Source: a virus
Lineage: Duplodnaviria > Heunggongvirae > Uroviricota > Caudoviricetes
Length of the DNA: 64,000 nt
Strand: one strand, 5' to 3'
Virus record (IMG/VR): IMGVR_UViG_3300014208_000025
Span: 180,967 to 244,966 of that record
Under the pieces are notes generated by a model. The model was given only the letters and a program-made list of their open reading frames with translations, made no database searches and was not told where the DNA came from. Both the position numbers and the translations under genes were made by a program. Each line of letters opens with the position of its first letter. The stretch's first letter is position 1. Positions 1-64,000 of this stretch are shown piece by piece.

Positions 1-440
1 TACGATGTATCAACAGTTGCATTCAAACCACTAACCGATACAACATTTGAACGACTTGAATTAAAATAAACCACAACATCTCCCGGTTGTAACGAAGCCG
101 AGTAATATATTTCATTTGTGGATGAAGTAATGGAAGATGTGAAATCTTGCAACCCGCCCGCTTCGGGCCACAAAGTAATTAACGTACCAGATTGAGTGAT
201 GGTTGAATTGCTACTGGTAATTTTGTTAGGTCTTGACCCAGTTCCTGCAACACCAGCAGTAGTTATTCCAGCGTAAGAGTTAGTGGACACCAAATCCATA
301 CCTTGATTTAGAATCAGGTTTTTGTGCCACCCATAATCGGCGACCACTTCTCGTGTCTTTGAATCTACCACCATTACTTTGTAATGTCCACATAGACTGT
401 TGTGAACGCCTCCCACTACTATTGAATTATCTTTGTTCAT
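1..440 (-). CDS. Virion structural protein (5' part, runs off window), paralog of 448..1695
   Basis: ATG at 440, MNKDNSIVVGGVHNSLCGHYKVMVVD...KNLILNQGMD...AGTGSRPN, matching the N-terminus of the adjacent 415-aa protein. Confidence 0.75.
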   Translation of the reverse strand, partial: MNKDNSIVVGGVHNSLCGHYKVMVVDSKTREVVADYGWHKNLILNQGMDLVSTNSYAGITTAGVAGTGSRPNKITSSNSTITQSGTLITLWPEAGGLQDFTSSITSSTNEIYYSASLQPGDVVVYFNSSRSNVVSVSGLNATVDTS

Positions 441-447
441 ATCTATT

Positions 448-1695
448 TTATGCTAAAGTTCTTGCCCACGATGACCTATATGTGAGGGATAAGGTTTGAG
501 CACTATTTTTTGATTGGGTCTGATTAAATAACATAGCAATTACGATATTTGCTGCTTGGGCGGGAGTTGATGTAGAACCATTATAACGTCCCATACCAAT
601 CGTCCGAATATCTGTTCTATTACCTTGCCCAATTGGTAATACACTTGTCTTGTCAACATAATAACTATTAGCGATGTATGATGCTTTAGTTGCTGTTCCA
701 CCTAAACCATAATTCGTTGAACGGTCAGACCCAGTAGCAAAGGTTGACAATGAAGACGAATTCGGAGATACGAAAGCCACCACATATTTTGGCCCGGCGC
801 TACTGACGAACGCCGGGTCTAACATACCGGTTGATGGGTCTGTAACACCACTGGTAGAAACAGTAGTCGTTAAAAAATTTTGTAATGATTCAACTCCATG
901 AGTATTAACCGATGGAATAACCGGCCAACCCCCAATCGATGCGGTAATAGGAACTGATGCAGTTGGTGTGAAAGTACCAACCAAATCGTAAATCAACCTA
1001 AGTTTGAATCCTATATCAACTATAATTGGAGAACCCACCAAAATTCTACTGAATACATTAGTTGCTCCGGATGATGCCCAACCCACCCCCAACTCATTAT
1101 AAGATTGGCCAACAACTTCGGTAGAAAAATCATAAGTTCTTCGCCATGTTCTAACATTCCAGTTAGTAGTGGTTTCACAATTACCTGTTCCTGTGACATA
1201 ATCGTTACTTCTCTTAACTTCGGTATCCATACCTATCTGAGCGGTTTTCCAAACTACAAACGTTTGTCCAGTTGTAAACGTATAGTTTGTAGATAACACA
1301 AGATTGAAACCATCTGTTACCGTAGATACCATAGATTCACTATTGTTAGAATATTTGATAATATCACCAACCTCAACGGCAGCAGGATAACTTCCGTTGG
1401 AGGATGTAAAATCGGTCATTCCGGTTCTAATGTTGAGAAATGCATTAGTTCCAGATTGAGTAATTTCCGATGATTGTCCACTAATACTATTTGGTCTTGT
1501 GCCGGTGCCCGCAATTCCATATAATGTTAAATCAGCTATATTTTGAGAATAAATAGCATCCATACCCTGATTCAAAATCAAGTTCTTACTCCAATCACTT
1601 TCCCACGTCACTTCATTTGTGGAATCGTTGACGACCTTTGCTTTGTAATATCCCTGAAAGGTTTGACCTAGCCCTTTGTAATGTTCGTTGTTCAT
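448..1695 (-). CDS. Putative tail/baseplate-associated structural protein (415 aa)
   Basis: S/T/G-rich beta-type protein; N-terminal Y-K-x-x-V-V...KNLILNQG motif typical of phage tail-collar/baseplate proteins; structural context. Confidence 0.6.
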   Translation of the reverse strand: MNNEHYKGLGQTFQGYYKAKVVNDSTNEVTWESDWSKNLILNQGMDAIYSQNIADLTLYGIAGTGTRPNSISGQSSEITQSGTNAFLNIRTGMTDFTSSNGSYPAAVEVGDIIKYSNNSESMVSTVTDGFNLVLSTNYTFTTGQTFVVWKTAQIGMDTEVKRSNDYVTGTGNCETTTNWNVRTWRRTYDFSTEVVGQSYNELGVGWASSGATNVFSRILVGSPIIVDIGFKLRLIYDLVGTFTPTASVPITASIGGWPVIPSVNTHGVESLQNFLTTTVSTSGVTDPSTGMLDPAFVSSAGPKYVVAFVSPNSSSLSTFATGSDRSTNYGLGGTATKASYIANSYYVDKTSVLPIGQGNRTDIRTIGMGRYNGSTSTPAQAANIVIAMLFNQTQSKNSAQTLSLTYRSSWARTLA

Positions 1696-1723
1696 ATTTT
1701 CGTCTGTTCAATACATATCGTTG

Positions 1724-2809
1724 TTAACTCAAACTTCCTGACAAAAGACCCACATTTATAAATGTTGGTTCAGATTCGGGCGGAGCTATTGTTACTGTAG
1801 TAACAAGAGAACCGGTATAAAAAGCAGAATCAATTGATCCCGAATCTGGAATTGGAGGCGGTGACAAAATTACGGTGACAATTGAACCGGTGTAGAACAA
1901 TGATTCAACCGAACCCGAATCGAACGATGATGTTGTTAAAATCACCGTGATAACCGATCCGGTATAGAACAATGATTCAACCGAACTAGAATCCATACTA
2001 CTTGTTGGAAGTATCATCTGTATCAATTCGCCTGTTAAGAATCCCTGACTAATACCTAGAGGGTCGGTATTTGGTATTTGTGGAGATAAACTTCCAAAAT
2101 GTAACGTTGTGTTAATATTTGAAAATGACTCACTAACCGATGAACTAATTATCAAATCTCCGATGGTTCCCGAATATACATTACTATATTCAGACGAAGT
2201 ACAATCATTATACGCATTTACTCTGTACCAGTATGTACTTCCTGTAACTATATTGGTATCAATCGAAAATGTTACATTTGTTACCACTGAATCGATTTGA
2301 TTCCATGTGGAACCAGAATTTATAGATTTGTAAACTACAAATCCTAATTCATTATTTGAATTATCGACCCATGTTAAAAGTATTGATGAAGTTGTGGTTT
2401 GAGTAAATATTAAATTCGAGGGAGCATTAACCGGGAGACATGTAGGAGAACAACATTCCGGCAAAATACTTCTTTCATATGCAACTCTATCCTGAACACT
2501 TAAATTGGATAATTTATTATGTATTTGTCTGCTTAATTCATCAGGATTTTCTGCAACCGATGCAATATATGGCCGAGTAGGTTCCGATTCTAAAATTCGA
2601 CTACTAAACTGAAAATTTTCAGGAGAAACCGTTGTCGGCATTTTTTCTGGAATATCTAAAATAATTTTACTTCTCTTATCATATTCAATTATTTCCGAAT
2701 TAACCAATGTGGCATCCGTAGGACCGACTTTGTTAGGAGCATATTTACTCATCCCAATATTTTTATTTAATCCGGAATTCTTGTATAATTTTTCGATGAT
2801 ACTTGCCAT
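1724..2809 (-). CDS. Fibronectin type III domain protein with 25-aa tandem repeats (361 aa)
   Basis: APSNL...ILLTWVDNSNNELGFVVYKS...YWYRVNAYN FN3 signature; C-terminal repeats SxDSxSVESLFYTGSxxTVIL. Confidence 0.7.
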   Translation of the reverse strand: MASIIEKLYKNSGLNKNIGMSKYAPNKVGPTDATLVNSEIIEYDKRSKIILDIPEKMPTTVSPENFQFSSRILESEPTRPYIASVAENPDELSRQIHNKLSNLSVQDRVAYERSILPECCSPTCLPVNAPSNLIFTQTTTSSILLTWVDNSNNELGFVVYKSINSGSTWNQIDSVVTNVTFSIDTNIVTGSTYWYRVNAYNDCTSSEYSNVYSGTIGDLIISSSVSESFSNINTTLHFGSLSPQIPNTDPLGISQGFLTGELIQMILPTSSMDSSSVESLFYTGSVITVILTTSSFDSGSVESLFYTGSIVTVILSPPPIPDSGSIDSAFYTGSLVTTVTIAPPESEPTFINVGLLSGSLS

Positions 2810-2810
2810 A

Positions 2811-3458
2811 TCATATTCCTATAAAATACACTCCACAATCATAATTCGACCCTGATGTAAACTCATTGTTAAAATCGCCCAATTCTTGTTGTCGTGAAAA
2901 AAGGTTTGATATTGCAAAAAGATTACCTTTTCCATCATCTACAATCGAATAGTCATTATCCAATGTCTGATTGTAAATAACGACCGATGAAGGCACAATT
3001 TTTTCTCCAAAAACGTTGGTGGGCACATCATACAATTTGAACTTGTCCGACAAAAATCGTTTGGTTTGAGAATTTTCAAAGTCGAGATATTCCAATCCCC
3101 AGATTTTTGTCGGATCACGGAAACTATTGTAAAATATATTGTGAATCTGAGAATACACCATGCGTTTGTAAGTCCCATCAAGGTTCACAATTTCAGTATC
3201 AGGATAGAACAATCCTGTTGCTTTTTGACCTTCACGATAAAGAATTTTATCGTTTCCTTGTTGTTCGGTGGCAATATTACATGAACTATTTAGTGATGCG
3301 GTAGTAGGTAAATATGTTTCGTATTCCAACGCAATAGGAATACCACCACTATGTTCCGTTAAAATCACCCAATCGTTGATAGTATTGGACAGATTCCAGT
3401 CTTTGGTAACAACGAATGGTGATGTTACTGTGTCGGTTTTATTAAGCCTCTTTAGCAT
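2811..3458 (-). CDS. Conserved structural-module protein (215 aa)
   Basis: ORF track; IVDDGKGNLF motif shared in style with the neighbouring 386-aa protein. Confidence 0.6.
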   Translation of the reverse strand: MLKRLNKTDTVTSPFVVTKDWNLSNTINDWVILTEHSGGIPIALEYETYLPTTASLNSSCNIATEQQGNDKILYREGQKATGLFYPDTEIVNLDGTYKRMVYSQIHNIFYNSFRDPTKIWGLEYLDFENSQTKRFLSDKFKLYDVPTNVFGEKIVPSSVVIYNQTLDNDYSIVDDGKGNLFAISNLFSRQQELGDFNNEFTSGSNYDCGVYFIGI

Positions 3459-3459
3459 C

Positions 3460-3687
3460 CTAACTATAAATATGAGAATTCATAGTTCTTCCGACGATAC
3501 TTGGGTCTTTATTTATAACAGATTCCCATAAACGTATAACTTTAATTCCACGTTTCAAAGCCATGTCTTCTTTCAATTTATCATTTAATTGTATTTCGTT
3601 TACCTTTTCATAGTGATTTGATTTTTCTGGATTACCGTGCCAAAAATCACCATAAATTTTTAGTTTTACAAAGAGTTCATTGTCAAA
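3460..3687 (-). pseudogene. C-terminal remnant of a Vsr/DUF559-like homing endonuclease
   Basis: Open frame without a start codon: FDNELFVKLKIYGDFWHGNPEKS...DKLKEDMALKRGIKVIRLWESVI; stop TAG one base before the next ATG. Confidence 0.6.
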
Positions 3688-4843
3688 AATCCAACCTCAC
3701 CTTGACCAGAAGCTCATTATCAAAGGATTTCAATGCTGGGCGACTCAATTTAGCCACCGCTACCAACTCATTGTTATTGTTATACAAACCAACCGTCGTA
3801 ATGTAGGTTCTTGGGTCGGAAATGAATTCCTCGTTACGAATGGTACCTCGAGCATGGATATTGTCTTCCGTTCCATCATAAACATACGTTGGATTGTTGG
3901 AATAGTTGAAATCCCGATTTTTGACACGAATGAAATAATGTCTAGCTGGAACATATTCACTCTTACGGACTTTGATGATGCCGGATGAGTTTTGAATTGC
4001 CCAAAATATGACTTTATGATTTACCGTAGTTTCAACGTTGTTACCGGCCCAGGCGATGGTTGAAATGCTGGAAGTTGTGTAATTGGCTGGACAAATTGTT
4101 CCAGCTGGTCCAATGGTTCCCGAAACATTCGACAATCCAATGCGTTGACTAAGTTTCTGAGCATTGAAAACCACAATACCATCTTGTGGATAGAGCAATC
4201 CCAAACCTTCATACGCTGGAAGTGTAGATGTCTGGTCATTGATTGAACCCGTAACAAGGTTGTACACCGATGAAGCTTGGGTCAGGAATGGTGAGTCGTC
4301 ACGTAAAGTTACAGACCCCAATGAACCAGAAAGTGTGATTTCAAAAATACCTTCATCAACCCTATCCTTCATCTTGTAGGAAGAGAAATTCAATACGAAA
4401 ATGTCATCCGCGTTGGTGCTATCCGAACTTCCTGTCTTGAAACTGAACTTGCCATCAACATCTGCCGTTCCCAACAAAAGGTTCTTGTATTGGGTGTAAA
4501 TTGTCTTGGTTGGAAATACTTTGATGCTACCTGTGTCAGTGTCAAATGAACCACTGCCCAACTGGCCTTCAAAATTTCCGTAAGCAATAGACATGTAAGG
4601 GTCGCTGTTGCCACGGTGGGTTTCATCTGGAAACACATCCAAATAATACATCGTTCTACGAATGTCATAAATAGACGCTCCGTAAGAAGGTGATGGTGTG
4701 GCGGCGGATTGAGTAAGGTCGAAAAAGTTATCCACCAACAAGCTCGCACTCCAAAATGTTTCGGTTTCTGGCCAAAAGCCACTCGCTACACGGCTCGTGC
4801 GTCCAGAAACGATGTCGGTTTGGTCAAATTGGCTGAATATCAT
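3683..4843 (-). CDS. Conserved large-phage baseplate-region protein (386 aa)
   Basis: C-terminal YITTVGLYNNNNELVAVAKLSRPALKSFDNELLVKVRLDF, recalled from large-phage structural modules. Confidence 0.65.
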   Translation of the reverse strand: MIFSQFDQTDIVSGRTSRVASGFWPETETFWSASLLVDNFFDLTQSAATPSPSYGASIYDIRRTMYYLDVFPDETHRGNSDPYMSIAYGNFEGQLGSGSFDTDTGSIKVFPTKTIYTQYKNLLLGTADVDGKFSFKTGSSDSTNADDIFVLNFSSYKMKDRVDEGIFEITLSGSLGSVTLRDDSPFLTQASSVYNLVTGSINDQTSTLPAYEGLGLLYPQDGIVVFNAQKLSQRIGLSNVSGTIGPAGTICPANYTTSSISTIAWAGNNVETTVNHKVIFWAIQNSSGIIKVRKSEYVPARHYFIRVKNRDFNYSNNPTYVYDGTEDNIHARGTIRNEEFISDPRTYITTVGLYNNNNELVAVAKLSRPALKSFDNELLVKVRLDF

Positions 4844-4846
4844 AGA

Positions 4847-5488
4847 TTATTGTGTGGTTGGAACGGTGACAGTTACTTCAATGCTCAAACTGCCGCCGGA
4901 CTCATTACCGATGATGGTTAGAGTTGTGCTGGTGGTCTTACCCAAACTGCTGTTTGGAAGGAAACGGAACTTCTTACCAACAACTACCTGAGCACTCGTT
5001 GTGTTGACATCGCCTGCGAAGGTTGGAATCGTGCTGGAAACGGAATTGATGGAATTTGATTCTTCCACTACCAACGCTCCCACGTTCTTGTTTCCAAGAA
5101 TGGCCGTGTAACCAAGGGAAAGGTTGTAGGTTGGGTTGGTGCTAGGAGAAATGATAATGTCACCGGTGTAATCTCTCGGAACGGAAACCTTGTCTTGAGC
5201 GATACTGATGACGGGAATGGATGACACACCTTGGTTCAAACTGACCAACTTGTATTTCATCACTTGAGTTTCATCCGAAACGGGTTCAAACACAGGGGTA
5301 TTTCTGATAGCAATGTCATAGAACGCACTACCATTCGGGTGATTCGGTTGATACAGAGTGTAATCTATTTCATCATCGGCCAGAGCAAATGATGTGATAT
5401 TCAAGTTACCATTTTGAGCCAGAAGTTCACGCCCCTTCTTAGTCAAAATAGCATCTACGGTGATGGTTTGGTTGTCAATGTATGCCAT
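4847..5488 (-). CDS. Conserved large-phage virion protein (213 aa)
   Basis: MAYIDNQTITVDAILTKKGRELLA...FALADDEIDY, recalled from large uncultured phages; good SD (AGGAG). Confidence 0.65.
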   Translation of the reverse strand: MAYIDNQTITVDAILTKKGRELLAQNGNLNITSFALADDEIDYTLYQPNHPNGSAFYDIAIRNTPVFEPVSDETQVMKYKLVSLNQGVSSIPVISIAQDKVSVPRDYTGDIIISPSTNPTYNLSLGYTAILGNKNVGALVVEESNSINSVSSTIPTFAGDVNTTSAQVVVGKKFRFLPNSSLGKTTSTTLTIIGNESGGSLSIEVTVTVPTTQ

Positions 5489-5545
5489 AAAATTTGTCTT
5501 CTCCTATAAGTATTCCCCTAAAAGGGTTTTTCGTATCTTTTTGTG

Positions 5546-8500
5546 TTAGTTCTTTTGAATTACGTTGTGGACAACGATACCTTCGGCCACATACAAATGG
5601 TTGCCACTAACCACAAAGTTGAAGGTTGGAGTTTCTTCCGACACAATGACGATAGTATCCAATCTTTCGGTCGTTCCATCGTATTTGAGCAGACTATCCC
5701 CAACTTTCAAGTGTTTGGTGTTGACCAACCTGTAATTATCGTTTTCAAAGATTACGACTGGATGTTCATAGGTGATTTTCAATCTATCGTTCAAAACATA
5801 GTGTTCGTGGAAACGGTTCGGTTTCAATTCCATAACGATTACGTTTAATCCATTAGCACTCTTCAAAACATCACCGACGGCGATTCTCTCGACGTTTCTA
5901 GTCGAACCATCTTCCAACATGATTTGAGTCCCAGCCAACAAACATCCTCCACCACCAACGCCTCCAGCACCAGACCCCGGAGATGGTGGGGTTACTATGC
6001 CGGGAACAGTTGGAGTTGGTGAAATTCCAGAGCCGCCGCCCGTAGAAGTGGAAGAAACTGTGCCTGCTCCACCACCCAAGCCAACAGGAATTACTGAGCC
6101 TGCTTTGTTGGATGGAATGTATTGAATGACATTACTTGAGTTTTTGACGTTAACATTACTAACGTTGAACGATTCTACAGGGAACGTGCCATCGCTAATA
6201 CCACCCGTGTTAATTGTAGTATCAATGGTCTGACGGCTCTTTACATAAATGATGTTGTAAAGATGGTTGATATACTGAGCATGTTTGTCCTTGGAAAATT
6301 GTTTGGCTTTATGAGAAAAATGGTTTCTTGGAAATCCTTTAACCAATTCAAAATATTGTGTCGCTGGTTTATTGACAACCACATATAAAGTTGGGAACGT
6401 AATTGGGTCTGCCGTTGTAAATGAAGCTGACGTATTGCTAAACACTTGGTCTGGAGTATTCTTGAAAGTGTTGGCTTGATGTTTGTAATAGGTATTCGCT
6501 CCGACCACTGCCGTTAATTGAGATGGGTCGTTTGGCACAATTGAAGTTGTAATTTCATTGTAGAAATGAACGTATTGGTTCATGAACCGTTCATCCACCA
6601 TAATATACTTGTAGAGATACACCGAAGCGGAACTAAACGGGTCAGCGCCCGGATTGTTTGACCTGATATACTCGCCTGACTTGGCATTGTATTCAAATTT
6701 TTCCCACGTCTTCAACATATAATAGAGAATTTGATGTTTTGAACCTGATGCGATGCCAGTTTCATCAATACCATTTGGAACATGGTGTTCTGATATACTT
6801 GCCAAATCATTCTGTTTCTGACGGCTTACCGACCCCCAAATCCGACTTCTACAATTGACCTCTGGTTCCCAACCCCGGGTCAAACGTTCATAATCTCCAT
6901 ACATTCCATGTTGAATGTCATCCATGTAATCAGTAACGTAACCACAAAACAAATTGGCCGGCCTAATTTTGAGTGGTTCGTTAATGTAAGACAAATCAAT
7001 CGTATCGGTGTAGCTTGGAGGCAAACTACTTGTCATAATGGCTTGGGATTGGGATGTCATACCACGCCAATCATCATTGAAATTGGCCCACAACAGATTT
7101 TCCGAGAAGATATAAATGTTGTTCACGATGCCCGGATTCTGATACGAAACTTCAACACTAGAAGTTATCTGACGGTTCTGATATTTTGGTCGTTCAAGAA
7201 TCGTTGGTTCAATGACCACGCCCGTAAAGCTATTAGCACGAGCCGGTAAAATGTTTTTGATAACTTGGAAAATAGACTTGTCAAAGTAGAACTTAAAGAT
7301 GGTCAACATTTCGTTGAAGTAGGTCTTTTTGTTTCCCGACGCATTGTATTCAACGTTCTTGCTTTTCAGGTCGGAATAGTGGTCGGCGTAAAGATTGGCT
7401 GGGTCGCCAATCAGTTCCATGATGCCCGCTTTACCAACATAGCGTATAATGTCTTTATTCTTTGAATCTTGTGGGTCAATGAAGAAACCGAGTTGATTTG
7501 ATTCTCCTGAAACAGTTTCGTTTTGACTCGTGGAACGGTCATCCGAATCAAATCTAGTTTCAATGGTGTAATCCAGCTTGCGAATTTTCTTGTTCTTGTA
7601 TTTGTTTGGACCATACTTTGACGCGTCAATGTCTTGCTGATACGTCAATTCTTCATAGTGATACGGATAAACAGAAGCGGAAGTCCATTGACAATTTGTA
7701 GCATTGTAGGAGGCTGACCAATTCTGACCAACAATGATTGGGAAGTTTCTAGCAATGATTTCCACCGAGCCAGTTGGATGATACGTCAACCAACGACCAT
7801 CAATAATTTCTACCGACGCACTCCAGAGAGTCGCATCAATTGAGCTGCTCAAATTGAGTGGGTCACTATAGTAATTTGGTATCGCATAGTAAGATGACAT
7901 GTTATCCATCCATACTGCCGACGAACCGCTTAAGTTGTAGTAAAGGGATTTTGGATAATCCAAAGACAATCTAACCCACAAATTTTTGTAAGCGATAGAC
8001 CCACTATAACCATATGAATTCAAGTCGTTTACATGCTCTTCAAAGTCGTTATCACCAATCGGAACATCCCAAATTGAAAGTTTGTCCAAAGTGCCCCGAA
8101 ACATTCCGTCGCTCAAATAGAATGTTCCGTATTGACCGAATACCATGTTGTCCAACGATTGGAGATACACACTTCCCGACGAACGGAATAGTTGTCGCCC
8201 GTTTTCGTTTCTTTGAACTACCAATTCGTATTGAGTTGGGTAGTCATTGACACTTGAAGTCGTTTCAAATTCGCTGTTAACCTCATAACGTCTCAACATG
8301 ACGCTGAAGATGTCTCCGTTGAAAATGGGTAGCTGGTCACTTGTGATAGCTACACCCGTTGACCCTGAACCCATTTGAAAAATGACTTTGCCTAAAGACT
8401 GACCCGGAACTTTATGTATGCCGAGTGACCAAGCAGCATTGTCAACCGAGTTGGTGTATGGATATGGCACCGTCGTAAACAAATTGATGTGTTGATAATT

Positions 8501-10843
8501 GCTCCAAGTGACTTCGGTATCAACCGAGAATTTGAATTCAACGGTCTGAGTTGAGGCTGGATACGGGCCTTCGATGTAATCGTTGACACCGGAGAACGTC
8601 GCCATGTAGGTCTTTTCATCCAGTTTGTAAGTTGGTTGAGAACCGGTGGCATAATCGGTACCACCGTATTCACGAATGCTAATCAATGAGGATGGCAACC
8701 CATAACATGACATCAAGTAACGGACACATTCTTCTGTGCCTTTGGTCTTGTAAATGCCCGGCAACGTGATGAGGATACGATTCCAAATCGTTTGGAGCCG
8801 TTGTTCCCCTGACATGACGTTGTAAGAACTGGCGTTCAAACTATTGAGGTAAACATCATTCAAATCCAAATTGCCTATGATATCATCAACATTCCAACCG
8901 AATGAATACAACATCTCTTTCAGAGTGTTGGTCGGGATGCTAGAACTCAATTCATTCTGAACCTGACGTTCGATTGGCAACGCCGAAATGTAAGTGTAGA
9001 TATTGTCAAAATGATGACCCACCATTGACAAGAAAGTTAGGTATTCTTCGTTATTGGTGTCGTTCAGAATGTATTCTGGTGTATTGGAAACCAAATAATC
9101 CCGGTTGGTTTGGTCATACAACGAAGCAGAAACGTCTTGGGTATCTACATATGTAGAGTTTATGAACGAACCGGAAGTTAACGAGTAAGCATAGTTTCCA
9201 TTTCCGAAGAGATAAGCTTCATAAGAATCAAACGACTGAACCAAATCGGTTATTTGAGTGTTAAGATTGGTGTTCTCCTGAGAATAATACGGATACGTTG
9301 ACGATGCGGAAATAGCTGCAATGTAACGGTCGTTGAGAGTTGACAGTGAAGAACTCAAAGCCGTCCAAGTCTTCATTTTGTTTTTGAAAATGTTCAAACG
9401 AGCCGCCGCCGAAGAGAACACTACAAAGTTTGAGAAATCCGTAAAATCCGTGTTTAAGGTAGATATGGATTTGTTTACAAAAATGTTGTTAGTCGTCTCG
9501 TCACTCAATGTCAAATCGTCGGTTGAATATAACTTATTGACATTTTCCTTGGATACAAAGGCGGTGGTAGAACCAAAATTTGGTGCGGAGATACGCAACG
9601 TTTTGTATTTGACGGGGTTTCTCAGAATCGCCGTCATAATAAATGGTGTCATGCCAAAGTTGGAAACCCAACACAAACCTTTTTGGCTTATGTCCGTTGG
9701 TAAATCGGTAGATAGTTTTACCACCAATGTTAATGGGTCGTTTGGAGACTGTCTTTCATCAATAAAATCATGCGTCAGAATTTGGAAATATCGGTTGTTA
9801 CCAAAATTCAATACATTCTTGAGATAACCAAAATATTTTTGCTGATGAGCACGCTGTAACGGATGTACCGCATTCGCATAAAAATACGTGAAGAAAAAGT
9901 CATACACGAATTTACGGGCACCCTTGTAATCGGCTCCTTGTTGATTGCTGTATTGCCCGAATTGTTGATTCAACCGAAGATTGACGAATTCACTAAACTT
10001 CTGTTCCAAAGCACTAAAATCGGAAATGGAATCGTAGTTTTGAAGTAGGTAGTTGCTGAAGTAGGTACGAATGCCTTGGGTTCTTGAAATTCTGGTTGGT
10101 TCGTTACCAGCGGTAATTTGGTCTTCCGTCAAAAGGGTATATTTGATTAAATCTTCATATAGATTTCTCAAAAAGGTCAACACCGAACCATCGTCTCTCA
10201 AGAAGAAAATGGTTTTCAAAAACTCAACATCTGCTTGATAAGATGGATACATGATACGATAAATTGAATCGTATGGACATTTTTGAGTGATGGACAATAA
10301 CACCGGAGCAACATCGCGGTTAGGAAACTTCTTCAAACAGAAAGATGCGTAAGAAACATCTGAGTTTCTTTGTGGCACAAGTTTGATTTCAGTGCGGGAT
10401 GGTGAAATTTCCTTGATGGAAAGTGGTTGGTTTGGATGTCCAGCCAAGTTTCGGATGAAATTATAGGATGCCTTGAAACTTCCATCGGTAACTCCGATGT
10501 TGTTTAGGTCTGAAATTTGGTCTATGAGAATTTTGTCATTCTTGTATTGAACAAAGCTCCGTATCAGTTCTCGATAAGTGTAATCATGCGGAACATTAAG
10601 ACTGTCCAAATACGTTGAAGTTACCGTCTTGTATTGTTTGTCTTGACCTATTACGCCCCACTTCATCAAGGAATCATCATCAACATTATACGTTGAAACT
10701 TCAATTACGTCGTTGGGAGAAAAACCAAACCAAGCATCCACACTCTGAGACACAAAAAATAAACTATTGTCCTGTTCACTCAGGATTGACCCTGAGTTAA
10801 TGCTTCCGGTAAAATTACCTATTACTGGGTATGGAAGTGGCAT
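5546..10843 (-). CDS. Large baseplate/tail structural protein with C-terminal Hint domain (1765 aa)
   Basis: Baseplate-like segment (ILITLPGIYKTKGTEECVRYLMSCYG); Pro/Gly/Ser linker then Hint domain. Confidence 0.7.
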   Translation of the reverse strand: MPLPYPVIGNFTGSINSGSILSEQDNSLFFVSQSVDAWFGFSPNDVIEVSTYNVDDDSLMKWGVIGQDKQYKTVTSTYLDSLNVPHDYTYRELIRSFVQYKNDKILIDQISDLNNIGVTDGSFKASYNFIRNLAGHPNQPLSIKEISPSRTEIKLVPQRNSDVSYASFCLKKFPNRDVAPVLLSITQKCPYDSIYRIMYPSYQADVEFLKTIFFLRDDGSVLTFLRNLYEDLIKYTLLTEDQITAGNEPTRISRTQGIRTYFSNYLLQNYDSISDFSALEQKFSEFVNLRLNQQFGQYSNQQGADYKGARKFVYDFFFTYFYANAVHPLQRAHQQKYFGYLKNVLNFGNNRYFQILTHDFIDERQSPNDPLTLVVKLSTDLPTDISQKGLCWVSNFGMTPFIMTAILRNPVKYKTLRISAPNFGSTTAFVSKENVNKLYSTDDLTLSDETTNNIFVNKSISTLNTDFTDFSNFVVFSSAAARLNIFKNKMKTWTALSSSLSTLNDRYIAAISASSTYPYYSQENTNLNTQITDLVQSFDSYEAYLFGNGNYAYSLTSGSFINSTYVDTQDVSASLYDQTNRDYLVSNTPEYILNDTNNEEYLTFLSMVGHHFDNIYTYISALPIERQVQNELSSSIPTNTLKEMLYSFGWNVDDIIGNLDLNDVYLNSLNASSYNVMSGEQRLQTIWNRILITLPGIYKTKGTEECVRYLMSCYGLPSSLISIREYGGTDYATGSQPTYKLDEKTYMATFSGVNDYIEGPYPASTQTVEFKFSVDTEVTWSNYQHINLFTTVPYPYTNSVDNAAWSLGIHKVPGQSLGKVIFQMGSGSTGVAITSDQLPIFNGDIFSVMLRRYEVNSEFETTSSVNDYPTQYELVVQRNENGRQLFRSSGSVYLQSLDNMVFGQYGTFYLSDGMFRGTLDKLSIWDVPIGDNDFEEHVNDLNSYGYSGSIAYKNLWVRLSLDYPKSLYYNLSGSSAVWMDNMSSYYAIPNYYSDPLNLSSSIDATLWSASVEIIDGRWLTYHPTGSVEIIARNFPIIVGQNWSASYNATNCQWTSASVYPYHYEELTYQQDIDASKYGPNKYKNKKIRKLDYTIETRFDSDDRSTSQNETVSGESNQLGFFIDPQDSKNKDIIRYVGKAGIMELIGDPANLYADHYSDLKSKNVEYNASGNKKTYFNEMLTIFKFYFDKSIFQVIKNILPARANSFTGVVIEPTILERPKYQNRQITSSVEVSYQNPGIVNNIYIFSENLLWANFNDDWRGMTSQSQAIMTSSLPPSYTDTIDLSYINEPLKIRPANLFCGYVTDYMDDIQHGMYGDYERLTRGWEPEVNCRSRIWGSVSRQKQNDLASISEHHVPNGIDETGIASGSKHQILYYMLKTWEKFEYNAKSGEYIRSNNPGADPFSSASVYLYKYIMVDERFMNQYVHFYNEITTSIVPNDPSQLTAVVGANTYYKHQANTFKNTPDQVFSNTSASFTTADPITFPTLYVVVNKPATQYFELVKGFPRNHFSHKAKQFSKDKHAQYINHLYNIIYVKSRQTIDTTINTGGISDGTFPVESFNVSNVNVKNSSNVIQYIPSNKAGSVIPVGLGGGAGTVSSTSTGGGSGISPTPTVPGIVTPPSPGSGAGGVGGGGCLLAGTQIMLEDGSTRNVERIAVGDVLKSANGLNVIVMELKPNRFHEHYVLNDRLKITYEHPVVIFENDNYRLVNTKHLKVGDSLLKYDGTTERLDTIVIVSEETPTFNFVVSGNHLYVAEGIVVHNVIQKN
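5564..5944 (-). other. Hint (intein-like) domain, 127 aa, at the C-terminus of the 1765-aa protein
   Basis: CLLAGTQIMLEDG (block A), TYEHPV (block B), TFNFVVSGNHLYVAEGIVVHN (blocks F/G); followed only by VIQKN-stop. Confidence 0.85.
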
Positions 10844-10849
10844 AATAGT

Positions 10850-11326
10850 TTACAATAATGTGGTATCACGTTGGTCAATTGGTATTGGTAAATATGGAAA
10901 CTCACTGTAAAAGTCAGTGGTGCTCGTGCCCTGACCCAACTGAATTCTCAGTGTCATGATGATATCCTTGACCAATTGCGAATCGGCTTCAGCGGAAGTC
11001 AATTCACTCTTAGCAATCATTTCATCCAACTGATTGCTCAACACTTGATTCCTTTGTGTTACCTCGTTGATTTGGTCAATGATTTCTTGGGGCAATACCG
11101 ACTGGCTCCCCGTAGCTTGTGTCGGCACGAATTCCGTCAATGTTGGATTGTAAAATGCTTGGATTTTTGCGTTGTCATAATCCATATTCACCGTTGGAAA
11201 TGCGACAAAGTGTTGTTGAAAAACGGACGATGAAGGATTCAGAATCTCGTTACCCGCTTCATCAAACAAGTAATTGTAAACTCCATAATTTTGAAAGTTA
11301 TTGGTTTGTTGATTAAAATTTGTCAT
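10850..11326 (-). CDS. Hypothetical coiled-coil structural-module protein (158 aa)
   Basis: ORF track; tight spacing within the operon. Confidence 0.6.
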   Translation of the reverse strand: MTNFNQQTNNFQNYGVYNYLFDEAGNEILNPSSSVFQQHFVAFPTVNMDYDNAKIQAFYNPTLTEFVPTQATGSQSVLPQEIIDQINEVTQRNQVLSNQLDEMIAKSELTSAEADSQLVKDIIMTLRIQLGQGTSTTDFYSEFPYLPIPIDQRDTTLL

Positions 11327-12048
11327 AATACATCATACAACAAATCACTCTTTTCATCGTATCTTAAAAAGTGTGATGGATTTATTTCTTTTAGTAAATT
11401 GTTTTGCCTAATCAAGTCTTTTTGTTTTTTATTTGTTTTGTTGTGTCGTGGTTCGTCATATTCAAAAATGATGTTTCTTTCTTTGTCATAACCATCTACA
11501 AAATAACCATACAATTCAATTTCTCCATCGTTCTTAGCATGTTGAAGATTCCATCCTCTTTCAATATTTAGTTTGTCAATGAATAAACAGGCGTTTGGAT
11601 TAAAATTATTAGACCCCTCACATCCAAAAACTATTCCTTTTCTTTTCAAATCGTTTATTGTAGCAAGTCTAATCTTATACTTAGTTTCCTCGCTTCGTTT
11701 TTTTCCTTTATTAGATATTGAAAGATTTAGTTTATGTTCATCTGAAAACGGTTTTCCTTTTCTGGAATTACTCATTTTTATTCTTGTTTCTAAAGTAATT
11801 TCTCTTTTTCTACGAGCAATAGATAATTTTTTCTTTGTTTCTTTAGAAACTGGAGGTCTGTTTTTAGATGATAAACTTATTTTTAACTTGGTTGCTGATG
11901 TATGTTTTTTTCCAAGTCTTCCATTGGGCACACCTTTTTTAGAACACGAACCACATACACAATTATTTTTATTCGCCCTATACCAAGAATCATAATTCAA
12001 ATAGGCGAGAATCGTTTTACATTTAGAACAAATTCTATGGTAACTCAT
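11323..12048 (-). CDS. Free-standing homing endonuclease, NUMOD3 repeats plus Vsr/DUF559-like nuclease (241 aa)
   Basis: Repeated HTSATKLKIS/ETKKKLS/ETRIKMS/HKLNLS motifs; C-terminal VDGYD...IFEYDEPRH. Confidence 0.75.
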   Translation of the reverse strand: MSYHRICSKCKTILAYLNYDSWYRANKNNCVCGSCSKKGVPNGRLGKKHTSATKLKISLSSKNRPPVSKETKKKLSIARRKREITLETRIKMSNSRKGKPFSDEHKLNLSISNKGKKRSEETKYKIRLATINDLKRKGIVFGCEGSNNFNPNACLFIDKLNIERGWNLQHAKNDGEIELYGYFVDGYDKERNIIFEYDEPRHNKTNKKQKDLIRQNNLLKEINPSHFLRYDEKSDLLYDVL

Positions 12049-12051
12049 AAA

Positions 12052-14097
12052 TTACCTTACGATTTTGAAAATATCGCCTCGGTCAAAAGTCACCACAGAT
12101 GAACTTTGTTCAGTTTTCAATAGAAGTTTGAAATATCTTTCTTGCGGTAAACCTGTGGTATCCAAAAGAAAATAGTTGCCTGTGGTATCACAACTTAATT
12201 TTGTGTTGTTGTCGAAATCAACAACTATCTGGTCAGTTTCGTTATCTTTTATCGCATAGTAAGAGGCGGTAGGCAGATATTGTGGAGTGAGATACTGCGT
12301 AAACTGAGTTCGGCGTTGGAAGTTTTTGAATGGAAACTCTGGGCGAGCGAAAACATTGACTCTCATAATGTTTCCGGCTCTCACGGTTGAGGGTAAGTTT
12401 TGAATGACAGTGACAAATGGTTGATTGAATTCCACCGGCTCAAGGCTGGAAGAAACAATCGTTACGCTGCTAGTCCACGAATAACTGCTAGAAAGAAATG
12501 TGCCACTAATTTGAGCCGAAATCAATGCACCATTGAACAATCCGTTGGTAAATACGCCATTGAAACTAGCACTACCCAAAGATTGTGAAATGTTGAACGT
12601 TCCAAAGGCTGTTCCATTGACATATGGGCCTGAAACTAGGGCGTAAATGTTGGGATAAAGAGCGAATGGCATGTTGGCCTCCACACGCCCACCAATCATA
12701 CTTTGGGAATTCCATGAACCTGTCAAATAACCCAATCCCAAAGTATAGCCACTCAAACTAGAAGTAAAGGTGCAACCCCCAAAAATTCCGTTTAGAACCG
12801 TTCCAAGTAAAAACGAACTTGTAACCAAACTCGAAGTGTTTACCGAACTGCTTAACGACCCTGAAAAATTTCCAAATATTGATGCGTTAAGAATTGTTCC
12901 TGCCGTTCCATTTACACTGATGACTCCCCATGCCGAATTGGATACGCTAGAAGTGTAATTTGTAATTCCTGAAAAACTACCAGTTACAGTTGCCGTAATG
13001 GTAGCATTGGTGATATCCCCACGGTAGCCAGATTCTATTGTGGAAATGACTACACTACCCGTTGAAACGCTGCCAGTTGTCCAAGCGGTATCATCCCACC
13101 CAACATCCAAACATGGTTGATAGATGGTGTTAGTATCCCGACTAAAGAAATACAATCCCATGTCCGAACCTGTCGCATTGGTTTCCTCACTAGAAATCAA
13201 TATGATGCCTTCATTTGGAATGCTACCACTCAACCAACCATAAACAACATTGGAAACATCCATGTTGATGTCCCCCGATTCATAATTAAACGACTGACTA
13301 GCATAGGCACTCGTGTACCATGTACCGCCGCCCCTTGCCCAAACCAACGGCGTCAATGCTGGAGTATTGATAAAATCAACGGGTGACAATCCATTGGGAT
13401 CGGTTATTGTAGCCCAAGTGCTTCCGGAATAATAATCCCGATAATTCCAACTTGCTCCCTTAGTTGACCCCCCATCCGAACGATAACCGTTACCCATTAC
13501 CCAACTTTGACTAATCGGGAATGCGTAAAGGATGTATGGGATTGGAAGGGTTTCTTCACGAGCCACCTTCAATTTCAAAACAAACTTCGGAGCTGCAATA
13601 TCACCCGAAGAAATTGATTGAGAAACTGAGGTCAAATCAAACTTCACCAATGAACGATTGACATACTTTTTAGTTGCCGTCGTTTGATATGATTGAGATA
13701 CTGTATAGTGGCCCGTTACGACTCCGGTTAGATTTCCAGTGAAACCATTTATCGTTCCAACGAATCCAACAATACTTCCTGAAAAAACATTTCCGTATAG
13801 ATTTGAGGAACCTGAAAATCCAGAGCCACTAACACTACCTGTACCGCCTGTAACGCTTCCTGAAATGTAAGAGGCGTAACCATACAAAGACCCTGTAACT
13901 GTGCCTGAAAACAATTCAATACACAAACCTGAAACGCTAGCGCTGGTGTAAGAAAAAACCCTTGTATCCGAGGTATAACGGGCCGTCAGGTTTTCCGTTC
14001 CTACTCGCAATACTTCATCCAAACCAAAGTTAGCATCGGCATAATTCACCGTGTTGGTTATGAAGGTATCTTGGGATGGATAAATGAAATGATGCAT
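12052..14097 (-). CDS. Virion protein, DNRLRE-like, with S/G/T-rich insertions (~681 aa)
   Basis: Start MHHFIYPSQDTFI...NFGLDEVLRVG; RSLVKFDL, LKLKVA, F.SRDTNTIYQPCLDVGWDD motifs. Confidence 0.55.
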   Translation of the reverse strand: MHHFIYPSQDTFITNTVNYADANFGLDEVLRVGTENLTARYTSDTRVFSYTSASVSGLCIELFSGTVTGSLYGYASYISGSVTGGTGSVSGSGFSGSSNLYGNVFSGSIVGFVGTINGFTGNLTGVVTGHYTVSQSYQTTATKKYVNRSLVKFDLTSVSQSISSGDIAAPKFVLKLKVAREETLPIPYILYAFPISQSWVMGNGYRSDGGSTKGASWNYRDYYSGSTWATITDPNGLSPVDFINTPALTPLVWARGGGTWYTSAYASQSFNYESGDINMDVSNVVYGWLSGSIPNEGIILISSEETNATGSDMGLYFFSRDTNTIYQPCLDVGWDDTAWTTGSVSTGSVVISTIESGYRGDITNATITATVTGSFSGITNYTSSVSNSAWGVISVNGTAGTILNASIFGNFSGSLSSSVNTSSLVTSSFLLGTVLNGIFGGCTFTSSLSGYTLGLGYLTGSWNSQSMIGGRVEANMPFALYPNIYALVSGPYVNGTAFGTFNISQSLGSASFNGVFTNGLFNGALISAQISGTFLSSSYSWTSSVTIVSSSLEPVEFNQPFVTVIQNLPSTVRAGNIMRVNVFARPEFPFKNFQRRTQFTQYLTPQYLPTASYYAIKDNETDQIVVDFDNNTKLSCDTTGNYFLLDTTGLPQERYFKLLLKTEQSSSVVTFDRGDIFKIVR

Positions 14098-14099
14098 AA

Positions 14100-14501
14100 T
14101 TATTTTATGTAAGATGGATGTGTCCAAATTGTTTCGTAGTGTCCGCCATCATCTTCTAATTGAATATGAACGTGAGTTCCTTCTTCTCCTAATTTTATGG
14201 ACAAATCTTCAATTTTTCTTCGTTGATAAGAACTTAAATCGTGAATTCCGTTGTTTCCTCTAATATAAAGAGTATCATCAGGAGAAAACAATAAAATCTT
14301 GTAACCCAATAATTCCAAATCATCATAAACGTCTTCTATTACTTCGGAGAGATGTTCATTGCTATAGTTTCCATATTTTTTTTGTAAAATTCCTTTAGCG
14401 GCCCAATAAACATGGTCACGAACTTGAAATATATCTCCATTTGGAGGTAGAAGATATTTACGTTCTATGTCTTCATTTAATAAACGTTTAAGCCGTATCA
14501 T
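14100..14501 (-). CDS. Hypothetical protein (133 aa) starting MIRLKRLLNE
   Basis: Start reassigned to ATG 14501 to avoid overlap with the wedge gene. Confidence 0.55.
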   Translation of the reverse strand: MIRLKRLLNEDIERKYLLPPNGDIFQVRDHVYWAAKGILQKKYGNYSNEHLSEVIEDVYDDLELLGYKILLFSPDDTLYIRGNNGIHDLSSYQRRKIEDLSIKLGEEGTHVHIQLEDDGGHYETIWTHPSYIK

Positions 14502-14517
14502 ACCATATACATAGTGT

Positions 14518-16527
14518 TTAACAAGTCGTGCCCTTAATGTCTTTGTCGGTATATTTGACTTCAAAAATAGAGGGATCGAGCGATGGATAAACCATATCAT
14601 TTTGAGTCGCCGCAGCAATATCGTATTCCACTACTGAATAGTTATCTCCGTTCGTTGTCAACGGGGTAAGGTTTTTAATCTTCAACGAAACAACACTTTG
14701 AACTCCTTCAATTTTGGCAATTTCCAAACGAAGATTGCTTAGGTTGATGGATTGTGAAAATTCCCATTTATCAATGTCAAAGAATTCCTTGACGGTATCA
14801 ATTGCGTTCTGCAATACTTCCTTTTTGTTGTAGCCACGAAACACGGTGATGACAAATTCCACCCCAATATTGATAACGTAACCATCAATAACGTTGACAC
14901 CATCGGTCAACATACGATACTTTTTCAGGTGGGTCATAAGATTCGTTACCAAAGCATCATTCGGTACCGTTAGGTTTTTGTTTTCATCATACGACAACAC
15001 ATACAAGTTTACGGCAAATGGATTGCTTCGGTCATACGAAATCTTACGAAAATAGTTTTGAGTATTGGCGTTGTTAACGGTCGCTACGTTGTTTTCGTTT
15101 ACTGTGCCTGTAAGAATTTGGTTTTGATTGACATCCAAGCTGTTGTAGGTGATGATTTGAACCTTACCAATAGACCCGTATTTTGGTGGCATAGAATACA
15201 CTCGTGTCAGATAATCCGCTTGAGTAACGACACGTTGTTGGGCTGCAAAAGCCGCAATAGCATTCTGTCGAATATCTTCATTGGATTCTGGACCGGCACC
15301 GCCTACGGTTGGGTCTTCATTGTTTACTCGTAGCGAAGTTTTGACCGTGTTCAACAACGTGGCTTCTTCCGGCGGTAATCCATCGGTCGTATTATCTACG
15401 TCAGATGAATTAATGTTGACCACTGAGTTTGAGGGAGAATTGGAGTCAAAACCGCCGCCAATCGTGTAAGTGACCGTCAAAGTTGTATTGGTTGGAGAAA
15501 GCCCATAGGTGTCATTCTTCAAGAAATTGGATGGGTCAAGTGACAGGTTCAGATTGTTCATGTTTGACAAACCCACTCCAATTTGTTGAGAACTCAAATT
15601 GATGATTTCATCAGCAAAGCCATTGGTGCCTGAACCAAACTCCAAATAGGTTTTGTTATTTTCGTCAACCGTGACGGTAAAACGGCGTGAGGTCTTGAGA
15701 TATTTCAAGATGTAGGGCACCGTATTCTTGTATTGGGAGAGTGTACCTTCGAAAGTTTCGTCGTTGGGAACATCGTAAAGAACGGTTTCTTGAGCTAAGA
15801 ATTCAACTTCATACCAACGATTGTTATCCGAATCCCGCACATCAATGATTTCCAAAACATTGTTTTCATCTAAAAATAGTTTCAGAAATGTTTGAAGTTC
15901 GTTGATGGTAAATGTCTTGGTGACTAACTTTCCCGAACGGATGTTTACGTTTTTTTGAAGTAGGAAAAAAGTAGGAACATCCGTTGAATCTCTTTGATAA
16001 ACGGTTGATGTTCGTGGAGAAAGGTCAGTATCAACTCCAAAATTGATAGGTTCGGAGGTAAGAAAGGATGCCCCCGCATTGTTGGAAACCTGCATATTTT
16101 CCCGAATGCTCAACGTGAATTTTTCATCGGGAACATATTCACCATTCACCGTAGCTGCTGGACAGATTTGGAAAATATCCACTTTGCCAGTCGCACCACG
16201 AGCTGGTTTCGTTCGATACCCCAAATATCTTGACAGAGCAATGATGTTTTTTCGCTCTTGGGTGTTATACAACAACCCTTCTTTGAAGATGTAATCGGTG
16301 TAGTAGGAAAGAACGTCACCGACGTAGGATGCCATTTCAATAAACATCATGCCGGGTGAACTATCCGAAAAGTCTTTATATGTATTCGGGAAATAATATT
16401 TAGCAAAATTGATTAACCCCTCACGAAACTGTGAGAAGTCACGATTGACATAACGGACTTCCTTACTTTTTGGTTGAAATGATTTATTAGTAGTTGTTGC
16501 CACGGCGTTAATTTCCTTCCATAACAT
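14518..16527 (-). CDS. Baseplate wedge subunit (T4 gp6 / baseplate J-like, 669 aa)
   Basis: YVNRDFSQFREGLINF...GMMFIEMASYVGDVLSYY; GGAGPESNEDIRQNA...QQRVVTQADY. Confidence 0.85.
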   Translation of the reverse strand: MLWKEINAVATTTNKSFQPKSKEVRYVNRDFSQFREGLINFAKYYFPNTYKDFSDSSPGMMFIEMASYVGDVLSYYTDYIFKEGLLYNTQERKNIIALSRYLGYRTKPARGATGKVDIFQICPAATVNGEYVPDEKFTLSIRENMQVSNNAGASFLTSEPINFGVDTDLSPRTSTVYQRDSTDVPTFFLLQKNVNIRSGKLVTKTFTINELQTFLKLFLDENNVLEIIDVRDSDNNRWYEVEFLAQETVLYDVPNDETFEGTLSQYKNTVPYILKYLKTSRRFTVTVDENNKTYLEFGSGTNGFADEIINLSSQQIGVGLSNMNNLNLSLDPSNFLKNDTYGLSPTNTTLTVTYTIGGGFDSNSPSNSVVNINSSDVDNTTDGLPPEEATLLNTVKTSLRVNNEDPTVGGAGPESNEDIRQNAIAAFAAQQRVVTQADYLTRVYSMPPKYGSIGKVQIITYNSLDVNQNQILTGTVNENNVATVNNANTQNYFRKISYDRSNPFAVNLYVLSYDENKNLTVPNDALVTNLMTHLKKYRMLTDGVNVIDGYVINIGVEFVITVFRGYNKKEVLQNAIDTVKEFFDIDKWEFSQSINLSNLRLEIAKIEGVQSVVSLKIKNLTPLTTNGDNYSVVEYDIAAATQNDMVYPSLDPSIFEVKYTDKDIKGTTC

Positions 16528-16560
16528 TAGTATAAAGTTTATATTCTTCTTTAGTCATAA

Positions 16561-16986
16561 TTACATCGTTATGTTATCCACAGTAATTGAAATTGTATCC
16601 TTCTGTTTGGTCATATTAAGCATAAAAATAACCGCTACTTGTAATCTATAAATATCACGGTCAGCACTTGTTTGGTCACTTTTGTATAGATTTGCTGTAA
16701 CATCTACCACGGTAACGTTCAGTATCCACATTGAAATGTCTTCTTTGACAACATTTGCCGCAATATCAGGCAAAGTATCCGTGTTTTGTTCAAACAACAG
16801 ATTCCAAAGTCGTGACCCGAAGGTTGGTTGCATTCTACGCTCTCCCGGTCGGGTATTCAACAAATTGATGATATTTGATTTGGTTTGGGTCAAAGTATCA
16901 TATGACTGCTCAAAGTACCCGCTATTACTATCACGGAGAGGTAAAGTAATACCTATGGGAGTTTGTATTGGTTGTGAAGTTGCCAT
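16561..16986 (-). CDS. Baseplate gp25/GPW family protein (141 aa)
   Basis: NIINLLNTRPGERRMQPTFGSRLWNLLFE signature. Confidence 0.9.
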   Translation of the reverse strand: MATSQPIQTPIGITLPLRDSNSGYFEQSYDTLTQTKSNIINLLNTRPGERRMQPTFGSRLWNLLFEQNTDTLPDIAANVVKEDISMWILNVTVVDVTANLYKSDQTSADRDIYRLQVAVIFMLNMTKQKDTISITVDNITM

Positions 16987-16989
16987 AAA

Positions 16990-17520
16990 TTAACCATCCA
17001 TCGAGACATTTGGAGAATAACCGCCACGTTTGGTCTTGCTCAGAGTCAAAATCGCCTTGAAATCCTTCTTGAAAATGTTTTGTAATCCAACAGGCAATTC
17101 TTCGGGAGCCACATCCAACACCGAATCCGCGTGCGGTTGAACCGATTCATTAACCATTTGTTTCAAAAATTCCATTTTGGTCTTTGGTTGACCGACTTCT
17201 AATGCTTCATGCTTGCCAATCTTTTCAAACCCACCTTCCATCAAGGCAACGAGAGAAGTGTTTTCACCCCTTGGCAAAGGTTTGTAGTTACGAGCCGTTT
17301 CTGCAAGAATAGAATTCAACTTCGGATTGTTGGTCTTCAATACAGGAACCTCAGGCGTTTCTTCTTCGGTGATGGTCTGAGTTGTTGGTGTGTTTTTGAT
17401 TTCTTTCACCATTTCAACCAAAATTTTGCTCATCGCCTTGTTAACTTCAGCGGTTACTTCTTCTTTCACCATCTTTCGAATCACTTGTTTTAATAGTTCA
17501 TTTGTGTTCGGTTTCATCAT
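16990..17520 (-). CDS. Hypothetical protein (176 aa)
   Basis: ORF track; LLKQVIRKMVKEEV N-terminal motif. Confidence 0.6.
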   Translation of the reverse strand: MMKPNTNELLKQVIRKMVKEEVTAEVNKAMSKILVEMVKEIKNTPTTQTITEEETPEVPVLKTNNPKLNSILAETARNYKPLPRGENTSLVALMEGGFEKIGKHEALEVGQPKTKMEFLKQMVNESVQPHADSVLDVAPEELPVGLQNIFKKDFKAILTLSKTKRGGYSPNVSMDG

Positions 17521-19595
17521 CGTGTTCTCCCTGTATGTGTTACTATTTTATTTGCTTCGGCACTCGCGGTTGCCGCTGCATTTTCTGCGATTTTTCTATC
17601 GCCAGCGGACGCACTAGCCGCTATCTTGGCTTTGTTTGAAGCATCCACGGTTGCCACTTTTGCCTCAATTCTTACAAAATCATTCGATGCCGTTTCAACT
17701 TCTTTAGAAGACACCAACGATTCACCAGCATATTTCTTTGCCGAGTCGGCATTCGTCTTGGCACTCTTGTATGCCTTCGAGGCCGTTTTTGCGGCTGCCG
17801 TGGAAGTAGATGTCCGAGCCGTTGATGCTGCTCGGGCTGCCGTATTCAACGCTGCTCGGGCTGCCGTGGCATCCGTGTCTGCCTGACTGGCGGCCTTCCC
17901 AGCCTCCACAGCTGCCGTTTGTGATGCTTTCACATCATCTTCTTGTTTTTGTTTTTCAGTTGCACTTGTCTTCTTATTTGCTCCCGTAAATCCTCCGGGG
18001 ACACCTGTTCCTGATGGTAAAGTCACTACTACTGGTGCAGCTCCACCTTTTACAACGCCTGTCAATCCATTTTTACCGGGAGCCAAACCTCCACCGACCG
18101 TAAACACTCGACGGCTCATCAACGTGTTCAATTGGTCCCTTAACTGTGTCAAAGAGGCTGCTTGAACCGTTGTCTGAGTCTTGTCCGGGTTCGCTTTTCC
18201 AGCATCCGGATGGGTATGTTTGTACCAGTGAGTATGAATTAACAACCACTGACACAAATCATACAACCAATTCACAGACGTTTGACCGAGGAGCACTGGC
18301 TCGTTGGTCTGGTCATACTCTCCTAAATAAATAGCCGGGGAATTTAAGACCACTTTGTTATTTGTGGTAAAAATCATCTGATTGTGAGCGTCAATCGTAT
18401 ATTCATCATCGGTTACAACTGCGTATCGTTTTTTGGAATAGTGGAAAGTTTCTGCGGTTTTGGATGACAAAATCAACCGGTCACTATTGATTACGATTTG
18501 GTCCCCCATCAACTTTGGATACTTGAATAACGTGGTGCCATTAAATCCTGACTGTTCTTCTCCCGTACCCCACATCTTTTTCAAACAGGTGGTTTTGAAT
18601 TCACTGGTGGTCAATCCTGATGTTATATGAATAGATGTCCCATCTTTGTTAATGTCTTCGGACACGTAACCACCAACATTCTTTTCTTCCAATGCAGTCG
18701 TGGGTTGACGTTGCCGATTACGAATCAGAATCATTGGATTGCCCGGACCAGGCACATAACTTTTTGTTTTACCATCTCCCGAAGGAATTCCACCGATTCC
18801 AATATCCACATTGGCATCAACTTTGTAGGGATTGTTTACGATGTTGGTATCAGTCGTTCCCTTGTCATTATCACGGTTGTTGTCGTAGGCAGAAAAACGA
18901 ATTGACTGACCAAATCGACTTTCAATAACGTGATCGCCTTCATATCGTTTCAACGAGCGGATTTTTGGGTTGAAGAAAAAATATCGTCCTAATGCCCCTT
19001 GATAACTTGTGCCTCCTAATGCACGAAGTTTGGATGGAGGGCCCTGAAATGGTATAAACGGAGAAATGTCAGTCGCTCTTAACTCACGATTTCCTTCAAC
19101 GGGAGAATTCTGTGTTTGATGAAACCCGCCATTGGTTAACTCCAAATTGAAATCTGCATTGACATTGGGCCAATTGGAAATATTAATTCGTCGAGTGTAG
19201 TAATATTGACCCAAGTAAGAAACCACTCCGACCACTTCATTTAGGACAGGATATTCCTCCGGATTTGAGTCTAACGGAATGGCCCAAATCAAATCATCCT
19301 TCTCGATGTTTCGTTGGGAAAAAAGCAGTCGTATGGAAGCCCGCCCCACCCAAGTATAATCAGGGTCAGTTTTCTTGGCAGGCAAATTATTAATATCGGA
19401 AGGCCATCTATCAGGGTTAATCGTAAATGGATTCTTCTTGAGATAGGGGTGGTTTTTATCCAGAATGATGTCAAGAACTACCGCTGGCTCTATTTCGTAG
19501 AACGCATCTTGCGTTCCACCACCACGGTTCTTAGTAAGTGAAACCGAATCAATTGAAGGCGCTGAAGTGCTTGTTGGTCTATCCCAATACGCCAT
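17517..19595 (-). CDS. Putative baseplate hub/spike (gp5-like) with Ala-rich C-terminal extension (692 aa)
   Basis: OB-fold-like N-terminus (YPVLNEVVGV), EGDHVIESRFGQSIRFS, GDQIVINSDRLILSSK, HxHxH tip motif (HTHWYKHTH); baseplate context. Confidence 0.6.
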   Translation of the reverse strand: MAYWDRPTSTSAPSIDSVSLTKNRGGGTQDAFYEIEPAVVLDIILDKNHPYLKKNPFTINPDRWPSDINNLPAKKTDPDYTWVGRASIRLLFSQRNIEKDDLIWAIPLDSNPEEYPVLNEVVGVVSYLGQYYYTRRINISNWPNVNADFNLELTNGGFHQTQNSPVEGNRELRATDISPFIPFQGPPSKLRALGGTSYQGALGRYFFFNPKIRSLKRYEGDHVIESRFGQSIRFSAYDNNRDNDKGTTDTNIVNNPYKVDANVDIGIGGIPSGDGKTKSYVPGPGNPMILIRNRQRQPTTALEEKNVGGYVSEDINKDGTSIHITSGLTTSEFKTTCLKKMWGTGEEQSGFNGTTLFKYPKLMGDQIVINSDRLILSSKTAETFHYSKKRYAVVTDDEYTIDAHNQMIFTTNNKVVLNSPAIYLGEYDQTNEPVLLGQTSVNWLYDLCQWLLIHTHWYKHTHPDAGKANPDKTQTTVQAASLTQLRDQLNTLMSRRVFTVGGGLAPGKNGLTGVVKGGAAPVVVTLPSGTGVPGGFTGANKKTSATEKQKQEDDVKASQTAAVEAGKAASQADTDATAARAALNTAARAASTARTSTSTAAAKTASKAYKSAKTNADSAKKYAGESLVSSKEVETASNDFVRIEAKVATVDASNKAKIAASASAGDRKIAENAAATASAEANKIVTHTGRTR

Positions 19596-19598
19596 AAA

Positions 19599-20024
19599 TT
19601 ACGTCTTTTCCTTATCCGAATCTTCTTTGGAAAGTTTTTTTATAACCACCGTGTCAGAATTCTTGAGGTTTTCAATTTCAGCCATCAAGTTTTTCTTTTC
19701 TTCTTCGGTCAAACCAAGATTCGACCCCTCTTCTGTCTGAGATTGAGCAGTCATGATTTTTTGGATGATGGCTGCCAAACGAACCAAGTGGTCGTCATTG
19801 GTATTGCCAGTATCAAGATATCCTTTAATCAAAGGAACGACAATCATCGCGTCGTTAACATTCTTGATTAGGGGTCGCAAGTCATCGATGAAAGTTTCAA
19901 TCTGCTCTTTTCGGTTCTCCTGATTAGAGTAGATATCCTTGCATAAATCTTTGAAAGACTTACCTTTGTAAAGTTCGAAATCGGTATCCATACCCATAAA
20001 TATAGGTATGTAACGATTCTTCAA
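19599..20024 (-). CDS. Conserved hypothetical protein (~130-141 aa)
   Basis: ORF track; helical protein. Confidence 0.6.
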   Translation of the reverse strand: MKNRYIPIFMGMDTDFELYKGKSFKDLCKDIYSNQENRKEQIETFIDDLRPLIKNVNDAMIVVPLIKGYLDTGNTNDDHLVRLAAIIQKIMTAQSQTEEGSNLGLTEEEKKNLMAEIENLKNSDTVVIKKLSKEDSDKEKT

Positions 20025-20431
20025 ACTTTTTGCTTACATAAGTAATAATCAAACGTTCTAAATCTTGCTGAGGTGTCATCATGAACTTCCAATCCAAAAG
20101 CATGTTTTTTCATGTACAACATCATCGTTTTTTGAATTTCTAAACGTCTATATTTTGGTTGAGTATAACAACTTAAATCTCCCAAAAAAGACATTGCCCA
20201 CGCAATTATTTTGCCTTTATAAATACAAATCCGAATAAATGATTTAGGTATCGGTTTAGTTTTAGTTTTTTCCCACTGTTTAATATGGTTTGGTCCAACT
20301 TCTTCTAATGTATGAAAACGTTGTCTGGCATTACCACAATCTTCGAATTTGAAGGACAATTTTCTCAATCTATTCCAAGTTTTTGGATTGTGTTTCTTTA
20401 ATAAATCTAAGTTCCGAAAACATATTTTCAT
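20021..20431 (-). CDS. Hypothetical protein, possibly GNAT-fold (136 aa)
   Basis: YTQPKYRRLEI resembles GNAT motif A. Confidence 0.35.
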   Translation of the reverse strand: MKICFRNLDLLKKHNPKTWNRLRKLSFKFEDCGNARQRFHTLEEVGPNHIKQWEKTKTKPIPKSFIRICIYKGKIIAWAMSFLGDLSCYTQPKYRRLEIQKTMMLYMKKHAFGLEVHDDTSARFRTFDYYLCKQKV

Positions 20432-20549
20432 ACATACATCTTACTACAAATCTATAACCGTTCGGTTTTTTCATTGGAACGAATAAACATTGTTGGTTTA
20501 ATACAAGTTGGATATTTTCTACATCAATTACCTTCTTTATTTTTAGAAA

Positions 20550-21440
20550 TCATACCTTTATGTAATTTTCTGTATTAACAGACCCATTAACAATATAGGA
20601 CTTTCTTATATTTGTTTGATACTGTTTCATTTTGTTTACAATTTTTGTAATTTGTTGAGTTTTGCAGTTTGATATTTCTCTAATATACAAATAAAGAGCC
20701 TTCTTGTTAAACGCATCAATTCGGTCAGAACTCCGGAATAATTCTATTACCGCATTGGCAATATCCAAATCACGTTGTTTGTTGAAAATCTTACTAACGT
20801 TATTCTCCCAAAACAGAATCATCAAACGCATGAATTCTTTCATTTCTTCTTGTTTATGATGTTTATCTTCACTTTGAAGTTGAACCGTATGTTCTTCATG
20901 TTCTTCACTAATTTCAACATGTTGATTTCGGCGTTTATGAACTGAATTGTTTAACGCAATGAGATAATGTTTGGAAACTACCGAGAAATATCCAAAGGCT
21001 TTACCTTTATCCGCTTCAAACTTGTGAATATTGGCTACAAGGTGGGATACACATTCCTTCTGAACATCCAGCGGACTCGTTTCAAAATAGGAAAATTTGA
21101 ATGTGTTGAAAATGTTTTCAACCAACTTATTGAAAGCATAAGCAATGTGGGTGTTGTAAATTTCGTTTCGCTTTTGTAAGTCAGTTTCTGCATTATACAT
21201 GATGATGTAACGTTCCGTTTCCGGAGTAAAATACATCTTGTCCGACGGCGTTTTTGGCCGTCTTGTTTTACGTGTTTTTTTGACTATTTCGACAGGGACA
21301 GGAAGTAGGTTGTTTATCTTCTTCAACAATTTTTTTGTTTTCTTTAACGATTTGGTTTTAATCAACTTTTCTGGCTTGCGATTGATTTTTTTATTAGATG
21401 GGGGGACATGACGGGTCTTTAGAGTTTTTCTCTTTTTCAT
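20550..21440 (-). CDS. Phage sigma-70-like (late) sigma factor with basic N-terminal tail (296 aa)
   Basis: Region-2-like DVQKECVSHLVANIHKFEADKGKAFGYFSVVSKHYL; ~70-aa Lys/Arg-rich N-terminus. Confidence 0.7.
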   Translation of the reverse strand: MKKRKTLKTRHVPPSNKKINRKPEKLIKTKSLKKTKKLLKKINNLLPVPVEIVKKTRKTRRPKTPSDKMYFTPETERYIIMYNAETDLQKRNEIYNTHIAYAFNKLVENIFNTFKFSYFETSPLDVQKECVSHLVANIHKFEADKGKAFGYFSVVSKHYLIALNNSVHKRRNQHVEISEEHEEHTVQLQSEDKHHKQEEMKEFMRLMILFWENNVSKIFNKQRDLDIANAVIELFRSSDRIDAFNKKALYLYIREISNCKTQQITKIVNKMKQYQTNIRKSYIVNGSVNTENYIKV

Positions 21441-21449
21441 AGAAACGAA

Positions 21450-21755
21450 TTATTCTCCTTCGGTTTCTTGAGTTCTCTCATTCAACTCGTGAATGAGTTC
21501 CATCATATCGTGAAAGACAACGCCTACTTCGTCATCTTTTTCGAACATTTGTTTATCGTCAAGAAGTTTCATGTGGGCATAAGTCTTTAGCACATCAGCT
21601 CGAAATTCCGAAATCCATTCTTTCAGAAGTTGATTATCTTCTTCGAAAATTTCATTTACGGAGAGTTGACGCACGCCAGCCTTATACAACAGAACGATGA
21701 CGACGGTGGATGCAATTAAGCAGATACTCAGCAATATTGTAACAAATACCAACAT
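21450..21755 (-). CDS. Single-TM membrane protein (101 aa)
   Basis: Hydrophobic N-terminal helix. Confidence 0.6.
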   Translation of the reverse strand: MLVFVTILLSICLIASTVVIVLLYKAGVRQLSVNEIFEEDNQLLKEWISEFRADVLKTYAHMKLLDDKQMFEKDDEVGVVFHDMMELIHELNERTQETEGE

Positions 21756-21758
21756 AAA

Positions 21759-21896
21759 TTATTCTTCTTCAAAGACTGGGCATTCTTGAAATTCTTGAAC
21801 GTATTCTTGAACGTCGGTAATGATTTCCCAGTCTCGGTTTCTTATGGCGTTATTCAGCAATTTTGCTATGTAATCGATGTCATTTTGATTCATCAT
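21759..21896 (-). CDS. Small hypothetical protein (45 aa)
   Basis: MMNQNDIDYIAKLLNNAIRNRDWE..., read manually; fills operon gap. Confidence 0.5.
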   Translation of the reverse strand: MMNQNDIDYIAKLLNNAIRNRDWEIITDVQEYVQEFQECPVFEEE

Positions 21897-22023
21897 ATCG
21901 TTGGTTTACCTTTTTGGTAGTCAGCGACATACATAGACCAAGAATTTCTGAAATGCCAATTTTAAGTGCGGTAAATATTTATTCTACTACCAGTTTAGTA
22001 CTTTCTTTGTACTTTGTCAAGTA

Positions 22024-23019
22024 TTATCTTTTAAAATATTGCTTAAAAAATGTATCCATCCTAGAGTCTATTTTATCAGGCATTACAGACGCTGATGTTT
22101 GAAGATGCGTGGGAGCATCGGTCAAAATCTGTTTTTCTTCAACCTTTAGAGGTTCGGCATCCCGAAGTATCACTTTGGTTTCATTGGGTTGTATTGGAAT
22201 TTCATCATACACTCGTTCATCTTCACGTCTAAAGACAGAAACGTTGTAAGCTAGAATAAGACAAATAGCCAATGGATCAAAAACGAAAATGATAGATATA
22301 ATAAACCACCTTGCCACAATATCAAGAGAAAGACCTAAAGCGTCAGCTACGAATTTAAAGGTTTGAATGTCTTTCTTCTCGGCAGACACAAGTTTCAACT
22401 GATTTACCTGTTCATCAATTTTTTGAACATCTTCAATGCTGGTCTGTATCTTGTCGGTCTGTTCCTTCATATCCTTGTCAGTCTGCATAATCAAATCCAC
22501 GGTTTGTTGTTGAAGTTGTTTCAACTGAATAGGATTTCTTGATAGAAATTCATTGGTCAACACTTCACCCATACGAGCTTCTTGAGATGTTCTGAGTTTA
22601 CCCAAATCAGACGACCGTTTCTTAGCCTCAACAATTTTGTCTTGATAAAATACTTTCTGACTTTCCACGGTTTTAATACGGTCTTGAGAAACCTCAAATT
22701 CAATGGATGATTTTTGATAAGCAGCAGATAAATAACCAAAAATACCAAGAGATGTTATGCCCATTAAAACCAAGACGGATATTACCAAATAGGTTTTAAG
22801 ATACCGTTGACATTTTTCCCAATATCGGTAAAGAAAAGTAGTAGCAACCAATTTGCCAATTTCTAATGATGATGCCATTATCATGACCGAAATGGTAGCT
22901 CCCGCGAACAAGGTGGCGATTCCATAGACGGAAAAACAAGCTGCACACAAAGCTATAAAGAGGGCGGTGCCACCTAAAATCCAAGGAAAACGAGACTGCG
23001 ACAAGAGTTTATCTTTCAT
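22024..23019 (-). CDS. Multi-TM plus coiled-coil membrane protein (331 aa)
   Basis: Three N-terminal TM segments (SLEIGKLV motif), long coiled coil, C-terminal IIFVFDPLAI TM. Confidence 0.65.
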   Translation of the reverse strand: MKDKLLSQSRFPWILGGTALFIALCAACFSVYGIATLFAGATISVMIMASSLEIGKLVATTFLYRYWEKCQRYLKTYLVISVLVLMGITSLGIFGYLSAAYQKSSIEFEVSQDRIKTVESQKVFYQDKIVEAKKRSSDLGKLRTSQEARMGEVLTNEFLSRNPIQLKQLQQQTVDLIMQTDKDMKEQTDKIQTSIEDVQKIDEQVNQLKLVSAEKKDIQTFKFVADALGLSLDIVARWFIISIIFVFDPLAICLILAYNVSVFRREDERVYDEIPIQPNETKVILRDAEPLKVEEKQILTDAPTHLQTSASVMPDKIDSRMDTFFKQYFKR

Positions 23020-23029
23020 GTAATACAGT

Positions 23030-24025
23030 TTATGGATGCAATACCATCAATGACATCCAATTTATTTCCGTTGTTCTACTATCCCAGTTTGTATCGTAGG
23101 CAACCAGTGACAAAGAAAATGCGGATGTCGTTCTAGCCCCCAGAGGAAAACACGTCATCTCCATCCATTCACTTCCTTGTTCTCCACCACACGCGGATAT
23201 AACCGTATAATTCTTTGTTGGCATTGGAGTGGACATGTGAAATATCCACGTATGGTAACTTCCATAAGATGTTTGTGGAAATGGAATTTTTCCCATAGAA
23301 CTTGAAAGCATGCCATTCGTATCTCCGGAGGTCGAACGATTTCCTTGATAAGATGCACTTATGAAATTGTAACTTCCAGAAAATGGCATCAGATTGGCTC
23401 TAATGTATGGCGTAGTAAGAGAACCCGTTGCGTAAAATGTACCAAATGCTTTTACCACCGTTGATGCGGCAGAAGTGTTTATTGCAAATGATGCCGTTCC
23501 ACTATAACTTGACGTAGTAGCAAACGAGGAACTAAGGGAAGCGGACGCCCACGAGGCCGACAACGAAGCGGATGCGAATGGTGGCGTGCTACTCGGTAAA
23601 CTGAAATTGAAATATGAGGCTGTTATCGCCATTGAAGATGACCCTGCATAGGAAGACGAGTTAGCAGTGGTTGCATAGGAAGCAGTTCCCGTTGTAGAAA
23701 CCGAAGTAATAGCTGTGCCCGCTGAATTTGCCCAACTTGCTGATAATCCTGTCATGGCATACGAAGCTGTTGACGTATTTGGATACATCAAATGTGAAGT
23801 TGTAGATGAAGAAATGCTGCTGGATGCCCAAGAGGCCGAACGGGCCGTTAAAGAAGAACTGGCCCAAGAGGCAGATAAAACAGAGCCACTATCAGCAAAC
23901 CAACTATTAAAAGAAGTAAGAGTGACACGATAAGTTGTCAGCGAACTACTTTCAACCAAAGGAATAAAATCATCCGTTTTGATAGTAGAAAAACTGTTTA
24001 ATTGACTTATTCTTATGCTTGACAT
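23030..24025 (-). CDS. Tail fibre/spike-like protein 1 (331 aa)
   Basis: IRISQL...DDFIPLVE attachment motif; SASWA/TASYA repeats; C-terminal beta domain VKAFGTF...MPTKNYTV. Confidence 0.65.
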   Translation of the reverse strand: MSSIRISQLNSFSTIKTDDFIPLVESSSLTTYRVTLTSFNSWFADSGSVLSASWASSSLTARSASWASSSISSSTTSHLMYPNTSTASYAMTGLSASWANSAGTAITSVSTTGTASYATTANSSSYAGSSSMAITASYFNFSLPSSTPPFASASLSASWASASLSSSFATTSSYSGTASFAINTSAASTVVKAFGTFYATGSLTTPYIRANLMPFSGSYNFISASYQGNRSTSGDTNGMLSSSMGKIPFPQTSYGSYHTWIFHMSTPMPTKNYTVISACGGEQGSEWMEMTCFPLGARTTSAFSLSLVAYDTNWDSRTTEINWMSLMVLHP

Positions 24026-24031
24026 AGGTTA

Positions 24032-26023
24032 TTATATTGCGTAATCATATCCGACCGTCCAACCTGCGGCCTGCAATGGAAGGATATAGTTGTTAACTGT
24101 ACTTATCATTATTGGCCCGTTTCCATTGAAATAAATGGTTCCGTTCGAAAGACCGTTCACCACTGACTGAGAACAAATCGTATCTATCGTTCCTTGTAAC
24201 AAACTACAACTGATAGCATTCAAATATAATAAAGCAGGTGAAATGGTTGTGATACTTGATAGTGCTGTATAGCTAATATCTAACCAAGATAATGAGGTTG
24301 GAAACGATGAAAACCAAAACTTTAACGTTGGATTATTAGAAATTGACATGGTAGCCAAAGAATCTGGCAACGTCGAATTCATAGTTACAATTTGATTGTA
24401 ATCCAAATACAACTCAGGCAATCCATAAGGAAACGTTGATGGGATGGATGTTATCAAGTTATTAGATGCGTTTAAATACGACATAGTATTTGGAAGGCCT
24501 GAAAGAGTGGTCAAACTATTATTTGAACAATTCAAAAAAGACAACGATGTTGGAAGAGATGGTAGGGTTGTCAGATTGTTGTTTCCACATTGAAAGTGTG
24601 ACATCGTAGTATTAGACAACGATGATATGTTTGAAATTGAACTACTATCACAAGACAAAGTTACAAGAGTATCTGGCATACCAGTTAATTCCGTTAGGAA
24701 CATACACTGTCCACAATCAAGCCCCGTAAGATTTTTCAACGACCAAACATAACGAATTGAATTGGCCAACGTATTTCTTACACTAACGTCATCAATGGTC
24801 AAAGACCCCGTAGCTAACATTCCATCTCGGTAATCTGTGAATGGGCCTTCGTGACTTCCCGTATAAAAAGTTATCAATACGGCTCCGTCGGGAGATACTT
24901 GAAACAAAGGTGGTTCGGTTAAGGAAACGCTTAAATTGTCACTGAGACTTGCTATATTGAAACGGTTTGTTCGTGTTGACTCTATTTGAATCTTGGAAGA
25001 TGACCCAGTAACAAACATCATATAATTTCCCAATAAACTAGAACTTCCTTCGAGCACATAAGGAATCTTCATTGAACCAGACATCAAACTATCCCACAAA
25101 TTTGTTGTACGGCTAACATCAAAATAAATTGGAGTAGAATCAATTGTTTCCTCTATGCCCGTATCTCTACTCTTTATTTTCAAAGTAAGTGATTCGTTAA
25201 CCACGATTGATGATGTATAAGGAACTATCACTGTTCCAACGACTCTAACATCGGTTGATTTAGCTACACCAAGAGAATGAGAGACGTTTACCAAATCTAA
25301 CTGTGAAGCAGAAATAGATTGAGTAGTAGCCAAGAAAATTCCATAATCAACGTAATGATTATATGAGAAATTTTCTGCTATCATAGCATATGAAGCTGTG
25401 GATGTATTTGGATAACTTAACTCTAACGCCGCATTAGATAGTTGTGAAGTATCAGAATATCCTGATTTGTCAGAATATGAAGCCGTTTCAACCGCTGCAC
25501 CAATTCCACTTATGTAAGACGCGGTTTTAGAAAATGATGCTGTATCAACCAACTGAGCTTTTATGGCATACGACGCCGTTGACGAATTAGGATATATCAA
25601 CGAAGCTGCGGTTGTAGCTGTTAAGGCGGTGCCTGCGATGGTTGTCCATGACGAACTAATTGACGAGGATGCCCACGAGGCCGAAACAGATGTCCCTGCT
25701 GTAGCATTTATAGAAAATGAAGCCGTCGTTGCCCACGATGAAGATATTGAGGAAGATGCCCACGATGCCGACAAAGACGAGTCTGAGAACAAAGAAGTAA
25801 GAGAAGCCGTTACCGTTCCATGAACCCCTGTACCAAGAATGTAAGACGCGGTATCAGACGTAACTACGGTGAAACTACCACTTGCGTTAAGATATGTGCT
25901 CAGTTGGTCTGCCGTCAATTTCTTACCTTCTCTGGAACTGACATCAACCACATAGAACAAGTCACCGCTTGCCACTTCTGCAGCAGTCAATCCAGTCAAT
26001 TGTGATACTCTTTTGTGACTCAT
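24032..26023 (-). CDS. Tail fibre-like protein 2 with C-terminal leucine-rich repeats (663 aa)
   Basis: KRVSQLTGLT...GDLFYVVD..GKKLT N-terminus; TASYA repeats; ~20-aa LRRs LPSLPTSLSFLNCSNNSL. Confidence 0.7.
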   Translation of the reverse strand: MSHKRVSQLTGLTAAEVASGDLFYVVDVSSREGKKLTADQLSTYLNASGSFTVVTSDTASYILGTGVHGTVTASLTSLFSDSSLSASWASSSISSSWATTASFSINATAGTSVSASWASSSISSSWTTIAGTALTATTAASLIYPNSSTASYAIKAQLVDTASFSKTASYISGIGAAVETASYSDKSGYSDTSQLSNAALELSYPNTSTASYAMIAENFSYNHYVDYGIFLATTQSISASQLDLVNVSHSLGVAKSTDVRVVGTVIVPYTSSIVVNESLTLKIKSRDTGIEETIDSTPIYFDVSRTTNLWDSLMSGSMKIPYVLEGSSSLLGNYMMFVTGSSSKIQIESTRTNRFNIASLSDNLSVSLTEPPLFQVSPDGAVLITFYTGSHEGPFTDYRDGMLATGSLTIDDVSVRNTLANSIRYVWSLKNLTGLDCGQCMFLTELTGMPDTLVTLSCDSSSISNISSLSNTTMSHFQCGNNNLTTLPSLPTSLSFLNCSNNSLTTLSGLPNTMSYLNASNNLITSIPSTFPYGLPELYLDYNQIVTMNSTLPDSLATMSISNNPTLKFWFSSFPTSLSWLDISYTALSSITTISPALLYLNAISCSLLQGTIDTICSQSVVNGLSNGTIYFNGNGPIMISTVNNYILPLQAAGWTVGYDYAI

Positions 26024-26024
26024 A

Positions 26025-27035
26025 TTATGTTCCTAAAATTTGGAATGTCAAATAGGTGTTCTCTCCATTTGGAAACGAACCACTACTTCCAGAGAAAAAT
26101 GTAGGCACCGATATACCGTAAGTAGCCGTATCAACGGCTAAAGCAATTATACACGTCGTTGTGGTTCGGTTACTATACACAGGATGAAAAATTACATCTT
26201 GTTTTTCAGGGTTTGCGAATGGTGAGAATGCCTGACCGACCGCAATGTAATTGGTTGATGGTAAATTAGCTGAAAATGTTACCGCATATTCTAACCACGT
26301 AAAATTACCGGCTGCCCACGCTCGACTATAAACAATTGAATTCACATTATAATTCATATACAATTGGGGTTGACTATACAACCCTCCGTAACTCCAAGTT
26401 ACCATAGCCCATGCTTTCACCGGATTATCAAACCCCAAAGCATAACTTGCAGTGTCGCTAATAATTGAATAGTTGGAAAAACTTGATGATATTGTGAATG
26501 AAGAAGTAATCGAAAACGAAGATGATTCAGAAAAAGATGTGGATTGTGCCGTTACCGATAGAATTGAATTGGAAGACGATATAGCGAACGAAGCCGTTCC
26601 ATTTGGAATACCAGTATAAGACAGATTCGCAGCTGTAGTTGCAACCAACGAATTTCCTGCCAACATAGCATATGAGGAAGTTTTAGCTATCAAAGAATAA
26701 GACGCGGTATCAATTGATGCTACCGATGAACTAAAATAACTAGCTGTGGCCGCTAAATCCGTTCTCAAGGCATGACTGGCAGACACTACAAACGAAGAAT
26801 AACTAGAAGAATTTACAGCTCCATCCACGTTTGACCCCAAAATATAAGAAGCGGTATCTGCGTTTCCAGAACTCACCGCAACAAAACTTCCACTAGATTC
26901 AATGAAGGTAAGAAGTTGGTCAGCGGTTATTTTTTTTGACGCGTGAGCACTGATGTCGCCTACAAGAAAAATGTCATCCGTCGCAATTTCAGCGGCGGTC
27001 AATCCCGTCATTTGACTTACTTTTTCGTTGGCCAT
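26025..27035 (-). CDS. Tail fibre-like protein 3 (336 aa)
   Basis: KVSQMTGLT...DDIFLVGD..SKKIT; TASYA repeats; C-terminal VKAWAMV...YAVTFSANLPSTNY domain. Confidence 0.65.
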   Translation of the reverse strand: MANEKVSQMTGLTAAEIATDDIFLVGDISAHASKKITADQLLTFIESSGSFVAVSSGNADTASYILGSNVDGAVNSSSYSSFVVSASHALRTDLAATASYFSSSVASIDTASYSLIAKTSSYAMLAGNSLVATTAANLSYTGIPNGTASFAISSSNSILSVTAQSTSFSESSSFSITSSFTISSSFSNYSIISDTASYALGFDNPVKAWAMVTWSYGGLYSQPQLYMNYNVNSIVYSRAWAAGNFTWLEYAVTFSANLPSTNYIAVGQAFSPFANPEKQDVIFHPVYSNRTTTTCIIALAVDTATYGISVPTFFSGSSGSFPNGENTYLTFQILGT

Positions 27036-27063
27036 AATATGTTACGCCAAATAAATAGATAAC

Positions 27064-27795
27064 TCAAACCGTTTTTTTGACCTTTTTGATGATGAATTGA
27101 ACAAGACCACTTCTAACGATGTCATTCTCCATCAGATGAAACGTCTGAATTCCATTGACTTTGGATTCGTCGTCGTCAAAATGTGAAATCATTTTAATAA
27201 ATCCACTCTTTCCATTGATATCTGATTGTTCAGGGTCGCCCAAAATGAATACCTTACTAAACTCGCCTGTTCTGGTTATGAGAGTAAACAACTCCTTGTA
27301 AGTCATATTTTGAGCTTCATCAGCAATGATTATTTTAGCATTCCAATTTAAACCCCTCAAGAATCCTACTGGCACTGAAGAAATGCGATCTTCCTTTTTC
27401 AGAAGGTCAATATCATTTTTGGGGAGTAATTCCAACAATTTATCCATCAACGGCTGCATGTAGGGTGCCATTTTTTCATTGGTTTCGCCCGGCAAGAAGC
27501 CAAGTTTGGAGTCGGATGATTCAACCGCGGAACGAATGTAAATCAGGTCACTAACACGTCTTTCATTCATCAGTGAAAGGGCGGCATAGATTGCCATGTA
27601 GGTCTTTGCGGTACCTGCGGGCCCCGAAACAAACATGAGTTTGGTCTGTTTGTCTAAGGCCAATTCCAAAAATTGCTTTTGTTTCTCGTTAAGCTCTCTT
27701 TGGTATATTGATAATTGGCTTCGTAGTTTGTTTCGTTGTGGTATGACGGGACTGGTATCCCTCGTTGCGTTGGTTTCAGCTCGTGATTTTTTCAT
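27064..27795 (-). CDS. phoH: PhoH-like ATPase
   Basis: GPAGTAKT Walker A, FLRGLNW, IIADEAQN, LGDPEQSD, DIVRSGLV. Confidence 0.95.
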   Translation of the reverse strand: MKKSRAETNATRDTSPVIPQRNKLRSQLSIYQRELNEKQKQFLELALDKQTKLMFVSGPAGTAKTYMAIYAALSLMNERRVSDLIYIRSAVESSDSKLGFLPGETNEKMAPYMQPLMDKLLELLPKNDIDLLKKEDRISSVPVGFLRGLNWNAKIIIADEAQNMTYKELFTLITRTGEFSKVFILGDPEQSDINGKSGFIKMISHFDDDESKVNGIQTFHLMENDIVRSGLVQFIIKKVKKTV

Positions 27796-28126
27796 TAGGA
27801 GTCGAAGAGACTACTTTCACTTTGAGTGTTTTCTGTAACGTGACCACCCGAGGACATTTCTCATAGGATTCATTTTTTACATAGAACCCGTAGATGTTGT
27901 CAAGGTTGGTCAGAAAATCCTTTTCGGGAATGGTAATGACGAAATCGGAATCCTTAAACTCAAATACTTCAACAAATGGAAGATGATATTTGAGAGCATA
28001 TTCAATAACCGATACAACTTGTTCCATCATGTCTATCTTGAACTTTCTAGTGAAGGTTTCAAGTTCTCCATTATCGGATGGCAAGACATAATGTGGTTGT
28101 TCGTCTTTGGTGTACTTCTTTGCCAT
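27776..28126 (-). CDS. Hypothetical protein (116 aa)
   Basis: Start reassigned to MAKKYTK, preceded by ATATTTAT motif. Confidence 0.55.
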   Translation of the reverse strand: MAKKYTKDEQPHYVLPSDNGELETFTRKFKIDMMEQVVSVIEYALKYHLPFVEVFEFKDSDFVITIPEKDFLTNLDNIYGFYVKNESYEKCPRVVTLQKTLKVKVVSSTPNEKITS

Positions 28127-28219
28127 ACGGAAATAAATATCTAACCGTATTGGTAAAGGACAAAAAGAACGCAACGGATTTGCATCCGTTGCGTATAAAA
28201 ACTTACGAATGGGTTTACG

Positions 28220-28519
28220 TTACCAGATTCGATGTTTTCGTTTGTCAAACTTGACAATATTTGTCGAAGTTCCATCAGGATGAAACTTAATGACACGAGC
28301 CCAAAAGTCTCGTTCAATAACTGCCATCGGGTCGTTTTCTGTTTTGTATTCTCGGTCAGACACCCGATGGTCTGTTCCATAAGCTTGTCTCACTACTACA
28401 TATGTTGGTGAGGGGTCGCCGGGTCGCCAATCTTCTTGTTCCCCTAATACGGTTGAAACAGGTGTCGGAGTAGGAACTGCGTCCGTCCTTGTCTTTTTTT
28501 GGTTTCTTTCGGTTGTCAT
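28220..28519 (-). CDS. Hypothetical protein (99 aa)
   Basis: ORF track; operon-like overlap. Confidence 0.55.
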   Translation of the reverse strand: MTTERNQKKTRTDAVPTPTPVSTVLGEQEDWRPGDPSPTYVVVRQAYGTDHRVSDREYKTENDPMAVIERDFWARVIKFHPDGTSTNIVKFDKRKHRIW

Positions 28520-28875
28520 GGATTGTTTAATTCAAACACTGTTTTGTGACAGTGTTTACATTGTCCGCCATCAGATTCAAAATCGTGGTTACATTCGGGT
28601 TTATGTGGTTCTTCTTCCACAAGTTTTCCCGAAACTTCATACAACTTTCCATTGATTCGTGTGTAGTATTGTTCGCCTTGTTCCTTCGGCCACATTCCTT
28701 CGACTTTAGCATTCAACGCACCCAAATCGGTAGAGTCGGCTTCGGCATGTATCCACAATTCGTTTATCAATACGTTAAACTCGGCCAAGAGTTCGGGAGT
28801 CAACTTGTCTTCAAAGGAATGAACTTTTGGCATGAAACTGCTACAATGCCAGCATTCACATTTTTTAACATTCAT
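28516..28875 (-). CDS. Hypothetical protein with Cys motifs (119 aa)
   Basis: CECWHC and CNH...CKHC motifs. Confidence 0.55.
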   Translation of the reverse strand: MNVKKCECWHCSSFMPKVHSFEDKLTPELLAEFNVLINELWIHAEADSTDLGALNAKVEGMWPKEQGEQYYTRINGKLYEVSGKLVEEEPHKPECNHDFESDGGQCKHCHKTVFELNNP

Positions 28876-28878
28876 AAA

Positions 28879-29271
28879 TCACGGGATTCTTCGTTTAGTT
28901 GGGTCAAACTTTAACACGATAGGTTTAGAATTAGTAGCTCCATCATCTATTGGAACTTGTTTTGGTTTATTGTATATCATCTTGTTTTGATTTGCAATTA
29001 ATTTTTCAGTGAGGAACTGAATGATAACTTCCGCATCTTCTCGATCAATGATAACATCTCCACCATCAAGATTTCTACCCATTACCAAAGTGTAAATCAT
29101 TTGGATGCGTTGCCAGAATGAAAAGGGTGCCGGTGTCTGATTCCAGACGGAGATATCAAAATCAGGAACCCCCCTATCTTCCATGTCATAGTCATCACAA
29201 GAAATTTCCAAAACGTGTCCGTGACATTTACAACGAATTAACAATGTGTTTTTATCACTGATTAGTGGCAT
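28879..29271 (-). CDS. Hypothetical protein (130 aa)
   Basis: ORF track; downstream of a TTGACT...TATAGT promoter. Confidence 0.55.
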   Translation of the reverse strand: MPLISDKNTLLIRCKCHGHVLEISCDDYDMEDRGVPDFDISVWNQTPAPFSFWQRIQMIYTLVMGRNLDGGDVIIDREDAEVIIQFLTEKLIANQNKMIYNKPKQVPIDDGATNSKPIVLKFDPTKRRIP

Positions 29272-29388
29272 ATTTCAATACTATACGATCAAGGAATGAA
29301 AGTCAATCCCAAAATTAAGTTTGTCAACGGACTATAGATATTGTAATTTCTAACGAAAGTTGAGAATATTTATAAATGTATTGTCATT

Positions 29389-30753
29389 ATGAACTTGTTA
29401 CCAATAGTTAAAAGAATTTTGTTGGAGAATGATATCCAGTTGGATGATTTATCCAAAGAAACGGAAATTCCAGAGCGAGGTTTGGAATTTTTGCGTGAGA
29501 AAATTGCCAAGTTGAATGCGAAAGCCGACCGTTGGGGAGTCCCACATATGGAGTTGGTCGTCGTTTCCGAACGGGACATTCCCATCAAAAATCAAAACAT
29601 GTGGGGCAGTGAAGAAAACCTCGGCGTCAAAAAACTCTACACCGTAAGAATTGATGGTAACGCTCCCCATGTTGAAGGTTACACATTCATCGGCAAAGTT
29701 CAACACACCACTGGCGGCGAGAACATTCTGAACATCGCTCCTAGTTCCCCCATCAAGAATCTTTCCGCCGTTTACCGAACCGCCAAGGCCGAGTGTGATG
29801 TTTGTAAAGAAAAACGTGAACGGTTCAACACTTTCATTTTACAATTAACCAAAGATGACACTGAACGTTTCCCTGATAAAAAGGTGGGTGATTTGATTCA
29901 AGTTGGAAGTGCGTGTTTGAGTCGTTTCTTGCCCGGCATATCGGTTGACGCCCTAATGAACTATGCTCGCTTGATTGAAGAACTGCGGGGCTTTCGTGAT
30001 GGTAGTGGTGGAGAAGAATGGGATGATGAAGGTGGGGATGGTGAAGCAAGCCAACCATATGCGTTCCGCCGGCATGTTGACACCGAAACCCTTCTAAAAT
30101 ACATTACATTGACTTACCGAGCCAGAGGCGAGTTTGTTTCCAAGAGCAAGGCCGGATTTGGAAAAGATCCAACCGCTGAAGAAGCCGTTCAAGTTATGTT
30201 TGACCGCAAACACCAAACGTGGGTTCACCAACAAGCCAAAACCAATCCATCAATTCACAATGATGCGGACGCTCTGGCCGCCAAAGTTAGTCATTGGATG
30301 AAAAGCATGGATTTCAATGAACTTGGAAAGAACTCTCCCGATTGGGCCAACTACTTTGGCAATCTAAACATCATTGCCCACGCTCCTACGATGGATATCA
30401 AGAATGCCAATTATCTTGGTGGAGTCTTCCAAACCTATCTGAGAATGGAACAGGAGAAAGAAAAAGAAGCTACTTCACAGGGTAAGGGGTATGTGGGAAC
30501 GGTCGGTCAGAGAGTGGCGTTTAACGGCACTTTGAAAGTGAAAAAGCCGCTGTCTTCTCAGTGGGGAGTCTCATTCTTGTATGTGTTCACGAACATGGAC
30601 CAGAATAACATCAAGTGGATTACCAACAAGGATATGGGATTTGAAGTCGGTCAAACATATAGCATGTCAGGCAAGGTAAAGTCACATGAGGTTGATAAGT
30701 GGTCAAAACAACCAACCACGGTGATAACTCATGGAAAACTTGAAACGATGTGA
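29389..30753 (+). CDS. Hypothetical protein with Zn-finger and C-terminal OB-like fold (454 aa)
   Basis: CDVC...QVGSACL Cys motifs; C-terminal YVGTVGQRV...SQWGVSFLYVF...IKW. Confidence 0.6.
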   Translation: MNLLPIVKRILLENDIQLDDLSKETEIPERGLEFLREKIAKLNAKADRWGVPHMELVVVSERDIPIKNQNMWGSEENLGVKKLYTVRIDGNAPHVEGYTFIGKVQHTTGGENILNIAPSSPIKNLSAVYRTAKAECDVCKEKRERFNTFILQLTKDDTERFPDKKVGDLIQVGSACLSRFLPGISVDALMNYARLIEELRGFRDGSGGEEWDDEGGDGEASQPYAFRRHVDTETLLKYITLTYRARGEFVSKSKAGFGKDPTAEEAVQVMFDRKHQTWVHQQAKTNPSIHNDADALAAKVSHWMKSMDFNELGKNSPDWANYFGNLNIIAHAPTMDIKNANYLGGVFQTYLRMEQEKEKEATSQGKGYVGTVGQRVAFNGTLKVKKPLSSQWGVSFLYVFTNMDQNNIKWITNKDMGFEVGQTYSMSGKVKSHEVDKWSKQPTTVITHGKLETM

Positions 30754-30884
30754 ATATAATCGTTACGACCATGTTAGACTCCACGTTGGATGCCTGAAAA
30801 AAACAGGCGGAGATTTCTTCCTACGCAAAAAAATAACCTGCCGCCGTTTCCAGCAGAAGGTGTGGTTTTATTTGAAAGGGATTC

Positions 30885-31562
30885 TTAGAGCCGTTCTACG
30901 GCTTTAGAGTTTACCATAACGTTTCTCTCCGTGAAACATGACAGATAATCCGCCAAGTGAATGATACGAGGCAGGTCAGTCTTCAAAAACAAATCAGGAT
31001 TGTATTGAATCAAGTATTTCTTGGAAGCTTCATTGTAGATACCATCCGCTAACTTGATACCCAAGTATTCCTTCCACGTCATCGGAATACCATACTTTTG
31101 AAGAAGGAATACTGCACGGTCAGTAACTTCCATGTATGGCAGATTAGGATTAAGTTTGTAAAGTTCGCCCTTCTTTTCTTTCCAAGATTCATTTTGAGCG
31201 ACGTAGTAATCACCGAATTCAGGGTCGCCCAACTTACCCAAGTCATGATGGAGAGCAGCGAAGACCATTTCTTCATCCGTCCAATCAACTGTGCCCCCGT
31301 TGATTTCATAGACCTTCTTTTGAGCGAAGGAATTTCGGACAACGTTCATTACGTGTTGAATGTAACCTCCTGGATGACACAGATGGAAATGTTCGGTGGT
31401 TGAAGCAGGTGACATGGCAAGACTTAATCCCAAATGTTCTTCAGAATACATTTTGAGCAGACGTTCTTTGCGTTCACCTTTGAATTCGTTACCAACGAAG
31501 GCAATGAATTCTTGATAGTTTTGTTGGATTTCAGCTTCGCTGAGGTTTGGTTTTGTAATCAT
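30885..31562 (-). CDS. HD-domain phosphohydrolase (225 aa)
   Basis: FHLCHPGGYIQH...LHHDLGKLG...LADG...IIHLADYLS. Confidence 0.85.
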   Translation of the reverse strand: MITKPNLSEAEIQQNYQEFIAFVGNEFKGERKERLLKMYSEEHLGLSLAMSPASTTEHFHLCHPGGYIQHVMNVVRNSFAQKKVYEINGGTVDWTDEEMVFAALHHDLGKLGDPEFGDYYVAQNESWKEKKGELYKLNPNLPYMEVTDRAVFLLQKYGIPMTWKEYLGIKLADGIYNEASKKYLIQYNPDLFLKTDLPRIIHLADYLSCFTERNVMVNSKAVERL

Positions 31563-31933
31563 AACGTGATATGGATTTTGGTTTTCGGTAGTTTGGTTTT
31601 GGTGGGATTTTTCAAAAATTGTTGGGTCAACACTTTTTGGATTTGGTCATGAATAGAATCATCGTGATTTTTACGATATTCACGAGCAACAATTTGGGAT
31701 TCTCGGTTACGAAATTTGGCAAGACTAGTTTTTTCAGGTGAAAATTCTCCAGCAAATTCTTTCATACGTGGAGACTTGAACTGAAATATCCATTCATTAT
31801 TAAAGTTGTGTCCATTGTCCCAATTATCAATCTCAAATTGCCAACCATCATCATATAACTTCTTGACAATTTTTACCAAATGTGGATATTGTTCGTAAAG
31901 AGATTCAAGTGTCATGGAAACATCATAACACAT
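31559..31933 (-). CDS. Hypothetical protein (124 aa)
   Basis: ORF track; overlaps the HD start by 4 nt. Confidence 0.55.
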   Translation of the reverse strand: MCYDVSMTLESLYEQYPHLVKIVKKLYDDGWQFEIDNWDNGHNFNNEWIFQFKSPRMKEFAGEFSPEKTSLAKFRNRESQIVAREYRKNHDDSIHDQIQKVLTQQFLKNPTKTKLPKTKIHITL

Positions 31934-31965
31934 TGGGGAAAAGAATCAACTTATTATATTGAAGA

Positions 31966-32056
31966 TGTCGGATAGTGAGCGAATCGAACGCTTCACCGGT
32001 TTTACCCGGAGCACTTTTCGAGAGTGCCGTAACAAACCAATATTTACCTACTATCC
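31966..32056 (-). tRNA. tRNA-Ser(CGA)
   Basis: GCACT-CTCGAAA-AGTGC arm, long variable arm, G73; ends ACA rather than CCA. Confidence 0.85.
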
Positions 32057-32058
32057 TT

Positions 32059-32226
32059 TTATGGTTTTAACCTACGACGCCCATTGCGTCGTTTACAAAC
32101 ACTACAACGTTCCCAATCACCGACCAGATTTCTATCACAAATACACCAATTGATTCCTTGTTTTGGAGAGTGAGCTTTATCCCGATTGGTCTGAGGATAT
32201 TCCTCATCGTAATACTTGAAATTCAT
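32059..32226 (-). CDS. Small hypothetical protein (55 aa)
   Basis: MNFKYYDEEYPQ...CICDR...CSVC; start moved downstream of the Ser tRNA. Confidence 0.5.
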   Translation of the reverse strand: MNFKYYDEEYPQTNRDKAHSPKQGINWCICDRNLVGDWERCSVCKRRNGRRRLKP

Positions 32227-32232
32227 AAAAAT

Positions 32233-32324
32233 TGGCGGAAGCGGGAGGATTCGAACCTCCGGGCCGGCTTTCGCCGACCTTCTGATTTCCAATCAGATGC
32301 CATAGTCCACTCTGCCACGCTTCC
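32233..32324 (-). tRNA. tRNA-Ser(GGA)
   Basis: TCTGA-TTGGAAA-TCAGA; class II arm; GCCA end. Confidence 0.95.
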
Positions 32325-32326
32325 AA

Positions 32327-32488
32327 TGTGACGGGATTCGAATGTTAGAATCATGTCTAACTCATACCCCTCTTTAGGCTCGGGGATAACCTACCACGGT
32401 CTTCGGGTGAACTTAACACCCTACTTATTGCCCGTGTTTCTGGCGTTAGTATCAAATACGGCGCCGAACAAACAATCCCACCCGTCAC
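32327..32488 (-). ncRNA. Unassigned multi-stem RNA (~160 nt)
   Basis: Terminal stem GTGACGGG/CCCGTCAC enclosing four hairpins; no ORF. Confidence 0.5.
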
Positions 32489-32492
32489 AAAT

Positions 32493-32566
32493 TGGCTGGG
32501 GATGGAGGAATCGAACCTTCACTTTGACTTTCAGAGTGTCCTTTGCTGCCACTACAACAATCCCCA
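32493..32566 (-). tRNA. tRNA-Gln(CUG)
   Basis: U1-A72, loop CTCTGAA, weak anticodon stem. Confidence 0.8.
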
Positions 32567-32650
32567 ATAAATTTGGCCGGTCTATTTTATCCACTATCAC
32601 AGTCGGAAATCGCTGTATAGACACCGTGGATTGACTCGGAATTCCGAAAT

Positions 32651-32724
32651 TGGTGGAGCCACGGAGAATCGCACTCCGATTTCAACGTTGCCGACGTTAT
32701 GTCCTACTATTGAACGATGACCCC
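32651..32724 (-). tRNA. tRNA-Ala(GGC)
   Basis: G3:U70, loop TCGGCAA (C33), variant T-loop TGCGATT. Confidence 0.85.
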
Positions 32725-32983
32725 AAATTTCACAAGATGCGTGATTTACAGTTTTCTCCGTTGTCCTTTTTACAACTCACAACTGTTGAACGTTTTTTCG
32801 TAGGCATCGCTACGACCTACCTCCGGCAGGATTTATCCCTTGTGGGTTTGGTTTCTTTAATAATTTGATTTGCTGTTACCGCACCTTTGATTAGCAACTT
32901 CACTCACCCGGTCCTCGTAAGGCTAGACCCCCGCTTCTCTCATACACATCTACCATGTTTGAGCCGGTACCTCATTACTAAAT

Positions 32984-33086
32984 TGGTTGCTGAAGCACAG
33001 GAGTCGAACCTGCTATCTACACCTTATGAGGGTGTAATGATTCATCAAGGAATTTCTTCCAAGACTTTCCGTTTCACTCGCCAGCG
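32984..33086 (-). tRNA. Atypical CAU tRNA (Met/Ile2) with D-arm insertion
   Basis: TACACC-CTCATAA-GGTGTA; ~20 extra nt in the D region; irregular T-stem/acceptor junction. Confidence 0.6.
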
Positions 33087-33148
33087 AAATTCAAAGAACT
33101 GCCTATAAGTATCTACGATAGACACAAAATGTCAAGTCAAAAATGATT

Positions 33149-33222
33149 TGGTGGAGCCGAAGGGAATTGAACCCTTATCTGTTCAGTGCGAGTGAACTGT
33201 CCTACCGTTGAACGACGACCCC
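33149..33222 (-). tRNA. tRNA-Ala(CGC)
   Basis: GTTCA-CTCGCAC-TGAAC; G3:U70; ACCA. Confidence 0.9.
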
Positions 33223-33816
33223 ATATCCTTTGTATTCTTTTTGTTTTCCACAAATGACTCGTAACAGCATCGATGGTGATATTCCTTTTTCACGACAAAA
33301 TTTTCTCAATCCAACGATTTCTATTGGATTTCCATTTGAGTCATTCACCACGTATTTCTTTTTTACTCCTGAATTGGGCTTGGGAATACCTGTTACGGCT
33401 TTTTTCATTTTCGTAATCCAGTCATCACTCATTTTCTTTCCCCAGTTGGGATGATTCTTTCCACTCAGAGAAGCAGACATTTTGGCAACAGTTTCCGGCG
33501 TGGCTTTACATCCCAATCTACTGGCTCTTGGAGTTCTGCACATGTTATATCCATGTTCGTCTTTGAATGAATGTAGTTTCCGAATCCAATGTTCTTCTTG
33601 GTCCACCAATAACGTCTTAGAACAACGTTCAACAATTTCATAAACAAAACAATTCCCCCCATATTTGTTCCACGCATTTTGAAGGTATGGGTTAAAATGG
33701 TCGCCACGATTAAGAGAAAGTTTATGTTGGCTCCACCGTTTGTTTAACTTTCCAGTAGAACCAAGATATCGTTTTCCATTAACAACATTCCGAATAGCAT
33801 AAACACCTATGTTCAT
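33202..33816 (-). CDS. GIY-YIG homing endonuclease with NUMOD3 motifs (204 aa)
   Basis: GVYAIRNVVNGKRYLGST, RWSQH, GYNM; ETVAKMSASLSGKNHPNWGKK; stop lies inside tRNA-Ala(CGC). Confidence 0.9.
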   Translation of the reverse strand: MNIGVYAIRNVVNGKRYLGSTGKLNKRWSQHKLSLNRGDHFNPYLQNAWNKYGGNCFVYEIVERCSKTLLVDQEEHWIRKLHSFKDEHGYNMCRTPRASRLGCKATPETVAKMSASLSGKNHPNWGKKMSDDWITKMKKAVTGIPKPNSGVKKKYVVNDSNGNPIEIVGLRKFCREKGISPSMLLRVICGKQKEYKGYGVVVQR

Positions 33817-33827
33817 GACTATAAGTA

Positions 33828-34102
33828 TTGAAAGAGTTAGCCAAGATTCTGTTTTAATCTAACATTTATCTCAAAACTTTCGTTTTGGTGACGTGCTAAT
33901 AGTCACTGCTCCAACCATTCCTTAATAATGAATAACTCACATTCTCAGGACTTTAGGATTGCTGCGGATTTGTGGTTTTATCGGACTTGTCTAAACTACC
34001 CAATTTCTGAGTTTAAGCAAGTCCTCCCAAACAACGAGTTAAGCAGTCTTGAACTTCCTCTAAATGAAGGCTTTACTCCATTCAGCGTTAGAATTCTTCC
34101 AA
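33828..34102 (-). ncRNA. rnpB: RNase P RNA, compact, reduced S-domain
   Basis: P1 TTGGAAGA/TCTTTCAA; P2 TCTAACG/TGTTAGA; CR-I GAGGAAGTTCAAGA pairs with CR-V ACAGAATCTTGGCT (P4 with bulged U); CR-IV AGATAAATG; P5 CTGC/GCAG-CAA; P6 TAACTC/GAGTTA; L15 GGT; GAAA-capped P18. Confidence 0.85.
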
Positions 34103-34151
34103 ATTCAAAGAACTATGGCAAAGATACCACAAATCCAATTGGTGTCAACGT

Positions 34152-34376
34152 TTATTTTGGTTCATTTTCACCCATTCTTTGAGCAGCTTTTGCAACTGCT
34201 AAACCCAACGTCAGTGTCACGTAGGAAGAATCAATCGGTTTCAATTCCTTGAAATGAATCGTGTTGTATGTAATGTTGAAACACAAGACCAACATCCAAA
34301 GGAAAAACACCAAACGCATCATGGAGTAACCCTCGGCGTTATCCTCGAAAAATGATTTCAGTTGGGTCAAATCCAT
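34152..34376 (-). CDS. Small two-TM protein, holin-like (74 aa)
   Basis: YSMMRLVFFLWMLV and YVTLTLGLAVAKAAQ hydrophobic segments, charged C-terminus. Confidence 0.45.
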   Translation of the reverse strand: MDLTQLKSFFEDNAEGYSMMRLVFFLWMLVLCFNITYNTIHFKELKPIDSSYVTLTLGLAVAKAAQRMGENEPK

Positions 34377-34379
34377 AAA

Positions 34380-34718
34380 TTACCTCGGCACCGTATAATT
34401 AAATTCCAATGGAGCCGATGGAGCATTCGTCGGATAACTCAACTCAGATGACGGTTTCGAAGTGCCTACTCCATTCTTGGCCACAAGGCGGAATTTGTAT
34501 GTGCCAGCGGTCAACCCCTTTATTACTCCGACATTGGTTGTTCCGGATATGGTAACAACCGCAACAAAATTGGTGTTGGGAGATTTGCTTTGTTCAATGA
34601 CATAACTTGTCACGAACTCATTGGTCGGATTGTGTTTCCACGTAAACCAAAAATCGCCGGCAAACACACAGGATGATAAAATCATCAAGGTTATACTAAT
34701 GAATAGGAATTTCTTCAT
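34380..34718 (-). CDS. Secreted FN3-domain protein (112 aa)
   Basis: Signal peptide MKKFLFISITLMIL; LTAGTYKFRLVAKNGVGTSKPS. Confidence 0.75.
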   Translation of the reverse strand: MKKFLFISITLMILSSCVFAGDFWFTWKHNPTNEFVTSYVIEQSKSPNTNFVAVVTISGTTNVGVIKGLTAGTYKFRLVAKNGVGTSKPSSELSYPTNAPSAPLEFNYTVPR

Positions 34719-34731
34719 GTCAATAAATAGG

Positions 34732-35088
34732 TTACTTCACGTTGAAAAGTTTGAAATCTGTTGGAGCCGTCGGAATAGAATTTGTTAACGGCGGTGTGGA
34801 GTTGGTGGAAGTGTAATTGACTTCGTTGGATGGGAGACTTTCAACTCCATTAATTGTATAAGCCGTGGCCACGAAGAAATAAGTGACTCCGTTGGTCGGT
34901 AGTTGAATGGTAACGTTGGTTTGATTTCCAACGTCAACTCTAATTTTATAACTTCCACTATTGGTGCCATAAAGAATAGCATACCCAGTAACATTTGAAT
35001 CAGGACTCGGATCCCAAGCTAATCCGACCGCAAACAAAGACATTACAGTTAGTAACATCAATATAACAAATACAAAGAATTTTTTCAC
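34732..35088 (-). CDS. Secreted FN3-domain protein (118 aa)
   Basis: GTG start MKKFFVFVILM; LAWDPSPDSNVTGYAILYGTNSGSY...TYFFVATAY...ESLPSNEV. Confidence 0.75.
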   Translation of the reverse strand: MKKFFVFVILMLLTVMSLFAVGLAWDPSPDSNVTGYAILYGTNSGSYKIRVDVGNQTNVTIQLPTNGVTYFFVATAYTINGVESLPSNEVNYTSTNSTPPLTNSIPTAPTDFKLFNVK

Positions 35089-35094
35089 AAAAAA

Positions 35095-35178
35095 TGGTGT
35101 TACTGGAGAGATTCGAACTCTCATGGAATTACCCGATAGGTCCTTAGCCTATTGTGTCTGCCGTTCCACCACAGTAAC
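35095..35178 (-). tRNA. tRNA-Leu(AAG)
   Basis: ATAGG-CTAAGGA-CCTAT; Leu-type D-loop GGAACGGCAGAC, class II arm, A73. Confidence 0.85.
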
Positions 35179-35185
35179 AAAATGT

Positions 35186-35464
35186 TTACACCAAAACCAA
35201 TTCAAGCAATCCTCCACGGTCCAAAATTTCATATTCCATTGCTCTGGTCTTTTGTTCATCGGTCGGGTCATGACTGAAATTACACCGTCCCAAAATCAAA
35301 GTCAAGAGATTATATTTTTGATTCCATGTTTTGGCACCCACAGAATCATACAAATCGGTCAAATATTGATCGGCTTCTTTGTTGAATCTATACTCTTGAC
35401 GTTCACGAAACAGACTCGCCGTTTTAAGTCCAGATTCATCTATTGTAACGGTTGTTGTTTTCAT
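35186..35464 (-). CDS. Hypothetical protein (92 aa)
   Basis: ORF track; fits between two tRNAs. Confidence 0.55.
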   Translation of the reverse strand: MKTTTVTIDESGLKTASLFRERQEYRFNKEADQYLTDLYDSVGAKTWNQKYNLLTLILGRCNFSHDPTDEQKTRAMEYEILDRGGLLELVLV

Positions 35465-35468
35465 AAAA

Positions 35469-35542
35469 TGGTAGGAGATATTGGAATCGAACCAATGCCT
35501 GAATCGTGTAAAGATTCCCGTCTGCCATTAGCATAATCTCCC
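35469..35542 (-). tRNA. tRNA-Val(UAC)
   Basis: GAATC-TTTACAC-GATTC; ACCA. Confidence 0.9.
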
Positions 35543-35551
35543 ATTCAAAAA

Positions 35552-35690
35552 TAACGACGGTTGGGTTACGGGAAAGGGTCAAATCTTTTATCTGTTCTTG
35601 TACTTTGAACAAACCCACTCACTCTCCATCATTCTAAACGGGAGCTTATCCCCGTCAGTGTATCAACATCGTGAGCTTGCTGACCGTCAT
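35552..35690 (-). ncRNA. Unassigned structured RNA (~138 nt) abutting an HNH stop codon
   Basis: Terminal stem ATGACGGT/ACCGTCGT; hairpins GTCAG/CTGAC, ACGGG/CCCGT, TTTGTTC/GAACAGA. Confidence 0.45.
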
Positions 35691-36073
35691 TAAAGTTTAA
35701 TTATTCCTTCCTCGATTTCACCATGACAATTGGCACATACCAATACACATTTTTTTGCTTCTTTTATAGAAGCATATTTTCCATGCGTATAAACCATTTC
35801 ACTGACACCGCCAATTTTTTCAGATGGTATTTTGTGATGAAAGTGTAATGATGTAAAACACCTATCATATTCGCAAATGAAACATTTACCCCCCGATTCT
35901 ACTTTCAAATCTTTAATAGTTTTTTTTCTATTTTTATTTCTATAGTCACGATATGATTGTTTTACTTTTTCTGAACAATGATATGAAACCGTTGCTTTAG
36001 AACATCCTAAAATTTGAACTATTTCTTTATTGGGTTTTCCTTCACCTTTTAACCGTAAAATTTTTTCTTTCAT
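35690..36073 (-). CDS. HNH endonuclease with N-terminal HTH (127 aa)
   Basis: CFICEY...LHFHHKIP...CVLVCANCHGEIE; start moved to MKEKILRL. Confidence 0.85.
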   Translation of the reverse strand: MKEKILRLKGEGKPNKEIVQILGCSKATVSYHCSEKVKQSYRDYRNKNRKKTIKDLKVESGGKCFICEYDRCFTSLHFHHKIPSEKIGGVSEMVYTHGKYASIKEAKKCVLVCANCHGEIEEGIIKL

Positions 36074-36122
36074 ATTTATAAGTAGTTCAAATCTATATGA
36101 AAGACCAATTTTATTTGAAATA

Positions 36123-36200
36123 TGGTCGGAAAGCCGGGATTTGAACCCGGAATCTTCTGAACCCAAATCAGACGCGATAGCCAAATTACGCTACTTTCCG
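36123..36200 (-). tRNA. tRNA-Pro(UGG)
   Basis: TCTGA-TTTGGGT-TCAGA; C1-G72, A73. Confidence 0.95.
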
Positions 36201-36392
36201 ATAACGAGATACTGATTTACTGTTGACTCAGGATGATATATTTGTGTCGTCATCACTCGACTCATGATGCTCTTTCGAGCAGTTTTGGGTTGCTGTATGT
36301 ATCTCAAACTTGTGGTTCTGCTTTGGCACATTTTCTTGCCTGCCGATTAAACGACCCGGCTCATGCTCGGTTAGAACCCTTAACCTTAGATT

Positions 36393-36466
36393 TGGTGGGC
36401 GATAAAGGAATCGAACCTTTGCCTAGACTGTGTGAGAGTCCCATTCTCCCATTATACTAATCGCCC
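36393..36466 (-). tRNA. tRNA-Val(CAC)
   Basis: GGACT-CTCACAC-AGTCT. Confidence 0.9.
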
Positions 36467-36627
36467 AAATTCTTTCTTGCCCACGCAATATATTTTTCCG
36501 TTATTGGTGCGTCAGACAAGTATGTGACACCGTAAGGTACTTCCTCGCCACGTTTCCAAGCATCTTCAACCATTGCTAGAAACTTAGGTCTTACTTGGTC
36601 AATATCTTTTCGGTCTAACGCTTTCAT
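36457..36627 (-). CDS. Small hypothetical protein (56 aa)
   Basis: MKALDRKDIDQVRPKF...ARKNLGD; stop inside tRNA-Val(CAC). Confidence 0.5.
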   Translation of the reverse strand: MKALDRKDIDQVRPKFLAMVEDAWKRGEEVPYGVTYLSDAPITEKYIAWARKNLGD

Positions 36628-36634
36628 ATTAAAT

Positions 36635-36724
36635 TGGCGGAGGTAGAGGGATTCGAACCCTCACCGGTTTTACCCGGACAAGTTTAGCAAACTTGCGCAA
36701 CCAACCGTATCTGCCTTACGCTCC
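36635..36724 (-). tRNA. tRNA-Ser(GCU)
   Basis: CAAGT-TTGCTAA-ACTTG; class II arm. Confidence 0.9.
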
Positions 36725-36729
36725 AAAAT

Positions 36730-36815
36730 TGGCGGAAGCAGAGGGAATCGAACCCCCAACCCTGTTACGGGTAGCCGCTTTCAAGGCGGTGTCCTCGTCC
36801 ATTCGGACTACTTCC
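36730..36815 (-). tRNA. tRNA-Ser(UGA)
   Basis: CCGC-CTTGAAA-GCGG; class II arm; G73. Confidence 0.95.
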
Positions 36816-36830
36816 ACTATAACAATCATA

Positions 36831-36859
36831 ACTATATCACAGGTTAACAAAACTGTCAA
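36831..36859 (-). promoter_or_regulatory. Sigma70-type promoter
   Basis: TTGACA-N17-TATAGT with TG upstream of -10. Confidence 0.75.
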
Positions 36860-36867
36860 CCGAAATT

Positions 36868-36942
36868 TGGAGTTCCGTGTTGGAATTGAACCAACGTCTC
36901 AAGGGTTGCAGCCAAGCGCATGGGCCACTCTACGAACGGAAC
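36868..36942 (-). tRNA. tRNA-Cys(GCA)
   Basis: Loop CTGCAAC, U73; poorly paired anticodon stem. Confidence 0.75.
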
Positions 36943-36948
36943 TTAAAT

Positions 36949-37022
36949 TGGAGCCTCATCAGGGAATCGAACCCTAATCTCTTCATTACGAGTGAAGAAT
37001 AATTCCACTATACGAATGAGGC
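36949..37022 (-). tRNA. tRNA-Thr(CGU)
   Basis: CTTCA-CTCGTAA-TGAAG. Confidence 0.95.
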
Positions 37023-37027
37023 GAATA

Positions 37028-37094
37028 TGGTGATTGAGTGTTCTGATTAGAACTCTCGGGTCTATGCTGCAGACTAAGACTCCCGACTCAATCA
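37028..37094 (-). ncRNA. CCA-ended tRNA-like RNA lacking a D-arm (67 nt)
   Basis: 8-bp acceptor GATTGAGT/ACTCAATC + ACCA, adjacent GTTCT-AATC-AGAAC hairpin, GTCT-GCAGCAT-AGAC hairpin. Confidence 0.55.
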
Positions 37095-37099
37095 AAAAC

Positions 37100-37183
37100 T
37101 GGTACCCCTGAGAGGAATTGAACCTCCAAAACTTCGGCTTTTAAGACCGTATGATGTGCCATTCTCAACTAAGTCACAGGGGC
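37100..37183 (-). tRNA. tRNA-Leu(UAA), short variable arm, enlarged D-loop
   Basis: CGGT-CTTAAAA-GCCG; ~6-nt variable region. Confidence 0.7.
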
Positions 37184-37189
37184 AAAAAT

Positions 37190-37273
37190 TGGTGTCAGTA
37201 GAGGGAGTCGAACCTTCACGTCTTACGACGGCAGTTTTTGAAACTGCTGCGGCTACCGTTACGCCATACTGAC
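37190..37273 (-). tRNA. tRNA-Leu(CAA), class II
   Basis: GCAGT-TTCAAAA-ACTGC; variable hairpin CGTC-GTAA-GACG. Confidence 0.95.
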
Positions 37274-37280
37274 ATTAAAA

Positions 37281-37356
37281 TGGAGCGGTATGCCAGAATC
37301 GAACTGGTCGCTTTAACATTGGGAGTGTTACGTGCCATCCACCACACTCATACCGC
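37281..37356 (-). tRNA. tRNA-Gly(CCC)
   Basis: TAACA-CTCCCAA-TGTTA; U73. Confidence 0.9.
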
Positions 37357-37360
37357 AAAT

Positions 37361-37435
37361 TGGAGCCCGAGGTCGGAATCGAACCGACGCTCCTTCGTTA
37401 CAAGGGAAGGGTGCTACCATTATCACTACACGGGC
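37361..37435 (-). tRNA. tRNA-Thr(UGU)
   Basis: CTTC-C-CTTGTAA-C-GAAG. Confidence 0.9.
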
Positions 37436-37447
37436 AAATACAGAAAA

Positions 37448-37609
37448 TTAATCACAAACGATACCAAAATATTTCCACAGAAATTTTTTACGACACCATC
37501 CCAACCGTATTTCACGGCATCGTTGACATTGATAATTCCACTGGTATTTTTTTCCAATGGATTTCCACTTATGGAAGCCGAACAAACATATCCAAGAGAA
37601 TTTTTTCAT
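37448..37609 (-). CDS. Small Cys/His protein (53 aa), CLFGFHKW type
   Basis: MKKFSWICLFGFHKW...CQRCR, read manually. Confidence 0.5.
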   Translation of the reverse strand: MKKFSWICLFGFHKWKSIGKKYQWNYQCQRCREIRLGWCRKKFLWKYFGIVCD

Positions 37610-37904
37610 ATTACTTCCACCAACTCCTGTTTGGATTATTGACGTTCTGATTTTTTGGAAGAACGAACACCATCAATAACGGCCAATCTTTTATGGGTAG
37701 ATGGACGACGCTTCCATTTAGAATCTGTTTGGTTATTTTTTTTCATAAATTGGTTAGTCTGGTAGAATCCATTTTCGGTTGTGTTGTTTCTCCCACAATT
37801 TTTTTTGTTCGTCTCGATGTTTTCTAACCATTGGAGCCAAAACAAATATTTTTTCGTAACATTGTTCTTTCCATGCTAAACTGTATTGTTTTTCAATCAT
37901 AAAT

Positions 37905-37979
37905 TGGTTCCCCGTGACTGAATCGAACAGTCTTTCTTCGCTTCAAAGGCGACAGTAATAGCCGTTATACGAACGGGGA
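37905..37979 (-). tRNA. tRNA-Gln(UUG)
   Basis: TCGC-CTTTGAA-GCGA; U1-A72. Confidence 0.9.
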
Positions 37980-37986
37980 ATAAAAA

Positions 37987-38065
37987 TGGCGGGAGTAGCC
38001 GGATTCGAACCGAGCGGTCTTCGCAGTGACAGTGCGACATGTTAGACCATCTACACCATACTCCC
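37987..38065 (-). tRNA. tRNA-Asp(GUC)
   Basis: TCGCA-CTGTCAC-TGCGA; G73. Confidence 0.95.
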
Positions 38066-38629
38066 ACATTTGAATTGTTTAACATATAAATCGACTATGG
38101 GTTCATACGTTTTTCTGTATTTATTAGAATGTAACAAAATGTGATGATTCGCACACATTGGAACAAGATTTTCAGGTTTATCGTTGTCATGGTCTTCATC
38201 ATAATGATGAACCGTAATCGGTGTGGCTACTTTACAAACGACACATACTCTCGGATGATATCTAAAACAAATTATTCTGTGTTTGTTTTGTCCAAACAAA
38301 TCCTCAAGTTGCTTTGGTAATGCCCTACCACGAACTTTCTGGTTGGCACATTTCAAAGAACAAAATTTTCTATCTCGGTCAACAAACTTAACCAAAAACT
38401 GTTTTTCACATTTAGGATTTTGGCATGACAAACAAACTTGTTTCGTTGGTTTGTTAGAATAAAAATGGTCAACATTACATTGAAATTTTAATATCCATTT
38501 TTCGAATAATTTGGAATAATATCCGTTAATTGGCTTATTAAACCATTTACACAAACTTCTAATAGAGCAACAATTTAGAATCGCGTTTTTGAATTCGGAT
38601 TCATCAAAGATTAATTTATTGGATTTCAT
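38051..38629 (-). CDS. HNH homing endonuclease (192 aa)
   Basis: CVVC...TVHHYDEDHDNDKPENLVPMCANHH; stop inside tRNA-Asp. Confidence 0.85.
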   Translation of the reverse strand: MKSNKLIFDESEFKNAILNCCSIRSLCKWFNKPINGYYSKLFEKWILKFQCNVDHFYSNKPTKQVCLSCQNPKCEKQFLVKFVDRDRKFCSLKCANQKVRGRALPKQLEDLFGQNKHRIICFRYHPRVCVVCKVATPITVHHYDEDHDNDKPENLVPMCANHHILLHSNKYRKTYEPIVDLYVKQFKCGSMV

Positions 38630-38704
38630 GACAATACATATATTGTCAACCTGTCAAACATCAATAACTCTTATTTTATTATGACAGGCACCCCAAAATT
38701 TTTA

Positions 38705-39292
38705 TTAGGAACAATGTTCATCTCTACAATTAAGAGAAAATACAAGCATGATTGCTTTAATTCCGTTATCATTGATTTCTCTTGTTCCGATACCCGCAAA
38801 ATTCTCGGTCAACTTGGGAATATAGTCAATCACTTCAAACTTGTCAAGTTCGTAATTGAACTTCTTCCAACAGTTGTTTACTTGATCGAACACGAGCACA
38901 GGTTTTTTGTTGTCAATCGCCATTTGAATGGCCCATCCAGTTCCACCTTCAACGGTTGTCGGAGTCATGGTTTTCGCGATGGCAAAAACTGCTTCAGCAT
39001 TCTTAACTTGAAACCAGTTACGAGACAAAAGATTCTGCACATACGGATATTGACAATTAGGATTTCGTTTCAATCCCTTGGCAGCAATTTTGACGTGATC
39101 GAAACCTTCTTTCAGTTCGTCAACCGTCAATATTTTTTGATTCTTTCTTTTTTGAACGTGATTGTGAAACGAGTAAGCAATGGTTTTGACACCGTATTTT
39201 TCGCCTACAATTTCCCACGTCATATCAGATCCCGGACAACCTCCGCTATGGCATGTATAATTCATAATATGTTTCCTATCGTTAAGTGCCAC
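38705..39292 (-). CDS. SLOG/YpsA-like nucleotide-binding protein (195 aa)
   Basis: CHSGGCPGSD...GGTGWAIQMA..KKPV..FDQ...FAGIGTR motifs. Confidence 0.6.
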   Translation of the reverse strand: MALNDRKHIMNYTCHSGGCPGSDMTWEIVGEKYGVKTIAYSFHNHVQKRKNQKILTVDELKEGFDHVKIAAKGLKRNPNCQYPYVQNLLSRNWFQVKNAEAVFAIAKTMTPTTVEGGTGWAIQMAIDNKKPVLVFDQVNNCWKKFNYELDKFEVIDYIPKLTENFAGIGTREINDNGIKAIMLVFSLNCRDEHCS

Positions 39293-39639
39293 GGAATCGG
39301 AATCTTGGGATTCAATCCCAACTCTTGTCGAATCTCTTCAATCCTCGGACACTCGACCGTCAACCAAAAATACCGGTCATCGCTAAGAATCTCTCTATGG
39401 TATGAAAATTCCACAATGTTGCCTTCAAACTTACCCCACAGATGTTCGTGTGAAGCATCTGGCTTCTCATACTTTCCAGCAATGACCGTAATGTGTGCTC
39501 CATCCCGCGGCGGATTCAATTTCAAGGAAGGAGATTGAATGTTAACTAGTTTGCGATAGTATTCACAAATCTCGTCATCCACTTTCATAATCAACCACCA
39601 ACTACGGTGATAGAAAAGTTGTCCGTTTCCGTTGAACAT
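39262..39639 (-). CDS. 2H phosphoesterase (LigT/Acb1-like, 125 aa)
   Basis: Two HxT motifs: GAHITVI and PWHLTIG; start moved to MFNGNG. Confidence 0.7.
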   Translation of the reverse strand: MFNGNGQLFYHRSWWLIMKVDDEICEYYRKLVNIQSPSLKLNPPRDGAHITVIAGKYEKPDASHEHLWGKFEGNIVEFSYHREILSDDRYFWLTVECPRIEEIRQELGLNPKIPIPWHLTIGNIL

Positions 39640-40028
39640 AAATTGTTTTTCGTAAGAGGCAAATAGGAAGTCAACTTCCATCCCGGTTTCCAATAAACCG
39701 TTCCATCTGGCTTTCCATAAATACCATCATAAATTTTATCGCCTTGAATTACCACCCAATGACCTTTTTGTTTTTTTGGATAAGTCAACTTGCCCAACCC
39801 AAGTTCAGGTCGTGGCTTTCTACATAGTCGGTCGGTACACTGAAATCCCACTTTACGAAGTGCTTTAGCAATCCGTTTGGTTGTTGTGCAACCTTTTTTG
39901 CCAACGAGTTTGATTGCGTCATCAAGTGGAATGTTTGCCAAAACCGTCACCGCAATCTGACCACATAGATTACTTCCTTCCGGTTGTTTCATCCATTTCA
40001 ATTCCATGTTGTTATTATACCTCGCCAC
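39591..40028 (-). CDS. Peptidase C39-like papain-fold protein (~140 aa)
   Basis: Q...NLCGQIAV and GHWVV...IYD triad motifs. Confidence 0.65.
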   Translation of the reverse strand: MARYNNNMELKWMKQPEGSNLCGQIAVTVLANIPLDDAIKLVGKKGCTTTKRIAKALRKVGFQCTDRLCRKPRPELGLGKLTYPKKQKGHWVVIQGDKIYDGIYGKPDGTVYWKPGWKLTSYLPLTKNNLCSTETDNFSITVVGG

Positions 40029-40221
40029 AACGAAATGTCAAGGTGAAAAGTTGGAGTAAGGGAAGGATTTCACGATGTTCCATTATGCGTGAACATTGCC
40101 ATTATGCTTACCTGACCGTCAAATGTGGGCAGGCTGGGAATCGAACCCAGATACTTGCACTTCTGTCTATCTTCTGAAAGGATTTCACGAGTTGCAGGCG
40201 TCCCCGCTTGTTCCATTCGTA

Positions 40222-40292
40222 TTCGTCTAGTGAGCCTCGAACTCACGCTTCCAGCTTATTGTGCCGGCGTGCTTCCACTACACCATAGGCGA
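40222..40292 (-). tRNA. Atypical or pseudo tRNA-Ile(AAU)
   Basis: CCGGC-ACAATAA-GCTGG; A32/C33; no encoded CCA; one acceptor mismatch. Confidence 0.45.
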
Positions 40293-40428
40293 CGTTTGAG
40301 CGTCTATCTTTCATTGACCATTACTACAAATTACGATGATGTTTTTTGGGTTGTAAAACCCTATCCGTTATACAGATACATCCTAACATACAAGCAAAAA
40401 CGATGATATTTCCGTTGATGTTGAAAAA

Positions 40429-40510
40429 TGGTGCAGGTGGGGGGATTCGAACCCACATTTTCATCCAATTACGATTCATACTGCTTAGAAGGCAGCGTCG
40501 GTACACCTGC
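40429..40510 (-). tRNA. Rearranged tRNA-Arg(UCU): no D-arm at the normal position, D-like hairpin after the anticodon arm
   Basis: GCAGGTG-taccgac-GCTGC cttctaa GCAGT-atgaa-TCGT aattgg ATGA-aaat-T arm-CACCTGC-ACCA. Confidence 0.7.
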
Positions 40511-40572
40511 ATTTTTGAAATTGCTTTGGAGTCGGATATAGTTTTTGAGAATTCTAACTATACTTATTGAAT

Positions 40573-41322
40573 ATGAACATGTTAATTTCAAAATCTGAAT
40601 TAGATTCCAAATCAAGTCGAGAACTTATCCCATTGGAATGTTTAGAATGTCACAATACTCATCATCGAACTAAAAATACCATACTTAGAATTCTGAATGG
40701 TTCATTAAAAGGAACACAAAAAGGGTGTTTTTGTTCTCATAAATGCGCCGAATTATTCAAATACAAAGCATCTGTTTTTTCCACTACATGTGGAGAGTGT
40801 AATAAAGATATTACCAAATACAAAACAGACGAAAAAATCAAAAATTTTTGTTCATATTCGTGTCGAGCAAAATATTGGAACAAAAACAGAGAATGGTCAA
40901 ACAAACATAACAGGTCAAAATTAGAAGTATGGATTGAAGAACAATTAACCGAATTGTATCCAACACTTGAAATTCATTACAACAAAACAAATGCCATTGA
41001 TATTGAGTTGGACATTTACATTCCATCCTTGAAGTTGGCCTTTGAACTTAACGGAATTTTTCACTATAAACCAATTTACGGAAAAGAAAGGCTTAAAGTA
41101 AAACAAACCAATGATGCCCGAAAAATTCAGTCGTGTTTAGAAAAAAATGTTGATTTATGTATTATTGATACAACATCTCAAATTTCTTTTAGAGAAAAAA
41201 CAAGTCAAAAATTTTTCGACATTATATCAACAACCATCAATCAAAATCGGTGCCGGATGCGGGCTTTGGCACCCGTCAATTCATGCGACGGTCAGGAAAT
41301 CGAAGAGCAAAAACTCCCCTAA
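40573..41322 (+). CDS. Zn-finger plus Vsr/DUF559-like homing endonuclease (249 aa)
   Basis: CLEC, FCSHKC, CGEC, FCSYSC; ELDIYIPSLKLAFELNGIFHY. Confidence 0.75.
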   Translation: MNMLISKSELDSKSSRELIPLECLECHNTHHRTKNTILRILNGSLKGTQKGCFCSHKCAELFKYKASVFSTTCGECNKDITKYKTDEKIKNFCSYSCRAKYWNKNREWSNKHNRSKLEVWIEEQLTELYPTLEIHYNKTNAIDIELDIYIPSLKLAFELNGIFHYKPIYGKERLKVKQTNDARKIQSCLEKNVDLCIIDTTSQISFREKTSQKFFDIISTTINQNRCRMRALAPVNSCDGQEIEEQKLP

Positions 41323-41397
41323 TATGGCCGCTTTCAAGACATGGGTTTTTTCTGGTCGCCTTTACTAAGGGCGTGGTTAAACTAATCCGGCAGAAAT

Positions 41398-41474
41398 TGG
41401 TGCAGTCGGAGGGAATCGAACCCTCTCCATATCCGGTTAAAGGCCGGGTGCCGGTCCATCATGGCTTCAACTGC
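41398..41474 (-). tRNA. tRNA-Lys(UUU) with C33
   Basis: CCGG-CCTTTAA-CCGG; ACCA. Confidence 0.8.
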
Positions 41475-41710
41475 AAAAACAAGATACGATTTTTTAGGTC
41501 TGCTTATTAAGAGGATTTTTTTGAGTTGCTGTTCGTATCTTAAATTCCTATTGATGTTGCTACTAACACATTATTCGAATAATGTGTGTTTTGCCTTATT
41601 TAACCTCTCCTAGAGGCACACCAATGTTTGTACAAATTGGTCAATTTGTCACGCCGAAATTCATTATAAAGAAGAAATCATACCCATTTACAAAAGAAAA
41701 ACGATTTTAT

Positions 41711-41927
41711 AGAGCTAACGTTGTCCTCATAACCCAACATGCGTCACGACGTTAATCGTGAAACCACCGTTTTACAACGATGTTATTTTTCGGTGTTGAT
41801 TTATTCTCGAAGTGAGGTTTCCACCCACATTTCCGAACGTAATGCCGGCACATTTATTCTCAGTGGACTGGCGGGATTGTGGCCACCAAGAGCCCGTTAC
41901 TCCATCCAATACTCTTATGTTACTCGA
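41711..41927 (-). ncRNA. Unassigned multi-stem RNA (~215 nt)
   Basis: Terminal GAGTAAC/GTTAGCTC pairing, several hairpins, GAGAATAAAT twice. Confidence 0.4.
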
Positions 41928-41932
41928 AATTT

Positions 41933-42023
41933 TGGCTGGGGCCAGAGGACTCGAACCTCCATACGGATTTCTCCGAATACACGACATTAACAGTGTCGTC
42001 TCTTACCGTTAGAGTAAACCCCA
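41933..42023 (-). tRNA. tRNA-Asn(GUU) with long variable arm
   Basis: CGACA-CTGTTAA-TGTCG; variable hairpin CGGA-GAAA-TCCG; G73. Confidence 0.85.
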
Positions 42024-42031
42024 ATTGAAAC

Positions 42032-42120
42032 TGGTCAGAGTGGTGGGGGTCGAACCCACAGAGTCATGATGACACCCGGTTCCAGGCCGGGGTGGCTGCC
42101 AATTACCTTCTTACACTCTG
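42032..42120 (-). tRNA. tRNA-Pro(UGG) with long variable arm and C33
   Basis: CCCGG-CCTGGAA-CCGGG; variable hairpin GTCA-TCA-TGAC; C1-G72, A73. Confidence 0.75.
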
Positions 42121-42126
42121 ATGAAA

Positions 42127-42354
42127 TTATTTTACTTCAACTGCTATTTTCTTTTCGATTAATTTTCGAGCCAATCTGAATTCAAAATAGAATTCGACTC
42201 CCGCTTTCACCAACCGTCTGCCACTTTCCCCCAAAAGACCTGTCAGAAAAATAGCTTCTGGGTCAATTATTTTTACCCGAATAGCATTTGGAACATATGC
42301 CATTTTTGAAAGTTGTTCTGGAACAACCATGAATTGTAACTTGATTCGTTTCAT
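42127..42354 (-). CDS. Hypothetical protein (75 aa)
   Basis: ORF track. Confidence 0.55.
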   Translation of the reverse strand: MKRIKLQFMVVPEQLSKMAYVPNAIRVKIIDPEAIFLTGLLGESGRRLVKAGVEFYFEFRLARKLIEKKIAVEVK

Positions 42355-42360
42355 AAATTA

Positions 42361-42507
42361 TTATTTTCTGGATAATTCTTGAGTTAACTCTGACACTCTG
42401 GCCGACATTTGGTTGCGTTGTTCCGCCGTCAACTCTTTATCCGAAATTCGTCGGTTAAGGCGACTGATACGATTACGTTTCTTACCTACAATGTGTGCTG
42501 CATTCAT
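42361..42507 (-). CDS. Small basic protein (48 aa)
   Basis: MNAAHIVGKKRNRISRL..., SD AAGGAAA. Confidence 0.5.
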   Translation of the reverse strand: MNAAHIVGKKRNRISRLNRRISDKELTAEQRNQMSARVSELTQELSRK

Positions 42508-42533
42508 ATACTGTTTCCTTTTGGTTGTTGAAA

Positions 42534-42607
42534 TGGTCGTCATATCTGGAATCGAACCAGAGCCTCCCACTTATCGAGTGGGCACAATACCATTATGTTA
42601 TACGACG
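42534..42607 (-). tRNA. tRNA-Ile(GAU) with C33
   Basis: CCCAC-TCGATAA-GTGGG. Confidence 0.85.
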
Positions 42608-42615
42608 TTAAATTT

Positions 42616-42717
42616 TGTCCCGTAACCAAATTGTCATTCAAAGAAATGCGGTTGGAAGCAGAATGACCTATGGAAAGAGCGAAGTGCTCAGTCCGGCATT
42701 GCACCGCTTACGGGACA
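42616..42717 (-). ncRNA. Unassigned RNA with 10-bp terminal stem and T-loop-like hairpin
   Basis: TGTCCCGTAA/TTACGGGACA; CGG-TGCAATG-CCG; GAGC/GCTC; GTCATTC/GAATGAC. Confidence 0.5.
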
Positions 42718-42849
42718 GAAATTAAAAAACTCGTTCGCCTTGTTTATCCCAGCATGTAACTTGTCCATAACGTTACATGTTCCTTTCGACAAAACTAAGT
42801 TTTGGAACTGAATACGAGTCACGATTCAGTACTTTTTACTTTCGTAAAT

Positions 42850-42926
42850 TGGGGTGGCAGACGGGTAATGCTCCCGTTCCAATTCCTTCACAGGGAATGA
42901 TGCTAAACTTTCACACTCCTACCACC
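42850..42926 (-). tRNA. tRNA-His(GUG)
   Basis: TTCC-CTGTGAA-GGAA; G-1:C73; variant T-loop AGCATTA. Confidence 0.9.
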
Positions 42927-42936
42927 ATACAAAAAA

Positions 42937-43035
42937 CTTCCGGAAACTTGAGGGATTCGAACCGGTTCCGTTGCAACGGAATTCTCTCGCCCGATTTATA
43001 GGACTTTGCCATGCCTTGTACTTCAGCAGTTTCCG
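42937..43035 (-). pseudogene. Degenerate class II tRNA-like sequence
   Basis: CGGAAACT/AGTTTCCG stem, GGTTCGAATCC, long variable hairpin; anticodon arm malformed, no CCA. Confidence 0.45.
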
Positions 43036-43039
43036 AAAT

Positions 43040-43113
43040 TGGTGTCCCAACCGAGAATCGAACTCGGGTATTTTGATTGAGAATCAAACATTCTACCACT
43101 AAACTATAGGGAC
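43040..43113 (-). tRNA. tRNA-Glu(CUC)
   Basis: TTGA-TTCTCAA-TCAA. Confidence 0.9.
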
Positions 43114-43118
43114 AAATT

Positions 43119-43278
43119 TGGTCGAGCCTGATGGTTTCCAACCATCGTTGTCATCGGATTGAACTAACATGTATATCAATCCGTCACATCACACACTTCT
43201 TACCATCCCTTACGGGGTAGGAGTTTCACGTCTAGCGACGTTGTGAAACCATGCTGCCTTGGACTAGGCTAAGACTCG
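43119..43278 (-). ncRNA. 160-nt CCA-ended RNA with tRNA top half and five internal hairpins
   Basis: Acceptor CGAGTCT/AGGCTCG+ACCA stacked on GATGG-TTGGAAA-CCATC. Confidence 0.6.
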
Positions 43279-43443
43279 AATAAATGATAAGTTGAAAATT
43301 TCATTCAACACGTTGGTATTAAAAACCCCAATCACATTACTTTCGTAATCACATTGACCAGTATCCAACACACTTGAGGTTGCGTCTAGCACGTTTTCTA
43401 ACAGTTATGCTGTAAGTATTTCTTACTTCCGCCATTATCAAAG

Positions 43444-43519
43444 TGGCAGTCCCACGGGGAATCGAACCCACGATCTGGAGAGTGAAAATCTCCCGAATTA
43501 ACCGTTATTCGATAGGACC
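43444..43519 (-). tRNA. tRNA-Glu(UUC)
   Basis: GGAGA-TTTTCAC-TCTCC. Confidence 0.9.
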
Positions 43520-43726
43520 ATTAAATCAGTGTGGGTGTTTGACAGATGCCTATCACAGTAGGACTCATCAATTGATGAAAACCATGCCCTTAACCCACGA
43601 ATATGTTTTTGAAAATCAGACAGCATAAACAACGAATCAAACACAACAGCACAAAGGCCGGCCGATATTTCGGATTTCTCCTAATCTGTCGCTAGTTCTT
43701 GTGGTCAACTGTTTACACTATCAAAG

Positions 43727-43802
43727 TGGTCCCAACTCCCGGTTACGCTCCGGGCTTTACAGATTTTCAGTCTGTCACTTTCACTAGATTAGTTTAGTTG
43801 GG
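43727..43802 (-). tRNA. tRNA-Phe(GAA)
   Basis: ACAGA-CTGAAAA-TCTGT; variant T-loop AGCGTAA. Confidence 0.85.
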
Positions 43803-43807
43803 GTAAA

Positions 43808-43881
43808 TGGCTCCCTCTGATGGTTACGCTCCACCGCTCTACGCTTCAAAGGCGTCGTTGCTACTATTACAACAAGAGGGA
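43808..43881 (-). tRNA. tRNA-Gln(UUG)
   Basis: ACGC-CTTTGAA-GCGT; T-loop AGCGTAA; U1-A72, G73. Confidence 0.85.
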
Positions 43882-43890
43882 ATACTAAAT

Positions 43891-43965
43891 TGGCGGACAT
43901 GATGGGAATCGAACCCACCTGAATTCGCAGACAACGAATCCGATGACCCAGCCTCTTCCATGTCC
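43891..43965 (-). tRNA. tRNA-Asp(GUC), unusual U37
   Basis: ATTCG-TTGTCTG-CGAAT; G73. Confidence 0.75.
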
Positions 43966-43971
43966 GAAAAT

Positions 43972-44048
43972 TGGCCGCCTTTGCCAGACTTTACCTTGGC
44001 ATTTTTAGCTCTAATAGCTAACGTCCTAGATTTTAGACGAGCAGGCGA
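43972..44048 (-). ncRNA. CCA-ended cloverleaf-shaped RNA without tRNA consensus (77 nt)
   Basis: TCGCCT/AGGCGG+CCA enclosing CGTC/GACG, TTAGCT/AGCTAA, TGCCA/TGGCA hairpins. Confidence 0.5.
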
Positions 44049-44156
44049 TAAAAATCGATACTGTAAAGAGCCGCCCTTCCATTTTCAGTGGAGGTCTGAG
44101 CAGAGTTTGTCTCTTACTGTCCCCTTCCGGAGCTTAGTTCTTTACTAGCGTCAAAA

Positions 44157-44230
44157 TGGAGCAGGTGAACGGAATCGAACCGTCACTTTAACATTGGCAA
44201 TGTCATGGGCTACCACTACACTACACCTGC
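44157..44230 (-). tRNA. tRNA-Gly(GCC)
   Basis: GACA-TTGCCAA-TGTT; U73. Confidence 0.95.
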
Positions 44231-44235
44231 ATTTG

Positions 44236-44376
44236 TTATTGTTTGTTTCTCAACTTCCGAATTCGTTCCTTGCGTTCACGTTCAATTTCTTGAAGTTCAC
44301 GTCGTTGTGCCTCAACGAATTTCTGAAACGAACCAGCGGGTTGACCACAGAATTCATCTATTGTTTTTGTTTTCAT
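44236..44376 (-). CDS. Small basic protein (46 aa)
   Basis: MKTKTIDEFCGQPAG...; start moved downstream of tRNA-Gly. Confidence 0.5.
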   Translation of the reverse strand: MKTKTIDEFCGQPAGSFQKFVEAQRRELQEIERERKERIRKLRNKQ

Positions 44377-44380
44377 AAAT

Positions 44381-44455
44381 TGGAGCACATGGAGAATTTT
44401 GAAATCTCGACGTTCACGTTGGAAGCGTGACACTCTGCCTCTGAGTTACATGTGC
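44381..44455 (-). tRNA. tRNA-Gly(UCC)
   Basis: TCACG-CTTCCAA-CGTGA; U73. Confidence 0.9.
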
Positions 44456-44462
44456 GTAAAAT

Positions 44463-44550
44463 TGGTGCAAGTTGATGGAGTTGAACCACCCGAGCCTGTT
44501 AAGGCAACACGTTTACAGCGTGTACCGCTACCTCTACGGGATAAACTTGC
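44463..44550 (-). tRNA. tRNA-Tyr(GUA)
   Basis: ACACG-CTGTAAA-CGTGT; class II arm. Confidence 0.9.
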
Positions 44551-44695
44551 ATTTTTGAAAAACAGACGGAAAACTCTACTTAAACGAATAATTATTTTCG
44601 TTGTCCTGTAGCACTTGCTTTACAATACGGTGTAATACAGCAAGTGTTCCTACTGACCGGCTTCCTAATTCTCCAACACGGAGTTTCTGTTAAAT

Positions 44696-44774
44696 TGGTG
44701 CGCCGAGTGGGTAATGCTCCCACACGAATCGTTCGGGTAAGAACCGAGTGCCCGTCTATTGTGGCTTTCGACGC
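44696..44774 (-). tRNA. tRNA-Lys(CUU)
   Basis: TCGG-TTCTTAC-CCGA; T-loop AGCATTA. Confidence 0.8.
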
Positions 44775-44976
44775 ATTTGATAATTTTTATTTTCTACCTC
44801 CGATGTGTTACTACTACACTACAAGAATTATCAGAAACTTGGTAGGCTTCGTTCCTACGACTCGGGATGTAATCTTTGGTGAGGAAGGAATCGCTTATTC
44901 TAACTCTCATCTTTGACAACTCCAATTAGCTAGATTTCAATCACCATGTTGATTCATGGATTTCCTCATACAAAAA

Positions 44977-45050
44977 TGGTGGTAATACAAGGAATCGAAC
45001 CTTGGTCACGCAATTATCAGTTGCGGGCTTTTCCATTAAGCTATATTACC
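44977..45050 (-). tRNA. tRNA-Ile(GAU)
   Basis: CGCAA-CTGATAA-TTGCG. Confidence 0.95.
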
Positions 45051-45052
45051 AT

Positions 45053-45131
45053 TGGACCCCACTGACAGGATTTAAGCCTGTGTTTCTGCTCTATAACGGA
45101 ACAGCGTCCTAACCATTGAACGACCGTGGGA
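45053..45131 (-). pseudogene. Degenerate tRNA (anticodon ambiguous, possibly UUA)
   Basis: D-arm GTTCAATGGTTAGGAC, T-loop CTTAAAT, 6-bp stem closing CGTTATA; irregular acceptor. Confidence 0.45.
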
Positions 45132-45429
45132 AATTCAGAGGAAGGCTGCTAAGCCAAATCCTCTTGTTCTCAATACCCGACCCAAATCAGATAATTTGCA
45201 GTCTGATTTTCATGAGTTGTCCTGCAAGGACAGGTTGGTATGTATTGAAATTTAATTAAATCCAATTGAAGAGTTTGTAAACACACCAAACTCCATGCGG
45301 ATAATGGTTTTCAGGATGATAATCGTTTCTTAAAACCGAAACGTTCCAATCCCTTGACATCTGAAAATGCCATTTCAGTATTCGTATATTGATTATTAGG
45401 TTGCTCATATTAAGTTGTTTGTTGATTAT

Positions 45430-45515
45430 TGGTGCTGCCGGTGGGATTCGAACCCACGATGTTTGTTTACCTGATTAAAAGTCAGGTGCCTTCGGCCAAC
45501 TCGGCGCACGACAAC
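45430..45515 (-). tRNA. tRNA-Lys(UUU), enlarged (12-nt) variable region
   Basis: CCTGA-CTTTTAA-TCAGG. Confidence 0.85.
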
Positions 45516-45528
45516 ATACTATAAAAAC

Positions 45529-45604
45529 TGGCTGGAGCAGCAGGATTTGAACCTGCATATCATTGTTTAACAAACAATTTCATTACCAATTATGATACAC
45601 TCCA
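45529..45604 (-). tRNA. tRNA-Asn(GUU)
   Basis: ATTGT-TTGTTAA-ACAAT; G73. Confidence 0.9.
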
Positions 45605-45669
45605 ATTAAACGGTTACGCTCAACCGAAAAGTCTCACAATTTCTATGCGGGTTAGTGATACCCTTAAAT

Positions 45670-45745
45670 TGGCAGACGGGATAGGAATTGAACCTACAAC
45701 ACGGAGTTTTGGAGACTCTATCGCCACCTTGGAACATGCCCGTCT
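45670..45745 (-). tRNA. tRNA-Trp(CCA)
   Basis: GAGT-CTCCAAA-ACTC; G73. Confidence 0.9.
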
Positions 45746-45787
45746 ATGTTAAAAATTGTTGCGTGTCTCTCCCCACGCCTGTCAAGC

Positions 45788-46291
45788 CTACATGGGCTTT
45801 TTTAAATTTCTTTGTTTCAATTTTAATCCTTCTAAATATAATTCTTCTTGTTTAAATAACTCATCATCAAGTGGATTATAACCTTTCTTTTTCCAGCGGC
45901 AACGTCTAACATTTCTCAATCTCGATTTTGCTTGTTGAAATGTAATTGGAATTTCTTCTTTTATTTTATTGTGTTCTCCGACGTGGCATTTTCTACAGAG
46001 AGTTTTCAAATCTGAAACGGTTACGTCATACAAATTCTTATACGAAATATGATGAACATCTAAATGTTTATCCGTTCCACATACTTCACACATTAGATTC
46101 ATTAAAAGCTTTTTGGACCTTAATTCTTTCCAATGGTCAGATTTCAAATACACATTCCAGTAATAATCTGAATCTGTTAAATAAAAACTTGTTTTTTGTT
46201 TGCCTACTGAAATTCTGGTTTTTACAAATTTGATTTGTTTAGGTTTATAATATTTGATTGCTTTGGAAATTATATTAGATGATGAATACAT
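45788..46291 (-). CDS. HNH endonuclease (167 aa)
   Basis: CEVCG...LDVHHISY...DLKTLCRKCH. Confidence 0.85.
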   Translation of the reverse strand: MYSSSNIISKAIKYYKPKQIKFVKTRISVGKQKTSFYLTDSDYYWNVYLKSDHWKELRSKKLLMNLMCEVCGTDKHLDVHHISYKNLYDVTVSDLKTLCRKCHVGEHNKIKEEIPITFQQAKSRLRNVRRCRWKKKGYNPLDDELFKQEELYLEGLKLKQRNLKKPM

Positions 46292-46502
46292 GGTTAAAGT
46301 ATATCACACCGTCTAATCAAAGTCAATACATTTTATATTAACAACGAACGCCATGTTATCTCTGAGCTAATATCAGAGTCCGGGTTCTGGTTTTACCCAT
46401 AACACCCCATGACCGATAAGTGATTTTTTATACCATAGCACCAGTTTTACTGGAGGCTCACTGTAAGAGTTCTAAGCCTATACTAACAAAATTCACACTA
46501 AT

Positions 46503-46544
46503 AAAAAACAAAAACCGCCAACTTCTTTCGGAGTCGGCGGTTTT
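46503..46544 (-). terminator. Intrinsic terminator (candidate attenuator terminator)
   Basis: AAAACCGCCGACT-CCGAAAGA-AGTTGGCGGTTTT followed by a U-rich tract. Confidence 0.75.
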
Positions 46545-46568
46545 CAAAGTCTTCTATTCGTCTGAGCG

Positions 46569-46703
46569 TTATCCGCCGCTCCTTCCTGCTTTATCAAATT
46601 GATTATATGACTTATGCCACATCGGCGTTTCGACAGAACAGGCGTCCTCACCCTCAATCGAGGGGATACTTGGCAACCGTTCTAATATCGTTCTTGTTTT
46701 CAT
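46569..46703 (-). CDS. Putative leader peptide (44 aa)
   Basis: ATG 14 nt after the -10 hexamer; MKTRTILERL...GRSGG-stop; ends 25 nt before the terminator. Confidence 0.4.
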   Translation of the reverse strand: MKTRTILERLPSIPSIEGEDACSVETPMWHKSYNQFDKAGRSGG

Positions 46704-46716
46704 CGTTACACCAATA

Positions 46717-46744
46717 ACTATATCACGAGTTTGAAAAGTGTCAA
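46717..46744 (-). promoter_or_regulatory. Sigma70-type promoter
   Basis: TTGACA-N16-TATAGT. Confidence 0.7.
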
Positions 46745-46934
46745 GCTTTTTAAGAATCTTTTTCTGACCCGAAGATTCTTTCTAAAAGTCGTTCTTCGGG
46801 ACTCTTTGAGAGATACTTTTCATACTTCGCTTCGATAGCCGTTTGGTCATCTACTGTATTAACATCATAACCCAAAGGTGGTTGATTGTCAATATCTTTT
46901 TTCATCTTTGTGTAAATAGTTGATTTTCAGTTAT

Positions 46935-48443
46935 TTATGTTACGTCTCGTTTACCACATCTCGTACATTGATAAACGCTAACATTTCGTTGAGATTTTCC
47001 AATGTGGCTATGTCGTTTTGGCATGATTTCCCAATTATGACCATCTTTTTCACAATCTCCCTCTTCATATTCAAAATCGTTTTCCGGCGGCATCTTAGCG
47101 TCATATGCTTGTCGGGATTTATCAAAATTTATATCCTTCCAAAAACTTTCTTCGACACCTACTGGTTCAGTTGGTTTGGCTTGTTTGGATTTCTCTTCCC
47201 AAATCTTATCCAGTTCACCAATAATGAAATCAGCCGTTTTCTTGATAACTGTTAGGTTTTGACGAATGGAATCTTTATTGGCACCCTTCAATGCCAAATA
47301 GTTCGCTTGATGTTCCACCGGCAATCCATAGTATTTAATAACAATGAAGGAAACCGACTCGGCCTGTAACTCAACGGTTGCATGTGACAAGTTTTCTTCG
47401 CCCACATAAAATGGTGAAGTCTTCTTGAAATGAAGCAGTTCATGAGCAATCTCGTGAATGACGGTGGCCGCTTTGTTAACTCCGGCAACATCACTTGAAA
47501 TATTAATGTGATCGCCTGCGGCGTAACCTTGTTCCCCACGTTTGGATGCTTCTTGACCCATTTTTATACCCATGTTATCCGCGAGTTCTTTCGTGCATTC
47601 AAAAAGTTCTTCGGCCTTGATATTCGGTTCATTGCTACCGTGCCATTCAGGCTCAGTGATTTCTCCGCGAGCATCAATTGATTCCGTGTCCGAAATATCA
47701 AACACGGATACTGCCATGAAACGCATGTAACGTTGTGGCTTCTTTTCTGCCGAACCATCATCAGGACCCGTTCCCGCCAATGGAGATTGTGGAATTGGAG
47801 ATACCGTAGCCTTTTGGGTATCGTCTTCCTTTTTCTTGACGGTGATAGGAGCCAGAATGGAAATGGATTTAGCACCCTTCTTGACACGACGATGAAACTT
47901 TTCTTCCCATTGTTTGTAACCAGCCACGCGAGTAGCCTTTGGATTCTGCAAATAAATCAACAAGGTGTTGTGGAAACTATAACCACGAAATTTGGCATTG
48001 AAGGTCAAAAAGTTTTTGACTACGGCGGAGATACTGGCCGCATCAACTGCGGTGCTCAGTTCATCAATGAAGCCATCAATCTTCTGACCCAATTCATCCT
48101 TCTTGGAAAGGTTGTCGGTGTTCTGGAGAAACTCAGGAATTTCTTCAACCTTTTCAATGAACTTTTCCAATGGGGATTTACTGATTCCGGATAACACTTC
48201 TTGAGCCTTGCGTAATTGAGATTGGTCAATTGTCCACGAATTGATAATACCATCCCAACGGAAACCAGCCTCTTTCAACTTGTTCTTGTTACGGAATGTT
48301 TCGGCAGATTGACTCTTACGGTCGTCGGCATCGGATACCACGACAAGTTTGCCTTCGTGACGTTTAAGAATCAGGTTTTCAAGGATAATATGATCTTCTT
48401 CAAAGCATTCACGAATAAGGTTTTTGATGTCGAGTATTTCCAT
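46935..48443 (-). CDS. ArdC-like ssDNA-binding plus zincin protein with N- and C-terminal extensions (~502 aa)
   Basis: YSFHNTLLIYLQNPKATRVAGYKQW...VKKGAKSI.I; HEIAHELLH..ELQAES; C-terminal CEKDGH...CTRC. Confidence 0.8.
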   Translation of the reverse strand: MEILDIKNLIRECFEEDHIILENLILKRHEGKLVVVSDADDRKSQSAETFRNKNKLKEAGFRWDGIINSWTIDQSQLRKAQEVLSGISKSPLEKFIEKVEEIPEFLQNTDNLSKKDELGQKIDGFIDELSTAVDAASISAVVKNFLTFNAKFRGYSFHNTLLIYLQNPKATRVAGYKQWEEKFHRRVKKGAKSISILAPITVKKKEDDTQKATVSPIPQSPLAGTGPDDGSAEKKPQRYMRFMAVSVFDISDTESIDARGEITEPEWHGSNEPNIKAEELFECTKELADNMGIKMGQEASKRGEQGYAAGDHINISSDVAGVNKAATVIHEIAHELLHFKKTSPFYVGEENLSHATVELQAESVSFIVIKYYGLPVEHQANYLALKGANKDSIRQNLTVIKKTADFIIGELDKIWEEKSKQAKPTEPVGVEESFWKDINFDKSRQAYDAKMPPENDFEYEEGDCEKDGHNWEIMPKRHSHIGKSQRNVSVYQCTRCGKRDVT

Positions 48444-48485
48444 ATGGACATAAATATGGGAAGAAAGGGTAGGATACAAAGAAAC

Positions 48486-48653
48486 TTAGTTGCCATCCAT
48501 GATGACTTGCTGTGGAAAGTAAATTTCGACATCATTCGACTTATCCATTTCCGCCAATTCTTCGGCTGTATAATAGTTTCCATCAGCTTTCCAAGCCTGT
48601 TTTCCTTCTGCATAAGCACACCAAGGGGAGTTTTCGAAGTCTTCTTTTGTCAT
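48486..48653 (-). CDS. Small hypothetical protein (55 aa)
   Basis: MTKEDFENSPWCAYAEG..., read manually. Confidence 0.5.
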   Translation of the reverse strand: MTKEDFENSPWCAYAEGKQAWKADGNYYTAEELAEMDKSNDVEIYFPQQVIMDGN

Positions 48654-48659
48654 AAAAAT

Positions 48660-48735
48660 TGGAGCCCAAGGACGGTACTGCCCCGTCGCCTCAACTTTAC
48701 CAAAGTCGTGTACTAACTTTTATACTACATGGGCC
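48660..48735 (-). tRNA. tRNA-Thr(GGU)
   Basis: CGACT-TTGGTAA-AGTTG; variant T-loop GGCAGTA. Confidence 0.85.
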
Positions 48736-49152
48736 TTGAAAATAAGAAACATCGTGACTTTCCGTTTATCCTAGTAGTCTTGCGTTCGGGACAGGCACAA
48801 GGTTGTTCATCACAATCCTAGTCACACGATTGGCCACTTTTGCCGTTTTATGTTTCTCTAAATGACATGGGTGGCGGTGATTCCAAACCAACCTATTCCT
48901 GTTCGGGTGAGGTTTCCCTCTTGAAACAAGTAATCAAAGCGTTATTCGTTTTCACGAACCCTTCGAGCTTCGGTGCGTACCCTTAGCACGCCTTTGTCAA
49001 AAATTCTTGTACGGATTCAATCTTAGTCTTGTTACCTTGACCATATTCAATCAAGGATTGTATGGTTTCTTCCGAAGCATCAAACTTCGTTACTCGTTCA
49101 CCGAGTATTTCATTCCACAACTGACTGAATCGTTCGTATTTCATATTCAAAT

Positions 49153-49234
49153 TGGTAGGCATGGCAGGACTTGAACCTGCATTTTCATTCCAATTATACG
49201 ACTACCGGTTCGAAGCCGGTGCTAATACATGCCC
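49153..49234 (-). tRNA. Rearranged tRNA-Arg(UCG), same architecture as 40429..40510
   Basis: GGGCATG-tattagc-ACCGG cttcgaa CCGGT-ag-TCGT ataattgga ATGA-aaat-GCAGG ttcaagt CCTGC-CATGCCT-ACCA. Confidence 0.7.
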
Positions 49235-49235
49235 G

Positions 49236-49439
49236 TTACTTAACACTCCAAAATCCAAAAAGATAACCAACGACACCACCAACAACACTTCCAACTCCAC
49301 CGAAAACCGTTCCAATGGCCGCTCCACCAGAAGCACATGCGATTCCTGTCGTCATTTTATCCGAAAAGGTTTCCCATTTCATACCGTCAAAAATCATCGG
49401 CCTGTCGAGAATGTTCTTCTCGGTTTGCCTGTCTTTCAT
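49236..49439 (-). CDS. Small glycine-zipper membrane protein (67 aa)
   Basis: GGAAIGTVFGGVGSVVGGVVG. Confidence 0.55.
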   Translation of the reverse strand: MKDRQTEKNILDRPMIFDGMKWETFSDKMTTGIACASGGAAIGTVFGGVGSVVGGVVGYLFGFWSVK

Positions 49440-49581
49440 ACTCTAACCGAGCTTCTTCTTCCAACATTTTTAGAGCATATACGTCACGACCGTAATATGG
49501 GTCGCCGTAACACATTGAACAACTTAGTCCCTGACCATCCGGAATGGGCGAACCACAACTTGTGCAATAGGTTTGACTCAT
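49387..49581 (-). CDS. Small Zn-ribbon protein (64 aa)
   Basis: CTSCG...CSMC. Confidence 0.5.
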   Translation of the reverse strand: MSQTYCTSCGSPIPDGQGLSCSMCYGDPYYGRDVYALKMLEEEARLEYERQANREEHSRQADDF

Positions 49582-49613
49582 AAATAGAAAGGTATCACAT
49601 AATGCTACGGTTG

Positions 49614-49949
49614 TCAACCATAAAAATTCACCGTTCCTTGGAAACACTTTGGTTTCTCACAAGGCATCCATTTTCGGTTATCCCAATCATGTCGATACCA
49701 CCATTCGTTGTCGCCCAAACCGGGGTAACAACCTTCCCATAGTCCTTCAATCACAATGTAGTTGTAATACCCACACTCGTCAAGCCAGTTTTCTTCGACA
49801 CACAACTTCGCTCTTTCAAGAGTTCTATAAAACCCCACCAACCGAGAGCGTTGTTCCAACTCTCTCCACGACGTTGTTTTCAAATCAGCGTCGGGTTTCG
49901 CTGTGTAGAGACTCGTAATTGTGTAAACAAATATTTCTGATTCAATCAT
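49614..49949 (-). CDS. Hypothetical protein (111 aa)
   Basis: ORF track. Confidence 0.55.
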   Translation of the reverse strand: MIESEIFVYTITSLYTAKPDADLKTTSWRELEQRSRLVGFYRTLERAKLCVEENWLDECGYYNYIVIEGLWEGCYPGLGDNEWWYRHDWDNRKWMPCEKPKCFQGTVNFYG

Positions 49950-49962
49950 AACTCGCTAAATT

Positions 49963-50038
49963 TGGTGGGTCATCCGGGACTCGAACCCGGAATAAAAGCT
50001 TCGTAGGCTTCTGTGATATCCAATTTCACCAACAACCC
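49963..50038 (-). tRNA. tRNA-Arg(ACG)
   Basis: GAAGC-CTACGAA-GCTTT; canonical D-arm GGTG-AAATTGGATA-TCAC. Confidence 0.95.
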
Positions 50039-50041
50039 ATT

Positions 50042-50113
50042 TGGTAGCAAAGATGAGTGCCGACCTCATTTGTTCGTGCTTATGAGACACAAACCCTTGC
50101 CGAAGGCTCTGCT
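50042..50113 (-). tRNA. Atypical CAU tRNA with 4-nt D-loop and non-consensus T-loop
   Basis: AGCAGAG/CTTTGCT+ACCA; CCTT-CGGC-AAGG; TGTGT-CTCATAA-GCACG; ATGAG-GTCGGCA-CTCAT. Confidence 0.6.
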
Positions 50114-50221
50114 ATTCATCAATAAGTATATCCCAAATAATGAAGATGTCAAGCATGTTTCAACAAAATCTTTATATGTATGTGATGTAGTCTAAATGTT
50201 ATAATAGATAAAACTAATAAT

Positions 50222-50791
50222 ATGAAAACATGTCTAAAATGTTCCAAAAACTTTCCACTAACAATAATAATAGATAACAAACGAAGAAATTTGTCAAAGA
50301 GAAAATATTGTTTAACGTGTTCTCCGTTTGGATTACACAATACCAAAAATCTTTTATCTGACAATTTCGTGTTCGTTAAAGATGGTATTTCATACAAAAA
50401 ATGTCCGTCATGTCAAAAAATATTAGAACTTACATCCGAAAACTATTACATAAGAAAACGTGGAATGTTTCATTATTATTGCAAAATATGCAACGATTCC
50501 AAATCAATTGCCAGAAAAAGAAAAAGTAGAGAACTGGCGGTTCAATATAAAGGTGGAAAGTGTGTATTTTGTGGGTATAATAGATACATCGGTTCAATGC
50601 ACTTTCATCACACTGACCCATCTAAAAAAGAATTCAACATATCCGATTTCAAAACACATGATTTTGAAAAACTAAAAGTTGAACTGAATAAGTGTATTTT
50701 AGTATGTTCAAACTGTCATGGTGAAATTCATGGAAAGGTTATCACACCAACAATCCAACATGGGAACTTGTCAATGTTCCATTTACGTTAG
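50222..50791 (+). CDS. HNH homing endonuclease (189 aa)
   Basis: CVFCGY...MHFHHTDPSKKEF...CILVCSNCHGEIH. Confidence 0.85.
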   Translation: MKTCLKCSKNFPLTIIIDNKRRNLSKRKYCLTCSPFGLHNTKNLLSDNFVFVKDGISYKKCPSCQKILELTSENYYIRKRGMFHYYCKICNDSKSIARKRKSRELAVQYKGGKCVFCGYNRYIGSMHFHHTDPSKKEFNISDFKTHDFEKLKVELNKCILVCSNCHGEIHGKVITPTIQHGNLSMFHLR

Positions 50792-51137
50792 TAACCGCCA
50801 CATAGTAACTTCCGGTGTTTGCGGCAATGATATTGTAAACCGTCAAAGTCATTGTTTGACTGCCTGTAAAATGAGCACCGTCACTGATATTGGTTGACCC
50901 TGAAACCCATTGGTATGCCAAGTTGTCAAATGGACCTGCTGGGCCCGCCGACACTGAAAACGATATGGTTGCACCAATCGAACCGCTTACATCCACCGGT
51001 TGTCGGTCAATGAACGGAGTTATGAAATAGATTGGAAGACTTCCTGACCCAACTTGTTCAATATCTCCCAATCCTTGCCAACTTGGAACGTTAACAATAT
51101 ATTTTTTTCCGTTCTTGAAGATGATTCTTTTTTGCAT
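50742..51137 (-). CDS. Immunoglobulin-like domain protein (131 aa)
   Basis: FSVSA...AYQW...TLTVYNIIAANTGSYYVAVTN. Confidence 0.7.
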   Translation of the reverse strand: MQKRIIFKNGKKYIVNVPSWQGLGDIEQVGSGSLPIYFITPFIDRQPVDVSGSIGATISFSVSAGPAGPFDNLAYQWVSGSTNISDGAHFTGSQTMTLTVYNIIAANTGSYYVAVTNVNGTLTSSHVGLLV

Positions 51138-51171
51138 ACCTTACCCAATAAATAGGTAGAGATATGACAAA

Positions 51172-51384
51172 TCACCAACCATTCCACGAGTCATATTTGA
51201 AAACTTCATAAATGGCGTCCTTCAAGGATTTGTTAGACTTGTTTACATCAACACGACAAATACCCCAATCTTCCACTTTATCAATGTCGATGTGAAACTT
51301 AGTTTTCAATAATTCCGTAATTTGTTTGATAGCTAACTCAGCGTTTTCTCGGTTGGAATCTGGTCCCATTACAGGCATAATCAT
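51172..51384 (-). CDS. Hypothetical protein (70 aa)
   Basis: ORF track. Confidence 0.5.
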   Translation of the reverse strand: MIMPVMGPDSNRENAELAIKQITELLKTKFHIDIDKVEDWGICRVDVNKSNKSLKDAIYEVFKYDSWNGW

Positions 51385-51680
51385 TTCCCTTTCTTCTGTC
51401 GTTTGGATAGACAGTCACCACAAACGAAGGTCGTTTCATCCTTGACACACAAAAATGGTTGATTTTTCTTACAATCCTCACATGTCAAAACACGCAAGTC
51501 GTATTCAAAATGTCGATCCGGTGGGAACGGCCGGAGCATTGCCTTCAATTCTGGAGAGTATTCTACCAACAAGCAAGCATGGTCAGTTCCAACATACGCT
51601 ATTTCACCAAGTTTCTTGTTGAAGGCGTTCTGAAACTTACGCAAGTCTTTGAATTCATTTTCGGTAAATATAACTTTCAT
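51381..51680 (-). CDS. Hypothetical Zn-finger protein (99 aa)
   Basis: CEDC...CGDC. Confidence 0.5.
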   Translation of the reverse strand: MKVIFTENEFKDLRKFQNAFNKKLGEIAYVGTDHACLLVEYSPELKAMLRPFPPDRHFEYDLRVLTCEDCKKNQPFLCVKDETTFVCGDCLSKRQKKGK

Positions 51681-51710
51681 GAAATTAACCTATCACATGG
51701 ATATAAAAAG

Positions 51711-51980
51711 TCAAGCAGTAAATTCAGGATGCTTTTTCTGGATTAAGAGAATCTTATCTTGTCGTTTAAGACATTTAATTTGGTATTCACGTTGAGCGGA
51801 TTTGGCTCGTGTGTCGAATTCTTCAAAGTAAACCAATTTAGCAGGCAACCGTTTCGAGACATACTTTGACCCCTTACCTTCGTTGTGAACCTTTACACGG
51901 TCTTCGACATTCAATGTCCATCCACAGTAAAAACTGCCATCTGAGCATTGCACAATGTATGTATATGATTTTTCCATCAA
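51711..51980 (-). CDS. Small GIY-YIG nuclease (UPF0213/YhbQ-like)
   Basis: YTYIVQCSDGSFYCGWT..RVKVHNEGKGSKY...AQREYQIK. Confidence 0.85.
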   Translation of the reverse strand: MMEKSYTYIVQCSDGSFYCGWTLNVEDRVKVHNEGKGSKYVSKRLPAKLVYFEEFDTRAKSAQREYQIKCLKRQDKILLIQKKHPEFTA

Positions 51981-52178
51981 TAGAATGCTCCTTTAACAAT
52001 ATCAGTTTGCCACCACGCATCCTGACTCCGTTCTTTCAATTCTTCGATCCGAAAGTTAGCACTATCTTCTGTGCCACATGTTCGTTCATAGAATACACAA
52101 TCGTCTTTTTTGTAGTAAACGTAGTAGTGAATCATAGGTTGATTTCAGAGTCAGGATTCATTACAACGTTCTATCGGT

Positions 52179-52379
52179 TCAACCGTTTGTTTGATATCCC
52201 CACAAACACATTGCATCCGCTGACCAGCCACACTTTGGACACCGATGTACATCGCCCGATGAATCTCGTTCACAGGAGCCGGAGGTATCAATATCACATT
52301 CAGTATAACAGACAGGACAACGTCCTTTGCTGTCAAAATAAAACTGAATTTCTTGTTCTCGTTCGGTCATGTTTTTCAT
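52179..52379 (-). CDS. Small Zn-ribbon protein (66 aa)
   Basis: CPVC...CPKC. Confidence 0.45.
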   Translation of the reverse strand: MKNMTEREQEIQFYFDSKGRCPVCYTECDIDTSGSCERDSSGDVHRCPKCGWSADAMCLWGYQTNG

Positions 52380-52380
52380 A

Positions 52381-52677
52381 TCAATGATACTTGTTTTTGT
52401 CTCGGAACCTGCCGGGTTGTGATTTGAATAACACCGTCGTCGGTTGTTTCAGTCTCCACTTGAGGAATTTCTGAAACTTCTCGGTTTGAAGGATTGACTC
52501 GACCGTATTGTAAACGTCACGCAGTTCATTGTGTGTCCAAGTCTTGTGAATGAATGACTCGCACGTTTCACAGGTTGGCACAATTTCCGTTCCACCTTTG
52601 GATTTGGGCGTCACATGATGACCCCTTGTAAGAGTGGTCAATCCACAGAACACACATTTATTTACTTCCGTTGCCAT
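52381..52677 (-). CDS. Small HNH protein (98 aa)
   Basis: CVFCG...TRGHHVTPKSKGG...CETCESFIH. Confidence 0.75.
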   Translation of the reverse strand: MATEVNKCVFCGLTTLTRGHHVTPKSKGGTEIVPTCETCESFIHKTWTHNELRDVYNTVESILQTEKFQKFLKWRLKQPTTVLFKSQPGRFRDKNKYH

Positions 52678-52830
52678 TTATTTCCTCTACGGTTTCGATA
52701 TCCTCAGAAGAACAATCAAGATACTTTTTACAGACAGGACAATAGAATCCCCAATCGAAAGTGGTACACATTGGTGCATTATCCCAATATTCAATGTCGG
52801 GAGATTTACATGTTTTGCAGACCCAAAATG

Positions 52831-53061
52831 TCATTCATTTCCTCTTATTTCATTAGCCACTTCTTCGTCGGTTAACCATTCAATTTCCAAAGCAATCACC
52901 CCATCTGACCTCCGAACCTTTACCGTTCTCTCAAACATCTGCCCATGAAAATCGTCGTTCTCTTTGACCCATGCACCATCTCCCCGGGCAACAACAGAAT
53001 CCCACGTTCCGCTTGGTTTGTAATCTTGATACGAATCAATGATGGTGTCAATTTTCATCAT
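52831..53061 (-). CDS. Hypothetical protein (76 aa)
   Basis: ORF track. Confidence 0.5.
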   Translation of the reverse strand: MMKIDTIIDSYQDYKPSGTWDSVVARGDGAWVKENDDFHGQMFERTVKVRRSDGVIALEIEWLTDEEVANEIRGNE

Positions 53062-53207
53062 TTACAAATATTTACTTAAAAGTATTTTTGATTCATGTAT
53101 CATTTGTAAAACGTTTTTCGATTCTTCCATATTAACATCATATGTCAACAAGTATTTTTCCATGAAACGAATATGTTCTTTAAGACGTTTAATTATATGG
53201 GATTTTT

Positions 53208-53393
53208 TCATTCACCTTTAATAAAGGTCTTTTTGACCACTTTAATTTTTTTGGCTATTTCTTCCACCGTATCGTTTGGATGCCAGAGTTCTTTAGAATC
53301 CAACATGGCTTGAACATACTTCTCCAAGTCTTGAATAGCCTTGTAAGTTTCCTTGGGTTTGATTCTTTCAAATTCGTCAATGTTTGTTATCAT
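53208..53393 (-). CDS. Hypothetical protein (61 aa)
   Basis: Start moved to MITNIDEF, coupled to the nadE stop. Confidence 0.5.
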   Translation of the reverse strand: MITNIDEFERIKPKETYKAIQDLEKYVQAMLDSKELWHPNDTVEEIAKKIKVVKKTFIKGE

Positions 53394-54186
53394 ATAGTTT
53401 GAAAACCGGAATTGGATTGAGTTTATGTTGACCGGCATTATGCCATTTTTGGTAACTTTTAATGACTTCCCTTTGTCTAAGGGATAATTCATCGGGGTTG
53501 TATCCAACCATACCAACTCCATCAAGAAACCACATAACCCACTCCAATTCCTCGTAACTAGCACCCAATTGTTGTTCATCTGTACGAGTGTCTTCCCACA
53601 AACCATCTGTAGGGATGGCGTTAGTTAATTCAGGCAATACACCCAACTCACGACACATGGCCCGAACTTCGGTCTTGGTCAAATCGCCAATTGGGGAAAG
53701 ATCAACACCGCCGTCTCCATATTTGGTGAAGAAACCTACTCCGTAATCTTCCACCTTGTTACCGGTTCCAATGACAAGACCTTCGTTGACGGTCGCCACT
53801 TGATACAGAGCAATCATACGTAAACGACTTTTGGTGTTCGCATAAGCAAGAGGCATATCAAAATCCTTGCTCAAATAATTGATCGTTGTTTTGAAAACCT
53901 CAAACGTAGCGGTCAAATCAATACGAACAGATTGAACGTTTTTATACAAACATTCCAATTGAAGCCAGTTTATATGAAGCATACCACGGTCGGTTTGGTC
54001 TTCCTTGGAATGACACGGCATGGTGACACAGATGGTTGGAAGGCCGGTCTTGGCACAGAGGGTGGAAACAAGAGCCGAATCAACGCCACCGGACACTCCG
54101 ATGACGAGCGCCTTACGTTTGTTGGTTTCGGCATAGTTCTTCAACCACGCCACAATCTGATCGGATATCTGTTTTATGTCTTTCAT
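53377..54186 (-). CDS. nadE: NH3-dependent NAD+ synthetase
   Basis: SGGVDSA PP-loop, NTKSRLRM, GTGNKVE..VGFFTKYGDGGVD..PIGDLTKTEV, PTDGLW...DE.QLG.SY. Confidence 0.95.
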   Translation of the reverse strand: MKDIKQISDQIVAWLKNYAETNKRKALVIGVSGGVDSALVSTLCAKTGLPTICVTMPCHSKEDQTDRGMLHINWLQLECLYKNVQSVRIDLTATFEVFKTTINYLSKDFDMPLAYANTKSRLRMIALYQVATVNEGLVIGTGNKVEDYGVGFFTKYGDGGVDLSPIGDLTKTEVRAMCRELGVLPELTNAIPTDGLWEDTRTDEQQLGASYEELEWVMWFLDGVGMVGYNPDELSLRQREVIKSYQKWHNAGQHKLNPIPVFKLYDNKH

Positions 54187-54220
54187 AATGAGGATATGAT
54201 AGACCCGATTGTAGAAAAAG

Positions 54221-54559
54221 TCAAGAAGGTTTTTCTTGTTTCTGCTTGGTCGGTGATAGAGGCGGATTTTTCATCCAATCAACTAACGGTTTGTTTTTTG
54301 GATCGGATAAATCCCGAGTGGTGTTTTTAGACACGAAGGTTTTTATTTTTTCTGGAGAAATGTTAGCTTTTTTTAAGAATTGTTCTGAATGACGACCACA
54401 AACACCGTGAGATACTGACCAACCTTTATCTAAATAGGATTGTTTGTCAATTCCCACTTCTTGCTCGCATTCGGCACAAATCCCAACTAACATGTCAGGC
54501 TTTGTTTTGGAAAAGTTATTATTGAAATCTTCGGCCATGTTCAATAAATAGTAATTCAA
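54221..54559 (-). CDS. Hypothetical protein (112 aa)
   Basis: CAEC...HGVC metal-binding motif. Confidence 0.5.
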   Translation of the reverse strand: MNYYLLNMAEDFNNNFSKTKPDMLVGICAECEQEVGIDKQSYLDKGWSVSHGVCGRHSEQFLKKANISPEKIKTFVSKNTTRDLSDPKNKPLVDWMKNPPLSPTKQKQEKPS

Positions 54560-54645
54560 ATCACATTAACATTCTCAAGACCAATTTGGCTTTTTTCAAC
54601 TTCTCTTTGGTCTTGTCAAATTCTTCTTGTGATTTCATAACAAAT

Positions 54646-54720
54646 TGGCGGGCAGGTTAACTCGTCATTATTCATGCCCGTTCTCCGCTAAGAAAACAGT
54701 CGATTGTCAGACGCCGCCCA
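54646..54720 (-). pseudogene. Degenerate CCA-ended tRNA-like sequence
   Basis: GGGCGG/CTGCCC+GCCA stem; malformed D and T arms. Confidence 0.35.
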
Positions 54721-54725
54721 TAAAT

Positions 54726-54802
54726 TGGTAGCCACTTTGGGATTCGAACCCAAACATTTTCCCTTTTGAGGGGAACGACTCCTCCCGTTGGTCTAAGTGG
54801 CC
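54726..54802 (-). tRNA. tRNA-Leu(CAA) with short variable loop
   Basis: TTCCC-CTCAAAA-GGGAA; 5-nt variable loop; GGCCACT/AGTGGCT-ACCA. Confidence 0.8.
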
Positions 54803-54961
54803 ATACGGCTTATTTATGTCCGCCGTTCGACAAGGGGCGAAGTCCAATAAATTGAACCGCCCTCCACCAGCAGAGTATCTAAATTCGACTCATAAGCCAT
54901 TATCGAACATGCGTCTCAGGTAACTTACGCCCGAGGGTATCATGGATACTCTACGGCAATA

Positions 54962-54989
54962 ACTATACACCGAATGAGGGAAATGTCAA
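54962..54989 (-). promoter_or_regulatory. Sigma70-type promoter
   Basis: TTGACA-N16-TATAGT. Confidence 0.7.
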
Positions 54990-55729
54990 GTGGTAAGTGA
55001 CAATTTGGAACACAATTCGGAAAACTCTTTCCAAGTTGGGGGAAGAGCAACAAGCTCAGCGGCACCGAAGAAGCCTGTTTTGGTAGTGTTTTCCGCAATC
55101 ATTATCAAGTTATCATCGACACAAGTTTCCAATACCTTTGGTGACGCAATCCCTAACAACCACACCGATTCGTTATCAGTAATACCAATCACGTTCGCAC
55201 ATCGATATTTTTTTCCAATATGTTTGCCTGTATCACAAACATAGGAACGAGTCGTTTTGAATACCAACGGAACATTGTTAATAGAAGAGCCTTTAATATC
55301 ACAAATAATACCAAGAGGCAACAAGTCAGGATAGTTCTTACGTGATGACTTCGCTACAATGGAATCATCAAACTTGGCTTGCTTACCATAGAACTTCAAC
55401 AATCCGTATTCTATTGAAGCTCCCGTCATTTCTCGTTTGGAACGATATTGATTGTCAATTCCCTTCCATTCAGTTTCCTTTGCCTTTGCTTTAGCGATGG
55501 AAAACGATTCAATCAATTCCCTATCCCTTTTAGTGAGCGTCAACTTTTGACCATTATCTTCACACACCTTCATACGTGGTAAGAAAAGATTGTCAAATAT
55601 GAAGTGATTGAATTTTATTCGAAAATGCTTCGTTAAAGGACTACCATCCTCAACGCCTAACGATTTGTAAAAAGTTGATGTCAACATACTATACATACTA
55701 ACGATACTGTGTAATAAGTATGGTGTCAA
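54986..55729 (-). CDS. Hypothetical protein, possible PD-(D/E)xK fold (<=247 aa)
   Basis: GASIE...YPDL...ICDIKGS spacing. Confidence 0.45.
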   Translation of the reverse strand: MTPYLLHSIVSMYSMLTSTFYKSLGVEDGSPLTKHFRIKFNHFIFDNLFLPRMKVCEDNGQKLTLTKRDRELIESFSIAKAKAKETEWKGIDNQYRSKREMTGASIEYGLLKFYGKQAKFDDSIVAKSSRKNYPDLLPLGIICDIKGSSINNVPLVFKTTRSYVCDTGKHIGKKYRCANVIGITDNESVWLLGIASPKVLETCVDDNLIMIAENTTKTGFFGAAELVALPPTWKEFSELCSKLSLTT

Positions 55730-55741
55730 CTTCTTATACCA

Positions 55742-56158
55742 TCAACACAATTCGATGATACCAAAATTGTATTTTCCGAATTCCAAAACTATCGCATCAA
55801 GATTGGGTAACGCATCCGTCTTTGTGAGAATACGATTGATGTCAGTTACAACTTTTCGATTAACTCGCACTCCATTATTGCGAATGGCTTTACGAGCGTC
55901 ACCCTTACTACTACATAATCCAATCCATTCCAATGCGTCAATCAACGAGATGGTTTTCTCTCTGTCCATTGCGACTTGTCGATAGCCAAAAATAGAACAC
56001 ATGGTTTTTCCATCTGGCCACAATAATTCTTCCGACCATTGCGAGGGGTCGAGTTCGGAGGCCATGATACATTTGTCCACAACGGTCATTTTAGCCGAAC
56101 GCAATTCTTCCATAGCCTTAAAGAATTGGGAGAGACATGGTTTTACTTCGTCGGTCAT
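55742..56158 (-). CDS. Stand-alone TyrRS C-terminal S4-like RNA-binding domain (138 aa)
   Basis: LIDALEWIGLCSSKGDARKAIRNNGVRVNRK...LEFGKYNFGII. Confidence 0.75.
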   Translation of the reverse strand: MTDEVKPCLSQFFKAMEELRSAKMTVVDKCIMASELDPSQWSEELLWPDGKTMCSIFGYRQVAMDREKTISLIDALEWIGLCSSKGDARKAIRNNGVRVNRKVVTDINRILTKTDALPNLDAIVLEFGKYNFGIIELC

Positions 56159-56412
56159 GATTGGTCTTTACAGAGAATGAAAGTGTGTTGCACGGTCACT
56201 ACTTTGAACGGGTAGGTTGGCGGAAACGCATGGTCAAACTCCACCATCCAATTATCAAGGATATGTTCGGATGCTTTGCCCACAATCTTGCCCGTTTCAA
56301 TTCCCGAAGGAAAACCGAAACATGACATGTCAACCTGCACGAATTCGCCGTCTGAGAATTTGGGTTTGTTTTCTAGGGTATATCGTTTCATAGACCACCA
56401 GAATATCACCAA
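56155..56412 (-). CDS. Hypothetical protein (85 aa)
   Basis: ORF track; KFSDGEFV small beta-barrel-like. Confidence 0.45.
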   Translation of the reverse strand: MVIFWWSMKRYTLENKPKFSDGEFVQVDMSCFGFPSGIETGKIVGKASEHILDNWMVEFDHAFPPTYPFKVVTVQHTFILCKDQS

Positions 56413-56436
56413 AGAGGGAAAAAGTCAATCAAGAAG

Positions 56437-56511
56437 TGGTGGAGCCACGGGGAGTCGAACCCCGATTTTCAGATTGCAAATCTGACGTATTACCGTTATA
56501 CAGATGACCCC
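56437..56511 (-). tRNA. tRNA-Ala(UGC)
   Basis: TCAGA-TTTGCAA-TCTGA; G3:U70. Confidence 0.95.
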
Positions 56512-56516
56512 AAAAG

Positions 56517-56594
56517 TGGTAGCGCTGACAGGATTCGAACCTGCACTGAACTCGCCCTAAACGAGTTGCCATCTTCCAGTTGGGCTACAGCGCC
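56517..56594 (-). tRNA. tRNA-Leu(UAG) with short variable loop
   Basis: ACTCG-TTTAGGG-CGAGT; 5-nt variable loop. Confidence 0.8.
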
Positions 56595-56606
56595 ATTACA
56601 ATCATA

Positions 56607-56634
56607 ACTATACACAAAGACATGAAAATGTCAA
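56607..56634 (-). promoter_or_regulatory. Sigma70-type promoter
   Basis: TTGACA-N16-TATAGT. Confidence 0.7.
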
Positions 56635-57119
56635 CCTTTATTTTTGGCTCCCCAAGTTTCTGTTTGTTGATGACAATTAGGACAAAGAAATCTTAAATTG
56701 TCAAGTCGGTTATCGGTGTGATTTCCGTTTTTATGGTCAACATGAAATCTTATAGGTCTATCCAACCATTCGGTTAGTTTACATGTCGAACATTCTGACA
56801 TCCATCCTAATTCAATCAACCGACCAAAGAGTTTACTTGACCCATATCCAGAATTTTGACAAAATACCTGTTCGTGGGGGGTTCTTACTTTCAATGATTG
56901 GATTCTTAAAATTTGATTGGAATGTTTTGTTTTTCCTTTGTTCCAAATACAGCCAGTAAAATGAGATGTGTCAATCCCATATTCCTTGATTCTCATGGTT
57001 ATCAGCCGATGAACTCCGCCCGTGACCTTCAACCCCAAATTATTTAACAAATTAGTATAGTTTGTTGATTGTTTAACAAATGGAGTTAAAAACTCTTTGG
57101 TATATTTTCGTTTTCTCAT
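56631..57119 (-). CDS. HNH homing endonuclease (162 aa)
   Basis: HVDHKNGNHTDNRLDNLRFLCPNCHQQT. Confidence 0.9.
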   Translation of the reverse strand: MRKRKYTKEFLTPFVKQSTNYTNLLNNLGLKVTGGVHRLITMRIKEYGIDTSHFTGCIWNKGKTKHSNQILRIQSLKVRTPHEQVFCQNSGYGSSKLFGRLIELGWMSECSTCKLTEWLDRPIRFHVDHKNGNHTDNRLDNLRFLCPNCHQQTETWGAKNKG

Positions 57120-57165
57120 GCAGATACATATGAGAGAATGTGGAAAACGCATCAGAAAAGTAAAT

Positions 57166-58115
57166 TGGAGGGAATTCTACATTGAGAAGGTTCACCAAAG
57201 AAGTCAAGGATTTCACGGAAGTTCCCCGAAGGTCTATTCCTAACAGTTTTGAGAGTTGCTTCGGTTGAGACTACACCGTTGCGTATCGGCCCTCAGAGAT
57301 TATCGTAGCCTTGCGAGCTACCTTCCTCTTCATCCACATTGACCCGCCACGGGGACGGTATCATGTAGCCGATAAGTCTGCCTTTGAATGGTGGCATGTC
57401 CATTAAAACGATAACATATTCCGCGTTTATTCAAACGTCTGCCTTGCGAGCAGTAAGTACCGCGAAGTACTCCGTTCACTTCCACACGAACAACTTTCAC
57501 CTTGCGAGTTACGGTTGACTGAGTTACCTTACGGCCTCAGCATTAAGACTTTTTCAGTCATCGCTAGCACCGACTTTGCTTTTTAATGATAGTGGCTTTG
57601 ACACCACAACACATAGTTCCAATAACTATTGCTCTACTTTGAGCTATATCGAACCTAACCTGCTGGTGCGGTGCTTGCTGTTTCATAAACCTTGCGGAAT
57701 ACAAAATCCAGCACCAGCACTAATCTTTCCTTGCGGTACTCAATCCATCCTTCAAGATTCCGTCCTCAGTGTAAGCCTTGGCCGGTTTCTATCAGATTGT
57801 CACGAAGCTTTTGACTGCTAATCTCAAACCTCATTACTTAGCTTAAATCTCAACTCTCACTGTTGCGCTCGGCAGATGGTAGTGCTCGTCGGCATCGTTA
57901 GTAGTATGTTGCCGGAGTTACCCACAACATACATTTTCCATCCCAGCTTTAAGTGTAACACCCACCTTACGGCGATGTTTACAGATTTTGCTCGTTGTAT
58001 AGGCGTCCAAACCTTTCGGCTTGGTGGGCACCCGTTAGGGAGTGTCCCTTTGGCCCCATTACTGGGGTTTATCTTTATCCACCCTTGCGGGTGAAACGGA
58101 GGCCATACCCCCCGT
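57166..58115 (-). ncRNA. Giant structured ncRNA (~950 nt), GOLLD-like
   Basis: No credible ORF; dense hairpins with recurring GCAA, GAAA, GTAA and TTCG tetraloops; ends CCTCCA; inside a phage tRNA array. Family call from size and context only. Confidence 0.6.
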
Positions 58116-58277
58116 AAATTCAACTAACAAAGAACAATCTACAAATAGAATAGCAATCGGTCTGGCCCCACGGGTAGGACGACTACTACACATGACAAAC
58201 ATCCTATCCTACCGTGTGCCTTTGCTTGGATATCCGTCTCTCAAACTTTTGGAATTGCGTTCCGTTACTGTGAAGAC

Positions 58278-58306
58278 ATTATTACACATCTTCAACTATT
58301 TGTCAA
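58278..58306 (-). promoter_or_regulatory. Sigma70-type promoter upstream of the giant ncRNA
   Basis: TTGACA-N17-AATAAT (or N16-TAATAA). Confidence 0.6.
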
Positions 58307-58368
58307 CCACTTTTTAACGCTTCGGGCGTTTTATTTACAAGTCGTTGACTACCAACACTATCAAAAAT

Positions 58369-58444
58369 TGGTCGGAATGCCGGGACTCGAACCCGGAAAT
58401 CTCGTGTACCCGAAACACGCGGAATACCATTATCCTACATTCCG
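58369..58444 (-). tRNA. tRNA-Pro(CGG)
   Basis: CGTGT-TTCGGGT-ACACG; C1-G72. Confidence 0.95.
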
Positions 58445-58445
58445 A

Positions 58446-58519
58446 TGGTAGGCAATCTGAGAATTGAACTCAGGACTGAATCGTGTCGGAATTCTGTGTT
58501 TCCACTATACCAATTGCCT
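58446..58519 (-). tRNA. tRNA-Val(GAC) with C33
   Basis: GAATT-CCGACAC-GATTC. Confidence 0.8.
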
Positions 58520-58568
58520 AATCGTAGATACATAGTATCACATTTTGAAAACCTGTCAAGTTTTTTCT

Positions 58569-58949
58569 TCAAAGAAGTTTACAGAACTGGGTAATGTGTT
58601 GAATTTGTTCACGCGTAGCGGGGCCAATTCCCAAGGCCGTCACCGTAGGTTGACCGTTAAAGAAGTTGGCACAGCCTGAATCCACCACGACATACGTTGA
58701 CAATCCGGCTGCACGAGCTTCGTTTTCGATGCGATACAATTGAGCGATGTCAGGCACTTGAAGACATATTTTTGTGCCGGGAGATTTGGGGAAATCTTGG
58801 TGATAAGATTGAAGAGCAATCTGGTCTTTACAGTTCACGAAGGCACCCAAAAAAGCGTGGCCAGCCTGTGAAGCGATTTTACCTTTATCCATGCCCAAGT
58901 CGGTTCTGACCAAGGCGTAAAGGCGGTATGTGTTATCCTATTGTTTCAT
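58569..58949 (-). CDS. pth2: Peptidyl-tRNA hydrolase type 2 with in-frame amber at codon 4
   Basis: SD AAAGGAAA, ATG AAA CAA TAG GAT AAC ACA TAC CGC CTT TAC GCC TTG GTC AGA; VRTDLGMDKGKIASQAGHA...KICL...VVDSG...TALGIGP. Confidence 0.85.
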
Positions 58950-58983
58950 ATGTTTCCTTTTTGTTTTGTTGTTGACCGTAAAT

Positions 58984-59079
58984 TGGTGGTTGGTGAATCA
59001 AGCAAGTTCATGACCTTGTGCTCTCGACTCGGTTCGTGATTGATACTCGTCTAGCCTTTCTCTTTCACTACTCCAACCA
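58984..59079 (-). ncRNA. CCA-ended hairpin RNA (96 nt)
   Basis: GGTTGG/CCAACC+ACCA terminal stem with nested stems. Confidence 0.35.
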
Positions 59080-59084
59080 TAAAT

Positions 59085-59235
59085 TGGTGTCAGTAGATGG
59101 ATTCGAACCACCATGTCAAATTTCATGTTTACATCCCACAATGGTAAACCATTGTTTTGACTTTCCACCAGCATAACGTTCGTCTGGCGTTTATCATTAC
59201 TCTCGTCTCCGTCTATCTCATTCCGGCATACTGAC
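59085..59235 (-). ncRNA. Expanded tRNA-Leu-like RNA (151 nt) with multibranch insert replacing the anticodon arm
   Basis: GTCAGTA/TACTGAC+ACCA (same acceptor as Leu-CAA 37190), T-arm GGTGG-TTCGAAT-CCATC; internal GCCAG/CTGGT, GTCAAA/TTTGAC, ACAATGG/CCATTGT. Confidence 0.65.
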
Positions 59236-59240
59236 GTAAT

Positions 59241-59426
59241 TGGTGCCTCTGGCAGGACTCGAACCTGCGACCTACCGTTTTTTAAGGATGGGTGCTCTGC
59301 CGTTTTACCGACTGACGAATAGAATGAGCATACCCTTTCCTCTCCACACTCACTTTCCTGCAGGCTATGAATGTCTTGAGAATACTCTGTCTCACTCTTC
59401 CTCGTCACCAACTGAGCTACCGAGGC
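59241..59426 (-). tRNA. tRNA (UAA loop, class I body) with ~100-nt structured D-loop insertion
   Basis: GCTC-AGTTGG-[TGACGA...TCGTCA]-GTCGGTAAAACGGCA-GAGC; loop CTTAAAA on an imperfect stem; intact T-arm; ACCA. Confidence 0.6.
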
Positions 59427-59431
59427 GAAAT

Positions 59432-59486
59432 TGGTGGTCGCATCTGGACTTGAACCAAAGGAAACAACTGAATTGTTATTGCGACC
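59432..59486 (-). ncRNA. 55-nt mini-tRNA copy 1
   Basis: GGTCGCA-AT-AACAA ttcag TTGTT-TCC-TTTGG ttcaagt CCAGA-TGCGACC-ACCA. Confidence 0.75.
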
Positions 59487-59488
59487 GT

Positions 59489-59543
59489 TGGTGGTTGGCG
59501 CAGGACTTGAACCTGCGGAACATGCTAAACGTGTATGCCAACC
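59489..59543 (-). ncRNA. 55-nt mini-tRNA copy 2
   Basis: GGTTGGC-AT-ACACG tttag CATGT-TCC-GCAGG ttcaagt CCTGC-GCCAACC-ACCA. Confidence 0.75.
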
Positions 59544-59572
59544 AAATTGTGGAAATACTAACTTGAAGAAAA

Positions 59573-59647
59573 TGGCGCCCCATGCGGGATTCGAACCCGC
59601 ACAAAATTCTTTTAGAGAGAACTGCACTGGCCGTTGTGCTAATGAGG
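59573..59647 (-). tRNA. Candidate amber suppressor tRNA (CUA)
   Basis: Loop CT-CTA-AA at canonical positions 32-38; stem pairs well only when shifted by one nt (8-nt loop); intact D/T arms, G73, CCA. Confidence 0.55.
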
Positions 59648-59730
59648 CATTGGAAGAAAGAATGATTGCGTCAGTGATTTTGTCACCGTTGCCTGAAACC
59701 TATGTAAAGTTGTTCTTCATTACGCCAATA

Positions 59731-59758
59731 ACTATATCAGACCATTTGAAAATGTCAA
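59731..59758 (-). promoter_or_regulatory. Sigma70-type promoter heading the atypical-tRNA/pth2 operon
   Basis: TTGACA-N16-TATAGT. Confidence 0.7.
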
Positions 59759-59947
59759 GAACTATCGTAAGAAAAAACTTACAACAAAATGAACAACAAA
59801 GTCCCAATTACGGGTCCGATGCAAGATAACAAATACATTTTTTTCTTCTGTTCATATGTTTTATTTTTCGTAAATGGAAACATAAAAATAGGTGTTGCGA
59901 ACAATAGTATAGCTAGAATTTTTATCATATGTCCTTATAAATATAGT

Positions 59948-60463
59948 TTACATTTTCCAATCTGTACACAATTTTATTTCTTCATCTGTTAATGTTATAA
60001 ATTGTTGAGCTTGTGGTTCATAAAACAATAATTTGTTGTGTCCATCATCATTAACAATAAAAAAAATAATAGAATGTCTGACAAGTTGAGTGAAATAAGA
60101 AAATTGTCCTATTGCTAAAGATGTTGACCCCGGTTCATCTTTGAACAAAATATGACCACATGTTATGGCATATTGGGAGTATTTGTTACAGTTATTCTTA
60201 CCATCTTTGTAAGTATTCAAACTGTATTTGAATAGAAAATTCTTGTAAAAATCAGTAAATTTATTTTCCACCCATCCTTTAGACGGAATCCCATACGAAA
60301 AATCAGAAATATCCGAATAAAGAATAGCTTTTATATGATTGGTATTTACAATAAAATTCTTTACTTGAGTATCATCCATTTCAGCAAAGGTATAGTTTTG
60401 TTTTGGAGAACATCCTGATACTAAAATCAGAACTAACAATATGGATGAGAAAAATAATTTCAT
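59948..60463 (-). CDS. Lipoprotein with papain/transglutaminase-like motifs (171 aa)
   Basis: Lipobox LVSG-C; NNCNKYS...HSIIF...YEPQ. Confidence 0.55.
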   Translation of the reverse strand: MKLFFSSILLVLILVSGCSPKQNYTFAEMDDTQVKNFIVNTNHIKAILYSDISDFSYGIPSKGWVENKFTDFYKNFLFKYSLNTYKDGKNNCNKYSQYAITCGHILFKDEPGSTSLAIGQFSYFTQLVRHSIIFFIVNDDGHNKLLFYEPQAQQFITLTDEEIKLCTDWKM

Positions 60464-60505
60464 ATGAAATACATATCAATTTTTGACTTCTAACAACATA
60501 AAATA

Positions 60506-60532
60506 AACCCCTCACGATTTCTCGGAGGGGTT
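60506..60532 (-). terminator. Intrinsic terminator after the beta-barrel gene
   Basis: AACCCCTC...GAGGGGTT then TATTTT. Confidence 0.7.
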
Positions 60533-60561
60533 AATTTGTAACCTGTTGGGTTTCCCAATTT

Positions 60562-61095
60562 TTAGAAGGTAAATTTCAATCCACCCGCTACTCGTTGTTC
60601 ACCCTTAGACCAATTGAAATCGGAGTTACGAAACTGATATTCCGTAAAAATACCCCAATTCTTATTAAGCCGAACTTCAACGCCCGCCTTGGCGACGTAA
60701 GCCCAATCTTGAACAGTGTTCCAGTTGTACACTCCACCCAACCCGATATAAGGGGCGAAGTTTCTGAACAATGGAACGTTACTCGATAGAGGCAAACGGG
60801 CCAATAGCCCGGCTTGAACTTCCGTAACAGAAGCACCCTTGGTAGAGTAGAACGGAACATTCACTTCCACGCCGATGTTACGGGTGAGGTAGTGATAGAG
60901 GCCGGCAGTCAGATTGAATGAATATTCACTCTGGAATGCAGCCGAAGGGTCAACTGTATAACCGGTGCTCAGGGTTAACCCCGTTTCACCTGCATTAAAC
61001 AATGACGCCTGTTCATTCGTTGCTGCGAATGCCGTTGTAGATAAGATAGTCAAAGCGCAAAATACGCCAGCAATCCATTTTGAGTAGTTTCTCAT
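60562..61095 (-). CDS. Outer-membrane beta-barrel protein (OmpA-TM/Ail-like, 177 aa)
   Basis: Signal peptide; amphipathic beta strands; PYIGLGG; terminal GGLKFTF BAM signal. Confidence 0.8.
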   Translation of the reverse strand: MRNYSKWIAGVFCALTILSTTAFAATNEQASLFNAGETGLTLSTGYTVDPSAAFQSEYSFNLTAGLYHYLTRNIGVEVNVPFYSTKGASVTEVQAGLLARLPLSSNVPLFRNFAPYIGLGGVYNWNTVQDWAYVAKAGVEVRLNKNWGIFTEYQFRNSDFNWSKGEQRVAGGLKFTF

Positions 61096-61402
61096 GTGTT
61101 TTCCTTTGTTTGTTGTTTGTTACCTAACTTTTCCCTATAACCTTTTGACCTAAATAAGTATCTTGAGGATGCTATTTCAGCCAGAAAAGTTTTTAGGTTT
61201 TCCAATGAACCTACACTATAACAGATTAGATTAGTGTAGTCAACTTATTATATTCCTTCATCTTTTAACAATTGGGAATATTTTATGAACAACTCCATAA
61301 TTTCAACAGGAATCTCTCCAATATTTGTTTCCATTACATGTTTTAAGATACGTTGCCTCATTATTCTGTGTGTCGTTATTTCTTCTATTTCTTCAATTGT
61401 TT

Positions 61403-62233
61403 TCATATTTGAAATCCTTTATAGGCATCCAAATCATTTCCAATCACACCGTAAAACTCATTTATTAACTCCACCATTTCCGGAGTAATCCTCTCTTTCA
61501 TCCCAACAATCATGGTTGGAGGAATTGACTTGACACCGTAGAAGGCTTCAGCAATCGACCCAGCAATTGCGGCAATTGTATCAGTATCGCCCTTGGTATA
61601 GACCGCATTACGGATGGCCGATTCATAATCCGTTGACTCCATGAAACAAGTCAATGCCTGTGGAGCCGAAAGGTTACAACGAATGTTTGGCTTTGGATGT
61701 TGACGCCATTGTTCAACGGTTAAATCCAACATGTGACCATATTGTTCTTCCACGTAGGCTTGAATTTGAAGTTTGGTGTTTCCATTGAGGGCCATATGAA
61801 TAGCCGACGTAATTGATAACACTCCACGTCTTGATTCAGGAGAACAATGTGTCATCTTAATACTGTCGTTGGCCATCAATTCAACCATTCTTATATTTGG
61901 ATAAAATAACGCAATCGGACTACAACGCATCATAGCCCCATTGGCATAACTGTTATTAACAGTAATATCCGAACAATTGACCCATTCTTGAAATCCGCTG
62001 CCATAACCACGTCCCGGATACTTCAAGGCCCATTCCTTGTAACGAATATCAAATCGACATTCTCGGTTAACGGGGTGTAACAACGCATCTGCGGTCGCAC
62101 AAGTTAAAACGGTGTCATCGGTAAAACGTGACCACTGTTTTGCGAAGAGTGGAAAATTTCGGTCATCCACCCAATTCAAACGACTGCCTTCATAAGGCGA
62201 GCCAACTATATCACCGATAATAGCACCGACCAT
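61403..62233 (-). CDS. ADP-ribosylglycohydrolase (ARH/DraG family)
   Basis: GAIIGDIVGSPYE, FTDDT, NGAMMR, ITH, GDTDTIAAIAGSIAEA. Confidence 0.92.
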   Translation of the reverse strand: MVGAIIGDIVGSPYEGSRLNWVDDRNFPLFAKQWSRFTDDTVLTCATADALLHPVNRECRFDIRYKEWALKYPGRGYGSGFQEWVNCSDITVNNSYANGAMMRCSPIALFYPNIRMVELMANDSIKMTHCSPESRRGVLSITSAIHMALNGNTKLQIQAYVEEQYGHMLDLTVEQWRQHPKPNIRCNLSAPQALTCFMESTDYESAIRNAVYTKGDTDTIAAIAGSIAEAFYGVKSIPPTMIVGMKERITPEMVELINEFYGVIGNDLDAYKGFQI

Positions 62234-62414
62234 ATAATAAATCTTTCTGTTAAATTTTCTAACGTTTTTCTAACCACAACACTATTTATTGTCATGGGAA
62301 GACATAAAAAGTATAACACAGAAGAAGAACGTCGTCAAGCCAATAGAGACAAATTCATGCGTCACTATTGGAAGAACGTCAAGAAAATTCGTAAACGAAA
62401 TCTTAAACGGTATT

Positions 62415-62981
62415 ATGAAAACAAAAGAACCAATAAAGGTTAACTGTACACATTGTAAAAAGGAATTCGAGCAACCTTCCACATACTATTTCCATAACAA
62501 AAAACATCGTGACAATAGAAATTTTTGTAGTAAAAGTTGTAAATTTAATTTTTTCAGACCAATAACCATGATAAAAGTAAAATGTACCGGGTGTGGCAAG
62601 GAATTTGAAATTAAAAAAGGAAGATACACATCAAGACACAGAGAAATAATGGTGTTCATTATTGTAAAAAATCTTGTTTTCACACACATACTTCCAAACT
62701 TCCATTCGGATATTTTATGGATAAAAGTAAATCTAGTAATAAATGGAAATATGATATAGATATCAATTTTTTAACTGAATTATGGAATAAACAAAAAGGA
62801 ATGTGTCCTTATACTAACATAAAGATGATTCTTCCAAAAAGTAAAAAGGGATTTAGAAAATGTCGGTCAATAGAAAAAGCAAGTTGAGTTTGTTTGCCAA
62901 GGAATAAACTTTGCCAAACACGATTATTCCAAAGAAGAAGTTTTACAATTTGTAAGCAAAATAAGAACCCCCATTTCATAG
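62415..62981 (+). pseudogene. Decayed Zn-finger/HNH homing endonuclease
   Basis: Frameshift near 62640, then LWNKQKGMCPYT..., then EFVCQGINFAKH in a different frame; the expected LDRID...GNV segment is missing. Confidence 0.65.
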
Positions 62982-63215
62982 TGCTTTCTTTTTCAGTCAT
63001 ACTTTCCTTTTACATCCTTCGGCTCGAAGGATTTTCATTCGGTTTTTATTTGCATCCCATTCTTCCACCCACGTAGAAGAAAATTCTGGTCCCGCTTTCA
63101 AGATTGCAGATTGACGGGCATTCAATATCTGAAACTCAACGTCACGTTCGATTTCTTCAAGGGTTTTCATATCAATTCAAATCTATTATACCACACAGTT
63201 AAAAAAAGTCAAATT

Positions 63216-63500
63216 CTATCTACGATAACCTCCACATAACCGACATTCAAATTTGGTGCCAACCGGTATCCAAATATCTTCCGTCATATTTTCCAACTTA
63301 AATCGTTCTTTCCAAGGTTTTCCATAATCGAGATGTGTAGGGTCATGTAAAAATCTTGGATATTTAACCCACTCATGCTGGCATTTTGGAATTCTTCTGT
63401 ATGTCATATCAAAATAAGAACCCCATTTAGGTGTGATACGTTGGAAACTGATCCATTCTGGCATCCATCTTTTTGATAAGACCCAACAAATAAATGTCAT
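63216..63500 (-). CDS. Hypothetical protein (<=94 aa)
   Basis: CQHEW...CRLCG. Confidence 0.45.
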   Translation of the reverse strand: MTFICWVLSKRWMPEWISFQRITPKWGSYFDMTYRRIPKCQHEWVKYPRFLHDPTHLDYGKPWKERFKLENMTEDIWIPVGTKFECRLCGGYRR

Positions 63501-63885
63501 GTTCTGTATCGGTTAATGGACCTTTTTGAATACCATCTTTGATTCTCTCTTCTTGGGTTCGTAACGACGATTGGCGTTTATTACGAACCAACGAACGCAA
63601 ATATTCATACTCGGCCGGCGTGAGGGTCAGTTCATCATTATCAATGGATTCGATGATGATGTCGGTGTATTCAGGAAACAAGATTTCCGCAACTTTCAAA
63701 GCATTCTCTTTAGTGACGGGTGCTCCTTTGATGAATGCGTTCTTGATTCGGTAATATTTATGATTAAAGTTGTGGGAAAACGTCACGCAAAAATTTTGAA
63801 TGATGTGTTCCGTTTGGTTAAAACTAATTGTTTTCATATCTCGTAATCCCATGCTGAGTCTTCCCAAAATTTTTCTTCCAAACAT
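63427..63885 (-). CDS. Hypothetical protein (<=152 aa)
   Basis: ORF track; true start probably MKTISF. Confidence 0.45.
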   Translation of the reverse strand: MFGRKILGRLSMGLRDMKTISFNQTEHIIQNFCVTFSHNFNHKYYRIKNAFIKGAPVTKENALKVAEILFPEYTDIIIESIDNDELTLTPAEYEYLRSLVRNKRQSSLRTQEERIKDGIQKGPLTDTEHDIYLLGLIKKMDARMDQFPTYHT

Positions 63886-64000
63886 CGTTGACGGTAGCCT
63901 TCATGAATCAATGAAAACAAAACCTCTATGTCAACTTCTTTCGGCGTCTTTCCCCACATTACCGAACTTTTAAGTAGTTGATGTATGGCCTCACTGTTTA

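Follow-up and report, generated by a model that had tools for sequence, protein, structure and literature searches.

What is the role of two adjacent 55-nt genes that lie in the tRNA array of a large phage and resemble one half of a tRNA? The locus was studied in a window of 64,000 nt, the whole stretch of DNA analysed here, which corresponds to bases 180967-244966 of a 279-kb virus record and contains tail and baseplate genes together with about 38 genes for tRNAs, almost all of them encoded by the minus strand. CCA is encoded in most of these tRNAs, and the same record also holds a GOLLD RNA and a tmRNA. The two genes, hereafter mini-tRNAs, are both on the minus strand and are separated by 2 nt (AC); copy B (59489..59543) is the upstream member and copy A occupies 59432..59486. 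Both present the same order of elements: a 7-bp acceptor stem, the linker AU, a 5-bp hairpin with a UUYAG pentaloop, the linker UCC, a 5-bp T-stem with the loop UUCAAGU, and ACCA, that is, A73 followed by CCA. Copy B, read from 59543 to 59489, pairs GGUUGGC with GCCAACC in the acceptor, ACACG with CAUGU around the hairpin loop UUUAG, and GCAGG with CCUGC in the T-stem, while copy A, read from 59486 to 59432, uses GGUCGCA and UGCGACC, AACAA and UUGUU around UUCAG, and UUUGG and CCAGA. Double compensatory changes distinguish the two copies at 8 pairs. The original prediction of two neighbouring genes of exactly 55 nt with an identical layout holds on the minus-strand sequence and by RNAfold, which recovered the three helices (z = -3.5, -3.3 and -3.9 against dinucleotide shuffles). 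The 5-bp hairpin that it drew for both genes is complete in copy A, but in copy B one C.A mismatch leaves four of the five pairs; one pair of the copy A T-stem is a U.G wobble. It had not recorded the minus strand, the strong conservation of the UUYAG loop and the linkers, or the linkage to a suppressor tRNA, tRNA(CUA), and an amber-gated pth2 gene, all of which are described below.

Standard annotation does not register the mini-tRNAs. ARAGORN made no tRNA call at either gene, and Rfam, run on the region at E-values up to 10, matched them neither with the tRNA model (RF00005) nor with any other family. A scan of the whole genome for an acceptor stem, a T-arm and NCCA recovered all the ordinary tRNAs; the perfect-stem 55-nt elements that it returned were copies A and B, plus one inside a normal tRNA. 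According to the same kind of top-half scan, the acceptor stems of the mini-tRNAs match no tRNA of this phage. Related loci were collected using the neighbouring ADP-ribosylglycohydrolase as an anchor, which gave 9 viral and 30 metagenomic loci with 58-82% protein identity, and members were then found by a structural scan and by covariance model R1, built from four sequences. Copies B and A scored 76.9 bits (E = 7e-18) and 76.4 bits (E = 9e-18) by covariance model. The search for further homologs that had been proposed was successful, since the four-sequence model found independent ones in other phages at E-values of about 1e-17; its matches range from 1e-12 to 1e-18 in 9 lineages whose ADP-ribosylglycohydrolases are only 58-82% identical. 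The family comprises 14 distinct members, which are spread over 9 lineages of related jumbo phages, all uncultured: 12 distinct members of 55-57 nt (type I) and two relatives of 52-53 nt, all included in the alignment. In this minority subtype, present in a few relatives, a 5-nt loop replaces the T-loop, so the elbow is not universally kept.

The distribution of the family was examined in several collections. Model R2, applied to four genomes of 215-365 kb, placed mini-tRNAs at one locus per genome and nowhere else. A 19-letter pattern gave five matches in viral contigs, all of them structured members of the same clade and one of them in a new 250-kb contig; the strict pattern AU...UUYAG...UCC...UUCRANU...ACCA gave zero matches in viral contigs. 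When 185,579 bacterial and archaeal species were scanned, one genome each, the 19-letter pattern matched 43 times, approximately the number expected by chance, and none of the 43 passed the structure model. No match to the region was obtained by blastn against 50,697 phage records, tblastn with the glycohydrolase and a baseplate protein returned just distant cultured relatives with at most 40% identity (Microcystis phage Mel-JY01 and Flavobacterium phages), and a Pth2 query for related loci gave no confirmed locus. More distant members may exist, because the collections were scanned by exact patterns. The member contigs are metagenomic, several being named for lake or sediment samples, and all members belong to a single clade of phages, which means that statistics of co-occurrence lack independence. 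Judged from its sequences, the mini-tRNA family is real, selected and so far phage-only. In the literature, including the GOLLD cryo-EM work and the studies of irregular tRNAs by Mukai et al. 2016/17, we found no description of such mini-tRNAs.

That the structure is under selection and not in decay, as had been proposed from the two copies, is borne out by the 14-sequence alignment. Pairing was found in 99.6% of the 238 stem cells, and 15 of the 17 pairs show compensatory changes on both sides. When the partners were slid by 1-3 columns as a control, pairing dropped to 31-45%; no column shuffle attained four of the five measures and 1 in 500 attained the fifth. Sequence identity was 86% in unpaired columns versus 51% in paired columns, and A8, U9, the U-U-Y-A-G loop, U-C-U and UUCAAGU are nearly invariant, so that the hairpin is flanked by the conserved linkers AU and UCU/UCC. 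G1-C72 and G53-C61 are invariant across the 14 sequences, and the 3:70 pair is U-A in 11 of them and G-C in the other 3, never G.U. Two positions vary between orthologs. The ortholog of copy B in lineage L018 (5337-5391) has an identical acceptor but the loop UUCAG and G73, and the ortholog of copy A in L038 (5586-5640) has an identical hairpin stem but the loop UUUAG; among the 12 type-I members the discriminator N73 is A in 8 and G in 4.

These features define which part of a tRNA has been kept. In agreement with the original prediction, the top half is canonical, with a 7-bp acceptor, a 5-bp T-stem with G53-C61, a T-loop of the UUCRANY type and an encoded N73-CCA. An anticodon arm with a 7-nt loop is missing; there is a single internal hairpin with a 5-nt loop, and that loop, UUYAG, carries neither the G18G19 of a D-arm nor anything recognised by tRNA detectors. 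The pair that closes the loop covaries (GC in 8 sequences, AU in 5 and CG in 1), so the loop is a true 5-nt pentaloop and not a 7-nt anticodon loop, which upholds the earlier claim that a decoding arm is missing. The decoding centre and the peptidyl-transferase centre of the ribosome are about 75 Angstrom apart, a distance that five base pairs cannot span. We infer that the mini-tRNAs cannot reach the decoding centre and are non-decoding, since a true pentaloop on a single 5-bp helix is unable to bridge both centres. A role in modulating the stringent response, one of those first suggested, is unlikely: RelA senses deacylated tRNA paired to an A-site codon, and a mini-tRNA cannot form this pairing. 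Overall, we are close to certain that the 14 sequences form a functional family of non-decoding RNAs.

The genomic context of the mini-tRNAs is that of a predicted transcription unit with one promoter. In the window, a sigma70-like promoter (TTGACA-16-TGnTATAGT; 11 of 12 consensus matches) is located at 59731..59758 (-), some 110 nt ahead of the gene that opens the unit, an amber-suppressor tRNA at 59573..59648 (-) with anticodon CUA, anticodon loop CUCUAAA and encoded CCA (called by ARAGORN; 62.5 bits with the Rfam tRNA model). The two mini-tRNAs follow, and after them come three larger RNAs read as top-half RNAs: a tRNA-like gene with a D-loop insertion of about 100 nt (59241..59426 (-); sequence and top-half scan, homologs in L006, L018 and L038), a 151-nt CCA-ended RNA with a tRNA top half (59085..59235 (-); GUCAGUA/UACUGAC, A73; top-half scan and sequence) and, identified from its sequence, a 95-nt CCA-ended RNA between the latter and pth2 (58984..59078 (-)) that has a GGUUGG/CCAACC closing stem, no canonical T-loop, a weak fold (z = -1.6) and a longer counterpart in L038. 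The last gene is pth2 (58569..58949 (-); Pfam PTH2, E = 1.4e-23), and the next sigma70-like promoter, at 58532..58559 (-), starts the following unit, of ordinary tRNAs. The spacing between neighbouring genes, 2-5 nt, resembles that of tRNA operons, and CCA is part of the gene sequence. Across the lineages the order is promoter, tRNA(CUA), one to three mini-tRNAs, then further tRNA-like RNAs of non-standard form and, in three of the lineages, pth2. The promoter lies at -108 to -119 from the suppressor tRNA in 8 of 10 related lineages, and the next promoter comes after the last odd RNA or, in the window, after pth2. Mini-tRNAs are found directly behind tRNA(CUA) in 9 of the 9 lineages that have them, the gap being 4-29 nt or else occupied by an inserted HNH gene or a further odd tRNA-like gene; in two related lineages the suppressor and the mini-tRNAs are both missing.

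An early in-frame TAG interrupts pth2 in three lineages: at codon 4 in the window (ATG AAA CAA TAG; TAG at 58940..58938), at codon 4 in L038 (gene at 6150-6530) and at codon 6 in L011 (114-470 (-)). As the unit is headed by tRNA(CUA), synthesis of Pth2 appears to depend on the suppressor tRNA that leads the same predicted transcript. These are the only 3 of the 9 lineages in which pth2 lies beside the mini-tRNAs, and a pth2 with an early UAG is absent from the mini-bearing stretches examined in L002, L006, L007 and L018. Genomes G001 and G002 contain mini-tRNAs, and their only Pth2-like gene is ungated and far off. This corresponds to a second, divergent Pth2-like gene of 154-158 aa without an early TAG, found in L047 (G002:C1:144219-144461) and L048 (G001:C1:79727-79942). 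In the leader of pth2 in the window, AUUUAC is followed by GGUCAAC (58970-58976 (-)), which is the 5′ acceptor strand of the 53-nt relative in L006; this stretch could be a remnant, or a processing site common to both. The idea that pth2 is nested inside a split mini-tRNA was discarded, as no 3′ strand complementary to GGUCAAC is found downstream of pth2.

Several other unusual RNAs and genes surround the unit. The tRNA-like gene with the D-loop insertion is present in four lineages (window 59241-59426 (-), L006 7379-7563, L018 5477-5652 and L038 5646-5833); its anticodon loop looks oversized, reading CCUCAAAAA in L038 and CCUUAAAAA in the window, where two positions of the anticodon stem are also unpaired. 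Anticodon loops of 8 nt (CCUUAAAA and CCUAAAAA) occur in tRNAs of the suppressor-led unit in L018 (5394-5472 and 5666-5742) and L019 (9391-9469), and for the first such tRNA in both lineages ARAGORN gives the four-base anticodon 'ttaa'. Lineage L038 has one mini-tRNA against two in the window, and by eye a homing endonuclease-like gene of the HNH type lies on the opposite strand between its suppressor tRNA and mini-tRNA (5190-5560). More CCA-ended RNAs were found in L007 (11847-11917, 71 nt) and L011 (879-1001 (-), about 120 nt; 630-816 (-), about 185 nt), which have in common with the mini-tRNAs an acceptor such as GGUCAAG/CUUGACC or similar, their interiors being larger and unrelated. The tRNA array of the window also contains genes for an NAD synthase and for a stand-alone C-terminal S4 domain of TyrRS (53377-54186 (-) and 55742-56158 (-)), and the ADP-ribosylglycohydrolase gene lies just upstream of the suppressor-led unit (61403-62233 (-)). 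A nucleotidyltransferase of the CCA-adding type is encoded elsewhere in the phage genome (G000:C1:132565-132987).

Two large RNAs of the clade were also compared with the mini-tRNAs. GOLLD RNA was detected by Rfam (155-173 bits) in the window (57262-57719 (-)) and in L007, L018, L019 and L038, approximately 1-2 kb downstream of the mini-tRNAs and, in L007, with a tRNA embedded within it; no GOLLD match was obtained in L002, L004 and L009. The co-occurrence of GOLLD and mini-tRNAs (4 of the 5 lineages with enough flank, with GOLLD absent from L002 and from two lineages without mini-tRNAs) is not separable from shared ancestry, and we did not retain it as a functional link. The clade has its own tmRNA, located outside the window at G000:C1:246390-246804 (-) and also found across L001-L007, L019 and L038; this RNA has the G3.U70 pair, and its tag ends in ...EFAMA or ...VAVA(A). 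An acceptor link between mini-tRNAs and tmRNA was also set aside: the strand GGGCGUG is common to one L018 mini-tRNA and several phage tmRNAs, but the mini-tRNA has G3-C70 and the identity is probably due to chance.

The explanation that we favour is that the two genes belong to a conserved, phage-specific family of non-decoding mimics of the tRNA top half, and we give the whole of it a probability of about 0.5. Each RNA is a three-way junction in which a 7-bp acceptor is stacked on a 5-bp T-arm (G53-C61, UUCAAGU), with an encoded N73-CCA and a hairpin at the position of the D-arm. Following established tRNA biology, the mini-tRNAs would be cut out in the same way as the neighbouring tRNAs, by RNase P and 3′ trimming, and the excised molecules would be stable and present a free CCA end. 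The mini-tRNAs have junction strands of 0, 2 and 3 nt and two 5-bp hairpins. The Lescoute-Westhof rules assign three-way junctions with such strands to the class whose third helix leans toward the T-arm, so the small hairpin may lean that way with the two loops side by side, and the hairpin loop and the T-loop would probably form an elbow-like body under a standard acceptor end. The RNAs would then act by mimicking the acceptor/T-arm half of tRNA, the least certain step, and would occupy a protein that reads this half or serve as its private substrate. Candidate partners include a host defence enzyme directed at the acceptor end, or enzymes attacking tRNA 3′ ends or aminoacyl groups, as well as the Pth2 and the CCA-adding-type enzyme of the phage itself. 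The mini-tRNAs would act in the phase of infection in which the suppressor tRNA and Pth2 are made.

The mimic or bait mechanism, taken specifically, is tentative and we would place it somewhat below even odds. A decoy that titrates an enzyme stoichiometrically is inefficient unless binding is tight, pth2 adjoins the mini-tRNAs in just 3 of 9 lineages, inheritance as a block within one clade could by itself account for the co-occurrence with tRNA(CUA), and the 52-53-nt subtype has a 5-nt loop instead of the T-loop. It is conceivable, and to our mind rather unlikely, that mini-tRNAs, suppressor tRNA and amber-gated Pth2 together constitute an undescribed system for the manipulation of translation or for counter-defence, in which the top halves would be substrates or regulators of Pth2, or baits for acceptor-end enzymes. 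If this is true, phages would have evolved several unrelated mimic architectures for the same job.

The strict association with tRNA(CUA), predicted to be on the same transcript, could alternatively reflect base pairing between loops, the mini-tRNA being a codon mimic that kisses the anticodon loop of the suppressor and shields, buffers or chaperones it. The loop UUUAG displays the codon UAG and is fully complementary to positions 34-38 (CUAAA) of tRNA(CUA), whose loop is CUCUAAA; UUCAG has a perfect 5-nt complement in the CUCUGAA loop of the phage tRNA-Gln(CUG); and UUYA conforms to YUNR, the U-turn motif found in the recognition loops of antisense RNAs. However, orthologs switch between UUUAG and UUCAG (copy B versus L018a, and copy A versus the L038 member), L002 and L030 have only UUCAG and L007 only UUUUG, which mismatch CUAAA, and 24 of the 38 phage tRNA loops end in AA, so that complementarity to 'UU + any codon' comes cheaply. 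We consider this pairing improbable. The same pentaloop has been read as a set of triplets in three ways: as the stop anticodons UUA/UCA, as the codons UAG/CAG facing tRNA(CUA) and tRNA-Gln, and as the start, UUUAG(GG), of the loop of tRNA-Leu(UAG/CAG). These readings are mutually exclusive and each fits some members only, and we take them as over-reading of five letters; the switch of the third loop base within orthologs argues against any codon- or anticodon-specific reading.

With acceptor stem, N73 and encoded CCA intact, the mini-tRNAs could instead be dedicated aminoacyl carriers outside the ribosome, charged by a host or phage synthetase and handing the amino acid to a transferase or another acceptor; in a variant of this idea they would be puromycin-like acceptors recycled by Pth2, and pth2 is indeed within the unit in three lineages. 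Minihelices are known substrates of several synthetases. The identity elements speak against such a role: the discriminator is divided between A (8/12) and G (4/12) in type I and differs between orthologs, which counts against a single, fixed synthetase identity, pair 3:70 is formed by U-A or G-C and not by G.U, there is no G-1 with C73, and the acceptors are unlike those of any tRNA of the same phage. Moreover, the unit contains no gene for a synthetase or transferase, and no SmpB gene was found in the 279-kb record. The role of aminoacyl donor that had first been suggested appears weakened by the A/G switch in orthologs and the absent acceptor identity set, and we see little chance that the mini-tRNAs are carriers of this kind.

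About as doubtful is a role in processing, in which the mini-tRNAs would punctuate the polycistronic transcript like t-elements, as signals for RNase P and 3′-end enzymes that define the ends of the neighbouring RNAs and of the pth2 mRNA. Their position inside a polycistronic unit with spacers of 2-29 nt would suit this function, and punctuation by tRNA-like elements is established in mitochondria and for MALAT1/mascRNA. Nevertheless, neighbours that already resemble tRNAs do not need an additional signal, the mini-tRNAs are retained in lineages without a protein gene in the unit, and the conservation of loop, linkers and equal stem lengths far exceeds the needs of a cleavage signal.

Far less probable is that the mini-tRNAs are decoding tRNAs without a D-arm. 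Beside tRNA(CUA), the loops read U-UUA-G and U-UCA-G, so that U33-NNN-R37 would give the anticodons UUA and UCA and all three stops would be suppressed, and one member (L006 7631-7687), the single relative whose gene does not encode CCA, can be drawn with a 5-bp stem and a 7-nt loop, AUUCAGU. The 7-nt loop, U33 and open positions 32-38 of a suppressor are at variance with the covariation of the very pair that would need to open, and five base pairs are too short for the distance between the ribosomal centres. In addition, orthologs differ in the triplet, which in L007 is UUU, and anticodons ending in A nearly always have A37, where the mini-tRNAs have G. Nor does the genome favour such suppression, because TAA and TGA are its main stops, ending 217 and 194 of the 456 long ORFs against 45 for TAG, and translation through TAA or TGA does not show the behaviour of recoded stops. 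A recoding of stop codons was rejected: the long ORFs are barely lengthened when TAG is read through, the standard genetic code fits, and TAG is merely a rare stop. The least probable reading, decaying tRNA pseudogenes or functionless fragments of tRNA genes, can appeal to the pseudogenes that phage tRNA arrays do contain and to the silence of ARAGORN and Rfam, but it is contradicted by stems that covary, by nearly invariant loops and linkers, and by a geometry that is the same in 9 lineages and in paralogs whose mostly different stems still pair.

Comparison with known RNAs placed the top-half mimics near several classes, and none of the closest known objects has the mini-tRNA architecture. 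Canonical tRNAs (RF00005) have in common with them the 7-bp acceptor, the 5-bp T-stem with G53-C61, UUCAAGU, a discriminator followed by CCA, and an operon-like spacing, but they measure 74-90 nt versus 55 nt, and the mini-tRNAs lack the anticodon arm and a canonical D-arm. The tRNA-like domain of tmRNA is likewise a natural RNA with acceptor and T arms, no anticodon arm and no decoding; the mini-tRNAs, in contrast, are separate small genes and have neither G3.U70, nor the mRNA-like domain and tag frame, which are absent from their 55 nt, nor the D-loop of tmRNA, which works with SmpB. Synthetic minihelices of the Schimmel type and model substrates of RNase P present the same 12-bp coaxial acceptor/T helix with NCCA. 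Such a minihelix suffices for RNase P, the CCA-adding enzyme, EF-Tu (if charged) and some synthetases. Unlike them, the mini-tRNAs are natural conserved genes and have a third helix with a conserved loop and linkers. Plant mitochondrial t-elements and the MALAT1 mascRNA are also small, tRNA-shaped and non-decoding, and are excised by tRNA-processing enzymes; they are, however, eukaryotic or organellar, have a cloverleaf-like outline, and their main known role is to define the ends of flanking transcripts. The truncated mitochondrial tRNAs (D-armless tRNA-Ser and the armless tRNAs of nematodes) show a similar extreme size reduction (42-60 nt), but their 7-nt anticodon loop is retained and used for decoding on specialised ribosomes, whereas the mini-tRNAs have lost the anticodon arm. 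Repeats of type III antitoxins (ToxI-like), which are tandem and nearly identical in sequence, do not fit either, as the mini-tRNA copies share geometry, loops and linkers while their stems differ at most positions.

Codon usage, or the need to replace tRNAs that host defences have cleaved, is the usual explanation for tRNA genes in large phages. The existence of a conserved family in which only the non-decoding half of the tRNA is kept would mean that the tRNA shape, too, serves phages as a tool. These genes are missed completely by standard tRNA and Rfam annotation. The unit of suppressor tRNA and mini-tRNAs, in some lineages with pth2, spans about 1 kb and would offer a compact system for asking what phage suppressor tRNAs and Pth2 do, and a 55-nt three-way junction with strong covariation may be attractive for structural study and for use as a scaffold.
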